Shown: positions 1 through 47,793 of the stretch, piece after piece
Layout: the number at the start of each line of letters is the position of its first letter
Position numbering within the stretch: the first letter of the stretch is position 1
IMG/VR virus record: IMGVR_UViG_3300033407_000970
Coordinates: 1-47,793 of that record
Strand: one strand, 5' to 3'
DNA: 47,793 nucleotides
From: a virus
Taxonomy: Duplodnaviria; Caudoviricetes
Notes under the pieces: model-generated
The model's input: only the letters and a program-made list of their open reading frames with translations
Databases searched by the model: none
What the model was told of the DNA's origin: nothing
Translations under genes and position numbers: made by a program

Positions 1-255
1 ATGACCGCTGTCACCGTAGACCCTGACGTCCTCACAGACGCCCACGTGCGGATGCTCGCCAGCTACGGCACCGCCGTCACCATCCGCGACGAGTACGGCG
101 TCCACGTGTACGCCTGGTCTGGTGCGTCGGAGATCAGCCGGGACCGCAACCCGGTCGGACTGGTCGAGGTCCGCAGCCAGGCTCACCGCTTCGAGCGGTA
201 CTGGTGGGATGACCGCGGTCGGGCGGTGCTCGCCGGGATGAGGTGGGAGTCGTGA
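1..255 (+). CDS. hypothetical protein
   Basis: 84-aa ORF; its TGA overlaps the next GTG (GTGA at 252-255). Confidence 0.55.
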   Translation: MTAVTVDPDVLTDAHVRMLASYGTAVTIRDEYGVHVYAWSGASEISRDRNPVGLVEVRSQAHRFERYWWDDRGRAVLAGMRWES

Positions 256-2477
256 GCGCTGTCTTCCGGGTGGGCGATGTGTTCGACCGTCTCGCCGAGC
301 TCGAGGACGGGTCGGTGGACGTCTGCATAACCAGTCCGCCCTTTCTCGCATTACGCAGCTATCTGCCGGCCGATCATCCAGACAAGGCGAAAGAGATCGG
401 GTCGGAGCCGACCCCGGCCGCGTTCGTGGACGTGCTGCTGGCGGTGACTGCCGAGCTGCGTCGGGTGTTGGCGCCGCACGGGTCGATCGCCGTGGAGCTG
501 GGTGACACGTATGCGGGGTCTGGTGGGGCGGGCGGCGACTACGCAGAGAATGGGCTCAGGGAGGGCCAACAGAAGTTCAAACAGCGGAGCGGATGGCATC
601 GCTCAGGGAATGAACCTGCGGAACGCTACAGGAATCTCGGTGCGGCAGACTCCGGCTCGCCCAACGGCGGCACCGGCTGGCCCCTCGCCAAATCGAAAGC
701 CCTCATCCCCGAGCTGTACCGCATCGCCCTCGCCTACGGCATCAACCCGCTCACCGGACAGCCCAGCCCCGCCGGACAATGGCGGGTCCGCAACGTCGTC
801 ACGTGGTGTCTCGACGGGGACACCGTGGTCTACGCTCGCACCCCCAAAGGCGAAGGCCCCGCCCGGCTCCTCCACCTCGCGCAGAACTTCCAGCCCGGCC
901 AATGGGAACTATGGGACGGACAGCGGTGGACGCCGGTGCTCGGCTGGTCGGACACGGAGGCGTCGGACGCCATCGAGATCGAGTTCCGCAACGGGGAACG
1001 CATCTCGGCGACCCGCAACCATGAGTGGCCGACCCAACGCGGACTGGTCCGCACCGACGAACTGACCGTCGGCGATGTGGTCGACTCGGTCACCCTCCCC
1101 GAACCAGACCGACCCCCCGTGGATGGGCTACCTGACGAGGACATCGGGTGGCTGCTCGGCACGTTCCTCGCCGACGGTTCATTCGACAGTCGGGACCGCA
1201 TCCAGATCTCCGGTCACATCAACGAGACGGCGGTGCGGCTCCCCCGATTGCGTCGGATCGCCGAAGCGTACGACGGGACCGCCACCGCCCACCACTACGA
1301 TAACACGGCGTCGATCGTGGTCCGCTCCCCCATCCTCACCGCTGTCATACGGCGCTACCTCGCAGGGTCGTCAGCCCACAACAAGTCGCTCAGGGCAGCC
1401 ACGTGGCGCCGATCCAACGCCTTCCTCGACGCCATCCTCCGCGGATACCTCGAGGGTGACGGCCACTGGGACGCCAAGAACCAGCGGTGGCGGCTCGGGT
1501 TCACCGACAACCCGTGGCTCGCCCGCGACCTGCGAGTGATCGCCGCCCGTCTCGGGTACCGGTGCCGCATCAAGCGGTACCCCCGTGTTGCCGACCCGAG
1601 GGGAGGCCAGTTCGCTGGAACGGCACCGTTCTACCACCGCGGCGAGATCCGGTTTGAGGTGCGCCGCGACTACGCCCCCACGGGACAGGTCGTGGCGTTG
1701 CGCGCCAGCCGTCGGCGCCGGTTCTTCGACGTGGGGGTTGAGGGTGAGCCGCACCTGTTCGCGCTGGGGTCGGGCATCCTCACCCACAACTGCCGCCCCA
1801 ACCCGCCGGTCGGGTCGCTGGGTGACAAGTGGCGTCCGGCTACGTCGGATGTGGTGGTGGCGTGTGTGTCGTCTAAGCGGTATTGGGACGACCTGGCGAC
1901 GAGGACTGAGTACGCCGACGGCATCCCGCCCGTACGCCCTCAGAACCCAGCCCTCGCAGCATCGCCCACCAAGGGGAACACGATGGTCGAGGGGAAGATG
2001 ATGCATTCAAACCCCCACGGCGCTCCTCTGCTCGACTGGTGGAGCATCACCGCAGGCGGCTACCCCGGCGCACACTATGCAGTTTGGCCTAGCGCTCTGG
2101 TGGAGCCGCTGGTCAAGGCGATGGCACCGCCGCGGGTGTGCCGGACGTGCGGAGAGCCGTCGCGGCGGATCGTGGAGTCATTGAACGAGACCGGCGCAAC
2201 ATACCGAGCCAAGTTCAACGGTGAGCGTGTCCCCGGTACAGGAGACTGGGGTGGTTCGGGCTTCGATCCGGCGGTGAAGGTATCAAGCGGCTGGACCGAC
2301 TGCCGCCACGACGACTGGCGCCCCGCACTCGTCCTCGACCCGTTCGCCGGCAGCGGGACGACTCTGTCAGTCGCTACCGGCCACGGCCACGACGCCATAG
2401 GAATTGATTTGGACCCACGTAACGCCGACCTGGCGCTCGACCGGGTTGGCCCGCTGCTACTGGAGGTGCAGTCGTGA
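252..2477 (+). CDS. Site-specific DNA methyltransferase (N4-C/N6-A, beta class), intein-containing
   Basis: N-terminal catalytic motif ITSPPF, H.AVWP..LVE, C-terminal SAM-binding VLDPFAGSGTT...GIDL; intein at VTW/C. Confidence 0.92.
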   Translation: MSAVFRVGDVFDRLAELEDGSVDVCITSPPFLALRSYLPADHPDKAKEIGSEPTPAAFVDVLLAVTAELRRVLAPHGSIAVELGDTYAGSGGAGGDYAENGLREGQQKFKQRSGWHRSGNEPAERYRNLGAADSGSPNGGTGWPLAKSKALIPELYRIALAYGINPLTGQPSPAGQWRVRNVVTWCLDGDTVVYARTPKGEGPARLLHLAQNFQPGQWELWDGQRWTPVLGWSDTEASDAIEIEFRNGERISATRNHEWPTQRGLVRTDELTVGDVVDSVTLPEPDRPPVDGLPDEDIGWLLGTFLADGSFDSRDRIQISGHINETAVRLPRLRRIAEAYDGTATAHHYDNTASIVVRSPILTAVIRRYLAGSSAHNKSLRAATWRRSNAFLDAILRGYLEGDGHWDAKNQRWRLGFTDNPWLARDLRVIAARLGYRCRIKRYPRVADPRGGQFAGTAPFYHRGEIRFEVRRDYAPTGQVVALRASRRRRFFDVGVEGEPHLFALGSGILTHNCRPNPPVGSLGDKWRPATSDVVVACVSSKRYWDDLATRTEYADGIPPVRPQNPALAASPTKGNTMVEGKMMHSNPHGAPLLDWWSITAGGYPGAHYAVWPSALVEPLVKAMAPPRVCRTCGEPSRRIVESLNETGATYRAKFNGERVPGTGDWGGSGFDPAVKVSSGWTDCRHDDWRPALVLDPFAGSGTTLSVATGHGHDAIGIDLDPRNADLALDRVGPLLLEVQS
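807..1790 (+). mobile_element. Intein (328 aa) with in-frame LAGLIDADG homing endonuclease
   Basis: Starts CLDGDT, block B ATRNHEW, LAGLIDADG-like WLLGTFLADGS and ILRGYLEGDG, ends ILTHN before Cys; splicing restores RNVVTW-CRPNPP. Confidence 0.92.
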
Positions 2478-2683
2478 CCGACTGGACAGACCTCGGCTAC
2501 CACCTGGCCACCTGGGGCATCCCCTGCGATATCGAAGAGGTCGACACCGGGGACTACGAGCTCGACCCATGGCGACCACTCCCGAACGCCGAGGCGGTGG
2601 ACATCCGACTGGACGTCAGGTCGGCGTCGAAGCTGGCCGAGGTTCTTGAGGCTGCCTTCAAGCGAGAGAGGGGCGAGTCGTGA
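2474..2683 (+). CDS. hypothetical protein
   Basis: GGAGGTG SD, GTGA overlaps at both ends. Confidence 0.65.
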   Translation: MTDWTDLGYHLATWGIPCDIEEVDTGDYELDPWRPLPNAEAVDIRLDVRSASKLAEVLEAAFKRERGES

Positions 2684-2874
2684 CCGCCACCGTGACCACC
2701 TGGCACCGGGTGAAGGTGATCGGACCCAACTGGGCACCCTCTCCGAACATCTGGGCCTCAGCCTGTGTGGCCGACGGTTGCGACTGGGGTTCCATCGCTG
2801 TCGGCCCTGGCGCCTGGCAGTCGGCGGTTGGCAAGGCGCTCGCCCACGTCGACGAGACGAAGGAGGAGATGTGA
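2680..2874 (+). CDS. hypothetical protein (CxxxxC...H)
   Basis: Coupled by GTGA overlaps on both sides. Confidence 0.6.
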   Translation: MTATVTTWHRVKVIGPNWAPSPNIWASACVADGCDWGSIAVGPGAWQSAVGKALAHVDETKEEM

Positions 2875-3065
2875 CCGATCCGATCATGATCCCCTGCGAA
2901 GGCGCCGACAGCCGAGGGAACGTGCTCGGCCCGCGGGACGACGGGCTGCTCCTCTTGTCCTGTGCCATGTGCGGCTCAACCTTCCTAGTGATGGCCAACG
3001 TCGTGCCATCGCACGAGCGCCAGGACATCCTCGCCATGCTCGACCGAGGGGACTTCGACTCGTGA
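2871..3065 (+). CDS. small Cys-containing protein, paralog of 4101-4292
   Basis: AGGAGG SD; IPCEG...CAMCG...PSHERQDILAMLDRGDF. Confidence 0.7.
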   Translation: MTDPIMIPCEGADSRGNVLGPRDDGLLLLSCAMCGSTFLVMANVVPSHERQDILAMLDRGDFDS

Positions 3066-3517
3066 CCGAGGCCCAGCTCCAACAGCTCATCGTCCAGTAC
3101 GCGCAGGTCCGCGGCTGGCTCGTCACCCACAACCGCAAGTCCACGATCACCCGCCGGGACGGCTCGACCATCCACGCCACCGCCCTGACCGGCGACCCCG
3201 GCGCCCCCGACCTGCTGCTCATGCGCAACGGCCGGCACGCCCACCTCGAAGTGAAGGGCGAAAAGGGGCAGATCAGCGAGGGCGGATACAACAAGAAGGG
3301 ACAGTGGGTTACCGGCCAGTTGGAGTGGCTGAACCAGGCTGTCGGCGACCTGCGTTTGACCAAAGACGACTGGCGGTCACGGGGTGCAATACCGGATGGT
3401 GCGGCGTGTCACTACAACGGGGGTTGGGTGTCGTTGGACCGGGCGGGTAGCTGGCATGTTCTGGTCGCTGTCGTCCGGCCGCGGCATAAGGATTGGATTT
3501 TGGAGATTCTGAAATGA
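3062..3517 (+). CDS. VRR-NUC domain nuclease
   Basis: MTEAQLQ..., G.PDLLL...LEVK...G...Q..WL pattern of VRR-NUC PD-(D/E)XK nucleases. Confidence 0.8.
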   Translation: MTEAQLQQLIVQYAQVRGWLVTHNRKSTITRRDGSTIHATALTGDPGAPDLLLMRNGRHAHLEVKGEKGQISEGGYNKKGQWVTGQLEWLNQAVGDLRLTKDDWRSRGAIPDGAACHYNGGWVSLDRAGSWHVLVAVVRPRHKDWILEILK

Positions 3518-3841
3518 AGAAGGAGGAGACGTGAGCGACGACGCACCGGACGACCAGGTAGACGGTCCAGACCCGGCATTCAACTACCGAACGCTCCAGG
3601 TTTCCGCGGTCGGGTGCGATTGCGGGTATGTCTGTCTGGACATCAACGAGATGCATCAGCACCTGCGCTTCGCACACTCAGCGGGTCGTAACCCTGAGAT
3701 CACCTGCCAGGCCCCTGCAACATGGGATCACGAACGGTGGTGTGTGCGGGCGAAGGGCCACGACGGTAAGCACTGGACGCCATTATTTCACGGTGGCATG
3801 TGGTGGCCCCGATGACCGAGGCCCAGCTCCAACAGCTCATC
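3063..3841 (+). repeat. 29-bp perfect direct repeat (3063-3091 and 3813-3841)
   Basis: tgaccgaggcccagctccaacagctcatc occurs at both positions. Confidence 0.9.
3531..3815 (+). CDS. hypothetical Cys/His-rich protein
   Basis: AGGAGG SD; CDCG...H..H and C...C...H.G.H motifs. Confidence 0.65.
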   Translation: MSDDAPDDQVDGPDPAFNYRTLQVSAVGCDCGYVCLDINEMHQHLRFAHSAGRNPEITCQAPATWDHERWCVRAKGHDGKHWTPLFHGGMWWPR

Positions 3842-3880
3842 ATCGACTACGCCCGCCTGGCGATCGAGGTGCTTCGGTAA
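3812..3880 (+). pseudogene. 22-aa remnant of a VRR-NUC gene N-terminus (MTEAQLQQLIIDYARLAIEVLR)
   Basis: First 10 residues identical to 3062-3517; ATGA and TAATG coupling at its ends. Confidence 0.6.
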
Positions 3881-4104
3881 TGGCTAAGTGGAACCCGTTG
3901 ATGGTGCGTCTTCCGTTGGAAATGGAGACTCACCTTCGCGCTCTATGTGAAGCTGACGAGCGTCCGTTGGCGTGGATGGTCCGCAAGGCCGTCTCTGAGT
4001 ACTTGGAACGGCTCGACCCACACTGGCGGTGGTGTGGCTTCTGTCAGGCGGAGTTCACCGAGGAGTGCGCGCGCTCGGTCGAGTGCGTGGAGTCCAGTTC
4101 ATGA
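3880..4104 (+). CDS. Ribbon-helix-helix DNA-binding protein
   Basis: LMVRLP...L..L...ERPLAWMVRKAVSEYL, typical CopG/Arc-like pattern; C-terminal CxxC. Confidence 0.75.
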   Translation: MAKWNPLMVRLPLEMETHLRALCEADERPLAWMVRKAVSEYLERLDPHWRWCGFCQAEFTEECARSVECVESSS

Positions 4105-4292
4105 CAGGGCTACCTAGGGGCGAACCGATCTGGATTGAATGCGAGGGGTCCGGTGCGCAGGGTCACCCGTTCCTGGGCGCCATGCGCATTTGTCCCATGT
4201 GTGGAGTCGTAACTCAGGTTGAGGTCGGGAAGATTCCGCCGCACAACCGAGACGACATCCTCTCCCGAATCGACAGGGGAGACTTCGGATGA
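4101..4292 (+). CDS. small Cys-containing protein, paralog of 2871-3065
   Basis: IECEG...CPMCG...PPHNRDDILSRIDRGDF; ATGA overlaps. Confidence 0.7.
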   Translation: MTGLPRGEPIWIECEGSGAQGHPFLGAMRICPMCGVVTQVEVGKIPPHNRDDILSRIDRGDFG

Positions 4293-4438
4293 CCGCCGTG
4301 GACAAGATCCTGCCCGGAGCGTGGGCGGTCTGCCGCCGCTGCGGACGACGAGGACATGTCAACCCCCGGCTGCGCACGTCGACGGTCGACGCCTGCGACC
4401 TGTGCCGGGCCGATGAGCGGGAGAAGGAGCGGAGATGA
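4289..4438 (+). CDS. 49-aa zinc-ribbon-like protein (not in ORF track)
   Basis: MTAVDKILPGAWAVCRRCG...CDLCRADEREKERR; ATGA overlaps both sides. Confidence 0.6.
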   Translation: MTAVDKILPGAWAVCRRCGRRGHVNPRLRTSTVDACDLCRADEREKERR

Positions 4439-4629
4439 GCGACCGGTCATGCCCCACTTGCACGATCACGATCCGCGGCACGAACGGACTCGGTGAGACA
4501 TTCGAGGAGGTCGTCAGCATGGGCTACGTGCCGATCGGTTGCGACTGCCTTCATATCGGCACCGGACCATGCATGAAGCCGTGTCCCGACTGCGGCGTCG
4601 GGCCGGTCTGGGAGACGATGAACGACTGA
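4435..4629 (+). CDS. Cys-rich hypothetical protein
   Basis: AAGGAG SD; CPTC, CDC, CPDC. Confidence 0.55.
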   Translation: MSDRSCPTCTITIRGTNGLGETFEEVVSMGYVPIGCDCLHIGTGPCMKPCPDCGVGPVWETMND

Positions 4630-4640
4630 CCAATCCGTGA

Positions 4641-4677
4641 GGGGTGGGCCCCCGACGCCAATCAGACGGCCCACCCC
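4641..4677. terminator. Intergenic hairpin (10-bp stem), possible terminator
   Basis: ggggtgggcc ... ggcccacccc; no U tract. Confidence 0.4.
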
Positions 4678-4700
4678 CCGACCCACCCTGAGGAGGATGG

Positions 4701-4982
4701 ATGACAACCCACCGTCCACACCCCACCGACAGTGACAACCCCCGAACTGTCCTCTTCGACCACTGCCCCCGCTGCCTTGAGCACGCCGACAACCCGGCCG
4801 GCGTCGACGACACTACGTTGGCTCGGCTGTGGGCTGTCATGCTCGCCGTCGACCTGGGCGACAATCAGCGGCGGTTGACCGGCCCCGAACTGGACGCTGT
4901 CGGCTGGCTGCGGCAGGTGCGGCATGTCGCTGCCAGGTTGGGGTTTGTGCCGCCGCTGGCAGACCTAGCGGCCAACCGATGA
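4701..4982 (+). CDS. hypothetical protein
   Basis: AGGAGG SD; CPRC motif. Confidence 0.6.
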   Translation: MTTHRPHPTDSDNPRTVLFDHCPRCLEHADNPAGVDDTTLARLWAVMLAVDLGDNQRRLTGPELDAVGWLRQVRHVAARLGFVPPLADLAANR

Positions 4983-5194
4983 CTGTTGACTGTCTCATCC
5001 ACGGCACCCCACCGTGTGCGTGCACGGTGTGGAATGTCACACCCGCCGAACTCGGAGTCCCGTTCACAGCCGTGTTGTGGGAGTGCGGGGCGGGTCATCG
5101 GGAGGTTGCCGGCCCGACGATCCGCGGGCAGTGTGGACGGTCTGGGTGTTCGTCGTTGTTGTCGCCGGTCCGGTCGGCGATCATCCGCCCCTAA
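4979..5194 (+). CDS. Cys-rich hypothetical protein
   Basis: ATGA overlap with upstream gene; several Cys/His pairs. Confidence 0.5.
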   Translation: MTVDCLIHGTPPCACTVWNVTPAELGVPFTAVLWECGAGHREVAGPTIRGQCGRSGCSSLLSPVRSAIIRP

Positions 5195-5538
5195 CCGTTG
5201 CGGCGTTGCTGGTAGGCGAGTTTGGCGTGGGTGCGGTTACATGCGTTGCAGCGTCGGGCGATGCCACACGGGTCGGAGGCGTCGCGGGGGTACTGGTCGG
5301 CATCATAGGTTTGTTTGCAGGTGGAGCAGCGGCGGCGGCGGCACCGTTCTTCTTTCAACTGGGTTCGGGCGGTGCGCCATGCTTCGAGCACGTCGGGGTC
5401 TTTGCGGCCATAGAGGACGTATTCGACTTCGGCGGGGGTGAGTCCGGCGGCGGTGGCGAGGGTGTATTTGGATTTGGCGGCTTCGGGGGCGAGGAGGGCG
5501 GTGAGGATGGCTTGGATGTTGGCGTCGGTGTCGCTCAT
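5191..5538 (-). CDS. putative DNA-binding protein (HTH-like plus CxxC...CxxC)
   Basis: SKYTLATAAGLTPAEVEYVL; CSTC...CNAC; TGA-TAAACT box 7 nt upstream of ATG (leaderless). Confidence 0.6.
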   Translation of the reverse strand: MSDTDANIQAILTALLAPEAAKSKYTLATAAGLTPAEVEYVLYGRKDPDVLEAWRTARTQLKEERCRRRRCSTCKQTYDADQYPRDASDPCGIARRCNACNRTHAKLAYQQRRNG

Positions 5539-5645
5539 ACCAGTCAGTTTATCAGGGGACAGTGTTGTTGGGGTGGGGTGTGTGGCGACTTGTGTTCCTA
5601 TCACGGTGCGACTAGCATGATGGTGTCAGCGATATGGAGGTGCAC

Positions 5646-5990
5646 ATGGCAGCGACGACAGAGATCCGAGACCGGACCGGCCGCAAAGTATCCCAACGGG
5701 TCATCGACAAGGCCCTCGCCTACGTCCCCGCCGTGCGGGACACGAACCTTCCCACCGTGTGGCGGGTCGACGGCCTGGGCGGCGTGTACACGATCGTGAT
5801 TGATGCTGGCCAAGCGTCGTGTTCCTGCCCCGGTGGTACGGAAAACGACGGCCGTCTCTGCTCCCACGTGTTGGCCGTGTATTTGCGGGCGATGCAGTCG
5901 GGTGTGCCGGTGCGGGTGGCGCAGATTGATGGGCCGTCGCCGGTGTTGGTGGCGGAGGATGGGTCGGACCCGTTCGAAGGGCTGGCATGA
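5646..5990 (+). CDS. SWIM zinc-finger protein
   Basis: Y.I.I.....CSCP...LCSHVLAV SWIM signature; GGAGGTG SD. Confidence 0.8.
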   Translation: MAATTEIRDRTGRKVSQRVIDKALAYVPAVRDTNLPTVWRVDGLGGVYTIVIDAGQASCSCPGGTENDGRLCSHVLAVYLRAMQSGVPVRVAQIDGPSPVLVAEDGSDPFEGLA

Positions 5991-6151
5991 TGTGGGAGAA
6001 GACTGAACTGCTCGGCTTGCCGGTTGTGAACCTGCCGTTCGACCCGGACTTGGACGATTGGGACGGCGAGCCGGACAACGACGAGTGGCCGGTGGATGAT
6101 GGTGTGTTGTCGTCGTTTTGGGAGGGTGAACACCTGGCAGGCAACCCGTGA
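5987..6151 (+). CDS. 54-aa highly acidic protein (not in ORF track)
   Basis: MMWEKTELLGLPVVNLPFDPDLDDWDGEPDNDEWPVDDGVLSSFWEGEHLAGNP; ATGA overlap. Confidence 0.5.
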   Translation: MMWEKTELLGLPVVNLPFDPDLDDWDGEPDNDEWPVDDGVLSSFWEGEHLAGNP

Positions 6152-6321
6152 ACTTCGACGACCGGCGTGCAGCCATTCGACGTGTCTCCAGCCTGTGGAA
6201 CGTCGCAGACCGATACAACGTCGATGTTCCGTCCTGACTGCACCTGCCGGTGCGTCTGCCACCTCGAATACTGTTGGCCCTGCCAACACCCCAACCACGA
6301 ATGCCCGCAGGAGGCCACCCG

Positions 6322-7203
6322 ATGAGCAACCCCGCAGCCGCCGTCTCCACCTCTGCCGGGCGGTACTACCAACTCGACCTCCCCGCAGCACTCGCCAACC
6401 AGACCGCCAACGTGAAACGATCCGGCGACACCATCTGGCTCCCCAGTGTCACCAACGTCCTCGACTCCATGTCCAAACCCGGACTCGTCTGGTGGTCCGC
6501 CGGCCTCGTCGCCACGGAAGTGTTCACCGACCCCGACCGCATCACCCAACTAGTCGCCGCCGCCCACAACGGCCGCACCATCACCGGCTTCCATCCCTGC
6601 GAAGCATGCAGACAGCCCACCGACCACTACCTCGACGATAAGGGCAAATGGTTCCACACCGCCTGCTACGACCGGTGGCGCACCCTGCGGAAAGTGTTCA
6701 ACGACCAGCGCATCCAGAAAGCCGACCTCGGGTCGCTGGTGCACGCCCTGGTTGAGAAGCACATTCTTGGGGACCCGGTCGACCCGGCCGACTACCCGCC
6801 CGAAGTCGCCGGCAGGGTCGAAGCGTGGCAACGGTTCGTCACCAAACACGAGCCGTCGTTTGAGCTCGCAGAGGCGACCGTATTCAACCTCACCCACGGG
6901 TATGCGGGCACCTTGGACATCATCATGGACGTCGGCGGCCACCGCTGGCTCGTCGACGTCAAATCGGGCACACCCACCGTGTACGAGTCCCACGCGTTGC
7001 AGCTCGCCGCGTACAGGTACGCCGAGCATGTGTATGTGGGGGCGGGGGTGGTGGAGGCGTTGCCCGTGGTGGATCGGTGTGCGATCCTGTTTTTGGGGGA
7101 GGACCGGTTCAAGTTCGAACCGGTGGACGTTGGTGTGGGGGATCTCGAGGAGGGGTTTTTGCCGTTGCTCAGGTTTCAACGCTGGCAGACGGCCCGAGCG
7201 TGA
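6322..7203 (+). CDS. PD-(D/E)XK exonuclease (RecE/Cas4-like phage nuclease)
   Basis: PSVTNVL, G..VH..VE, YAGTLD, LVDVKSG, ALQLAAY; AGGAGG SD. Confidence 0.85.
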   Translation: MSNPAAAVSTSAGRYYQLDLPAALANQTANVKRSGDTIWLPSVTNVLDSMSKPGLVWWSAGLVATEVFTDPDRITQLVAAAHNGRTITGFHPCEACRQPTDHYLDDKGKWFHTACYDRWRTLRKVFNDQRIQKADLGSLVHALVEKHILGDPVDPADYPPEVAGRVEAWQRFVTKHEPSFELAEATVFNLTHGYAGTLDIIMDVGGHRWLVDVKSGTPTVYESHALQLAAYRYAEHVYVGAGVVEALPVVDRCAILFLGEDRFKFEPVDVGVGDLEEGFLPLLRFQRWQTARA

Positions 7204-7234
7204 TAGACTGGTTGGGTACTGTAGGAGGTGCATT

Positions 7235-7651
7235 GTGAGTGAGAACAGGTTGATCCCGCGGGTCGGGGATCGTGTGATCGTTTCTCGGTCGCGGACTGGC
7301 ACTGGGTCTCGGATGGGCGACGTTGTGGAGATCGATTCTGAGGGTGGCTACCGAGTGGATGTGCATGGTTGGCCTGAGATGCTGATCGTCAACAACGCTG
7401 ATGACCTCACCGTCGTAGATCGTGAGCCGATCGAGTGGCCGGACGTGCCCTGCTGGGAGTACGGCGACATTGGATGGAGTCAAAACAAGCGCCGATTCAC
7501 CAACGACCTGTCATGGCATGTCCAGCAGAGCAAGGACGGTCCCCAGGTCGAATGCGACGCCTCGGCGCTCACCGCCGGTGAGGCACTCGCCATAGCCACC
7601 GCCTGGAGCTACGTCTCCCAGCACTTCGACGAACTGACGGGTAGCCACTGA
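7235..7651 (+). CDS. hypothetical protein (SH3/KOW-like N-terminus)
   Basis: RVGDRVIV...G.VVEI; own GTGATAGACT box and GGAGGTGCA SD. Confidence 0.65.
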   Translation: MSENRLIPRVGDRVIVSRSRTGTGSRMGDVVEIDSEGGYRVDVHGWPEMLIVNNADDLTVVDREPIEWPDVPCWEYGDIGWSQNKRRFTNDLSWHVQQSKDGPQVECDASALTAGEALAIATAWSYVSQHFDELTGSH

Positions 7652-8646
7652 TGCCCATCCTCACACTCCAACGCCGCCTCCGTGAACTCGGCCGCATCCG
7701 CGCCGGCGACAAAACCCCCAAAGGCGCACCCCGCAAACTCGAAACGTACCGGCTCACCAGCCCGTCCGAACCCGCCATCCGCCAAGCCGCCCAACTTTAC
7801 GGCGGCAACATCGAACCATGGGACTCACCCAACGGACCCCAATGGCAAGTCACCACCCAAACCGACACCCTCCCCGTCCGCATCCCCGGCGGCCAATCCA
7901 TCTCCCAATGGATGGAACTGTGGTCGGGTGGCGGCTGTCAACGCCGCTGTGACGGTGTGACCGAAGTCATCTCCGACCAGCCGTGCCTGTGCGACCCCGA
8001 CCCCGAACTGCGGGAATGCAAACCGAAAACCCGGCTGAACGTGGTGCTGCCCGAACTGGGCGACATCGGACAATGGCGGCTTGAAACGACATCATGGTTC
8101 GGTGCGACGGAGATGGCCGCTATCGCCGACCTGTTGGCGTTGACTGATTCACAGTACATTCCGGCTCGCATCCGACTCGAACAGCGCAGCGTAAAGCGGC
8201 CGGGGAAGCCGACGAATCGGTTCGCGGTGACGGTGATCGAAACCGACGCCCGCATGGGTGCCGTGTTGGACGCCCTCGGGGTGGGGGAAAGCTTCGCCGC
8301 CCCGCAGATCGGCCCCACCACCGACCGCTTGCAGCTTGCCACGTCGACACCCACCGTCCAGGCTGATCCGGACGAGGCGTGGGCCGAACTCACATCCCTG
8401 CTCGGCCCCGACGTTGACCCGGACGACACCATGCCCGTCCTCGAGTCCCGTATGCGCCGCCTCTACGAACTGATGGAGACGCTTGGCCTGTGGCAGGGTA
8501 CGGGGCATGGCGACCCGCTGCATCTCGCCCTCAAGAAGCATGAGGATGTGGCGCATGTGGGGGATTTGCGGAAGGACCGGCTCGTAGCGTTCTGTGAAGT
8601 GTCGTGGGAAGCGGCCCGCACCGCGATCAGCGAGGCGGGCACATGA
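7651..8646 (+). CDS. phiC31 gp3 / recombination directionality factor-like protein (probable recombination or annealing protein)
   Basis: ELGRIRAG.K, MELWSGGGCQRRCDG, CLC, CKPKTRLNVVLP, G.WRLET.SW recalled for this family; adjacent to exonuclease. Confidence 0.7.
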   Translation: MPILTLQRRLRELGRIRAGDKTPKGAPRKLETYRLTSPSEPAIRQAAQLYGGNIEPWDSPNGPQWQVTTQTDTLPVRIPGGQSISQWMELWSGGGCQRRCDGVTEVISDQPCLCDPDPELRECKPKTRLNVVLPELGDIGQWRLETTSWFGATEMAAIADLLALTDSQYIPARIRLEQRSVKRPGKPTNRFAVTVIETDARMGAVLDALGVGESFAAPQIGPTTDRLQLATSTPTVQADPDEAWAELTSLLGPDVDPDDTMPVLESRMRRLYELMETLGLWQGTGHGDPLHLALKKHEDVAHVGDLRKDRLVAFCEVSWEAARTAISEAGT

Positions 8647-9062
8647 GCGACCTGACCGTTGGCTTCACCGGCACACGCACCGCCCTCACCCGACGACAAT
8701 ACAACGAGCTCCAACTCGTCCTCATCGATGAGACGATCGGCTACCTCCACCACGGTGACTGCATCGGCGCTGATGCCACCGCGCACTCCGAAGCCGTCTA
8801 CCTCGGTATCCGCACCATCGTCCACCCGCCGTCCGATCCCAAGCTGCGCGCCTGGTGTCGGGGTGACGAGATTCACGACCCCAAGCCCTACCTAGAACGC
8901 AACGCCGACATCATCGATGCGTGCGACTGGCTGCTCGCCATGCCCGACGGGCCGGAGCGTAAGGGGTCGGGTACCTGGTGGACCATCAACCACGCCGCTG
9001 ACATCGGCCGGTTCGTGCTGATCGTGTTCCCCGACGGCGGTGTGGATGAGAGGACGCCATGA
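8643..9062 (+). CDS. SLOG-superfamily (YpsA/DprA-like) protein
   Basis: GFTGTR, HHGDCIGAD, RNADII, SGTWWTI..A. Confidence 0.8.
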   Translation: MSDLTVGFTGTRTALTRRQYNELQLVLIDETIGYLHHGDCIGADATAHSEAVYLGIRTIVHPPSDPKLRAWCRGDEIHDPKPYLERNADIIDACDWLLAMPDGPERKGSGTWWTINHAADIGRFVLIVFPDGGVDERTP

Positions 9063-9760
9063 CGTGGCATCTCGGCGACCTGTTGGCCTTTGATGTGGAG
9101 TCCACCGGCGTCAACACCCGCACCGACCGCATCGTCACCATCAGCCTCGTCCAAGCCAACGCCACCCAACGCACCTCGAATACTGACCATTGGGTCCTCA
9201 ACCCCGGCGTCCCCGTCCCCGACGAAGCCGCCCAGATCCACGGCTACACCACCGAACGAGTACAACAAGAGGGTGAAGACCCGGCCCCCATCCTCGCCGG
9301 TGTCGCCGACCGACTCACCGACCACCTGAACCAAGGCCTGCCCGTCGTCGCCTACAACGCCCGCTACGACTGCACCCTCCTCAACGCTGAACTCGCACGC
9401 CACAACCTGACCCCCGTCCCATTCCACCTCGGCCCGGTTGTTGACCCGTTCGTCATCGACAAACACGTCGACCAGTACCGCCGCGGCAAACGCACCCTGA
9501 CCGCCGCCTGCGACCACTATCAAGTGACACTCGCCGACGCACATGATGCAGCCGCCGACGCCATCGCCGCCGCCCGACTCGCCTGGCGGCTCGGCCACCT
9601 ACCCGACATCCAAGCGCTCACCCTCCCCGAACTCCACACGGCGCAAACAGTATGGGCCCGCGAGCAAGCCGAATCGTTGCGGGACTACTTCGTCAACTCG
9701 GGAAAGATGACCCGAGACGAAGCCAACACAGACGTACAAACAGGATGGCCCACCACCTAA
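9059..9760 (+). CDS. DEDDh 3'-5' exonuclease (DnaQ-like)
   Basis: FDVESTG, IHG, VAYNARYD, AHDAAADA. Confidence 0.92.
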   Translation: MTWHLGDLLAFDVESTGVNTRTDRIVTISLVQANATQRTSNTDHWVLNPGVPVPDEAAQIHGYTTERVQQEGEDPAPILAGVADRLTDHLNQGLPVVAYNARYDCTLLNAELARHNLTPVPFHLGPVVDPFVIDKHVDQYRRGKRTLTAACDHYQVTLADAHDAAADAIAAARLAWRLGHLPDIQALTLPELHTAQTVWAREQAESLRDYFVNSGKMTRDEANTDVQTGWPTT

Positions 9761-9822
9761 CCGGGTATAGCCACACCCACCGCCACCAACACACCCCACC
9801 ACCCCACTATCATGGCCAAACG

Positions 9823-10266
9823 ATGGCACTCACCGACAAGCAAGCAAAGTTCGTCGACGAATACCTCATCGACTTCAACGCCACCCAAGCCGCCATCCGC
9901 GCCGGCTACGCCAAAAACAGTGCCAAACAACAAGGCTCACGACTGTTGACGAATGATGACATCCGCAACGAAGTCGCCCGCCGAGGCCAACAAACCGCCG
10001 ACGAACTCGGCCTCACCCGCGGCTACGTCCTCACCCGCCTCCGCGAAACCATCGAACGCAGCCTAGAAGGCGCCCCCAAAACCACCGCCAGAGGCGAACT
10101 CGTATTCGGACCCGACGGCGACCACATCATCGAATGGTCCCCCTCCGGCGCCAAGGCCGCACTCGAACTGCTCGCCAAACTGCGGGGCGATCTGGTGGAC
10201 ACGGTCGAACACACTGGTGGCATCGACATTCGGGTTGAAGGCGTCCCCGTCAACGACCTCAAATGA
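9823..10266 (+). CDS. terS: Terminase small subunit
   Basis: LTDKQAKFVDEYLIDFNATQAAIRAGY; ALELLAK. Confidence 0.93.
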   Translation: MALTDKQAKFVDEYLIDFNATQAAIRAGYAKNSAKQQGSRLLTNDDIRNEVARRGQQTADELGLTRGYVLTRLRETIERSLEGAPKTTARGELVFGPDGDHIIEWSPSGAKAALELLAKLRGDLVDTVEHTGGIDIRVEGVPVNDLK

Positions 10267-10272
10267 ACCGTC

Positions 10273-12567
10273 ATGGCTGACCGGCTCGTCCACACGTACA
10301 CGCCCCGCGGCACCGCCCGCCGACTCTTCCAAACCAAAGACAGCGAAATCCTCCTCAGCGGCCCCGCCGGCACCGGCAAAAGCCGAGCCTGTTTGGAGAA
10401 GCTCCACCTCATGGCGGTCGTCAACCCCGGCATGCGCGGGTTGATCGTCCGCAAAACCGCGTCGTCGCTCACCTCGTCCGCGCTGGTCACGTGGAACCGG
10501 GACGTCACCTCCGAATCCCAACAAGCCGGCGTCCTCGACTTCTACGGCGGCTCCGCTGAAGAACCAGCCCAGTACCGCTACTCGAACGGGTCGAAGGTGA
10601 TGATCGGCGGCATGGACAAGGCATCCAAGATCATGTCCACCGAGTTCGACGTCGTGTACGTGCAGGAGGCGACCGAGCTGACGGAGAACGACTGGGAGTC
10701 GCTGACCACCCGTCTGCGATCCCATCAGGTCAGCTTTCAACAGCTCATCGCGGACTGTAACCCGGCGGAAGAAACCCACTGGTTGAAACGCCGCTGCGAC
10801 CGGGGCCTAACCCTGATGCTCAGGTCGAGACATGAGGACAACCCTCTCCTGTTCGACGAGGCTGGGCAGGCGACCCCGCGGGGCCTCGACTACTTGTCGA
10901 AGCTTGACCGGCTGACCGGCATCCGCAAACGCAGGCTGCGGGACGGGGAATGGTCGTCGGCTGAGGGGGTCATCTATGAGGACTGGGACTCTGCCATCCA
11001 CCTTGTCGACCGGTTCCCCATCCCGGACGGGTGGCAGCGGTGGTGGGCGGTCGACTTCGGATACACCAACCCGTTCGTACTGCAATGCTGGGCCGAAGAC
11101 GAGGACGGCCGCCTGTGGCTGTACAGGGAGTGGTATCACACGCAACGCACGGTGGATGATCACGCCCGCCGGGTGCTCGACGTGGTCGCACCGGACGGCA
11201 AGTGGACCGAACCGAAACCGCGGGCGGTGATCTGTGACCACGATGCTGAAGGCCAAGAGGTGTTACGCCGGGAGTTGGGCCTGCCAATGCGGAACGCTGA
11301 CAAGCGGGTCCAGGACGGCATACAAACGGTGATGCGCCGGTTGAAGCCGGCGGGCGACGGCCGGCCGCGGCTGTACCTGTTGCGGGACTCGCTGGTGGAA
11401 CGCGACCCCGAACTGTACGAGTCGGGGCGGCCCACCTGCACGGCAGACGAGATCCCCTCGTATGTGTGGGCGAACCAGACCGGGCACGGTAAGGGCCTGA
11501 AGGAGGTGCCGGTGAAAGAGGATGATCACGGCTGTCTGATCGCTGGCACCTTGGTCACCACAAGCCGAGGCGCCGTCCCGATTGAACAGGTAGGGGCGGG
11601 TGATTGGGTGCGGGTGCGGGGCGCATGGCGGCTCGTGGAAGACGCAGGGATGACTGATCCTGCCGCCGTCGTATACCGGGCCGTGATGGAGGACGGTCGC
11701 GAACTAGTGGGCACTGGCGACCATCCGGTTTGGGTGCACGCCACCGGCTGGACCCGACTGGACGCACTCCGATACGGTATGATGGTGTCATGCCTAGAAC
11801 CATCCGATACGACGGGCATGCCTACCGCCGGGAAACAGACCGCCCCTACTACAAGCGGACAACACCCGACGGCCCCGAGTACCTTCACCGGCGCATCTAC
11901 CAAGACGTCTACGGGCCGATCCCCGACGGATACTCAGTCCACCACGTCGACTTTGACCCGACCAACAACCAGCCGGACAATCTCGTGGCGCTCCCTGAAG
12001 CAGAGCATCAGGCGCTTCACGTCGAACACCGGCGGGCCAACGGCCTCTACGGTTCTGGGCCGACCGTTCAAGCGTTGGAAGCAGCAGCCGAATGGCACCG
12101 ATCCCCGGAGGGTCGAGAATGGCATCGCCAACACGGCCGCGCCGTATGGGATCGCCGACAGTCGCGCACCCTTGTTTGTGACCAATGTGGCATCGAATAC
12201 GACACCAGGTCCCTCAATGGTGCGGAACGATTCTGCTCCAACAACTGCAAGTCAAGGTGGCGGCGAGAGTCCGGCATCGACAACGAGTCCCGGGAGTGCG
12301 AATGCTGCGGAGCCGGATTCGTTGTCAACCGTTACCAGAAGACCCGCTTCTGTGGTGGTTCGTGTTCTGTCCGTCACACGGCTAGACGGTCGTGTGCCTG
12401 TCTTCAACCTGACGGTCGCCGATCCTGAGCGGCCCGAGTTCTATGCGAACGGGTTGTTGGTGCACAACTGTGACGCCGCCAGGTATATGGCGATGGCCCG
12501 TGAAGAGGCAAAGCCGAGGGTGTTGATGGGTGCCGAGTTGTCGGGCCTGCGGTTAGGGGTGCGCTGA
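10273..12567 (+). CDS. terL: Terminase large subunit (PBSX-like), intein-containing
   Basis: Walker A GPAGTGKS, Walker B VYVQEATE, CNP, nuclease DFGYTNP and DDHG/CDAARY split by an intein. Confidence 0.95.
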   Translation: MADRLVHTYTPRGTARRLFQTKDSEILLSGPAGTGKSRACLEKLHLMAVVNPGMRGLIVRKTASSLTSSALVTWNRDVTSESQQAGVLDFYGGSAEEPAQYRYSNGSKVMIGGMDKASKIMSTEFDVVYVQEATELTENDWESLTTRLRSHQVSFQQLIADCNPAEETHWLKRRCDRGLTLMLRSRHEDNPLLFDEAGQATPRGLDYLSKLDRLTGIRKRRLRDGEWSSAEGVIYEDWDSAIHLVDRFPIPDGWQRWWAVDFGYTNPFVLQCWAEDEDGRLWLYREWYHTQRTVDDHARRVLDVVAPDGKWTEPKPRAVICDHDAEGQEVLRRELGLPMRNADKRVQDGIQTVMRRLKPAGDGRPRLYLLRDSLVERDPELYESGRPTCTADEIPSYVWANQTGHGKGLKEVPVKEDDHGCLIAGTLVTTSRGAVPIEQVGAGDWVRVRGAWRLVEDAGMTDPAAVVYRAVMEDGRELVGTGDHPVWVHATGWTRLDALRYGMMVSCLEPSDTTGMPTAGKQTAPTTSGQHPTAPSTFTGASTKTSTGRSPTDTQSTTSTLTRPTTSRTISWRSLKQSIRRFTSNTGGPTASTVLGRPFKRWKQQPNGTDPRRVENGIANTAAPYGIADSRAPLFVTNVASNTTPGPSMVRNDSAPTTASQGGGESPASTTSPGSANAAEPDSLSTVTRRPASVVVRVLSVTRLDGRVPVFNLTVADPERPEFYANGLLVHNCDAARYMAMAREEAKPRVLMGAELSGLRLGVR
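11533..12468 (+). mobile_element. Intein (312 aa) in terminase nuclease domain; no endonuclease in its own frame
   Basis: CLIAGTLV, GTGDHPVW, VFNLTV...FYANGLLVHN then Cys; middle is Ser/Thr/Pro-rich low-complexity in this frame. Confidence 0.93.
11790..12428 (+). CDS. HNH homing endonuclease nested in an alternate frame inside the terminase intein
   Basis: YLHRRIY...GPIPDGYSVHHVDFDPTNNQPDNL...EH...H plus two CxxC...FCS/FCG zinc modules; TATGAT 6 nt upstream of ATG. Confidence 0.9.
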   Translation: MPRTIRYDGHAYRRETDRPYYKRTTPDGPEYLHRRIYQDVYGPIPDGYSVHHVDFDPTNNQPDNLVALPEAEHQALHVEHRRANGLYGSGPTVQALEAAAEWHRSPEGREWHRQHGRAVWDRRQSRTLVCDQCGIEYDTRSLNGAERFCSNNCKSRWRRESGIDNESRECECCGAGFVVNRYQKTRFCGGSCSVRHTARRSCACLQPDGRRS

Positions 12568-12716
12568 TGGGTTGAGGCGGATCGAAGGACCCGCAGGTGC
12601 GGGCCAAACAACGAGACCAAGCCCGCATCGCAGCCGCCGACCGCAAAGCCAAATTGGAAGCGCAGAGACGGTCGGCGCGGCAGCGGGAACGGCAACGTCG
12701 GAAAGGACAGGTATGA
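12567..12716 (+). CDS. Candidate 49-aa selenoprotein M-G-U-G-G-S-K... (in-frame TGA at codon 3)
   Basis: ATG overlaps terL stop, final TGA overlaps next ATG, SD-like AGGGGT, SECIS-like hairpin 11 nt after the TGA, similarity (DRxAKLE) to downstream CxxC gene. Confidence 0.6.
12587..12605 (+). promoter_or_regulatory. Bacterial SECIS-like stem-loop
   Basis: GG(A)CCCGC-AGGU-GCGGG-CC begins 11 nt after UGA 12573-12575. Confidence 0.55.
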
Positions 12717-12856
12717 CAGTCAGGGAGTGCCGGCCGTGCAAGGGTGGCAAGCGGTTGACACCTAGGGAGCGGGCCGAACTCAAACAGGTGGAACGGGACC
12801 GCCAGGCGAAGCTCGAGCAGGCGCAGGCCGAGGCTGAGCGGATCGCTAGTAAATGA
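12713..12856 (+). CDS. 47-aa CxxC basic coiled-coil protein
   Basis: AAAGGA SD; MTVRECRPCKGGK...DRQAKLE. Confidence 0.7.
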   Translation: MTVRECRPCKGGKRLTPRERAELKQVERDRQAKLEQAQAEAERIASK

Positions 12857-12934
12857 GTAGCCGCCCCTTGCCCAAAACGATGGGTGGGACGGCTATCATC
12901 ATGCGCATGTGGAACGCATCAGGAAGTATAGCCC

Positions 12935-14314
12935 GTGACCGATAACACCCTTCCACTCAACCCCGAAGACCGACTCCACCAAACCCTCAACACCGGCAGC
13001 CGAATCGAATACCTCCACGACTCCGGCATCCGCCTCGTCTTTGACTTCATCACCCCCACCTCCAAAGGCGTCGACGCCTGGTGTGAGATCCGATGGCAAG
13101 GCGACACCCCCCAACCCTACGTCATCACCTACGGCCGCCGCGACCTCATGGGGTCCACCACCTCCGACTCGCTCACCAAACAAGCGTTAGGCGCCCTCCG
13201 CAAACACCATCGGGTCGACCCCGACGTCATGCGGGAAGCCATCACCGTCGCCTGCTATCAGGTCATCCAAATCCAATTGGAAGGCGTCGAACCGCTCGTC
13301 CTGTCCCAAGTGCCAGCCAAGAAACAACGGTGGCTGCTCAAACCGCTCGTCGAACACGGCGTCAACCACACGCGGGTCATCGCCGCCGGCGGGTCCGGCA
13401 AATCAGTGTTCGCACTCGCAGTCGCCTACACGGTCGCCACCGGATCGAAACGACTGTTCAAACAAGCCCCCACCGTCACCGGCCCCGTCATCTACCTCGA
13501 CTGGGAAACCTCTGCCGACGTCCACGCCAACCGGCTCGAAGCCCTCTGCAAAGGGATGGGACTCGACGACCCCGGCGACCAGCTCCTCTACCTGCCCATG
13601 CCGCAAGCGCTCGCCCGGTCGGCGCATTGGGTCGCACACACGGTCGCCGAAACCGGGACAGCGATGATCGTCGTCGACTCCAACATTCGAGCCCGAGGCA
13701 CCCCCTCCACATACACGTCCGCCGAAGCCACATCCACGCAACTGTTCGAAGCGTTACGACAGATCGGCGTGCCAGCGTTCATCGTCGACCACAAGTCCGA
13801 CGAGAAGATACGCAAGAACCAGCGGGGCGGATACGGGTCGATCACCAACCAGAACAACATTCGGGTCGAGTGGGAGGTGGCGGGCATGTCGAAGATCCGT
13901 TCGGCTGACCGCCTGTTCGAACAGGTCGAAGTGCGGTATGCGTGGGAGAAGGGCAACAACTCGGCGGCGCAAGAGGACATCGCCTACCGGATCGCGTTTC
14001 AGAACGAGCGGGTGGACGGTGACGAACGGTTGACGTCGATCGAGTTCAACCGGATCGCCCCGTCAACCGTCCAACTGTTCGGGAAGCATCTCGACCCGGT
14101 GTCGCAGGTGGATCGGGCGTGGTCAGTGTTGGCGAACCAGACGGAGCCGATGCCGCTCGCCGACCTGGCGGAAGTGTTGGGTGTGTCGGCCCGGTCTTTG
14201 TCAACGCAGATGGCCCGTGACGCCCGGTTTGAGAATGTGGCACCGCGTGGCCGGCCGGGGTTGTGGCGGGCCGGTACGGGCGACGAGGGTGACGCTTTAC
14301 CGGCACCGTTCTAA
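12935..14314 (+). CDS. AAA/RecA-family (RepA-like) helicase with C-terminal HTH
   Basis: Walker A AAGGSGKS, IYLDWE, Walker B IVVDS, VDH, YGS; C-terminal LADLAEVLGVSARSL. Confidence 0.8.
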   Translation: MTDNTLPLNPEDRLHQTLNTGSRIEYLHDSGIRLVFDFITPTSKGVDAWCEIRWQGDTPQPYVITYGRRDLMGSTTSDSLTKQALGALRKHHRVDPDVMREAITVACYQVIQIQLEGVEPLVLSQVPAKKQRWLLKPLVEHGVNHTRVIAAGGSGKSVFALAVAYTVATGSKRLFKQAPTVTGPVIYLDWETSADVHANRLEALCKGMGLDDPGDQLLYLPMPQALARSAHWVAHTVAETGTAMIVVDSNIRARGTPSTYTSAEATSTQLFEALRQIGVPAFIVDHKSDEKIRKNQRGGYGSITNQNNIRVEWEVAGMSKIRSADRLFEQVEVRYAWEKGNNSAAQEDIAYRIAFQNERVDGDERLTSIEFNRIAPSTVQLFGKHLDPVSQVDRAWSVLANQTEPMPLADLAEVLGVSARSLSTQMARDARFENVAPRGRPGLWRAGTGDEGDALPAPF

Positions 14315-14326
14315 CACGCGGGAACC

Positions 14327-14510
14327 TGCAACTCGGCTTGTTGCACCCCCCCTGCAACAATGCTGCAACTGTGAAAGCCGGTTTTAGGGTGTTTTTCCTG
14401 GTCAGAGGGGGTGCAACTGGTGTTGTAGGTGGGTGTTGCAAGGGGTACAACCAACAAGGGGGGTACGTAGTACCCCTTGTTGTTGCACCCCCCGTTGCAG
14501 CACCATTGCA
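14327..14510. repeat. Iteron-like TGCAAC/GTTGCA array with inverted repeat; putative replication origin
   Basis: TGCAAC at 14327, 14353, 14364, 14412; GTTGCA at 14340, 14435, 14482, 14494; inverted repeat caacaagggg..gtac / gtaccccttgttg; directly downstream of helicase. Confidence 0.65.
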
Positions 14511-14570
14511 GGTCACACCACTCCGGGTAGTGTTATCATTGAAGGACTGGAAGCAAGAGAGGTGCAAGAC

Positions 14571-14792
14571 ATGGCAGACCACGACTGTGTAATAACCATC
14601 ATCGAAGCCATCGAGGGGGAGGACCCGGACCAGCCGGTGGGTCTTCTCGCTGTCGGGTTGGACGATGCTCGAGTGTTGGCCGGCCTGCTGTTGGGGTTGA
14701 ACGTGGCGGGTCGTCGGGATGTGGCCGATCTGGCGTCGGCGTTGCGCCGGGTCGATGGGTCTTCGGTGCGGATCGTGTCTCCGTATGTGTGA
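14571..14792 (+). CDS. hypothetical protein
   Basis: TGT-TATCAT box and GAGGTGCA SD upstream. Confidence 0.6.
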   Translation: MADHDCVITIIEAIEGEDPDQPVGLLAVGLDDARVLAGLLLGLNVAGRRDVADLASALRRVDGSSVRIVSPYV

Positions 14793-14807
14793 CATGCGGG
14801 GCCAGCC

Positions 14808-15143
14808 GTGAGACGTGTCTGTCCTCTCTGCTGGGGGAAAGGATCAACCCCCAACATCAACCGCGACTACCCGTCCACCCTGCACCGTGACGCACAGATC
14901 ACAATGGAGGCGTCGGTCATTGTCGACCACCTGGCCGCGGATGCTGACTGGCTGCGTGGCGTGTACCAGGATGCCGCGGATCGGGGCGACCTCGCCGAAG
15001 CAGGGCGACTGTTGGTGGAGGCGCACAGGCTGCTTGAGGAGTGGGTGGCCGGGCATAGGTGGGTGCCGCCGGTGTTGGAGCCGTGCAGCCATGCCGACGG
15101 GTATTGTGCGGCGTGTGAACCATTCGTGGAGGTGCCGTCGTGA
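14808..15143 (+). CDS. hypothetical protein with terminal Cys motifs
   Basis: CPLC, C.H...CAAC; GTGA overlap with next gene. Confidence 0.55.
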   Translation: MRRVCPLCWGKGSTPNINRDYPSTLHRDAQITMEASVIVDHLAADADWLRGVYQDAADRGDLAEAGRLLVEAHRLLEEWVAGHRWVPPVLEPCSHADGYCAACEPFVEVPS

Positions 15144-15577
15144 CCGCTGACCTGCTGGCCCTGCCGGTCCTCTGGCAACTGCTCATTCTCACCGTCGCCG
15201 CCTGGTGGGTCACCCGTCTCGTCGTCGTCGCCGACTTCCCCCCAACCGTGTGGCTGCGGGAAACCGTGTGGTCCCGCTGGCCCGCCGACGACACCCTGTA
15301 CCCGGACGACGGGGTCGTGATCCCCGACCCGGACCTGCCGACCGAAGGCGTCGTCAACGGGCGGGTGGCGGTCGACTGGGACGACGGGTTGGAGTTGTGG
15401 CGGCCGATCCGTCCTCGAGCGTTCGGGAACCTGATCTCCTGCCCGTGGTGTGTGTCACCGTATGTCACGGCGGTGGTCGTGGCCGTGTGGGTGTTGTGGC
15501 CGGCGTCGTTGTGGCTGTGGCTCGTCCTTACCATGGCGGGGGTGGAAGCGTTGATCGCCACCAGGGTCGACCGCTAG
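15140..15577 (+). CDS. DUF1360-like membrane protein with CPWC motif
   Basis: VTRLVV.D, LR, LISCPWCVSPY, hydrophobic helices; sits just before portal. Confidence 0.75.
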   Translation: MTADLLALPVLWQLLILTVAAWWVTRLVVVADFPPTVWLRETVWSRWPADDTLYPDDGVVIPDPDLPTEGVVNGRVAVDWDDGLELWRPIRPRAFGNLISCPWCVSPYVTAVVVAVWVLWPASLWLWLVLTMAGVEALIATRVDR

Positions 15578-15596
15578 TCGGCTAGCATCGTCGCTG

Positions 15597-18005
15597 ATGG
15601 CGACTACACGACCTGTCCGCACCCGCCGCACCCCCCAGTCTCGTCGCACGTCGACCGGGACCGTGTTGACGGCAGCGTCGATGCGACTCCCCGACCGGCC
15701 CGACCAAACGCAAGGCCCCGACAAGGGCGGGTTCGGGTTCGGCTGGCAGTCCCGCTGCTGGGACGTGTACGACCAGTTGGGGATGGTGCATTACGGCATG
15801 CAGTTCATCCGGTCGAACGTGGCGATGCTCGAGTTTCGGGTGGCCCGCAAGTCCGACGACCCCGAAGTGGAAGCCGAACCGGTCGACCTTGACGACCCGG
15901 CCGCGGTCGAGTTGGAGCGGATCGGGGAGGGCCCGTACGGGGGTGTGTCGAACCTGATGGCCGAACTGGTCGTGTTCAACCAGGTCGCCGGGGAGGGCTA
16001 CCTGTGCGGGCGGGGGTTGCCGACCGACGAGTCGGACGGTGACGGGGAAGTGTGGGAGGTGCTGACCGGGCAGCAGTTGAAGAAGCGGATAGACGGGGCT
16101 GATAAGAGTCTGGCGCCGATGGTGAAGGTGCGGGTGTGGCGGCCGCATCCGGTGAACCCGACGTGGCCCGACTCGCCGTTGCGGTCGGTGTTGGCCGAGT
16201 GTGAAGAGCTGATCCTGTCCCGCCGGCAAGTGCGGGGCGCGCTCCTGTCGAGGCTGAACAACGGGATACTCCTGTTGGACGAGTCGTTGGACCCGTCGGG
16301 TCCGGCGCCGGCCGGGCAGGGTGACGACACCATGTCCCCCCTACTCCGCGACATGTGGCAGGCGTTCAGTACGGCCATCCAAGAGCCGGAAGCCGCCACG
16401 CAGGTCATGCCCTATTTGTTGATGGGCAACGACGTCAAAGACAAGATCGACTATTTGGCTTTGGATCGGCCGTTCGATTCGTTCGCCATCGAACTTCGCG
16501 ACGACTTGACCCGTGCCATCGCCGCCGGCCTCGACCTACCCGCCGAACGACTCACCGGCATATCCGACTCAAACCATTGGAACGTGTGGTTTATCGGCGA
16601 CAGTGAGTACGCCCAGCATCTCGCCCCGGCGGTGGATCTGGTCGTTAACGGTGTCGTCCGTGACCTGTTGCGTCCGGCGTGGCAGGCGGCCGGGTTGGAC
16701 CCCGACGAGTACACGCTGATCGTCGACCCGACCGCTTTGACGTCGCGGGTGCGGAAGGGCGCCGACGCAGTGTTGGCGTTCGATCGGGGCGCCTTGTCAG
16801 AGGATGCGTTGCGGCGGGAACTCGGCTTTGACGATGGGGACCGCCCGTCGGTGTTGTCGCCGGGCGTTGGTGGCACAGTGGGGACGGCACCCGCAGCAGG
16901 GGCGGATACGGTGGACGCGGGTATGCCCGACGAACCGGGCACGGTGCCGGCGGGTGATGCTGCGCCTGTGTTGCCGATCGAAGAGTTGAAGGACCGTGCC
17001 GAAGTGTTCGGCATCCTGTTCCGGGCTGGTGTCACCCCGGAGACGGCGGCGGAGGCGGCGGGTATTGCCGGGCTCGAGTTCACCGGTGACGAGCCGGTGA
17101 CGTTGCGGGAACCCGGTGTGTCGGCGTCTGGTCTGTCGCTGGTCGCCGCTGCAGGGGACGATGGGAATGATCCGGTTGTGGCGGCGGCGTTGGCGTTGGC
17201 CGCGATCGACGCCGCCGTGTTGCGCCGCCTGGAACGGGAAGTCGCCCGGGTGCATGATCAGGTGATGGCCGAGACGGAATCCCGTCTGCGTGGCCTGTTG
17301 GATGCGGCCGGTGTGAACACGGACGGGATGGCCGCCACCGATTTGGCGCGGGCGGTGGCAGAGTCGGGGATCGACCCGGCAGAAGCCGTGCCGGACGGGG
17401 CGTACGCCGCGGTGGCCGCGACAGCTGGCGCGGTGCTAGCGAGGGGCCAGGATGATGCGTACAGGACGGTGCGGCGCCTCTCATCCGGGCTTGAACGGGA
17501 GTCACCTGTGCGGGACGACGACGCCGAATCCGCCGCACTCGGGTTGGCGGTTGGAGGGTTGGTCGGGTCGTTGACGTCTTGGCTGCGGGAGAAACTGTTC
17601 ACGGTGGCTGGCGCCGACCCCGACACTGGGGAACTACTCGCCGGCCGGACGGATGGGATCAACCCGCCCCTGTCGATCATGGTCAACGCCGCCACCGTTG
17701 CGGGCGGTGGACAAGGGGCGACCGTCGGATCGGTTGGTGTTGCGAACGGGCAGCAGGTCGAATCATGGTTGGATGGCCTGTCGGTGTCGACGACTGGTTG
17801 GGTGTGGCAGTACGGCGACCCGGGCATGCGGGCCTCACAGTTCGAACCGCATCGCCGCCTGGACGGTCAAGTGTTTGCGGATTGGGAATCGGATGTGCTG
17901 GCCCATTCGGGGTGGCCCGGTTCTCGGTTGGCGCCGCAGGATCATCGGGGTTGTGGTTGTGGCGCGGCGAGGGTGCTGGCTGCCCCACCGCCAACACAAG
18001 TGTGA
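15597..18005 (+). CDS. Portal protein with C-terminal MuF-like (head morphogenesis) domain
   Basis: RVWRPHP...DSPLR, SRL..G.LLL, IA.GLD.P.E.LTG....NHW; C-terminal WVW...H..LDG...P.DH.GC.C. Confidence 0.85.
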   Translation: MATTRPVRTRRTPQSRRTSTGTVLTAASMRLPDRPDQTQGPDKGGFGFGWQSRCWDVYDQLGMVHYGMQFIRSNVAMLEFRVARKSDDPEVEAEPVDLDDPAAVELERIGEGPYGGVSNLMAELVVFNQVAGEGYLCGRGLPTDESDGDGEVWEVLTGQQLKKRIDGADKSLAPMVKVRVWRPHPVNPTWPDSPLRSVLAECEELILSRRQVRGALLSRLNNGILLLDESLDPSGPAPAGQGDDTMSPLLRDMWQAFSTAIQEPEAATQVMPYLLMGNDVKDKIDYLALDRPFDSFAIELRDDLTRAIAAGLDLPAERLTGISDSNHWNVWFIGDSEYAQHLAPAVDLVVNGVVRDLLRPAWQAAGLDPDEYTLIVDPTALTSRVRKGADAVLAFDRGALSEDALRRELGFDDGDRPSVLSPGVGGTVGTAPAAGADTVDAGMPDEPGTVPAGDAAPVLPIEELKDRAEVFGILFRAGVTPETAAEAAGIAGLEFTGDEPVTLREPGVSASGLSLVAAAGDDGNDPVVAAALALAAIDAAVLRRLEREVARVHDQVMAETESRLRGLLDAAGVNTDGMAATDLARAVAESGIDPAEAVPDGAYAAVAATAGAVLARGQDDAYRTVRRLSSGLERESPVRDDDAESAALGLAVGGLVGSLTSWLREKLFTVAGADPDTGELLAGRTDGINPPLSIMVNAATVAGGGQGATVGSVGVANGQQVESWLDGLSVSTTGWVWQYGDPGMRASQFEPHRRLDGQVFADWESDVLAHSGWPGSRLAPQDHRGCGCGAARVLAAPPPTQV

Positions 18006-18030
18006 TAGACTCCGGGTAGGAGGTGCAACC

Positions 18031-18585
18031 ATGCGCAAGATTCCGACACTGTTTGAACGCGACTGGTTTGGGGACCGCTCCCGCGTCACCCGTGAGGTGA
18101 ATCCCGATGCCCTCTGGGTCATCGACGGTGAAGGCGTCCCGACCGTCAAGTGGGATGGCACCGCTGTCATGATCGATGAGAGCGGCGGCTATTGGAAGCG
18201 TTACGAGGTGAAGAAGGGCAAGACGCCGCCAGGCGGGTTCTTGCCCGCCGACGACCCAGACCCCAATACGGGGAAGCAACAGGGGTGGGTCAGGGTCGAC
18301 CCGAATGACCCCGCCGACAAGTGGCATATGGAAGCTTGGGACCGCTATGAGCCGGGCACGTACGAGCTGGTTGGTCCGAAGGTGCAAGGCAACCCCCACG
18401 ACCTCGATCAACACATGCTGAAGCCACACGGCTTCAAGAAGTGCAAGGATGACCCTCGGACGTTTGATGATGTCGCAATGTTCCTGCGCTTCCATCCTTT
18501 TGAGGGCATCGTCTGGCATCACCCCGACGGGCGCATGGTGAAGGTCAAGGCGCGCGACTTCGGGATTGAGTGGCCACGAAGGTAA
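18031..18585 (+). CDS. RNA ligase-like nucleotidyltransferase (DUF5565-like)
   Basis: KIPTLF.R, motif I KWDGT, YELVGPKVQGNP, EGIVW, K.K..DF. Confidence 0.75.
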   Translation: MRKIPTLFERDWFGDRSRVTREVNPDALWVIDGEGVPTVKWDGTAVMIDESGGYWKRYEVKKGKTPPGGFLPADDPDPNTGKQQGWVRVDPNDPADKWHMEAWDRYEPGTYELVGPKVQGNPHDLDQHMLKPHGFKKCKDDPRTFDDVAMFLRFHPFEGIVWHHPDGRMVKVKARDFGIEWPRR

Positions 18586-18623
18586 CGCCAGGCGTGTCGC
18601 CTACACCCGGTTAGACTCCCCGC

Positions 18624-19961
18624 ATGGCATACCGTCTTCACGTCGTACCAGAAAACGTGGCCAGCGAAGACGGCCGCGGCATCAACCCTGAAGCGCTCAC
18701 CTGGCGGGACACCCTCCCCCTCCTATGGACCCCCGTCAACGGGGAAGGCCACGACGGGTCGATCGTCGTTGCCGCTTTCACTGGCATCCACCGTGAAACC
18801 ATCGACGGAGTCACCTGGATCGTGTCCGATCAGGTCGCGTGGGACTCGTCGCCCGCAGCGGTGGAAGCCCGGCGGATGGTCGACGACGACATCATGCGGG
18901 GCCTGTCCCCGGATTGGTCGCAGGATGTGGTCCGGATCGACGTGAACGGTGACCGGGGCGCGACCGAATGGACGGAAGAGGGGATGCTGTTGGGTGCGAC
19001 GATCGTGCCGATGCAGGCGTGGTCGGGTGCCCGTGTCGAAGTCACTGATGGGGGTATGCCAGCCGTCGACGTGCCGATGGAAGACGACATGCCGATGGAC
19101 GACTTGGACATGCTCATGGCTGCTGCCGAGGCCGCCGTCACGGTCAACAACACGGTGACAGGTGAAGACGGCATTGTCATCCAACCCGAACCGGAACCGT
19201 TGGTGGCGCACGCCCTCGAGAACCCGGGCGACTACGACCTGCCGCCGGTCGAATGGTTCACCACGCCCGAACCTGCTCAGGATGATGATTCGGTGGTGTG
19301 GGTCAACACTGACGGCCAGCCGGTCCCGGCGCACACTGACGGGGCGAGACCGTGGGGTGTCCCCCTGACGATCACCGCGGACGGCCGCGTGTATGGACAC
19401 ATCGCGTCGTGGCAGGACTGCCACACGGCGTATGCGGATCGGTGCGTCCCGCCACCCAAGAGCCACAGCGACTACGCCTGGTTCCATACCGGGTCGACGC
19501 TGACGGCGGACGGCGAAGCCATTCCGACCGGGCGGATCACTGTGGGTACGGGCCATGCGGACCGGCACCTATCCGCCGCTAGTGCGGTGGCGCATTACGA
19601 CAACACCGGTCACGCCGTCTCCGATGTGCGGGCGGTGGACGGGGAGCTCGGCCCGTGGGTGTCGGGGTGGATACGACCGTGGGCCACCGCCCAGCAGCGG
19701 CACGAACTGGCAGCCCACCCGCCCAGTGGGGATTGGCGACCGCGGGGCGGTCACGCCGAGTTGTTGGGTGTGCTGGCGGTGAACCAGCCGGGGTTCCCGA
19801 TGCCGAGGACGGTGGCCACATTCCGCAAAGACCAATTGGTCAGTCTCGTCGCGTCGGGCCTGCCGCCGCGGGCACCGGTCGAGTCGGACGGGTTGGAAGC
19901 ACGGTTGGCCGCGGTCGAAGCCAGGTTGGATGCGGCTGCTATCCTGTCAGAACTCACCTGA
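18624..19961 (+). CDS. Capsid maturation protease
   Basis: DGR, LPL, GH.GS, GAT.VP..A, and GRVYGHIA.W..CH, SGDWR, AVN.PGF of actinophage proteases; lies between portal and capsid. Confidence 0.8.
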   Translation: MAYRLHVVPENVASEDGRGINPEALTWRDTLPLLWTPVNGEGHDGSIVVAAFTGIHRETIDGVTWIVSDQVAWDSSPAAVEARRMVDDDIMRGLSPDWSQDVVRIDVNGDRGATEWTEEGMLLGATIVPMQAWSGARVEVTDGGMPAVDVPMEDDMPMDDLDMLMAAAEAAVTVNNTVTGEDGIVIQPEPEPLVAHALENPGDYDLPPVEWFTTPEPAQDDDSVVWVNTDGQPVPAHTDGARPWGVPLTITADGRVYGHIASWQDCHTAYADRCVPPPKSHSDYAWFHTGSTLTADGEAIPTGRITVGTGHADRHLSAASAVAHYDNTGHAVSDVRAVDGELGPWVSGWIRPWATAQQRHELAAHPPSGDWRPRGGHAELLGVLAVNQPGFPMPRTVATFRKDQLVSLVASGLPPRAPVESDGLEARLAAVEARLDAAAILSELT

Positions 19962-19976
19962 CACCACCCTGTCAGG

Positions 19977-20033
19977 GTTGGCCCCTCGGGGGGTTGGGGT
20001 GGCGCACCTCCCCCCAACCCCCTCCCGGCCAAC
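19977..20033. terminator. Long imperfect hairpin after protease gene
   Basis: gttggcc/ggccaac outer and gggggttgggg/ccccaaccccc inner stems. Confidence 0.55.
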
Positions 20034-20038
20034 AGTCG

Positions 20039-20068
20039 TTGACATTCCCCCCAGCCCGCGGGTAGCAT
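20039..20068 (+). promoter_or_regulatory. SigA-type promoter for major capsid gene
   Basis: TTGACA-N18-TAGCAT. Confidence 0.7.
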
Positions 20069-20146
20069 CCCGGTAGCCGAGGTTGGCACCGCCCATCAAG
20101 ACGACGGGGAACCTCCACACGCATCCACCCCTAGGGAAGGACCATT

Positions 20147-21883
20147 GTGGACCCCGTACGACTCTCCGAACTGCTCAACAAGATCGGCAACGCCGACACC
20201 CCCGAAGCCGTCGCCGAACTCCTCGCACCGCTCACCGCCGGTGAACTCGCCGAAGTCAAAACCGCGCTCGCTGAGACGGCGACTCAGATCGCGTCGAAGG
20301 TGAAGGCCGGCGAGCCGGTCGAAGTCGACGACAAGCCGCTCACCCCCAAGGACGCCCTCGACATTGCGAAGGCGGCGAAGGCCAACATCGCCGTCGTGGA
20401 TGGGCGCCTCGACGAACTCGCCAAGGACGAGGCCGACCTGGCCGCCGAAGTGGACTCAGTGCTCGACGGTCTCGACATCGAACCCAAGGTTGAAGCGCCG
20501 CCGGAGGTGAAGCCGGAAGAGGCACCCGCACCGGCACCGGCCGCCGAAGCACCTGCCGAGACACCGGTGGATGCCGAACCCGAGCCGATCGCCGCATCCG
20601 CCAAGCCCAAGCCGGTCAAGGCCGACCTCGGCAACATCCGTCGGAACCAGCGGCCACAACCCCAACCCGAACCGACTGGACCCGTCACGGTGCTCACCGC
20701 AGCCGGCAACCTCGACTCGCAGGGCATCTCCGCTGGGCGAGCGTTCCCCACGGCGAAGGCGTTGGGTGAGGCGATGGCCGAAGCCGGCCGGGCACTCCCC
20801 GCCGGTGGCGGCAAAATCAAGGTCGCGCAAGCCAGGTTCGGTCACGAACTGCCGGACGTGCCGGACAATCCGGAAGAGGCGTTCCTGTTTTTGAAGAACA
20901 TTGCCCGGCAGGCGGAACGTGGCGAGGACGTCCTCGTAGCGTCCGGCGGGTTCTGTGCCCCGTCGATGCCGGTATACGACTTCTTCAACATCGGCGCAAG
21001 GGACGGACTGTTGCAGCTCCCCACCGTCAACTCGGAACGCGGCAGCATCACATATCCGGTGTCACCGGGTGTCGCGGACCTGCTCGCACAGGACGGCATC
21101 GCCGACCAGTGGACCAACGCCACCGACATCACCCCCGGTGAGGACACGAAAGCCGTGTTCACCCCGGCGTGTGTCGAAACGCTGGCCTGTGAGGTCGCCG
21201 CGTATCCGACCCAGTTGCAGTTCGGGAACTTCCAACAGATCTTCTACCCCGAGTTCGTCGCACACATGACGTCCGAGAGCTTGATTACCCATGATCACAA
21301 GGTTGACATTGCTCTCCTCGCTGCCCTGTCGGGGTTGGTGACGGAGTCGCAGGTCGCCGGGGACACGGGTGGTGGCACGTTCATCCAGGTGTCGCAGACG
21401 CTGGCATGGTTCTCGGTGTGGTATCGGAACAAGTGGCGCACCGCCCGTGACCTTCGACTGACCACCCTCGTACCGGTGTGGCTGTGGGAGGCGTTGGTGG
21501 CGGACGTGTGGGCCCGTCGGGACGCAACCGACAAGACCCGTGCCACGGCCGAGGTCCTGTCGATGTTCGACCAGTTGAACTTGGACGTCCAGTTCCTCCA
21601 CAACTTGAACCCGATCGGTGGGAACCCGGGCGGCCGGTTCGACCCGGCCGACGTGTACATGTTCGCACCGGGCACGGTCGTCCGGCAGACGAGGGGCCGC
21701 CTCGACCTGGGTGTCACTCGGGATTCGACGCTCAACTCGACGAACGATTTTCAGACGTTCGTGGAAACGTTCGACGGGTTGTGCCGTCCGGGCAACGAGA
21801 TCCTGAAGATCAACAACGTGGTTGCCTGCCCGACGGGTGGTGTGGGTGCTGAGGACACGGTGACGTGCCCGACCACCTCGTAA
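20147..21883 (+). CDS. Major capsid (hexamer) protein with N-terminal scaffold region
   Basis: Coiled-coil and Pro/Ala N-terminus; VASGGFCAP...YD, LDLGV.RDSTLN..ND.Q.F.E.F, CPTG motifs of cluster-B-like capsids. Confidence 0.9.
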   Translation: MDPVRLSELLNKIGNADTPEAVAELLAPLTAGELAEVKTALAETATQIASKVKAGEPVEVDDKPLTPKDALDIAKAAKANIAVVDGRLDELAKDEADLAAEVDSVLDGLDIEPKVEAPPEVKPEEAPAPAPAAEAPAETPVDAEPEPIAASAKPKPVKADLGNIRRNQRPQPQPEPTGPVTVLTAAGNLDSQGISAGRAFPTAKALGEAMAEAGRALPAGGGKIKVAQARFGHELPDVPDNPEEAFLFLKNIARQAERGEDVLVASGGFCAPSMPVYDFFNIGARDGLLQLPTVNSERGSITYPVSPGVADLLAQDGIADQWTNATDITPGEDTKAVFTPACVETLACEVAAYPTQLQFGNFQQIFYPEFVAHMTSESLITHDHKVDIALLAALSGLVTESQVAGDTGGGTFIQVSQTLAWFSVWYRNKWRTARDLRLTTLVPVWLWEALVADVWARRDATDKTRATAEVLSMFDQLNLDVQFLHNLNPIGGNPGGRFDPADVYMFAPGTVVRQTRGRLDLGVTRDSTLNSTNDFQTFVETFDGLCRPGNEILKINNVVACPTGGVGAEDTVTCPTTS

Positions 21884-21903
21884 CCTGAACGCCTAGACGG
21901 ATG

Positions 21904-21927
21904 GGACCCCCCACGGTTGGGGGGTCC
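21904..21927. terminator. Hairpin after capsid gene
   Basis: ggacccccca-cggt-tggggggtcc perfect 10-bp stem. Confidence 0.65.
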
Positions 21928-21981
21928 TGCCGCGTCCAGACGTGATACACTGCCATGGTTAGCGACCGGAGGTGCAATCCG

Positions 21982-22224
21982 TTGGAACCGATCCCCTATC
22001 CGACGATCCGCTGGCACTGCCCGCATGAGGGTTGCCGTCGGACACTCTCATCAAAGACTCGAATGGTGGCGCACATCAAGATGTGCCATTTCGATCCGAA
22101 CAACCGGGCATGCCGAACGTGTCTCCACGACGTCACCACATATGACGGACCCGTCTGCAACATTGGCCTGCGACTTCAGACCGTGTTGGTGGCGTCGGCG
22201 TGTTCCGGGTGGGAGCCGAGATGA
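21982..22224 (+). CDS. C2H2-like zinc-finger protein
   Basis: C-x4-C-x12-H-x3-C-H then CxxC; GTGATACACT box and GGAGGTGCA SD before TTG. Confidence 0.7.
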   Translation: MEPIPYPTIRWHCPHEGCRRTLSSKTRMVAHIKMCHFDPNNRACRTCLHDVTTYDGPVCNIGLRLQTVLVASACSGWEPR

Positions 22225-22231
22225 CGTCCTG

Positions 22232-22840
22232 TCAGCCGCCGCGGAAGATCACGGCCAGCCGCCGATAGAAACTGATCGCATCGACAGGGGCGGGCGTCCA
22301 CACGTCCCCCTGCCGGTTGACCGCCTCGACGAGCCGTTTCAAGTATTCGATGGTGGACTGTTGCCGTCGGAACCCGCCCCCATACTTGCCGTCGTAGGCG
22401 GTGTGTAGGTCTTCGATCGCATACCAGCCGCCCGGTACCACATGGGGGAACAGGGTTTCGAACGAGATGCGATGCTGGTTCATGTGGTGGCCGCCGTCGT
22501 CGACGATGAAGTCGAACGGGCCATGATCTTCGGCCACGGCCTCGAGGAACTTGGGGTCGGACTGGTTGCCCACATGCAAATGCACCTTCGGACTGTCGAT
22601 GCCGCCGGTCCGGTCGGACAGGTCGACACCGTGGACAGTCGCACTGGGCAGGTAGTCATGCCACATGCGCAGACTGGCACCCTCCGCCACGCCGATTTCG
22701 AGAATGTTCAACGCCCGGCGGGTCTGCCCTGTCAACAACTGGTGGTAAACGGTGGTGTAGCCTTTGGGGGTGAGCCGCCCGGTGGTGGTGTGGCCTTTGT
22801 CGGTGCCATGCTTGTGGGCCAGGTCGTCGAGTTTCGTCAT
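22232..22840 (-). CDS. Class I SAM-dependent methyltransferase (sugar O-methyltransferase-like)
   Basis: GTDK, ILEIGV..GASL..W, GVD, GNQ, FIVDDGGH, GGWYAIEDL. Confidence 0.88.
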   Translation of the reverse strand: MTKLDDLAHKHGTDKGHTTTGRLTPKGYTTVYHQLLTGQTRRALNILEIGVAEGASLRMWHDYLPSATVHGVDLSDRTGGIDSPKVHLHVGNQSDPKFLEAVAEDHGPFDFIVDDGGHHMNQHRISFETLFPHVVPGGWYAIEDLHTAYDGKYGGGFRRQQSTIEYLKRLVEAVNRQGDVWTPAPVDAISFYRRLAVIFRGG

Positions 22841-23514
22841 GGTTTCTCCCATCGGATGTGGCTGCGTTCCAACACTTTACGGCGATGCTCCCTATCCAGA
22901 GGGGTGCGGTTCCTCCACGCGTTCTTAATGTTCCCACCGTGGGTGACCTGTATCCACGCCCGCCGGGACACATGCCGTACGTGCTCGTATCGGCTGCGGA
23001 TCTTCGTATGATCGCCGCCCACCCCCAACATGCGCCCTCTGCCGTCGTGGGTGAGCGCAAGGAACGGCCCCTGCTGCTCCTTGTTGGGCCATCCATGATT
23101 CGACACCCTGCCGGTGGGCCAGTCCAACTGCCAGCCCATGTGATAGTTGACGATCGTGTCGGGGGGGAGCCACCGTCCGGCGAGTGCGTCGAGCTCAGTG
23201 GGGAGCCACGCGTCGTCTGAGTCGATGCGTGCGGTGACGAATTTGTCGTGGTTGGGGGCGGCGGCGTCGACGGTGCCGACGGCTCCGACGGCGAGGACCG
23301 CTTGCGGGTATATGCGGTCGCGGATTTCGGCGACTTGGTCGGCTCGTTCATGGCAGGTGCGCCATACCCATGAGACGGGTTGGGTCACGTGCCGGAACGT
23401 TTGCGCGCAGACGGCGTCGAGTAAGTGTTCCCGGGAGGCGACCCATTGTTCGGTGGGGATGCCCCGCCAGGGGGCGGCGACCCTGGTGACGACGATCAAC
23501 GCTCGGTCACTCAT
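22837..23514 (-). CDS. Putative glycosyltransferase (rhamnosyltransferase-like, GT-A)
   Basis: R..L.......QT....W, TARIDSDDA, GPFLAL, H, WIQVTHGGN. Confidence 0.7.
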   Translation of the reverse strand: MSDRALIVVTRVAAPWRGIPTEQWVASREHLLDAVCAQTFRHVTQPVSWVWRTCHERADQVAEIRDRIYPQAVLAVGAVGTVDAAAPNHDKFVTARIDSDDAWLPTELDALAGRWLPPDTIVNYHMGWQLDWPTGRVSNHGWPNKEQQGPFLALTHDGRGRMLGVGGDHTKIRSRYEHVRHVSRRAWIQVTHGGNIKNAWRNRTPLDREHRRKVLERSHIRWEKP

Positions 23515-23848
23515 CGACGTATCTCCACTCGATGCGAGTAACGATCGTGTCCGGAACGCACCTCATGTGCTCGCAGAAGAACTCAACGAACGCTGACGGC
23601 TCACAATCGAAGCCCTCTCGCATGACGTCGTCCTCAGTGATGTCCCATAGCGGCTCCCGGTCGACGCTCACCACCTCGACGTCGCAGATCCTGACGAGTG
23701 GTTCGTCCTTCTTCCGCCCCATCACCTTGCGGCACAGGGTCAGCCGGTCACCCGGCTTGAGGAACCGCCAGCCAAGCCGTCGAGTCACGGTCTTGCGGCG
23801 CTCACGGACGGCCTGCTCTGTGAGTGCGACAGACATCAGTCGACTCAT
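23507..23848 (-). CDS. ASCH domain protein
   Basis: KTVTRR, LKPGD, E.L.DIT..DV.REGF, RIEW. Confidence 0.85.
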   Translation of the reverse strand: MSRLMSVALTEQAVRERRKTVTRRLGWRFLKPGDRLTLCRKVMGRKKDEPLVRICDVEVVSVDREPLWDITEDDVMREGFDCEPSAFVEFFCEHMRCVPDTIVTRIEWRYVDE

Positions 23849-24630
23849 GGCAACAACTCCCGCAGTCGCGCGGCATCCAAATCCACCTGCCGCTGCACCC
23901 TCGGTTTCACCTTCGGCAACGTACCCCGCCGCAGAAAAGTGGCGAACTCCTGCCGCAACCGCTCTTGTGTCCGCACCCGTTCCGGCGACCCCTTCATCGT
24001 CGCCGGCGACTGCATCAGCGACGTGGGCTGATGGCAGTGGTGGTAGAGGGGTTCCATGTCGTACGCCCACGCCAGCCGGTGGGCGACGACGGCGATCATG
24101 AACGTGTCCCACGCTATCCGATATTCCGGGTGGGGGCCGCCGATCGTGCGGATAGCTTCGGTGCGGTAGAGGGCGGTGTGATGGGCGACATGCCGCAGCT
24201 GTCGGCTTTTGGCCATGTGTGCGATCCGATGTGGGGTGACCACTCTCTCCGTACCGTCGAGGCGGTGCTGCCGGTAGCCGCCGAACACGGCGTCCGCCTT
24301 TTTGGCTTTGGCTTTGGTGAGGAGCCGTTGCAGGCGTTCGGGTTCGGTCCAATCATCAGCGTCTTGAACTGTCCACCAGGTCGTGTTGCAGGCGGCGAGT
24401 GTTATGGCGTCGGCTTGGTATCTGCCTCGGTTGGGGGTGATGTCGAAGCGGATGAGCCGCCGGTCGCTGATGTCGTCAAGGGGTTGCCAAACCTTGTGGG
24501 GGTTGTCGCCGTCGTTGACGACGATCAGTTGGAGGTCATGGTGGGTTTGGTTGAGGACGGATTCGACGCTGCGGCGGATCGTGTTGGTGGCGTGCCACAT
24601 GGGCATGGACACGGTGATGCGGTCGGTCAC
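23845..24630 (-). CDS. Glycosyltransferase family 2
   Basis: ITVSMP...IRRSVESVLNQT..DLQLIVVNDG, N.GRY, QDADD. Confidence 0.9.
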   Translation of the reverse strand: MTDRITVSMPMWHATNTIRRSVESVLNQTHHDLQLIVVNDGDNPHKVWQPLDDISDRRLIRFDITPNRGRYQADAITLAACNTTWWTVQDADDWTEPERLQRLLTKAKAKKADAVFGGYRQHRLDGTERVVTPHRIAHMAKSRQLRHVAHHTALYRTEAIRTIGGPHPEYRIAWDTFMIAVVAHRLAWAYDMEPLYHHCHQPTSLMQSPATMKGSPERVRTQERLRQEFATFLRRGTLPKVKPRVQRQVDLDAARLRELLP

Positions 24631-24905
24631 GTCATGAGCCTCCGCAGAAGTGGTTTGCACTCGGCCATGAGCATATCGAAAGCGAGTTCCGCTTCGTCTT
24701 GGTCGGACGTGGATGTGAGGGCAGATTGGATGGCCCCGATGACTCGGACTGAGGCGGTGCAGAGTTGGCATCGCGGGTAGTCGGATGCTGGTCCCACGGG
24801 TCCGTCGACGTTGATGATGGTGTTGCACCATGTCTTGTTGGTGCCGGGGCGTTGGTAGTGGATGGTGCCATCGGTTCGTCCGAGTTTGGCGAGGTAGGTT
24901 GGCAT
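24627..24905 (-). CDS. hypothetical protein
   Basis: TAGCAT 7 nt upstream of ATG; GTGA overlap with GT2; H...C...CxxC. Confidence 0.6.
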   Translation of the reverse strand: MPTYLAKLGRTDGTIHYQRPGTNKTWCNTIINVDGPVGPASDYPRCQLCTASVRVIGAIQSALTSTSDQDEAELAFDMLMAECKPLLRRLMT

Positions 24906-24956
24906 GTGCCGTATGCTAGCATTCGTGTGATAGGCGCAACGACCGGAGGTGCAACC

Positions 24957-25181
24957 ATGACACGCGTATCGTTCTACCGAACAGGCACCGACACGCTCAT
25001 CGAATACGTCGACACGGACATCATCCCCCGCAAGGGCGAGATCGTCGACCTCGATGACACGTACCGCGTCGTAGACGTGACCTACCGCTATCCCCGTCCA
25101 GGTTCCATGTACTACGTCCAGGGGAAGGGGCCAGCGGTCGACGTTCTGTGCGCTCCATCCACTGGAATGTGGCAGCCATGA
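24957..25181 (+). CDS. hypothetical protein
   Basis: GGAGGTGCAACC SD; IPRKGEIV...YRVVDV. Confidence 0.65.
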   Translation: MTRVSFYRTGTDTLIEYVDTDIIPRKGEIVDLDDTYRVVDVTYRYPRPGSMYYVQGKGPAVDVLCAPSTGMWQP

Positions 25182-26152
25182 TCGACGCCTTCGTCTCGTC
25201 GCTCCCCTACTGGCATCACATCGCCCCCATCTGGCAAGAGCTGGCCGCCCACAACCAGGCGGGAATGCTCTACTCCCTCGGCCGCACCGCCACCCTAATC
25301 GGCGCCACCCCCGGTACCCCCACCGGCGACCGCCCCGTACTCGTCGCAGCCGCCCGCGACCTCGCCCGCATCCCCAACCACACACCCGTCATCTACACCA
25401 CCCACGGTGTCGGCCAATGCTACGACGGCGTACCCAACTCGCTGATCAACACCACCCGTCAGCAGCTCGCACAGATCCGCCTCGCCCTCTCCCCCAACGA
25501 CCAATGGACAGTCAACATGCGGCGGCTCGGCGTGAACACGGTCACAGTCGGCGCCCCCAAAATGGACACCCACCCGGCACCACCTGCCCGACGTGACGGA
25601 CCCCCGAAGGTGGGGATGGTGTTCCACTGGGACCAAACCACCTACCCGGAAGCCGGGTCGGCGTTCACCGAATTCGCCCCCATGTTTGGGGAGCTCACCG
25701 CCAAGTTCGACGTGGTCGCCACGCATCATCCTCGAGCCGGATACCAGCGGTCGCATCGCCGGTCCCGTCGGAAGACCCGGGTCGACTGGTACGACGAAGC
25801 CGGGGTGCGGTTCACGGAGGATGTGGGCGACGTGCTGGCATCGTCGGATGTGCTGATAGCCGACAACACGTCCGTCCTGTTTGAGGCGGCAGCCTGTGGG
25901 TGGCCGGTCGTCGTGTTGGACTCCCGCCGGTTCCGCCGCTCAGTGGACCATGGGTTGCGGTTTTGGGAGTGGGCAGACATTGGGCCGCGGACGTCAAACC
26001 CCGACGACCTGGTAGCCATGGTTGAGAACGGCTGGGGCGACCAGACGGGTTGGTATTGGGCGCAGGACGAGATGCGTGCCGCAGTGTTCCCTCATTGGGG
26101 GGAAGCCACCAGTCGGGCCGTCACCACCATCACAGAATGGGCCGACCAGTGA
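25178..26152 (+). CDS. GT-B fold transferase (CDP-glycerol glycerophosphotransferase-like)
   Basis: HGVGQ.Y, VG.PK.D, HHPR, SDVLIADNTSVLFEAAA...PVV. Confidence 0.78.
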   Translation: MIDAFVSSLPYWHHIAPIWQELAAHNQAGMLYSLGRTATLIGATPGTPTGDRPVLVAAARDLARIPNHTPVIYTTHGVGQCYDGVPNSLINTTRQQLAQIRLALSPNDQWTVNMRRLGVNTVTVGAPKMDTHPAPPARRDGPPKVGMVFHWDQTTYPEAGSAFTEFAPMFGELTAKFDVVATHHPRAGYQRSHRRSRRKTRVDWYDEAGVRFTEDVGDVLASSDVLIADNTSVLFEAAACGWPVVVLDSRRFRRSVDHGLRFWEWADIGPRTSNPDDLVAMVENGWGDQTGWYWAQDEMRAAVFPHWGEATSRAVTTITEWADQ

Positions 26153-26334
26153 ACGTCCAAGGCTCCTACCCGCATCATCCGAAAGGGCAGCCACCCGCCA
26201 CCAACCCGAAACGGCGGGTATGTGTTGAGGACGGCTGCGACACCCGGCTGTCCCAATACAACACGGGTCTCCAATGTTGGAAGCATTCGGACTTCAAATA
26301 CCCGCGGACACGCGGTGCGACACGCAACCGATAG
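26149..26334 (+). CDS. small Cys/His protein (RVC...GC.TRLS.YN....C..H)
   Basis: GTGA overlap; zinc-binding pattern. Confidence 0.65.
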   Translation: MNVQGSYPHHPKGQPPATNPKRRVCVEDGCDTRLSQYNTGLQCWKHSDFKYPRTRGATRNR

Positions 26335-26355
26335 GCGGACGGTTACAATCCCGGT

Positions 26356-26817
26356 GTGACCTACCTTGACCGGCACGGCCAGCCGCTCCGATGGCATCGC
26401 ACCGTCTGTTGCGACTGGGAAGCCTACGACCATCAAGTGTTCGGCATCCACCAGCACGACCTGGCGGGCAACCGGATCGACCCCACCCGCACGCCGTCCC
26501 GCCTCGTCGAACCCAAACCGGTCGGCGGATATGCGGTAGGCCCCGCCACCAAATACGTGTGGTTCGAATTCCTCACCCTATGCCGACTCACCGGCATGGC
26601 ACCCACCACCACCGACGTGGAATGCTGCCACTGCCACCAGACCGTGTCGGTTGGGCAGGCGTGGTCGGCGGTCGCGGTCGACCAGGCAGGGAAACCCCGC
26701 TCCGGGTTTTTGCACTGCGGCAAATGCCGACTCCTACTCGGTGCGGGCACCGCCTGGCATGCCGCGCATGGTGAAACCGCGAAACCCGTCCCCGATTCGG
26801 CTAGCATCCGAGGCTAA
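26356..26817 (+). CDS. hypothetical protein with CxxC pairs
   Basis: TACAAT 6 nt upstream of GTG; CCHC...CGKC. Confidence 0.55.
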   Translation: MTYLDRHGQPLRWHRTVCCDWEAYDHQVFGIHQHDLAGNRIDPTRTPSRLVEPKPVGGYAVGPATKYVWFEFLTLCRLTGMAPTTTDVECCHCHQTVSVGQAWSAVAVDQAGKPRSGFLHCGKCRLLLGAGTAWHAAHGETAKPVPDSASIRG

Positions 26818-26820
26818 CTC

Positions 26821-27762
26821 ATGGCGACCATCGGCATCCGCACCCCCATCACCCCCCCAGCACAGTATCCGTGGCGGGTCGGCCTCCAAGGCGCCGCCGC
26901 CGCGCTCGGCTCGTTCGCCGACAATGACGACGGCCCGTGGACACAAGGCGTCTCCTACCGCCGCCAACTGCCCTACCTGCGGATCGAGGATGCGGTCGGG
27001 CCGGGGTCGTGGATCGCCTGCCCCGTCAACGCCAACGAAGTGGACGAAACCGGACAGGACGTTAAGGCGGTCCGCCGCGACGTCGGCGGCGATATTGAGT
27101 GGGACCCGTATCCGATCTACGACGGCGACGGCTGCACCACATTGGACTCCAGCTTTGAGGAAGCATCCGAACGGTCATCCACGTCGCTCAGACGGCAGTC
27201 GTCCCACCTCGTCGAAAACGTCCTATGGACCGGCCAGGTCAACGGCCTGGACTTCACCGCCAACCACCCCAACACGGCGTTGGCGTCCGCGGACGCTGCC
27301 ACCCCCAACGGGACCACCCCCCTCGGTGTCGTCTCCGCCATGTCACTCATGGTCGAAACGTTGGCCGACACGCTCGGCGGCCTGCGCGGCATGATCCACG
27401 TCCCCGCCGAACTGTTGCCGTTCCTCGACTTTTACGGCCAGGTACAACGGGAAGGCAACGCCCTCCTCACCTACGCCGCCGACCATCACCTTGTCGCCGG
27501 GACCGGCTATCCGGGCACCGACCCCGACGGAGCATCCGAGGCGGGGGTCATGTGGATTTACGGTACGTCGCCGGTCGCGCTCCTATATTCGACCGTGTAC
27601 GTGCCGTCCGAGTCGCCCCGCTATTCGGCGTACGACCGGAGCCTGAACGACGTTGACGTGGTCGCCGAACGCATGGCGCTAGCCCATTTCGACCGGTCGG
27701 CCCATATTGGTATCGCCGTGTGTGTCCCCGACCCGGGACCTGATTGCCCGGCCACATCATGA
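26821..27762 (+). CDS. Major capsid pentamer protein (cluster-B-like)
   Basis: W..GV.Y, P..IY....C, VE..LWTG, G.IH.P, VAGTGYPG, WIYGT.PV, AER. Confidence 0.72.
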   Translation: MATIGIRTPITPPAQYPWRVGLQGAAAALGSFADNDDGPWTQGVSYRRQLPYLRIEDAVGPGSWIACPVNANEVDETGQDVKAVRRDVGGDIEWDPYPIYDGDGCTTLDSSFEEASERSSTSLRRQSSHLVENVLWTGQVNGLDFTANHPNTALASADAATPNGTTPLGVVSAMSLMVETLADTLGGLRGMIHVPAELLPFLDFYGQVQREGNALLTYAADHHLVAGTGYPGTDPDGASEAGVMWIYGTSPVALLYSTVYVPSESPRYSAYDRSLNDVDVVAERMALAHFDRSAHIGIAVCVPDPGPDCPATS

Positions 27763-28325
27763 TCGACATTCGTCCCATCCCCGAACCTGTCCTCTCAGAC
27801 CCGACGGTGCGAGCTCGGTTCGTCAAGCGGATCATGGGTCGGATCGACTGGCCCGCCGACGCGGCCGGGTGTTGGATCTGGCAGGGACAGAAACACCACT
27901 TCGGGCATGGCAACACCGGCTACCGCGACGAGAACGGCCTCACCAACTACATGGTTCACCGGATCATGTACGCCTGGTGGTACGGCGACACCGACCTGAT
28001 TCTCGACCACCTTTGCAACAGGCCGTCGTGTGTGAACCCGATGCACCTCAACCCGTGCACCCAGTACGAGAACAACGCCCGATCCGAAACGTCGATCACA
28101 GCGGTCAACGCTCGGAAGACGCATTGCATCCACGGCCACCCGTTCGACGACGAGAATACGTACTGGCATACACGGGCCGACGGGCGACGGCGGCGCTCCT
28201 GTAGAGAATGTCAGCGGCAACGGTCCGCGGTGGAGAACGCCAAGCGAAAAGCCAAGAGACACGCCGCCAAGCGGCAAGCCATGTATAGTGGCCACCAGAT
28301 GGAGGAACAGACACCATGGCAATGA
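27759..28325 (+). CDS. Free-standing HNH homing endonuclease
   Basis: CWIWQG, VHR, LDHLCNRPSCVNP.HL...T..EN, KTHC.HGH, C.EC. Confidence 0.9.
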   Translation: MIDIRPIPEPVLSDPTVRARFVKRIMGRIDWPADAAGCWIWQGQKHHFGHGNTGYRDENGLTNYMVHRIMYAWWYGDTDLILDHLCNRPSCVNPMHLNPCTQYENNARSETSITAVNARKTHCIHGHPFDDENTYWHTRADGRRRRSCRECQRQRSAVENAKRKAKRHAAKRQAMYSGHQMEEQTPWQ

Positions 28326-29002
28326 ATGGTTGCTTCACCGCTTTCGGCGTATGCGCGATCCGTGTGTCCGAACTCGACGACGACGGCTCCCGTATCTGCC
28401 CCAACGTCAACGGCAGCGCCTTTGACCTGTCCCCCGTGTCGTTCACCGCCACCGCTGAGGTGACGACTGGTGAAACGTTCGAACAGCGTGACGGTTGCGG
28501 CCGCATATGCTCGGTGGTCCGCACACCGGATGAGACGACCGGCTACTCCGGCAGCCTCGAGATCTGCAACCAGGATTTCGAACTGGTCATCATCCTGGGC
28601 AACGGGTCGTTCGAAGCGATCACCAGTGGTGGGGAGACGATCGGTTTCAACCAGATCCCACAGGCCCCCGAGCCGGTCGAGTTCAACCTGTGGCAGCAGG
28701 TTTACAGTGGCAACTCGCCGGCGTCCGGGAACAACGCCTACCTGCGGCATGTGTTGCCGTATTCGCAGTGGAACCTGTCGGACTGGTCGGCGGAGGCTGG
28801 GCAGAACACGGTGACGATCAACTTCACGTCGGCGTCCTCGTCGGCGGTTTTCGATGGCACGTTCGAGGATTTCGCCGTCGACCTCAACGACTCGTTGTAT
28901 GCGAGGTGGTTGGAGGGGACGATCCCGGACATCGCGGACGAACCGTATGCGTCGACGGTGGGTTGCGGGTTCATCGACTCCCCGTCCTGCGCGGCTTCCT
29001 GA
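28316..29002 (+). CDS. Major tail (tube) protein
   Basis: IRVSELD..G, GE.F.Q....G..C, LEIC..D, E..LW, Y..HVLP as in cluster-B-like tail tubes; GGAGG SD. Confidence 0.8.
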   Translation: MAMNGCFTAFGVCAIRVSELDDDGSRICPNVNGSAFDLSPVSFTATAEVTTGETFEQRDGCGRICSVVRTPDETTGYSGSLEICNQDFELVIILGNGSFEAITSGGETIGFNQIPQAPEPVEFNLWQQVYSGNSPASGNNAYLRHVLPYSQWNLSDWSAEAGQNTVTINFTSASSSAVFDGTFEDFAVDLNDSLYARWLEGTIPDIADEPYASTVGCGFIDSPSCAAS

Positions 29003-29033
29003 TCCGAATCCACTGGTCAACGGTGATGGTGTG

Positions 29034-29066
29034 GGCGTCCTCCACTGTGGGGGGGCGCCTTTCCTT
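29034..29066 (+). terminator. Intrinsic terminator after tail tube gene
   Basis: ggcgtcctcc...ggggggcgcc stem followed by tttcctt. Confidence 0.6.
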
Positions 29067-29095
29067 GTAGGATGCTGACATGACAGAGGAGCCTG

Positions 29096-30871
29096 ATGCC
29101 AATATGGGCTGACGCGGTTTTCGTTTGGAACCCGGGCGACGCCGTCATCCGCCCGTTCGACGAAGTGACCAGCACCTCGTCTGACGTTGCGGTGACTGAG
29201 GGCACGTTCGTTTCGACACCCCGCGACGGCCGCACGTATACGGGTAATCAAGGGTCGCGGTTCGCTTTGGCGTCGATTCCCAACGATTCTGATTTCACAC
29301 TCATGTGCGCTGTCCGGTCACCAACAGGATCTGAAGCCGTATACGGGTTGTGGACTGGCGACAAGGACTCGGATCGCAAGTGGGCTCGGATCGCGCAGAA
29401 CAATACGTTGAACGCGACCGCCACTCTTTTCTCCGATTACCGGGGGTCGTCGACGACGATCCGGGCCAACGGTTGGCCAGTCGGCGAATGGGACGACAAC
29501 ACATCGTCGACCGCGATCCGTGTCCTCGTGGCCCGGTACAACTATGACGCCGGATTGGACATGTATTCGGTGGAGCTGTTCGCTGATGGCGCCTATCTGG
29601 CGTCCGGGTTCGAAACTAAGGGGGCGGTCATCGACATCGATCGGATCTCGGTTGGCTGGGTCGACGACTTCAACCAGCAGGCGGACAGTAATGGTGGTCA
29701 AGTGTTCGCCGCGGCGGCTTGGGCGAGGGCGTTGACAGACGCCGAAATGCGGGCCATATCGTCTGACCCGTACTCGTATCCGACCGACCCGTCAGATCCC
29801 GGATGGGAAACCGGGGTGGACGAATGGTCTGGCTGCCGGTTCTACTACGACCCGAACCATGGAAGCCGGTCCGCCGACCGGGCGTCGGGTAGCGGCTTGT
29901 GCACGACAGCTTTGACAGACGGGACAGAAGTCACCGTCCTGACGATCGACGGCCGGGAGTACAACGGTGCGGTGGGTGCCCGTTGGGAAAAGGCGATCAT
30001 CGACCAGTTCGACTTGGACTCTCCGTCAACGCAAATGGCTGTAGTGCGGATGACGGCGGGAACGTCGAAGGGGTCGGCTGTTTGGCATGGAGCTCGTGAC
30101 TCTGATCGCCGCTGGTATACGTCGGGTCGTCACACTGATGGTGGCGCAGACGCCACGTGGGAGGCGGCTGCCCGCCGGTCGTCGACCACCCCCGGCGGGG
30201 CGAACTGGCCGATAGCCCAGGTTGCCGACGCTGACGACACTGACATTCATGTGATCGTCGCCAGGATTGACGGCGCCGGTTCGGCGGAAATATTCGTCGA
30301 CAACTTCGCTACGACAGGCACCGACGGACCCGAAACGTGGAACGGCGTGAACGGGTTTTTCGACCGTATCACGGTTGGCCGTAACGACGATTCGGCTCCG
30401 ACCAGCAACGTCACGTTCCAAGTGTTCCGAGCCGCAGTGTGGGACCGGGAGTTGTCGGACGCCGAGGTGCAGGCCGTGTTGGCCGATCCGTATGGGTTTC
30501 CTGGTGCGACCGTCCCCGTCGCCCCTTCGAACCCGGCCGCGGTTGCCGTGTCAGCATCGCAGATCGACGTGACGTGGGACGACGTGGCCGACGAAACCGG
30601 CTACCGGGTAGAACGATCCCCCAACGGATCTAGCGGATGGGCCGACGTGTCCGGCAACCTGGCGGCCGGCACCACCTCGTATTCGGATACGGGCTTGACA
30701 GCGTCGACACAGTATTTCTACCGGGTGATAGCGTTCAACGGTGTCGGGGATTCGACACCGTCCACGGTGGTGAACGCCACCACCCAGGCCGCACCGGCCA
30801 CCGGCACCTCCGTACTGCCGTCGTCGCTCACCCGCAGGCTGGTCCGCCGCCGCAACGGCAACAGTCGCTAG
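29096..30871 (+). CDS. Virion decoration/adhesin protein: two LamG-like domains plus fibronectin type III
   Basis: Duplicated domain ending W.R.L.DAE; FN3 P.APSN..A..VS...I.V.W.D...ETGYRVER...Y.DTGL...TQYFYRV.AFN. Confidence 0.8.
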   Translation: MPIWADAVFVWNPGDAVIRPFDEVTSTSSDVAVTEGTFVSTPRDGRTYTGNQGSRFALASIPNDSDFTLMCAVRSPTGSEAVYGLWTGDKDSDRKWARIAQNNTLNATATLFSDYRGSSTTIRANGWPVGEWDDNTSSTAIRVLVARYNYDAGLDMYSVELFADGAYLASGFETKGAVIDIDRISVGWVDDFNQQADSNGGQVFAAAAWARALTDAEMRAISSDPYSYPTDPSDPGWETGVDEWSGCRFYYDPNHGSRSADRASGSGLCTTALTDGTEVTVLTIDGREYNGAVGARWEKAIIDQFDLDSPSTQMAVVRMTAGTSKGSAVWHGARDSDRRWYTSGRHTDGGADATWEAAARRSSTTPGGANWPIAQVADADDTDIHVIVARIDGAGSAEIFVDNFATTGTDGPETWNGVNGFFDRITVGRNDDSAPTSNVTFQVFRAAVWDRELSDAEVQAVLADPYGFPGATVPVAPSNPAAVAVSASQIDVTWDDVADETGYRVERSPNGSSGWADVSGNLAAGTTSYSDTGLTASTQYFYRVIAFNGVGDSTPSTVVNATTQAAPATGTSVLPSSLTRRLVRRRNGNSR

Positions 30872-30880
30872 CATTGTCCC

Positions 30881-31669
30881 ATGGCCCTGTGCGCTGACTG
30901 GATCGTCGAAGCCGATTTGGACGACTGCCACACCGACGCTGCGGCAGCGTCCGCCACTATCAAAGCGCAGGCGATCACCGCCGCGTCCGAAATCCTCTAC
31001 TCGCTGTCCGGGTCGAAATGGCCGGGCGTGTGTGAGGAGACGATCCGCCCCTGCATGAACATGGGGTCGTCCTGGTTCGCTGCCATGTGGCCGTCCGCCT
31101 ATAGCTGGTGGCCCGCCGACTGGCCCACCCCACCGGCCGCCTGCCAATGTTCTAGTGGCGGCGGGTGTGGCTGTGGCGACGTCCCCCAAATATCGTTGGG
31201 TCGGGATGATGTGACCGAAGTCACCGACGTGACCATCAACGGGGTCATGCTGGCCGGCACGTCATATCGGTTGGACGAACAGTATTGGCTGGTCCGCACC
31301 GACGGGTCCGGGTGGCCATGCTGTCAGAACCTAGCCAACGATCCCGGCGAAGCCGACACGTGGACGGTCACATTCAGTTACGGGGCCGAGCCGCCCGAAG
31401 CGGGGAAACTGGCTGCCACATCGTTGGCGGCGGAACTGATTCTGGGGTGTGTCGGATCGAGCGATTGTCGCATCCCGAACCGGGCGACCACTGTCACCCG
31501 TGAGGGTGTCACGTACGCGCTGTTGGACCCGCAGCCGTTCCTCGAGCAGCGTCGCACGGGGTTGTATGAGGTGGATTTGTGGCTGGCGGCGGTGAACCCG
31601 GCGTCGAATGTGCGGCGAGCCCGCATCTTCTCCCCCGACCTGGCAGCCGCCAGGCGGGTCGCACCCTAG
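30881..31669 (+). CDS. Head-to-tail adaptor
   Basis: A..IL..LSG, IRPC, LVR.DG..WP.CQ, C.IP......R.GV, TG..EVD.W...VNP. Confidence 0.8.
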   Translation: MALCADWIVEADLDDCHTDAAAASATIKAQAITAASEILYSLSGSKWPGVCEETIRPCMNMGSSWFAAMWPSAYSWWPADWPTPPAACQCSSGGGCGCGDVPQISLGRDDVTEVTDVTINGVMLAGTSYRLDEQYWLVRTDGSGWPCCQNLANDPGEADTWTVTFSYGAEPPEAGKLAATSLAAELILGCVGSSDCRIPNRATTVTREGVTYALLDPQPFLEQRRTGLYEVDLWLAAVNPASNVRRARIFSPDLAAARRVAP

Positions 31670-31673
31670 GCTC

Positions 31674-32039
31674 CTACCGCAACGACTCCACGGTTTGCCC
31701 ACTGTCGGACATGATGTAAACGGAACCGTCGACAATGGCGACGTCGAATAGGCCCGCCCGGTTCACCCACCAGACCACGTTATAGGTCCAGCCGTCTACG
31801 TCATCCTCGCCGTCTTCGCCTTCGTGGCGCCAATCCGGGTCGCGTCGTTGATCGCCGAACAAGTCAAGATGGCCGACGGACTCCCATACGATGCCGATCT
31901 GTTTGAGGACGTCCGTTGAATGGCTACGGATCACATCGAGGGATGAGTCGTTGATAGCAATCGTCTTGTGAAAGACACGGCCGGACGCTTCGATTAGCGC
32001 CGTTTCACCAGACTGATCAGGGACGATCTTGATGATCAT
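31674..32039 (-). CDS. hypothetical protein
   Basis: AGGAGG SD, TGA-TACAAT box; C-terminal YIMSDSGQTVE. Confidence 0.65.
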   Translation of the reverse strand: MIIKIVPDQSGETALIEASGRVFHKTIAINDSSLDVIRSHSTDVLKQIGIVWESVGHLDLFGDQRRDPDWRHEGEDGEDDVDGWTYNVVWWVNRAGLFDVAIVDGSVYIMSDSGQTVESLR

Positions 32040-32098
32040 GACAGCAAACCTCCTGCTACTACTACTGGGCTGTCCCGGGCATTGTATCATGCCGGTGT

Positions 32099-32509
32099 AT
32101 GGCTTCTCAGGTTGACGGATTGAAACGGCAACTCAGACGGCAGGTCGCGGACACGATGCGACTCGCTCGCGGCTACACGGTGGCTGCGTTGCAGGACGCC
32201 GCCCCCGTCGACACCGGCGCACTGCGGGATTCGATCAGCAGTGACGAGCTCCGCCAGTCCGATTCGGAGGCGTCGTTCAAAGTGTTCACCGATGAGCCGC
32301 AAGGCGACTTCACCGAGTTCGGCACGAGGCCGCATGAGATCCGACCCCGCCCACCGAGGCGGGCGTTGGCGTTCAATGCGGGTGGCAGGCGGGTGGTTGT
32401 GGCCAGGGTGAACCATCCGGGGACGCCACGCAGGCCGTGGTTTCATCCGACCGTCCGCAAGTGGCCCGAGTTTGTGGGACGGGCGTGGCGGCAAGCATCC
32501 CGACGGTAA
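32099..32509 (+). CDS. HK97 gp10-like tail completion/neck protein
   Basis: APVDTGALRDSI, EFGTRPH.I, AL.F, VNHPGT...P. Confidence 0.82.
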   Translation: MASQVDGLKRQLRRQVADTMRLARGYTVAALQDAAPVDTGALRDSISSDELRQSDSEASFKVFTDEPQGDFTEFGTRPHEIRPRPPRRALAFNAGGRRVVVARVNHPGTPRRPWFHPTVRKWPEFVGRAWRQASRR

Positions 32510-32544
32510 ACGTGTGATAGACTGACGGTCAGGAGGTGCAACCC

Positions 32545-33342
32545 ATGACCTGGCCGCAGGACACTGTCAAACAACTACTAACCCGCCGCGGGATCGGCTG
32601 GACCGGTATCCGCCGCATCGTCGAAGTCGGATCAACAGCCCACGGCATCAGCTCCCCCGACACCGGCGACGACTTCGATTACACCGTCATCCGAGTCGAA
32701 CCGTTCGACGAGATGATCATCGGTCCCGACAGTCGCCAATCAATGATGATCCGAACCCAGCCTGACGGGATGCGGTCGCGGATGGGCGACGTCGACTTGC
32801 AGGTATACACCCTCCGCAAGTTCGCACACCTAGCAGCCAAGGGGAACCCCTCCATACTCGCCGCCATGTTCTCCCCGCTGGTCCGTCACGGTTCGCAACA
32901 CTCGGACCTGTTCGAAGAGTTGGCGTCGATCGTCGCAACGTCGGCGGCGGGTGACGCGTTCCTCGGATACACCCGCCAGCAGATCGAACGTTGGATCGGT
33001 GTGCGCGGACAGAAGAACGTCAACCGTCCCGAACTGGTCGACGCCTACGGGTTCGACACCAAATACGCGGCGCATGTGATCCGTCTCGCCCATCAGGGCA
33101 TCGAGTACATGCACACAGGCCGGTTCACGATGCCCATGCCAGACGACGTAGCGGCCGAGATCGTGTCGCTGCGGACCGGCGGATACACCGAGCATGAAGC
33201 CCTGAAGTGGGCTGCTGAGATGGAAGACGAACTCAAGGCTGCCATTGACCTTTCAACGTTGCCGCCGAAGCCTGCCGTGGCGGCGGTGAACCGTTGGCTG
33301 ATAGGCGTGTACGAGTCGGAGATGCCTGCGGTTGTAGACTGA
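32545..33342 (+). CDS. Pol-beta-superfamily nucleotidyltransferase (RNA-repair-associated type)
   Basis: VGS.AHG...D.D, Y.LRKF..LA.KGNP, GY...Q, GFDTKYA.H..RL..QG.E. Confidence 0.85.
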   Translation: MTWPQDTVKQLLTRRGIGWTGIRRIVEVGSTAHGISSPDTGDDFDYTVIRVEPFDEMIIGPDSRQSMMIRTQPDGMRSRMGDVDLQVYTLRKFAHLAAKGNPSILAAMFSPLVRHGSQHSDLFEELASIVATSAAGDAFLGYTRQQIERWIGVRGQKNVNRPELVDAYGFDTKYAAHVIRLAHQGIEYMHTGRFTMPMPDDVAAEIVSLRTGGYTEHEALKWAAEMEDELKAAIDLSTLPPKPAVAAVNRWLIGVYESEMPAVVD

Positions 33343-33346
33343 GGTC

Positions 33347-33868
33347 ATGTCAGATTTGACCGCCCACGACCTCGCCGTCACATTGGCCGCCCACCTCGAA
33401 GACTCCGCAGACGCCATCGCCGCCGACGGCGACGCCGGCTGTGCCATCGACCGGGTCGTAATAGCCGCCGGAGCACCCTCCCTCGAATCATGCAACGAAA
33501 TCGCCGTGTGGGTCAACGCCATCGGATTCGCCGACCTGCCCAACCAGTCGGCCGGAATCGAACAGACGGTGTGTGCCGGGTCGACGTGGGTCGAACTGGT
33601 GTGGCGCCTGTCCACGTGTATCACCGTTCCTAATGACGGGCGCACCCCGCCGTCGGTGACGCAGCATTTGGCGGACGCCTTGTGTTTCAACACGTATGCG
33701 TTCGGCTTGTATCAACGGTTGATGGTCGACCCGGCGGCGGCGTTGGGTGTGGGGTCGTGCAAGAAGGTGACGGCCGGTCAGTTCGATGTGAGGGTCCGGT
33801 CGGGTGGCAGGGTGTTCGGGGAGATGGCGTTGCGGGTGCAGGTGAACCTGGTACGGGCAACGTCCTAA
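33347..33868 (+). CDS. Putative tail terminator protein
   Basis: Position, size, C-terminal GG...; TAGACT 6 nt before ATG. Confidence 0.55.
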   Translation: MSDLTAHDLAVTLAAHLEDSADAIAADGDAGCAIDRVVIAAGAPSLESCNEIAVWVNAIGFADLPNQSAGIEQTVCAGSTWVELVWRLSTCITVPNDGRTPPSVTQHLADALCFNTYAFGLYQRLMVDPAAALGVGSCKKVTAGQFDVRVRSGGRVFGEMALRVQVNLVRATS

Positions 33869-33906
33869 CGTGATAGGATGACTGGTGCACGAGGAGGTGC
33901 CCAACC

Positions 33907-34131
33907 ATGATCCATCATCCGCTTCGACCGCTCCACCATCAGCGGGGCAGCAACCCGCCCCGCATCGTCGGCTACGAATGCACCGAACACGGCGAACTGT
34001 TCACCGCCACCCTTGCTCCGTCTGAGCCGATGCGGGTCATTTCTGGTGGCCAGTATGCGGCACCGCCGCGGGTGGTGGAGAACCGGTCGCATAGTCGCCG
34101 TCAGATAGCGGCGAGAGAGGGCCAGCAATGA
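33907..34131 (+). CDS. hypothetical protein
   Basis: GTGATAGGAT box and GGAGGTG SD; ATGA overlap with next gene. Confidence 0.55.
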   Translation: MIHHPLRPLHHQRGSNPPRIVGYECTEHGELFTATLAPSEPMRVISGGQYAAPPRVVENRSHSRRQIAAREGQQ

Positions 34132-34607
34132 CCAACGGTTTCGACTTCCGTCCCACCGGTGACATCGTCTACCACCGCCAGCGAGGCGACCAGCCCGCCC
34201 AGGAATGGTGGATCTACCTGCCCACCATCGGCGAACGAGAAGCCATCGACACACTCGCCGCCGAATCCCGCACCAAACTGTTGAAGATGGCCGACGACTT
34301 GGCACCCGCCGACGAAGCCAATAAGGCGCTCATCGAAGCGCAACAGGCCGGCGACGCCAAAGCTGTGACCGCGGCGAAGAAGCGGCTCGAGAAGGCGTTG
34401 GAAGACGCCGAGTATGCGCCCGCCGATTTGCAGCAGGCGATCCGCGCGTTGCCGGTGGAGTGGTTCGCGAAGGTAGTCGAACTGTGCGGCGCCGGGTGGC
34501 CGACCGAACGGGGCGACTGGCCGTCGATCGTCCGCAGCTCTGAGCTGACGAAGAAGATCACGGAGCATTGGAACAACACCCCTTTGGGGGTGTCCGGGAC
34601 CGTCTAG
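34128..34607 (+). CDS. Tail assembly chaperone (G)
   Basis: Helical 159-aa ORF before tape measure with slippery site near its 3' end. Confidence 0.7.
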   Translation: MTNGFDFRPTGDIVYHRQRGDQPAQEWWIYLPTIGEREAIDTLAAESRTKLLKMADDLAPADEANKALIEAQQAGDAKAVTAAKKRLEKALEDAEYAPADLQQAIRALPVEWFAKVVELCGAGWPTERGDWPSIVRSSELTKKITEHWNNTPLGVSGTV

Positions 34608-35038
34608 CCCACGGCGGACCCCGGAAACCCGACGGGCCCCAACCATCTGCTAAGTCTGACCTGCCGTACCCGTGGTCGTGGTATGGCGGCCTGTATCGGA
34701 TTGGGGCGGTCCGGTTCCACTACACCCGGGATGAAACCCGAGCGTTGCATGAATGGCAGTTAGCCGCGATGCTCGGTTATGACCTGTCCGAGTTGGAGGG
34801 GGCACCCGGCAGTCAGGCCCCGGCGGATGTGCAACGTGCCATCACCGAACGGGTCGCCCGCCTGCGCACCCTGCCCGACGATGTGAAGTTGGAGCGGCAA
34901 CGCAGGGTGGACGAGTATGTGGCGTTGCGGCGTGACCCGAAACGGCGCCGGGAGGTGTCGGCGGGTATTGGCCGGGCGCCAGCGAACACCCGGATTTTGG
35001 ATGACACTCAGGTGGAAGTGTTGAAGTCGGGCGGCTGA
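34128..35038 (+). CDS. Tail assembly chaperone GT (-1 frameshift product)
   Basis: Overlapping -1 frame ORF 34568-35038 lacks a good independent start. Confidence 0.65.
34580..34586 (+). promoter_or_regulatory. -1 programmed frameshift slippery heptamer C CCT TTG
   Basis: Fits X XXY YYZ in the G frame; GC-rich pairing potential downstream. Confidence 0.65.
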
Positions 35039-35119
35039 TACACTTCGTAGTGTCCGGCGTTGGGTGCCCACCGCCCGGCCCTTACCGGGGGTTCAGTCTC
35101 AACTAGGTAACATGCCGAC

Positions 35120-37777
35120 ATGGCCCTATCGGAACGGCTAGTACTCGAAGTCGATCAGGCGTTCACTGCGCTGAACCAGTTGAACGCCCAGTTGAACCGG
35201 ATCGACGACACCACCCTCACCCCCACCCTTGACATCCAAACGTCCGGGCTGGACAACATCGACCAAACCCTGCGGGAAGCCGAACAGGCCGCCGACAACC
35301 TGGCCACCGCCGCCGGCCGCGCCTCCGCCGAACTCCGGGTGGCGGACACCAACGTCGGAGACCTCGCCTCATCGCTCGGTGTCAGTGAGGATCGGGCCCG
35401 CCAGTTGGCATCCGAATTCGTCACGTCGCAGATCCGGGCGGACAATGTTGCCGACGCCGCCCGTGAGGTCGCCCGCCAGTTGAACCTGGCCGAAGACGAC
35501 GCCCAAGCGTTCGTCCGCCAAATGGGAAGGGCCACTGATGAGACCCGAGACACGGCCCGGGCAGCGTCGGGGGTGACATCAGCGTTCGGGTCGATCCGCT
35601 CATTCCTGGTAGGTGGCATCGCCGCGTTCGGGATCACACAAGCCGTCCAAGGACTCGTCTCCCAGTTAGGTCGGGCGGTAACCGCGTCCACCAACCTCAG
35701 TGAGTCGACGAACGCGGTCAACGTCGTGTTCGAAGAGGGCGCCGAAACCATCCGCGACTTCGCCAGTGCCGCCGCCGAATCCGCCGGCCTCAGCACTGCC
35801 GCCGCCCAACAACTGGTCGTGCCCATCGGGTCACTGTTGCGCAACTTCGGGTTCGACGCCCAGGAAGCCGCCGACGCCACCGTCATCCTCACCCAACGCG
35901 CCGCCGACATGGCGTCCGTGTTCAACACCGACGTCACCGAAGCGCTCACAGCCGTCCAAGCCGCGTTGCGTGGGGAGGGTGACCCGATCGAACGGTTCGG
36001 CGCCAACGTGTCCGCCGCCCGAGTCGAAGCGTTCGCTTTGGCCGAAGGACTGGCAGCGTCGAAAGACGAAATCACCGACCAAATCAAATTGCAGGCCCGC
36101 CTCGGCCTGATCCTGGCGGATACGGAACGGGTCGCCGGCGACTTCTCCAACACGTCTGATGAGTTGGCGAACCGGCAACGCACCCTGAACGCCCAATGGG
36201 AAGACGCCCAAGCTGCATTGGGCACCGCCATGTTGCCTGCGATGGAAGCCCTCGTCGGGCTCGTCCCCACCGCCATCGCCCTCGTCGGCGACCTGGTACC
36301 CGTCGTCGAAGACCTCGCCGAAGCGTTCGCCGACGCCGCCCCCGACATCGCCGAAGCCGCCCAAGGCATCCCCGACGCCATCGACGCCACCGTCCGGGCC
36401 GGGACAGCCACCCGCGACACGTTCCAACTGTTAGGTGCCGGAGCGTCGGCCGTGTCCGACGGTTTCGAACAACTGTTCTCGGTGCTCAACATTGGCGGCG
36501 ACGGCTGGTCCCGGTACGCCGACAACGTCGACGAGGGCAACCAGTCGATCCAACGGATCAAGGACGAACTCGAAGACCTCAAAATCGGTGGCGCGATTTC
36601 GGACATTTCGGCGTCGTTGCAGGCGGGGGTTTCGCCGGTAGACGCGTTCGGGGTGGTCGTCACACGGTTGGGCGACGACCTCGAGATCGCCGCCGACGAC
36701 CTCACCAACCTGGCCGAAGCCGCCAACCTCGACGACCTCGAAGCCGACCAGCTGCAAGGCCTGATCGACGGGTTCGACAATCTGCGGGACCGGATCGGCG
36801 ACACCAACGTTGACACGATCATCAGCGAACTCGAACGGCTCCGCTTCGCCGCCATCGCGGCGGCCGACCCGCTCGTCAACCAAGGCGACTTTTCGATCGG
36901 GTTCGCGTTCGGCGAGATCGCATCTAACGCCGACGCCGCCGCCGTCGCAGTCGAAGAAGTCCTCACACCGTTGCAAGCGTTGCAAATGCTGGCCGAAGAA
37001 TCCGGCCGGTCCGTCACCGAACTCGCCATCGGGTCCGGCGAGTTGGACCCGGCGTTCGCCGACGCCGTCTCCTCGGGTGAAGGCCTAATAGTCGTACTGC
37101 GGGAAATCCAAACCGACGCTGCTGCGGCGGCTGCGGTGATCGCCGACACGTTGGGGGATGCGATCACGTCGGCGTCGGACGCGTTCGTCGACGCCAACGA
37201 AAACAACCGGGTGTCCGCCTCAGAATTCCTGTCCGCATTGACAGAGCAGGCGGGGGCGACCGCCGAATTCGAAGGCAACCTGCTCACCCTCGCCCAGTCG
37301 TTCCCCGCCCTGGCCGAAACGCTCCGCACCGCCGGGGCGGACGTGGCCGGCGACGCCGCAGCCGAGTTCGCCGACAACTTCGATTTGGCCGGTGAAGCCG
37401 AAGCCGTACTACAAGGGGACATACCGCAGGCGGCGGACGCTATCGCCGGGTTCGCCGACGACGCCGTCGACCTGGCCAACACTGACCCGGCCGCCCTCGC
37501 GTTTTGGGAGGCGTTCGCCGCATCGTTGGAAACCCCCGGGTTCGCGGCGGCGGTGCAGTCGGCGGTCGACTCCGTGCTGGGCGGACTCACGGCGGGGGTG
37601 CCGTTGGCGATCACACCCGACGGTGGGGTGGTGGGTGTGCCTACCGGGGCACCTACAGCGATTGCCGGTGGTGGCATGACGGTGATCATCAACAATCCGG
37701 TGACGGAGGATGTGACGTCGAGCGCGGCGCAGGCTGGGCAGATCGTCGGGTCGATCGGCGGGCTACTCCCCCAATAG
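35120..37777 (+). CDS. Tape measure protein
   Basis: 885 aa Ala-rich helical; S.LSES.N.V.VVF, AADMAS.FN, AL.GE..PIE.FG, G.F..TS...AN.QR.L. Confidence 0.92.
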   Translation: MALSERLVLEVDQAFTALNQLNAQLNRIDDTTLTPTLDIQTSGLDNIDQTLREAEQAADNLATAAGRASAELRVADTNVGDLASSLGVSEDRARQLASEFVTSQIRADNVADAAREVARQLNLAEDDAQAFVRQMGRATDETRDTARAASGVTSAFGSIRSFLVGGIAAFGITQAVQGLVSQLGRAVTASTNLSESTNAVNVVFEEGAETIRDFASAAAESAGLSTAAAQQLVVPIGSLLRNFGFDAQEAADATVILTQRAADMASVFNTDVTEALTAVQAALRGEGDPIERFGANVSAARVEAFALAEGLAASKDEITDQIKLQARLGLILADTERVAGDFSNTSDELANRQRTLNAQWEDAQAALGTAMLPAMEALVGLVPTAIALVGDLVPVVEDLAEAFADAAPDIAEAAQGIPDAIDATVRAGTATRDTFQLLGAGASAVSDGFEQLFSVLNIGGDGWSRYADNVDEGNQSIQRIKDELEDLKIGGAISDISASLQAGVSPVDAFGVVVTRLGDDLEIAADDLTNLAEAANLDDLEADQLQGLIDGFDNLRDRIGDTNVDTIISELERLRFAAIAAADPLVNQGDFSIGFAFGEIASNADAAAVAVEEVLTPLQALQMLAEESGRSVTELAIGSGELDPAFADAVSSGEGLIVVLREIQTDAAAAAAVIADTLGDAITSASDAFVDANENNRVSASEFLSALTEQAGATAEFEGNLLTLAQSFPALAETLRTAGADVAGDAAAEFADNFDLAGEAEAVLQGDIPQAADAIAGFADDAVDLANTDPAALAFWEAFAASLETPGFAAAVQSAVDSVLGGLTAGVPLAITPDGGVVGVPTGAPTAIAGGGMTVIINNPVTEDVTSSAAQAGQIVGSIGGLLPQ

Positions 37778-37899
37778 GCCGGAGTGGCGGGCTACTGGGG
37801 TAGGGGCGGGCCGAAAGAATTCGTGTACGGGGCTGTCATGCGGAGAGGGCTTGTTTCTGGGGTTTGCCGATGGTTGGCGCCGGGTACCATCCACACACC

Positions 37900-37995
37900 A
37901 TGACACAACTACAACGCACCCTCATCACAATCGCCCTCGCCCTCGCCATCATCGTCCTCATCGTCTGGCTCGCAGGCCCCATCCAAATCGGCTGA
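37900..37995 (+). CDS. 31-aa single-pass membrane peptide (not in ORF track)
   Basis: MTQLQRTLITIALALAIIVLIVWLAGPIQIG; TACCAT 9 nt upstream. Confidence 0.55.
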   Translation: MTQLQRTLITIALALAIIVLIVWLAGPIQIG

Positions 37996-38217
37996 TCAGT
38001 TGGCGTAATGCCACTCCCGCACATGATGCATGATCGTCGTGTGATGCCGGTTCAACAGGCGACCAATCTCCGGATACGACACCCCGTCCTCATGCAGCCG
38101 GACGGAGATCCGCCGTCGCAGCTCCACCAAGTGGGCTTTGCGGGACGGACCGTACAGGTCGTCGAGTGTGACACCAGCGTCGGCGGCCATGGCTGCGACC
38201 AGTTCGAAGTTGTTCAC
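37996..38217 (-). CDS. Stand-alone DnaA C-terminal-like HTH protein
   Basis: L.G.SR...V..R, SYPEIGRLLNRHHTTIMH. Confidence 0.78.
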   Translation of the reverse strand: MNNFELVAAMAADAGVTLDDLYGPSRKAHLVELRRRISVRLHEDGVSYPEIGRLLNRHHTTIMHHVREWHYAN

Positions 38218-38516
38218 GGCTTCACCACGATCCACGCTGGCACCATGCGGCAGGAGAGAACCGGTTCCTTGTGATCTCGATGACAGTGCTTCGATGACTG
38301 GCCTATGTGGCACACCGCTTGGCGATGCACTTCACACCACAACACCTCGGGTTGTTCGGCGGGGTCGATGATCACCCGTTCGACCGAATCCTTGCACGCC
38401 TCCGTGAACTCCGCCCCCGCATCAAACGCGCACGCCTCGAAGTCGTCGCCGTCATAGATCGTGCCCACACGCCCAAAGGGGGAGTCGTGCTTTACACACC
38501 ATCTGATCTTCCTCAT
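38214..38516 (-). CDS. hypothetical protein with repeated WC..H
   Basis: GTGATAGAACT box and GGAGGTGCA SD; WCVKH and WCEVH. Confidence 0.65.
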   Translation of the reverse strand: MRKIRWCVKHDSPFGRVGTIYDGDDFEACAFDAGAEFTEACKDSVERVIIDPAEQPEVLWCEVHRQAVCHIGQSSKHCHRDHKEPVLSCRMVPAWIVVKP

Positions 38517-38769
38517 CGACTGCACCTCCAGTAGTAGTTCTATCACCACACTACTACACGTATTCCACAGGGGCAACACCCCGGCGTCTCCATTCATGGA
38601 GGGTTCGGTCAGGTGGAAGCATGGGGATGGCGGTGGGAAGGCATGAGGGGGCGAAATCCACCAGTGAAGGTAAGACTGTGGACTAGTGGAAGCCAACACC
38701 AGAGGTCTTAGTCTGCACCGTAGGTGCAGCAAGAAAACGTCTCGCTTTCGGCGGGTTTGACGGGACGCG

Positions 38770-38798
38770 TTGACCTAGACCTCGGGAGCGTGTACAAT
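38770..38798 (+). promoter_or_regulatory. SigA-type promoter
   Basis: TTGACC-N17-TACAAT. Confidence 0.75.
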
Positions 38799-38803
38799 CT
38801 CCG

Positions 38804-38867
38804 AAGCAGGTAATGCGTTTGTACTGATCAGCAGGCCCCTCCCTTGTTCGGGGGCCTGTTGTTCATT
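38804..38867 (+). ncRNA. Putative ~60-nt small RNA
   Basis: Lies between a near-consensus promoter and a terminator hairpin; no meaningful ORF. Confidence 0.45.
38830..38867 (+). terminator. Intrinsic terminator
   Basis: agcaggcccct...gggggcctgtt stem then gttcatt. Confidence 0.65.
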
Positions 38868-38916
38868 GTAGAACACGTCCACGCCGGCCGCCACCCTCAC
38901 GGCTACCATGCATCCC

Positions 38917-39717
38917 ATGGTCGACTGTCTGGACCTCCGAATCGGCGGCACCCTCTCCTCGAGCGGCATCACCGGTGGGCAAACCATCCAAGTCCCCGCC
39001 CACGGACCCCGCTCATACACTGGGCTCCTCGGCCACCCCGGATTCCAAAACTCGGGGGTCCGTACCATCGGCCGGCCCGGCGTCTACATTCCAGCCACGA
39101 ACTTCGCCCAAGAGCGGCTCGCCACACTCGACCTGTTGATCACCGGGAACCCGCTGCCGGGTGAGACCATTTCGGATGATGGGGCGTGTTGGGAGCTCGA
39201 CCAGAACACCGACCGGGTGCTCGCATACATGGCCGACCCGGATGGGTTCTATCTGGAGAGGGACCTGGCCGACGGCTCGTCGAGGTTCCTACAACTGCGT
39301 GCCCTGTCGTCGTTTCCGATCGCGACGCCGGCCGTGTTCACCCGCACCCTGACGGCGGTGTTGACGGGGGTGTATCCGTGGTGGCGGGCCGGTGGCGCCC
39401 AGTCGTCGAACGTGATCAGTGGTGCGACGACGGTGAACAACCCGGGCACCGCCTCCGTCCAAGACTTGGTGCTGTCGTTTGCGGGGGACGCCATCCTCAC
39501 CAACTCGACGACGGGTCAGTCGTTGGAGATTGACGGGTCGTCGGGGACGGTGACCGTGGACGTGTTGGCGGGGTCGATCACGCAGGGTGGCAACCCGGCG
39601 GATAACTTGTTGGTGGCGCAGTCGGATTACGAGTTGTTCCGCCTGGACCCGGGAGATAACAGCGTTAGCCGCGTGGGTGCAAACGTGACGATCACTTGGC
39701 GGGCGGCGTACGACTGA
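38917..39717 (+). CDS. Distal tail protein (Dit-like)
   Basis: First virion gene after tape measure; P.W, NPGT, F.LDPG.N, WR.AY ending. Confidence 0.75.
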   Translation: MVDCLDLRIGGTLSSSGITGGQTIQVPAHGPRSYTGLLGHPGFQNSGVRTIGRPGVYIPATNFAQERLATLDLLITGNPLPGETISDDGACWELDQNTDRVLAYMADPDGFYLERDLADGSSRFLQLRALSSFPIATPAVFTRTLTAVLTGVYPWWRAGGAQSSNVISGATTVNNPGTASVQDLVLSFAGDAILTNSTTGQSLEIDGSSGTVTVDVLAGSITQGGNPADNLLVAQSDYELFRLDPGDNSVSRVGANVTITWRAAYD

Positions 39718-39741
39718 CCGTTATTCTCCTATCATTGCCCC

Positions 39742-42700
39742 ATGGCATTGAGACCCCAGATTTGGCGGAGGCCGGGAGACGCAGCAGGCCCCGGCATCGT
39801 CGTCGCCAAACCACCCATCCAACAAGCCACCGGCACCCTCCGCACTGGCGTCGGCTACGGGAGGGGAACCGCCACCCTCCCCGCCACGTTCTCGAGACTG
39901 TCCGACATTATCGAACGGGACCCCGCCGCGCCCGTCTCCGACATCAAAACACTCATGCGAGTGTTCGACGACGAATCGGCTACCCCCACGATCCCCGTCC
40001 ACGAATGGTTCATCAACTCGGTGACCGATGATCTGACGGGTGGCGCGTCCCTGTCCGGCGACGACTTGAAGTCGATGATGGGCGAGGCCACGGTCGAGGC
40101 GTGGGACTGGGCCGGCGCGGCCTCCGAAATCTCGCAGTTCCCGAACTGGGTGTGGGGTGGCCGCAACGCTTTACCCGACCTGGCGTTGGCTGACCTCGGG
40201 TCGATCCGGGCCGTGTGGGAGATCTACCTGTCGGGGGAGAAGTATTCGATCGACCTGTCTGGTGCGACCGCGGGCACGTTCACGTTGACGGTGCTCGGAC
40301 AGACCACCGCCGCCATATCGTTCGACGCGTCGTCGGGCACGATTGAAAACGCTATCGCCGCCCTGTCCACCGTTGATGATGTCACCGCCACCCGCGGCGA
40401 CGACGACATTGTGTTGGTCGTGTTCGACGACCCCAAAACCCTCACCCCGGACATGACCGCCAACTTTGCCGGGATCACCGGCACGGCGACCCTGTCAAAA
40501 GTCAACGACGGGTTCGATACGAGTCTCAACCCGACGTTCACGATCACCGTCGACGGTGACACCACCGCCGCTATAGCGTGGAACGCCAACTATCAGACAG
40601 TCGAGCAGGCCGTCACACAGCTCACCACCGTTGACGATGTGCTGGTCGTCGGGTCGGGCACGTATGCGGACCCGTGGCACATCACGTTTTATGTGCCGCC
40701 GATCATCGGCGTCGTGTCGACCACGTTCGCGGCGGGGACAGCAGTGGTGGTGGAGATCACAGCGGGGGTGTCCGACCCGTCCCCGATCACGCAGTCGCAG
40801 GCGGCGGACGCTAGGAAGGACCCGCACCTGTTCGGCACGTACTCCGATCCGGCGATCGAAGTGGTGACCACTCCCGGCCTGTTGAATACGGGGTCGGATT
40901 GGACGCTCAGGGTGAACGCGACGGGCCGGTTCGCCGGGTCGCAGATTTGGCCGGTTCGGGTCAACCCCGGCGGGTTATATCAGGCCAGCATTCCGGTGCG
41001 GGTGACAGTCAACGGGTCGTATCGGCTGGTCATTAGGGACCAGTTCGAGAACCTGATTGCCTGGTCGACGCCGATCGAAACGCCGATCCCCGCCGACGGC
41101 GCATACCACGTGTTGTCCATTTCGGATGTGCAGATCCCCGACGACGTGGACCGCATCATCTTCCGCATCGCAGTCGTGTCCGAACCGTCTTCGACGCACG
41201 CCGACTTTTATGTGGACTGGCAGCACGCCGAACTGTTGGAGGGGATGGCCGCCACCACCGTCGGGGCGATGATGCAAATGCTGTTGGATGACGCCACCGT
41301 CGACCACGTTTCGGACGGCCTGTTGTGGTGGGAGGATCAGGCCAACCCGGGCACCACATATTTGGACTACTCGTCGTTTGATGATGCGACCGATTCGGAT
41401 GGGGCGGCGTGGGCTGACACAGAGTTGTCGTGGTCGGTGACTCGGGGCATGACATACGGCCAAGTGTTGGACCAGTTCGCCGCCCAGTTGGGTTACGAGT
41501 GGGACGTGAGGGTGGACCCGGCCGATCCGGACGGCGGCGTCTACCTGTTGTACGTGTGGAACCCGGACGGGCAGGGAGTCGACTATTCGGCGGCGGATGC
41601 GCCGGCGGTGAACGTCGGGCAGGGGGGCACTCGGTCGGGGCCGGTCACGAAACGGCATGTGGGTGCGAACCGGTGGATGGTGGAGGGTGACGGTGGGGTG
41701 ATAGCTAGGGCCGAATCGGCCGCGTCGTCCGGGGCGATCGGTCTGATCGGTGATTATGAACCGGACCGGTCGATCATGGACCTGCCGACGGCGTTGGCGG
41801 CGGCGAACCAGCGGGTCGCGTTCGCCCTGCTGGCCGGGCTGGCGATCGAAGTGTCACAGGTGGGCGGCGTGTGGTCGACCCCGCTACGGGACTTCGGGGT
41901 GGCGGACGTGGTGAACGTGCATATTCCGGGGGTGATCAACAAGTCGGCGCACCGGGTGGCAGCCATCACGTATACGGTCAGTAACGGGGCGGCGGACTCA
42001 TACAACGTGCAGTTCTCGAGTGAGCAGTTCGGTTCGCCGAACCCGCAGGGCGGCGTCACAGCGCAAGGCGGCGGCGGTGGCGGGGGTGGGGTGTCGACCC
42101 GCCAGTTCGCCCCCGTAGCGGAAGGCACCCGCCGGCTGTTGGCAGCGTTCAAAGGGTTGGACCTGCCAGTGTTCCCGTCCATCCCGTTCACCGGGTCGGG
42201 GACGATACCGTGGCTGGTCGCCGCGTCGGATTCGCCCGACGCTTATAAGACCGTCGCCGGGTTCCAATGCGTCGGCACCGACGACCATGTCACTATCCAA
42301 ACCGCCCTCGACATTGTCGATGTGTTTTACTCCGGGCTTGTCTGGCTCGCACCCGGAAGCTACTCGGTGACATCTCAACCGTCCGGGACACCGGCCATCG
42401 CCATGTCATTCCAGCGGCTCGTCGGGCTCGGTGGCCCCCAAGGCGTGGTGATCAGCCAATCTGACTCCGGCAAGTCGTCACCAGGCCCGATCATCAACGT
42501 GGTCGGCACCCTCGAAAACATCGCCGTGTTCTCCGGCGACGCCGACGCCATGCACATCGGCGGCACCGGCTCATACATTCGAGACTGTGTCGCCGAAACC
42601 GACGGTGGCACCGTCTACGCCATTTACTCGTCGGGCGGGTCCGAGTTCGAGATCATCGGCGGCTACTACACCAGCCGCATCCGGTTCGACAATTGCATAC

Positions 42701-42810
42701 GGTTTTCGCTACGTCACACCCTGTTCGACTCCGGCTCCGACCTGTATCTGTCAGGATGTACAGACGCTGTGATTGACTCGCCCCGGTTCGACACGGCAGG
42801 AGCGTTCTAA
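39742..42810 (+). CDS. Tail tip/hub protein with inserted domains and C-terminal beta-helix start
   Basis: Follows Dit; two TFT.TV.G.TTAAI...A repeats, DFGVAD.V, Gly hinge, GTDD...IQ.ALD...V.L.PG.Y. Confidence 0.75.
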   Translation: MALRPQIWRRPGDAAGPGIVVAKPPIQQATGTLRTGVGYGRGTATLPATFSRLSDIIERDPAAPVSDIKTLMRVFDDESATPTIPVHEWFINSVTDDLTGGASLSGDDLKSMMGEATVEAWDWAGAASEISQFPNWVWGGRNALPDLALADLGSIRAVWEIYLSGEKYSIDLSGATAGTFTLTVLGQTTAAISFDASSGTIENAIAALSTVDDVTATRGDDDIVLVVFDDPKTLTPDMTANFAGITGTATLSKVNDGFDTSLNPTFTITVDGDTTAAIAWNANYQTVEQAVTQLTTVDDVLVVGSGTYADPWHITFYVPPIIGVVSTTFAAGTAVVVEITAGVSDPSPITQSQAADARKDPHLFGTYSDPAIEVVTTPGLLNTGSDWTLRVNATGRFAGSQIWPVRVNPGGLYQASIPVRVTVNGSYRLVIRDQFENLIAWSTPIETPIPADGAYHVLSISDVQIPDDVDRIIFRIAVVSEPSSTHADFYVDWQHAELLEGMAATTVGAMMQMLLDDATVDHVSDGLLWWEDQANPGTTYLDYSSFDDATDSDGAAWADTELSWSVTRGMTYGQVLDQFAAQLGYEWDVRVDPADPDGGVYLLYVWNPDGQGVDYSAADAPAVNVGQGGTRSGPVTKRHVGANRWMVEGDGGVIARAESAASSGAIGLIGDYEPDRSIMDLPTALAAANQRVAFALLAGLAIEVSQVGGVWSTPLRDFGVADVVNVHIPGVINKSAHRVAAITYTVSNGAADSYNVQFSSEQFGSPNPQGGVTAQGGGGGGGGVSTRQFAPVAEGTRRLLAAFKGLDLPVFPSIPFTGSGTIPWLVAASDSPDAYKTVAGFQCVGTDDHVTIQTALDIVDVFYSGLVWLAPGSYSVTSQPSGTPAIAMSFQRLVGLGGPQGVVISQSDSGKSSPGPIINVVGTLENIAVFSGDADAMHIGGTGSYIRDCVAETDGGTVYAIYSSGGSEFEIIGGYYTSRIRFDNCIRFSLRHTLFDSGSDLYLSGCTDAVIDSPRFDTAGAF

Positions 42811-43304
42811 TGCCCGACATCACCTTGGATGGATGCGACAGGGTCAACATCAGCACTCCGACCTCTAGCGGAGGTTCGGAGACGTTGGTGCTGTTCGACG
42901 GGTCGTCAAAGTGTAAGCTGCTGGGCGGGTCGATCGTCAACTGTCAGGAACACGCTGTCATGCTGGTCGATTCGTCGGACTGCACCGTCCAGGATGTGAC
43001 CATTGACGGCGCCGGCGGCAACACCGACAACACGTACGATGGGGTAATCCTGTCGGGTGATTCGGATCGGAACCTCATTTCGGGTATCCAGGTGGTCGCT
43101 CGGGCGGTGTCACCGTTGACCCGGTATGGCATCAACGTGAGTGCGTCGACGTGTGACTGCAACATTGTGGTTGGGAACGTGTTGGGCGACCCAGCCGACT
43201 ATGGCACCGACGCGCTCAACGACGCTGGCACGGACACCCAATTGTTCTACCCGAACGACGCGACGTACGGTGACAACTTCACAGCCTGCGACCCGACCAG
43301 CTAA
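42810..43304 (+). CDS. Right-handed beta-helix tail-associated protein
   Basis: Periodic I.L....S.C, NTYDGV.L, YGIN, N.VVGN; TAATG overlap. Confidence 0.65.
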   Translation: MPDITLDGCDRVNISTPTSSGGSETLVLFDGSSKCKLLGGSIVNCQEHAVMLVDSSDCTVQDVTIDGAGGNTDNTYDGVILSGDSDRNLISGIQVVARAVSPLTRYGINVSASTCDCNIVVGNVLGDPADYGTDALNDAGTDTQLFYPNDATYGDNFTACDPTS

Positions 43305-43415
43305 ACCGGGTGTCTAGTCATAGCGTGTGTGAACTGTCGCCTCCGGTACACTCGCCACTAGCCAGAACTAGGGACGGAGTGGCAGAGTGGAAACGGTCAT
43401 GGCCAAGGAGCGAAC

Positions 43416-43784
43416 ATGGCAGTATCGACGCACCAGAGGAGCGGGGGAGACATGCCGATCGCCGTCATGAATGCGCTGACGCTCCTGGCGACGGCCGCCT
43501 CGGGCGCGACGATCGGCGTCGCCTCATGGGCAGTCGCGCAAGCGGCGACAGCCGGTAACACGGCTCAGATCGTCGGCTATTCGGGTATCGCTGCGCTAGT
43601 GCTTGGACTGCTCGGCTGGTTCCTCAAAGCTCAGGCAGCGTCGGACCGACGGTACGAGAAGGACCTCTCAAGACGGGACGATGAGATCGACCGGGTGACA
43701 ATGCAACGGAACGAGTGGATGAGACTGTACTTTCAGGAACGCACGAAACGACTTGGCGACACGGGCGAGCAGGAGATCATCTGA
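43416..43784 (+). CDS. Membrane protein with coiled coil (lysis-module accessory); alternative start 43452
   Basis: Hydrophobic segments then charged helix; AAGGAG SD. Confidence 0.65.
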   Translation: MAVSTHQRSGGDMPIAVMNALTLLATAASGATIGVASWAVAQAATAGNTAQIVGYSGIAALVLGLLGWFLKAQAASDRRYEKDLSRRDDEIDRVTMQRNEWMRLYFQERTKRLGDTGEQEII

Positions 43785-44119
43785 TGGCGGAACACCGAGC
43801 CCACTCGAACATTTGGCAGATCATGACGTTCGCCGTCGTGTTGTTCGCTTCGGTCACGCTGGTAGTCGCTTCTTATGTGTGGAACCAAGACGCAGTTGAG
43901 AGGGACCGCATCGCACAAATTCGCGATCAGGACAATTCGGAACTGCGGGTCCGCACATCTCAGGCGCAGGCGTGTACGATCGTCTCCGGCATCGTTGCAG
44001 TGTTGATTACTGAAGGCGATGATCGGTCCAACGTGGACATCCCGGGGATCACCAACCGATGCTACGCCGCGCAGGGTATCCCACAGTACGAGATCGACGT
44101 GCCGCAGAACGAAGGATAA
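43784..44119 (+). CDS. Single-pass membrane protein (lysis-module accessory)
   Basis: TGATG overlap; N-terminal TM helix; two Cys. Confidence 0.65.
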   Translation: MAEHRAHSNIWQIMTFAVVLFASVTLVVASYVWNQDAVERDRIAQIRDQDNSELRVRTSQAQACTIVSGIVAVLITEGDDRSNVDIPGITNRCYAAQGIPQYEIDVPQNEG

Positions 44120-44122
44120 CCC

Positions 44123-44560
44123 CTAGACGTTGAGCTGATCAGCCTCCGCCTTCCATTGTTGCCGCAGGCGGCGACGCTTGGCCGCCTCGCATATGGAGCA
44201 GTAGCGTTGTCTCGCATATGTTCGGTCGTAGGGGTGGCCTTGCGGGCAGTGGGTTTTGCGGGCGTTGATGGCGGCCGGACTCTTAGAGTCCTGTAGGGCG
44301 TTCTCGCGGGGGGTGAGCAGTTCTAGGTGTTGGGCGTTCACACAGTGACGGTTACCGCATTTGTGGTTGACGAACATTCCCTTTGGGATCTCTCCGTGGG
44401 TCAGGTACCAGCCGACACGGTGGGCCCGACGGTTCTTGCGGCGGAAGTAGAACGACCCGTATCCATCCTTGTCGAGATGACCGGTCCACAGGTGGCAATC
44501 GCCTTCACGGCTTATCTTGGTCGCCCATCTGTCCAACTCTTGTTCCGTCATGCGCTGCAT
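44123..44560 (-). CDS. Free-standing HNH homing endonuclease
   Basis: CHLWTG...GYG, AHR, NHKCGNRHCVN..HL...T..EN, KTHCPQGH, CSIC. Confidence 0.9.
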   Translation of the reverse strand: MQRMTEQELDRWATKISREGDCHLWTGHLDKDGYGSFYFRRKNRRAHRVGWYLTHGEIPKGMFVNHKCGNRHCVNAQHLELLTPRENALQDSKSPAAINARKTHCPQGHPYDRTYARQRYCSICEAAKRRRLRQQWKAEADQLNV

Positions 44561-44584
44561 GGTCATCATGATACTATAGGCCCG

Positions 44585-44860
44585 GTGAAACCAGTTCGCA
44601 TCCGCCTCACCCTCCTCAACAACGGCTCGTACGGTGGCCTCCACCATCCCGGCAGGTGGGCCGGATGGACCGTCCAACGCACCCAACCCGATTTGACTGT
44701 CGTCCGGTTCCACTCGCCGAGACGCGGCGAAATCTTCGACCAGATCACCCTCCGCGACCTACTACCCGAATGGACCGAACGGTTCGATGGGTTCGATTGT
44801 CCTGACGGGATATGGGTTGAAGCCACCCTCCCGGTCGTCGGCAGCCTGTTCGCCGTATGA
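44585..44860 (+). CDS. hypothetical protein
   Basis: TACTAT 7 nt upstream of GTG. Confidence 0.5.
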   Translation: MKPVRIRLTLLNNGSYGGLHHPGRWAGWTVQRTQPDLTVVRFHSPRRGEIFDQITLRDLLPEWTERFDGFDCPDGIWVEATLPVVGSLFAV

Positions 44861-44910
44861 GCTCGAACCGCCGCCGGTCACGTTATCTCATGATTGCTAG
44901 CATGATGCCT

Positions 44911-45672
44911 ATGGCATGGCGGCTCGCAGCTTCACTTGACACGCTCCGCACCCAAATCAACACGGCGTGGCCCGACCGGAACAAGACCAGCGACGGCACC
45001 ATCGGCGACACCACCCACCAAACCCGCGTATCTGACCACAACCCCGACCCCGGCGGGGTGGTCCGAGCGTTCGACGTCACCCACGACCCGACAGCCGGCG
45101 CCGACATGCACGTCGTCGCCGAAGCGCTCCGCCAGTCACAAAACCCCCGCATCAAATACGTGATCTGGAACGCCCGAATGTACTCGTCATATGCCACGTC
45201 GACAGCCGACCCGTGGACGTGGCGCACATACAGCGGCTCTAACCTGCACACCCGGCATATGCACGTGTCAGTGGTCGCCGACGACCGCGCAGACAACACC
45301 GACCCCTGGACCATCACGATTGAAGGAGCCGACCCTATGGCACACAAACACACGCCGATGCCCGACCAGTTGCCCAACTCGTGGGCTGACGGTGAATGGG
45401 AACAGTGGGTGGTCGATTCGGGTACCCGTTCCGACTCTCGGGGGTGGACGTTCTACCGGGAAGATCTCGGCTGGGTGTGGACGCGGGTGTTGCGGCCGAT
45501 CCGGGAGACGGCGAACACTGCCAAGACAGGGGTGACGAACCTGGCGAAAGCCGTTTCTGTGTTGACCGGTCGGGTCGACAAGATCGAGGCTGCCGGGGCG
45601 GGACCGTTGACTGAGGAGCGGGTGCGGGAGATCGCCGCAGCAGAGATCGCCCGCCGCATCCTCAACAACTAG
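44911..45672 (+). CDS. Endolysin (Zn peptidase, M15-like)
   Basis: SDGTIGD..H...SDHNPD..G.V.A.D, YVIWN, W..Y.G.N.H..H.HVS; holin follows. Confidence 0.82.
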   Translation: MAWRLAASLDTLRTQINTAWPDRNKTSDGTIGDTTHQTRVSDHNPDPGGVVRAFDVTHDPTAGADMHVVAEALRQSQNPRIKYVIWNARMYSSYATSTADPWTWRTYSGSNLHTRHMHVSVVADDRADNTDPWTITIEGADPMAHKHTPMPDQLPNSWADGEWEQWVVDSGTRSDSRGWTFYREDLGWVWTRVLRPIRETANTAKTGVTNLAKAVSVLTGRVDKIEAAGAGPLTEERVREIAAAEIARRILNN

Positions 45673-45708
45673 TAACCTATGCACGTAGCTACTACGAGGA
45701 GTCCAGCG

Positions 45709-45888
45709 ATGGGCAAGTATGCGAAGGCGATTGCCGCTGGCATCGGCGCGGCGGCCACGTATCTGATCGGTGTGATCCCGGCGGAGGGGTCGTTCGAAGC
45801 GGTGAACACGGTCCAGTGGTTGGGGTTGATCCCGGTCGTGCTGGCGGTTTACGGCGTGACGTGGGCGGTGCCGAACCAGACTGAATGA
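45709..45888 (+). CDS. Holin-like two-TM protein
   Basis: YAKAIAA...W.......L...GV.WAVPN; GAGGAG SD. Confidence 0.75.
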   Translation: MGKYAKAIAAGIGAAATYLIGVIPAEGSFEAVNTVQWLGLIPVVLAVYGVTWAVPNQTE

Positions 45889-45944
45889 TGGTCTGGTAGT
45901 GTGCCGCCGGTAATGTCCGGTTCGAGGGGTTGAATCGGGTCGAC

Positions 45945-45976
45945 AGGACACCCCCCACCCTGGTGGGGGGTGTTTT
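45945..45976. terminator. Terminator between convergent genes
   Basis: acaccccccacc / ggtggggggtgt inverted repeat followed by T run. Confidence 0.75.
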
Positions 45977-45979
45977 GGT

Positions 45980-46471
45980 TTACCGTGTGGGATGCGTTTC
46001 TGACAGTAGGTCCACCGTCTGCGGCCAATCCGCGACCGCGACCATCCGATAACACGACCACTGCGACCAGCCGTACGTGTCCTGTAGCCACGCTGCCAGT
46101 CGGGTGGACTGTTCCGGGTCGTTCGGCCCGGCCGGATACGGGTCAAGCTCGTAGCCGGACTGTGCGGTCGCCCACCCCCATGTGGACTTGAGGAACTGCC
46201 AGCCGCCCTGCGCACTCGAGGTGGGGTTGTCCGCGGTCGGATCAAACCCGGATTCGCAGGAGAGGATGCTCATGGCCTGGTCGTGTTCCCCGTCGTCGAA
46301 CCACCGGCCGACGAGGATCGACCATTCTTCGGGGGTGTCGACGGGGTTGGTTTTGATGGGGCCGGTCAGTCCGTGGGCGGGGGTTGTGATGAGCATGGTG
46401 AAGAAGATGGCGATGGCGATAGCCGCTGCGATGAACGCGGCGACGTCTTGTTGTCTGGGTGTGAGTGGCAC
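45980..46471 (-). CDS. Exported lytic transglycosylase (SLT/lysozyme-like)
   Basis: N-terminal signal/TM; CES, A.NP.SSA.G..QF...TW, DP......A..L, GW..W.C. Confidence 0.82.
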   Translation of the reverse strand: MPLTPRQQDVAAFIAAAIAIAIFFTMLITTPAHGLTGPIKTNPVDTPEEWSILVGRWFDDGEHDQAMSILSCESGFDPTADNPTSSAQGGWQFLKSTWGWATAQSGYELDPYPAGPNDPEQSTRLAAWLQDTYGWSQWSCYRMVAVADWPQTVDLLSETHPTR

Positions 46472-46544
46472 GACGGAACCTCCGATGGGTTGGTGTGCGG
46501 TGCCTGTACGTTAGCGTCCACCCGATCAGTTATCACGAAACTAC

Positions 46545-46573
46545 TTGACTTGTCGGACATGATGGCCGATACT
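46545..46573 (+). promoter_or_regulatory. SigA-type leaderless early promoter
   Basis: TTGACT-N17-GATACT, ATG 6 nt later. Confidence 0.65.
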
Positions 46574-46579
46574 GTGGGT

Positions 46580-46780
46580 ATGGCAGCCACCGACATCACC
46601 CGCCGACTCGTCGCCATCATCTGGACCACCAGAACCAACATCGACTTCGACGGCTGGCTCGGCGACATGTCGGACCTGCTGTCGTCACACGAAATCGCCG
46701 ACCGAATCACCGAAGAGATCCCCGAGATCACCTTGTCGGCACGTACCATCCGACGGTGGCTAGAAGGGAACCGAACATGA
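46580..46780 (+). CDS. HTH DNA-binding protein (Cro-like position)
   Basis: SSHEIA.RI...LSARTIRRWL; first gene of the rightward operon. Confidence 0.7.
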   Translation: MAATDITRRLVAIIWTTRTNIDFDGWLGDMSDLLSSHEIADRITEEIPEITLSARTIRRWLEGNRT

Positions 46781-46902
46781 CCACCCGAACCGACTACACA
46801 CCCGACCCGGTGGACGCAGCGTTCTACTTGTACCGTCGCCTTTTGGTGGCGCAGTGGGTCGACGAGTTCTGTGACCGTCTCGAAGCGGAAGCCGCCGCAT
46901 GA
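46777..46902 (+). CDS. 41-aa hypothetical protein
   Basis: ATGA overlaps on both sides. Confidence 0.5.
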   Translation: MTTRTDYTPDPVDAAFYLYRRLLVAQWVDEFCDRLEAEAAA

Positions 46903-47057
46903 CCAGCACAATCAGACGGGGCCGCGTCACCCGCGACCCCGCCCAACCACCACGACAACACGAAAGGAACGTGATGGAGACCCAACCATACCCCCGCCCA
47001 GACACCCTGACGAGCTTCGTCGAGGTCCGCCCCAACGTGTGGGTGAGACCACGATGA
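46899..47057 (+). CDS. 52-aa hypothetical protein
   Basis: ATGA overlaps on both sides. Confidence 0.4.
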   Translation: MTSTIRRGRVTRDPAQPPRQHERNVMETQPYPRPDTLTSFVEVRPNVWVRPR

Positions 47058-47290
47058 TCTCCGTCGCCAACGTCGCCGGCCGCATGCTGCACCGGCTCAT
47101 CTCTGTGATCTCCCCGCTTCCCGAAGAGGCCGACGTGCTTCTCGGGGAGGCGGGCAGTCTCCCGGCCGGCACCCTTCCCCACCCACTCCCCCCAGAGGGT
47201 GCCGGTCGGGGGGTCGCTTCATGGTACGGGCCAGAGCGTGCCGAGATGATCGCGCGCTATATCGGCGAGAACGAAGGGACGGTGGACTGA
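47054..47290 (+). CDS. hypothetical protein
   Basis: ATGA and TGATG coupling. Confidence 0.5.
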   Translation: MISVANVAGRMLHRLISVISPLPEEADVLLGEAGSLPAGTLPHPLPPEGAGRGVASWYGPERAEMIARYIGENEGTVD

Positions 47291-47793
47291 TGACCGACTT
47301 CACGCCGATCGTCGACGCCATCCGCGCCGCCATGCCCGAGGTGGCAGTGCCCGACGGCATGGACGTGGGCCTCAAGTTCACGAGCCCGGTCCAGATCACT
47401 CACGGCGGTTTCGCCTGGCCGAATCCGGGCGAGTGGGCCGAATGTCCAGAGGACGAATGGTCGGCTCGACTGTGCACCAAGGGTGGGTTCCATGCTGCGA
47501 CGACCATCTACGCTGCACAGTCGGGCGGACATCGTGCCACCCACGCCATGCTGGTCGCCTGGCATCCGGCAGAGGCGGCGACCGATCCAGCCGAATCGGG
47601 GAAGGTGAAGGCCCGACGTGTCCTTTCGTTGGCCCGGATTGACATGCACGGCCTGGGCCGGAGCGGCGCCTTTACCAGGGCGGACCTCGGCGGGGCGGAC
47701 CTCGGCGGGGCGGACCTCTCCGGGGCGGACCTCTCCGGGGCGGACCTCTCCGGGGCGGACCTCCGCCGGGCGGACCTCTCCGGGGCGGACCTC
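47290..47793 (+). CDS. Pentapeptide-repeat protein (truncated by window end; not in ORF track)
   Basis: Open from ATG 47290 to the end; C..GG.H...GKVKA N-domain then ADLGG/ADLSG/ADLRR repeats. Confidence 0.85.
   Translation, partial: MTDFTPIVDAIRAAMPEVAVPDGMDVGLKFTSPVQITHGGFAWPNPGEWAECPEDEWSARLCTKGGFHAATTIYAAQSGGHRATHAMLVAWHPAEAATDPAESGKVKARRVLSLARIDMHGLGRSGAFTRADLGGADLGGADLSGADLSGADLSGADLRRADLSGADL
47680..47793 (+). repeat. 15-bp tandem repeat (core gcggacctc), 7 full units plus a partial eighth
   Basis: Units start at 47680, 47695, ... 47785; encodes the pentapeptide repeats. Confidence 0.9.

Follow-up and report, generated by a model that had tools for sequence, protein, structure and literature searches.

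In Escherichia coli fdhF, the upper stem-loop of the SECIS element begins 11 nt after the UGA codon and carries GCAGGU at its apex. Bacterial fdh alpha genes, in which a SECIS within the ORF is read by SelB, have their in-frame UGA on a conserved Cys position, as does the phage gene described here. A published bacterial SECIS model, as outlined in PMC13188914, combines a loop of 3-9 nt, a stem of 4-16 bp, a G at the first or second loop position, a location 16-37 nt from the UGA and an energy of at most -7.5 kcal/mol. Our locus shares with the fdh genes a hairpin that begins 11 nt 3' of the UGA and has a G among its first two loop nucleotides. Among viruses, the molluscum contagiosum and fowlpox poxviruses are described as encoding glutathione peroxidase selenoproteins, that is, virus genes relying on host Sec machinery as proposed here; the poxvirus case, as described there, involves a eukaryotic SECIS and a captured host enzyme, whereas ours involves a bacterial SECIS and a phage-specific family (PMC8310308). 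Phage tRNA-Sec genes have also been reported, suggesting that phages use Sec; the part of that report drawn on here names no phage selenoprotein (PMC10747093), whereas we present a candidate protein and found no tRNA gene. Our literature search found no description of such a phage-encoded selenium-containing protein.

The window analysed here is the whole 47,793-nt stretch of a tailed phage (Caudoviricetes; IMG/VR record IMGVR_UViG_3300033407_000970), whose major capsid protein has its cultured matches among actinobacteriophages. A small gene with an in-frame TGA at codon 3 fills the slot directly 3' of terL (Table 1), and, judging from comparative sequence analysis, this TGA is probably read as selenocysteine by means of a SECIS-like hairpin. 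Unlike fdh, this is a phage gene of 49 residues, with the predicted Sec at codon 3 and no known enzyme fold. The initial annotation had described a 49-codon read-through ORF coupled at both ends and preceded by AGGGGT, all of which is confirmed in the sequence: the terL stop TGA (12565-12567) overlaps the ATG (12567-12569), and the 49 residues obtained by read-through end at a TGA (12714-12716) that overlaps the next ATG (12713). Position 12555, within the Shine-Dalgarno-like site, is G in variants X6 and X8. The terL intein gives weak Pfam matches, and the terL allele of the L001 contig lacks it. In both the window and L061, terL is followed in turn by the small gene, the AAA gene, the DUF1360 gene and the portal gene.

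Table 1. Positions of the features discussed, in window coordinates.
Feature	Position	Strand	Remarks
terL, terminase large subunit with intein	10273..12567	+	PHROG phrog_2, E 2.7e-39; Pfam Terminase_3
Shine-Dalgarno-like AGGGGT	12555..12560	+	6 nt 5' of ATG 12567
TGA gene, 49-codon ORF, M-G-(TGA)-G-G plus basic helix	12567..12716	+	
In-frame TGA, codon 3 of TGA gene	12573..12575	+	aligns with invariant Cys
Rival start, AAGGA 12585-12589 and in-frame GTG 12597-12599	12585..12599	+	partly within hairpin
SECIS-like hairpin, 7 pairs, one bulge, loop AGGU, no U-tail	12587..12605	+	
Neighbour gene, 47 aa, CxxC-K-G-G plus similar charged helix	12713..12856	+	coupled by ATGA overlap
AAA_25 primase/helicase-like gene	12935..14314	+	
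DUF1360 membrane protein	15140..15577	+	5' of portal
Portal protein (phrog_776)	15597..18005	+	query for collecting related phages
Major capsid protein (phrog_777, NF033847)	20147..21883	+	

The neighbour gene is a probable paralogue of the TGA gene. Its product starts with a CxxC motif (C-R-P-C-K-G-G), its variant P0042 reads ADRKAKLE as the TGA gene does, and a homologue search with it returned near-identical copies only, with no Atlas match of at least 0.8. The resemblance between the two genes pointed out initially comes down, in BLASTP, to a single 7-residue match (E 0.018), and the best Cys comparators proved to be orthologues in other phages.

These orthologues came from 102 portal-linked loci, a set that includes duplicates and short fragments, among which 49 carry a small M-x-C-x-C gene, five a TGA form, none both and 48 neither. 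In all five of the more distant loci whose terL is of the window type (57-65% identity), a Cys gene lies between terL and portal, and no second gene of the M-x-C-x-C type was found within the window; among the genes listed 3' of terL in 56 terL relatives, the L001 contig alone has a TGA form. The TGA occupies the invariant first Cys of the family, and the second Cys is lost in every TGA form, being replaced by Gly (U-G-G for C-x-C). Proteins of DUF7196 (PF23826)/phrog_2069, which start M-G-C-N-C-G, share the N-terminal motif and the head-module location; their C-x-C corresponds to U-G-G in the TGA forms. Proteins of L074 and L121 score above the Pfam threshold for DUF7196, those of L095 and L113 match weakly, and the model matches neither the window protein nor that of L082.

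Beyond the N-terminus, the helical tail of the window protein aligns poorly with the Cys relatives: BLASTP against the L061 protein gave no alignment, and on the helical-family profile it scores 8.5 bits, a value equalled by 106 of 1000 tail shuffles. What places it in the family is thus its slot, its length and composition, and five residues at the N-terminus. Pfam, PHROG, NCBIfam and the PDB gave no match to it, the two family alignments likewise found nothing credible in the PDB, and searching directly for homologues of the read-through product retrieved the L001 contig at most. From its sequence features, the TGA ORF is likely this phage's copy of a small M-x-C-x-C head-module gene family, with the first Cys converted to TGA.

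A start of the form M-[GA]-TGA-G-G is also present in two distant phages, the pair L082 and L143, whose portals are 27-29% identical to that of the window, and in the unrelated phage L539. L082 first surfaced in a scan that did not require M-G-TGA-G-G. Its gene lies between the protease and capsid genes, as do DUF7196-type Cys genes, and its tail resembles the DUF7196 type, scoring by itself above 1000 of 1000 shuffles on the profile of those genes; protein similarity past the predicted Sec site is therefore present for L082, whereas the tail of the window protein, a plain helix, is not specific. In L143, the orthologue of L082, the TGA is retained and the hairpin core matches at 15 of 15 nt; four of four codons are identical there, versus 13 of 33 in the tail. 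The L539 ORF fills its gene gap exactly; its motif and GTG were imposed by the search pattern, its phage has no capsid match to the window, and no Cys homologue of its protein was found. Outside the window lineage, such ORFs number three in 1.2 Mb versus 0.25 in 20 shuffles; one of the three, L071, looks like chance.

Among the 276 matches listed from three viral scans, a tight gene-slot test was passed only by the L001 contig (twice) and L539, all of which also pass the SECIS test. A complete pattern scan (35 matches) yielded L082 and L539, and three others yielded no new lineage (one match; 120 listed of about 210; 120 listed of about 250). Weak profile matches at L161:9798, L111:17393, L101:2136 and L071:946 were rejected on inspection. 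The codon is TGA, never TAA or TAG, in the window lineage, L082, L143 and L539, a weak test as Cys to TGA is one step; the locus of a TAG look-alike, L089:5481, carries its own Cys gene. In total we count five genes (window, L001, L082, L143 and L539) in three lineages, plus strain variants, short of the at least ten candidate examples that one study, in the part drawn on here, gives as the standard for a selenoprotein family (10.1101/2022.07.06.499078).

At the strain level, L001, 95% identical to the window over the aligned region, keeps the TGA, as do all three of the eight sequencing runs that cover the codon (X3, X6 and X8; X2, X7, X13 and X17 lack coverage there, and the X4 pieces end on either side). 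A sequencing error is therefore rejected, and retention in further lineages speaks against the one-off nonsense mutation that had been named as a way for the proposal to fail. Synonymous to non-synonymous changes in the read-through frame stand at 7:1 (L001), 6:0 (X6) and 3:1 (X7), an excess that is reversed in the other two frames, and the window tail is, by these sequence counts, under purifying selection.

A rival reading is initiation at GTG 12597, which would give a 39-residue basic helix without the Cys/Sec site and leave ATG-GGT-TGA as a relic or a two-codon leader. The majority of synonymous changes do fall downstream of this GTG, AAGGA lies 7 nt upstream of it, L082, L143 and L539 likewise have an in-frame GTG at the tip of the hairpin, and public gene calls adopt it for L539 (P0044). 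Yet the two L001 changes located between the TGA and the GTG are both synonymous in the read-through frame; the sites before the other GTGs are just GGAG at 4 nt (L082) and GGAGG at 13 nt (L539); and such a start discards the sole invariant residue of the family and does not explain why three lineages have M-[GA]-TGA-G-G. Predicted accessibility does not discriminate, ATG 12567 and GTG 12597 both being partly paired. We regard this start as improbable.

The hairpin proposed initially was confirmed at 12587-12605, after an 11-nt spacer. It folds as GG-A-CCCGC-AGGU-GCGGG-CC at -12.7 kcal/mol (z -3.05 in a 28-nt piece), while a 68-nt window prefers a different fold. Taken alone, it is not beyond chance: it ranks 37th in energy among 1292 TGA-linked hairpins in the window, 21.5% of shuffled windows (n=200) contain a TGA with an AGGT hairpin of at least 5 pairs, and a loose SECIS test accepts 205 of the 1294 TGAs in the window. 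Genome scans stayed at chance level, the exact hairpin with 3 mismatches giving nine matches (none with a TGA) and nine controls in 38 selD-bearing genomes, with a similar outcome for the loose SECIS pattern in 151 genomes and for the full motif in 401 (one match versus one control). Rfam covariance models matched neither the hairpin nor two fdh SECIS controls, and a terminator was rejected, none being called there.

It is the comparison with other phages that raises the hairpin above chance. The window locus passes a strict SECIS geometry, defined after the window and fdh hairpins had been seen, as do 21 of the 28 fdh controls; for Cys-type genes and for window TGAs the numbers are 1 of 39 and 7 of 1294. 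The published model, re-implemented here in a form that 16% of random TGAs also pass, accepts four of the five genes (window, L001, L082 and L539), in answer to the suggestion that a bacterial SECIS predictor be run; L143 narrowly fails at -7.2 kcal/mol (z 0.69, with an alternative fold preferred in a longer window). The initial analogy with fdhF held in part against 28 actinobacterial fdh elements, which have the same 11-nt spacer and +12 to +30 footprint, but their loop GU lies at +20/+21, versus +22/+23 in the window, 2 nt further out. Of the two signs anticipated in homologues, Cys/TGA alternation at the same position was found but covarying pairs were not: no pair is altered on both sides in the window strains or L082/L143. 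The hairpin is unchanged in every strain variant covering it (0 of 7 variable third positions, p 0.11), and the L082/L143 consensus fold reaches just -1.55 kcal/mol and contains a single change, on one side of the stem.

Searches of the window, of L082 and of the L539 phage revealed no tRNA gene, and no Sec machinery was found on the phage, which in part bears out the initial remark that the window holds no Sec genes. Of five bacterial genomes with a related prophage portal, three have selA, and genome G003 has selB, selD and a TGA-bearing fdh. Cys-type genes occur in prophages of two selA-positive genomes, and Sec is therefore optional. TGA terminates 13 of 25 checked window genes, so that genome-wide recoding is rejected; the window has 239 TGG codons. 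This use of TGA as a stop, together with the failure to find a tRNA gene, also argues against read-through as Cys or Trp by a near-cognate or suppressor tRNA, with the hairpin a general read-through stimulator. The loop position 2 nt off that of fdh SECIS would suit such decoding, but the spacer, stem and loop G match the published SECIS model, and the loss of the second Cys in all TGA forms fits a changed chemistry; we judge it very unlikely.

Hardly to be credited is a role of the Sec codon mainly as a selenium sensor, in which read-through would let ribosomes reach the next gene, whose start overlaps, and the peptide itself would be secondary. A UGA at codon 3 would make termination cheap and the next gene is coupled by ATGA in the window and by TAGATG in L539, but it begins more than 100 nt later in L082 and L143, Cys forms occupy the same slots without any sensor, and the tails are conserved as protein. 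The dead-gene reading, in which one step from TGC/TGT to TGA inactivated the gene and the CxxC paralogue next door took over, is just as implausible and largely refuted by the synonymous excess in three variants, the TGA and open tail kept between L082 and L143 at 72-82% genome identity, and the parallel second-Cys loss with a correctly spaced hairpin in separate lineages.

The selenocysteine reading is thus supported by Cys/TGA alternation, by TGA retention in strains and two further lineages, and by SECIS geometry; a UGA at a Cys position with a hairpin, recurring in two distant lineages, makes it likely that these phages produce a selenium-containing protein. Ribosomes finishing terL would restart at the overlapping ATG 12567, and host SelB would bind the hairpin that begins 11 nt 3' of the TGA and direct decoding of this codon as selenocysteine, with Sec-tRNA presumably supplied by an Actinomycetota host. 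The product is predicted to carry an N-terminal Gly-Sec-Gly-Gly on a basic 40-residue helix (AlphaFold helix 9-48, mean pLDDT 75.6; 16 K/R and 5 D/E) and is likely a candidate head-assembly or virion accessory protein. The CxC of its relatives may act in redox chemistry or bind a metal; since the second Cys has become Gly, every TGA form would have one selenol in place of this thiol pair. Our best guess from this substitution is that Sec would either link molecules through an Se-S or Se-Se bond or serve as a metal ligand, the two being about equally likely, and would thereby hold the basic helix on a partner or on packaged DNA. Termination at the TGA would yield Met-Gly only, and output is therefore predicted to depend on host selenium supply.

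On balance, and only by a little, we favour the view that tailed phages have repeatedly converted the N-terminal CxC of a widespread head-module micro-protein to a single Sec (U-G-G), each time with a new SECIS within about twelve codons of the start. A component of the virion or of its assembly would then hold selenium, and making it would depend on the Sec pathway of the host. If so, selenoproteins would be encoded by phages themselves, within a family of morphogenesis genes that has no known function, and gene callers would overlook such genes, dropping them or cutting them at codon 3. A SECIS could then function eight codons from a start coupled to an upstream gene. Redox or metal chemistry would be indicated for the M-x-C-x-C micro-proteins that are common in the head modules of actinobacteriophages, and phage growth or host range would be tied to the selenium pathway of the host.

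The initial annotation had described a small gene with an internal TGA followed by a SECIS-like hairpin, and on re-inspection this description proved exact. The ATG overlaps the terL stop, codon 3 is TGA, the read-through frame ends at a TGA overlapping the ATG of the next gene, and a 19-nt hairpin with the loop AGGU starts 11 nt 3' of the codon-3 TGA. TGA is otherwise an ordinary stop in the window, terminating 13 of 25 checked genes. By energy the hairpin ranks 37th of 1292, about one fifth of shuffled windows contain a comparable TGA-hairpin pair, and 16% of window TGAs fit a loose SECIS consensus; taken alone, the pair is weak evidence for selenocysteine (Sec). We nonetheless conclude that the gene is real and under constraint, and that its TGA very probably encodes Sec.

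Features of the window and of compared loci
Feature	Coordinates	Strand	Remark
TGA gene	12567..12716	+	49 codons
Codon-3 TGA	12573-12575	+
Hairpin	12587..12605	+
Rival GTG start	12597-12599	+	in frame
Terminal TGA	12714-12716	+
Neighbour gene	12713..12856	+
ADRKAK variants	12790-12808		runs X4, X7, X13; protein P0042
terL intein	11530-12470		empty allele in L001 and run X3
HNH endonuclease ORF	11730-12428	+	232 aa, inside terL intein, same strand, other frame
DNA methyltransferase	243-2477		LAGLIDADG and weak intein-splicing matches
RNA ligase ORF	17653-18585		overlaps portal's end
RlaP-family nucleotidyltransferase	32536-33342		amid tail genes
Very stable hairpin	about 21900-21930		-22 kcal/mol; directly 3' of capsid gene stop
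Very stable hairpin	about 45945-45975		-22 kcal/mol
L539 TGA gene	L539:2001-2246		81-aa M-G-TGA-G-G-G protein
TANNNT-preceded Cys-type genes	L061:3251, L064:9232, L067:5191, L126:704, L134:1866, L142:97

Comparison of strains bears on the reading frame. The near strain L001 lacks the terL intein and keeps both TGA and hairpin; of eight sequence runs matching the window, three (X3, X6 and X8) cover the codon-3 TGA, and all keep it. Codon changes are synonymous in 7/8 cases in L001, 6/6 in X6 and 3/4 in X7 (some are shared among runs), the same changes being mostly non-synonymous in other frames, and the stretch from the TGA to the rival GTG start contains two synonymous changes. Third positions are variable at 0/7 sites in the hairpin versus 12/48 overall, a difference that is not significant (p 0.11), and no two-sided covariation was found in the hairpin. 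One contig of run X7 tracks the terL end and then diverges from the window at 12568, which indicates a sister phage carrying a different gene 3' of terL. Variants that turn the neighbour gene to ADRKAK, as in the TGA gene, suggest duplication or exchange between the two. The methyltransferase gene probably contains a second intein, and the two very stable hairpins are probably terminators.

The SECIS model in the available text of PMC13188914 specifies a loop of 3-9 nt that has G in its first two positions, a stem of 4-16 pairs, a spacing of 16-37 nt and -7.5 kcal/mol. In our implementation of the model as given there, the hairpins of the window, L001, the distant locus L082 and the unrelated phage L539 pass, and that of L143, a relative of L082, misses at -7.2 kcal/mol. 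The phage hairpin (+12 to +30) resembles those of 28 fdh genes found in the class to which G003, by its title an Actinomycetota bin, belongs; most of these hairpins span +12/+13 to +29/+30, whereas the loop GU lies at +20/+21 in the fdh hairpins and +22/+23 in the phage. A strict geometry, set after seeing the phage and fdh hairpins, occurs in 21/28 fdh controls, 1/39 Cys-type genes and 7/1294 window TGAs. The loop G is used to separate Sec from Cys forms in the part of PMC13582414 available.

Because direct searches with the short, charged peptide returned no family match, related phages were gathered by portal. Among 102 portal-linked loci (a count including duplicates and fragments), 49 carry a Cys-type gene (30-90 residues, start M-x-C-[GN]-C), five the TGA form, none both and 48 neither. 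Cys-type genes lie 3' of terL, 5' of portal, or between the protease and capsid genes; L061 (portal 49%) shares the window's order of terL, small gene, AAA gene, DUF1360 and portal, and all five more distant loci with window-type terL have a Cys gene between terL and portal. A search of the window for a second M-x-C-x-C-type gene found none. Aligned with the family, the window gene has its TGA at the position of the invariant Cys and Gly in place of the second Cys. The window protein scores 8.5 bits against the family profile, above 1000 full shuffles; this score is matched by 106/1000 tail shuffles, BLASTP gave no alignment with the L061 protein, and the statistical tie to the family is thin. 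Unlike some pre-capsid Cys genes, the window protein is not a member of DUF7196/phrog_2069. A TANNNT hexamer ends 6 nt before the start in 6/39 Cys-type genes, as in leaderless transcripts, and these six may be independently expressed.

When early TGAs of any kind were screened for a strict hairpin, 11 rows resulted; outside the window's lineage these included one more M-G-TGA-G-G, in L082. This gene lies in the pre-capsid slot, in a phage whose portal is 29% identical to the window's. On a profile built from nine pre-capsid Cys genes its tail alone outscores 1000/1000 shuffles, and it shares with the window gene the sequence GTGCG at +22 to +26 from the TGA. L143, whose genome is 72-82% identical to that of L082, starts M-A-TGA-G-G with one extra codon; the hairpin cores agree at 15/15 bases, and identical codons number 4/4 in the core, 13/33 in the tail and 195/360 in the capsid gene. 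A complete listing of ATG-GGN-TGA-GGN-GG-N16-GTG gave 35 matches, among them L539, whose motif is thus imposed by the search pattern: an 81-codon ORF with TAATG and TAGATG junctions and a -15.6 kcal/mol hairpin, located in the head-tail region of a phage (58.8 kb) whose capsid and portal differ from the window's. No Cys homologue of the L539 protein was found; its tail is unlike both other types, and it was deposited shortened to 71 aa (P0044, P0045). A tight gene-slot test applied to 276 matches from three scans was passed by the L001 contig and L539 alone, and these two also satisfy the SECIS test; L082 does not pass the gene-slot test, as its next gene begins more than 100 nt downstream. 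Recurring M-G-TGA-G-C-G-C frames (L411, L419, L479, L382, L408; hairpins -8.7 to -13.3 kcal/mol) failed the gene-slot test; they could represent an alternative frame of some gene.

The window is a complete virus record encoding terminase, portal (phrog_776), capsid (phrog_777) and tail genes; tRNA gene and Rfam family searches of it found none. The top cultured terL matches are phages of Thermobifida and Streptomyces, capsid matches are actinobacteriophages, and one portal relative comes, by its name, from an Acidimicrobiia bin, suggesting an actinomycetotal host. In the class of G003, selD occurs in 45/121 surveyed genomes, the only tally to include seven genomes flagged unpublished (G009, G017, G026, G032, G034, G038, G045). 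A related portal is present in 6/401 genomes; three of five tested carry selA, and the phage family therefore meets Sec-positive hosts. Three of the five prophage stretches hold a Cys-type gene and 0/5 the TGA form. Sec machinery is described in about 40% of 244 mycobacterial genomes (PMC13449736, available text) and in all 84 Actinomarina genomes (10.64898/2026.04.03.716425, available text).

Poxvirus selenoproteins are named in the text available from PMC8310308, and phage tRNA-Sec genes are reported without protein in that from PMC10747093. The examples fall short of the ten-example standard for a selenoprotein family (criteria from the available part of 10.1101/2022.07.06.499078). The literature searched (main texts of open-access papers) contains the phrase 'viral selenoprotein' and no report of a phage selenoprotein, and supplementary tables listing predicted selenoproteins could include phage entries; the main text of a 2026 review of prokaryotic selenoproteomes lacks 'phage' and 'virus', and the deep-Sep paper 'phage' and 'viral'. 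The mechanism is known, and the setting and protein family are without report in this literature.

Sec delivery by SelB and a hairpin is established for bacterial genes, and we infer it for the phage gene. Ribosomes finishing terL would restart at the overlapping ATG, and host SelB bound to the hairpin would bring Sec-tRNA to codon 3. Met is generally removed before Gly, which would leave a Gly-Sec-Gly-Gly N-terminus ahead of a helix (residues 9-48 in the predicted structure; net charge +11). Tails vary across the family (helix, hairpin-helix, Pro-rich) and the N-terminal thiols are constant, so the function presumably resides in these thiols; since the second Cys is missing from all TGA forms, a single selenol would replace the thiol pair. 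Judging from gene position and motif, our preferred reading is that the selenol may form a Se-S or Se-Se link between molecules, or serve as a metal ligand, during head assembly.
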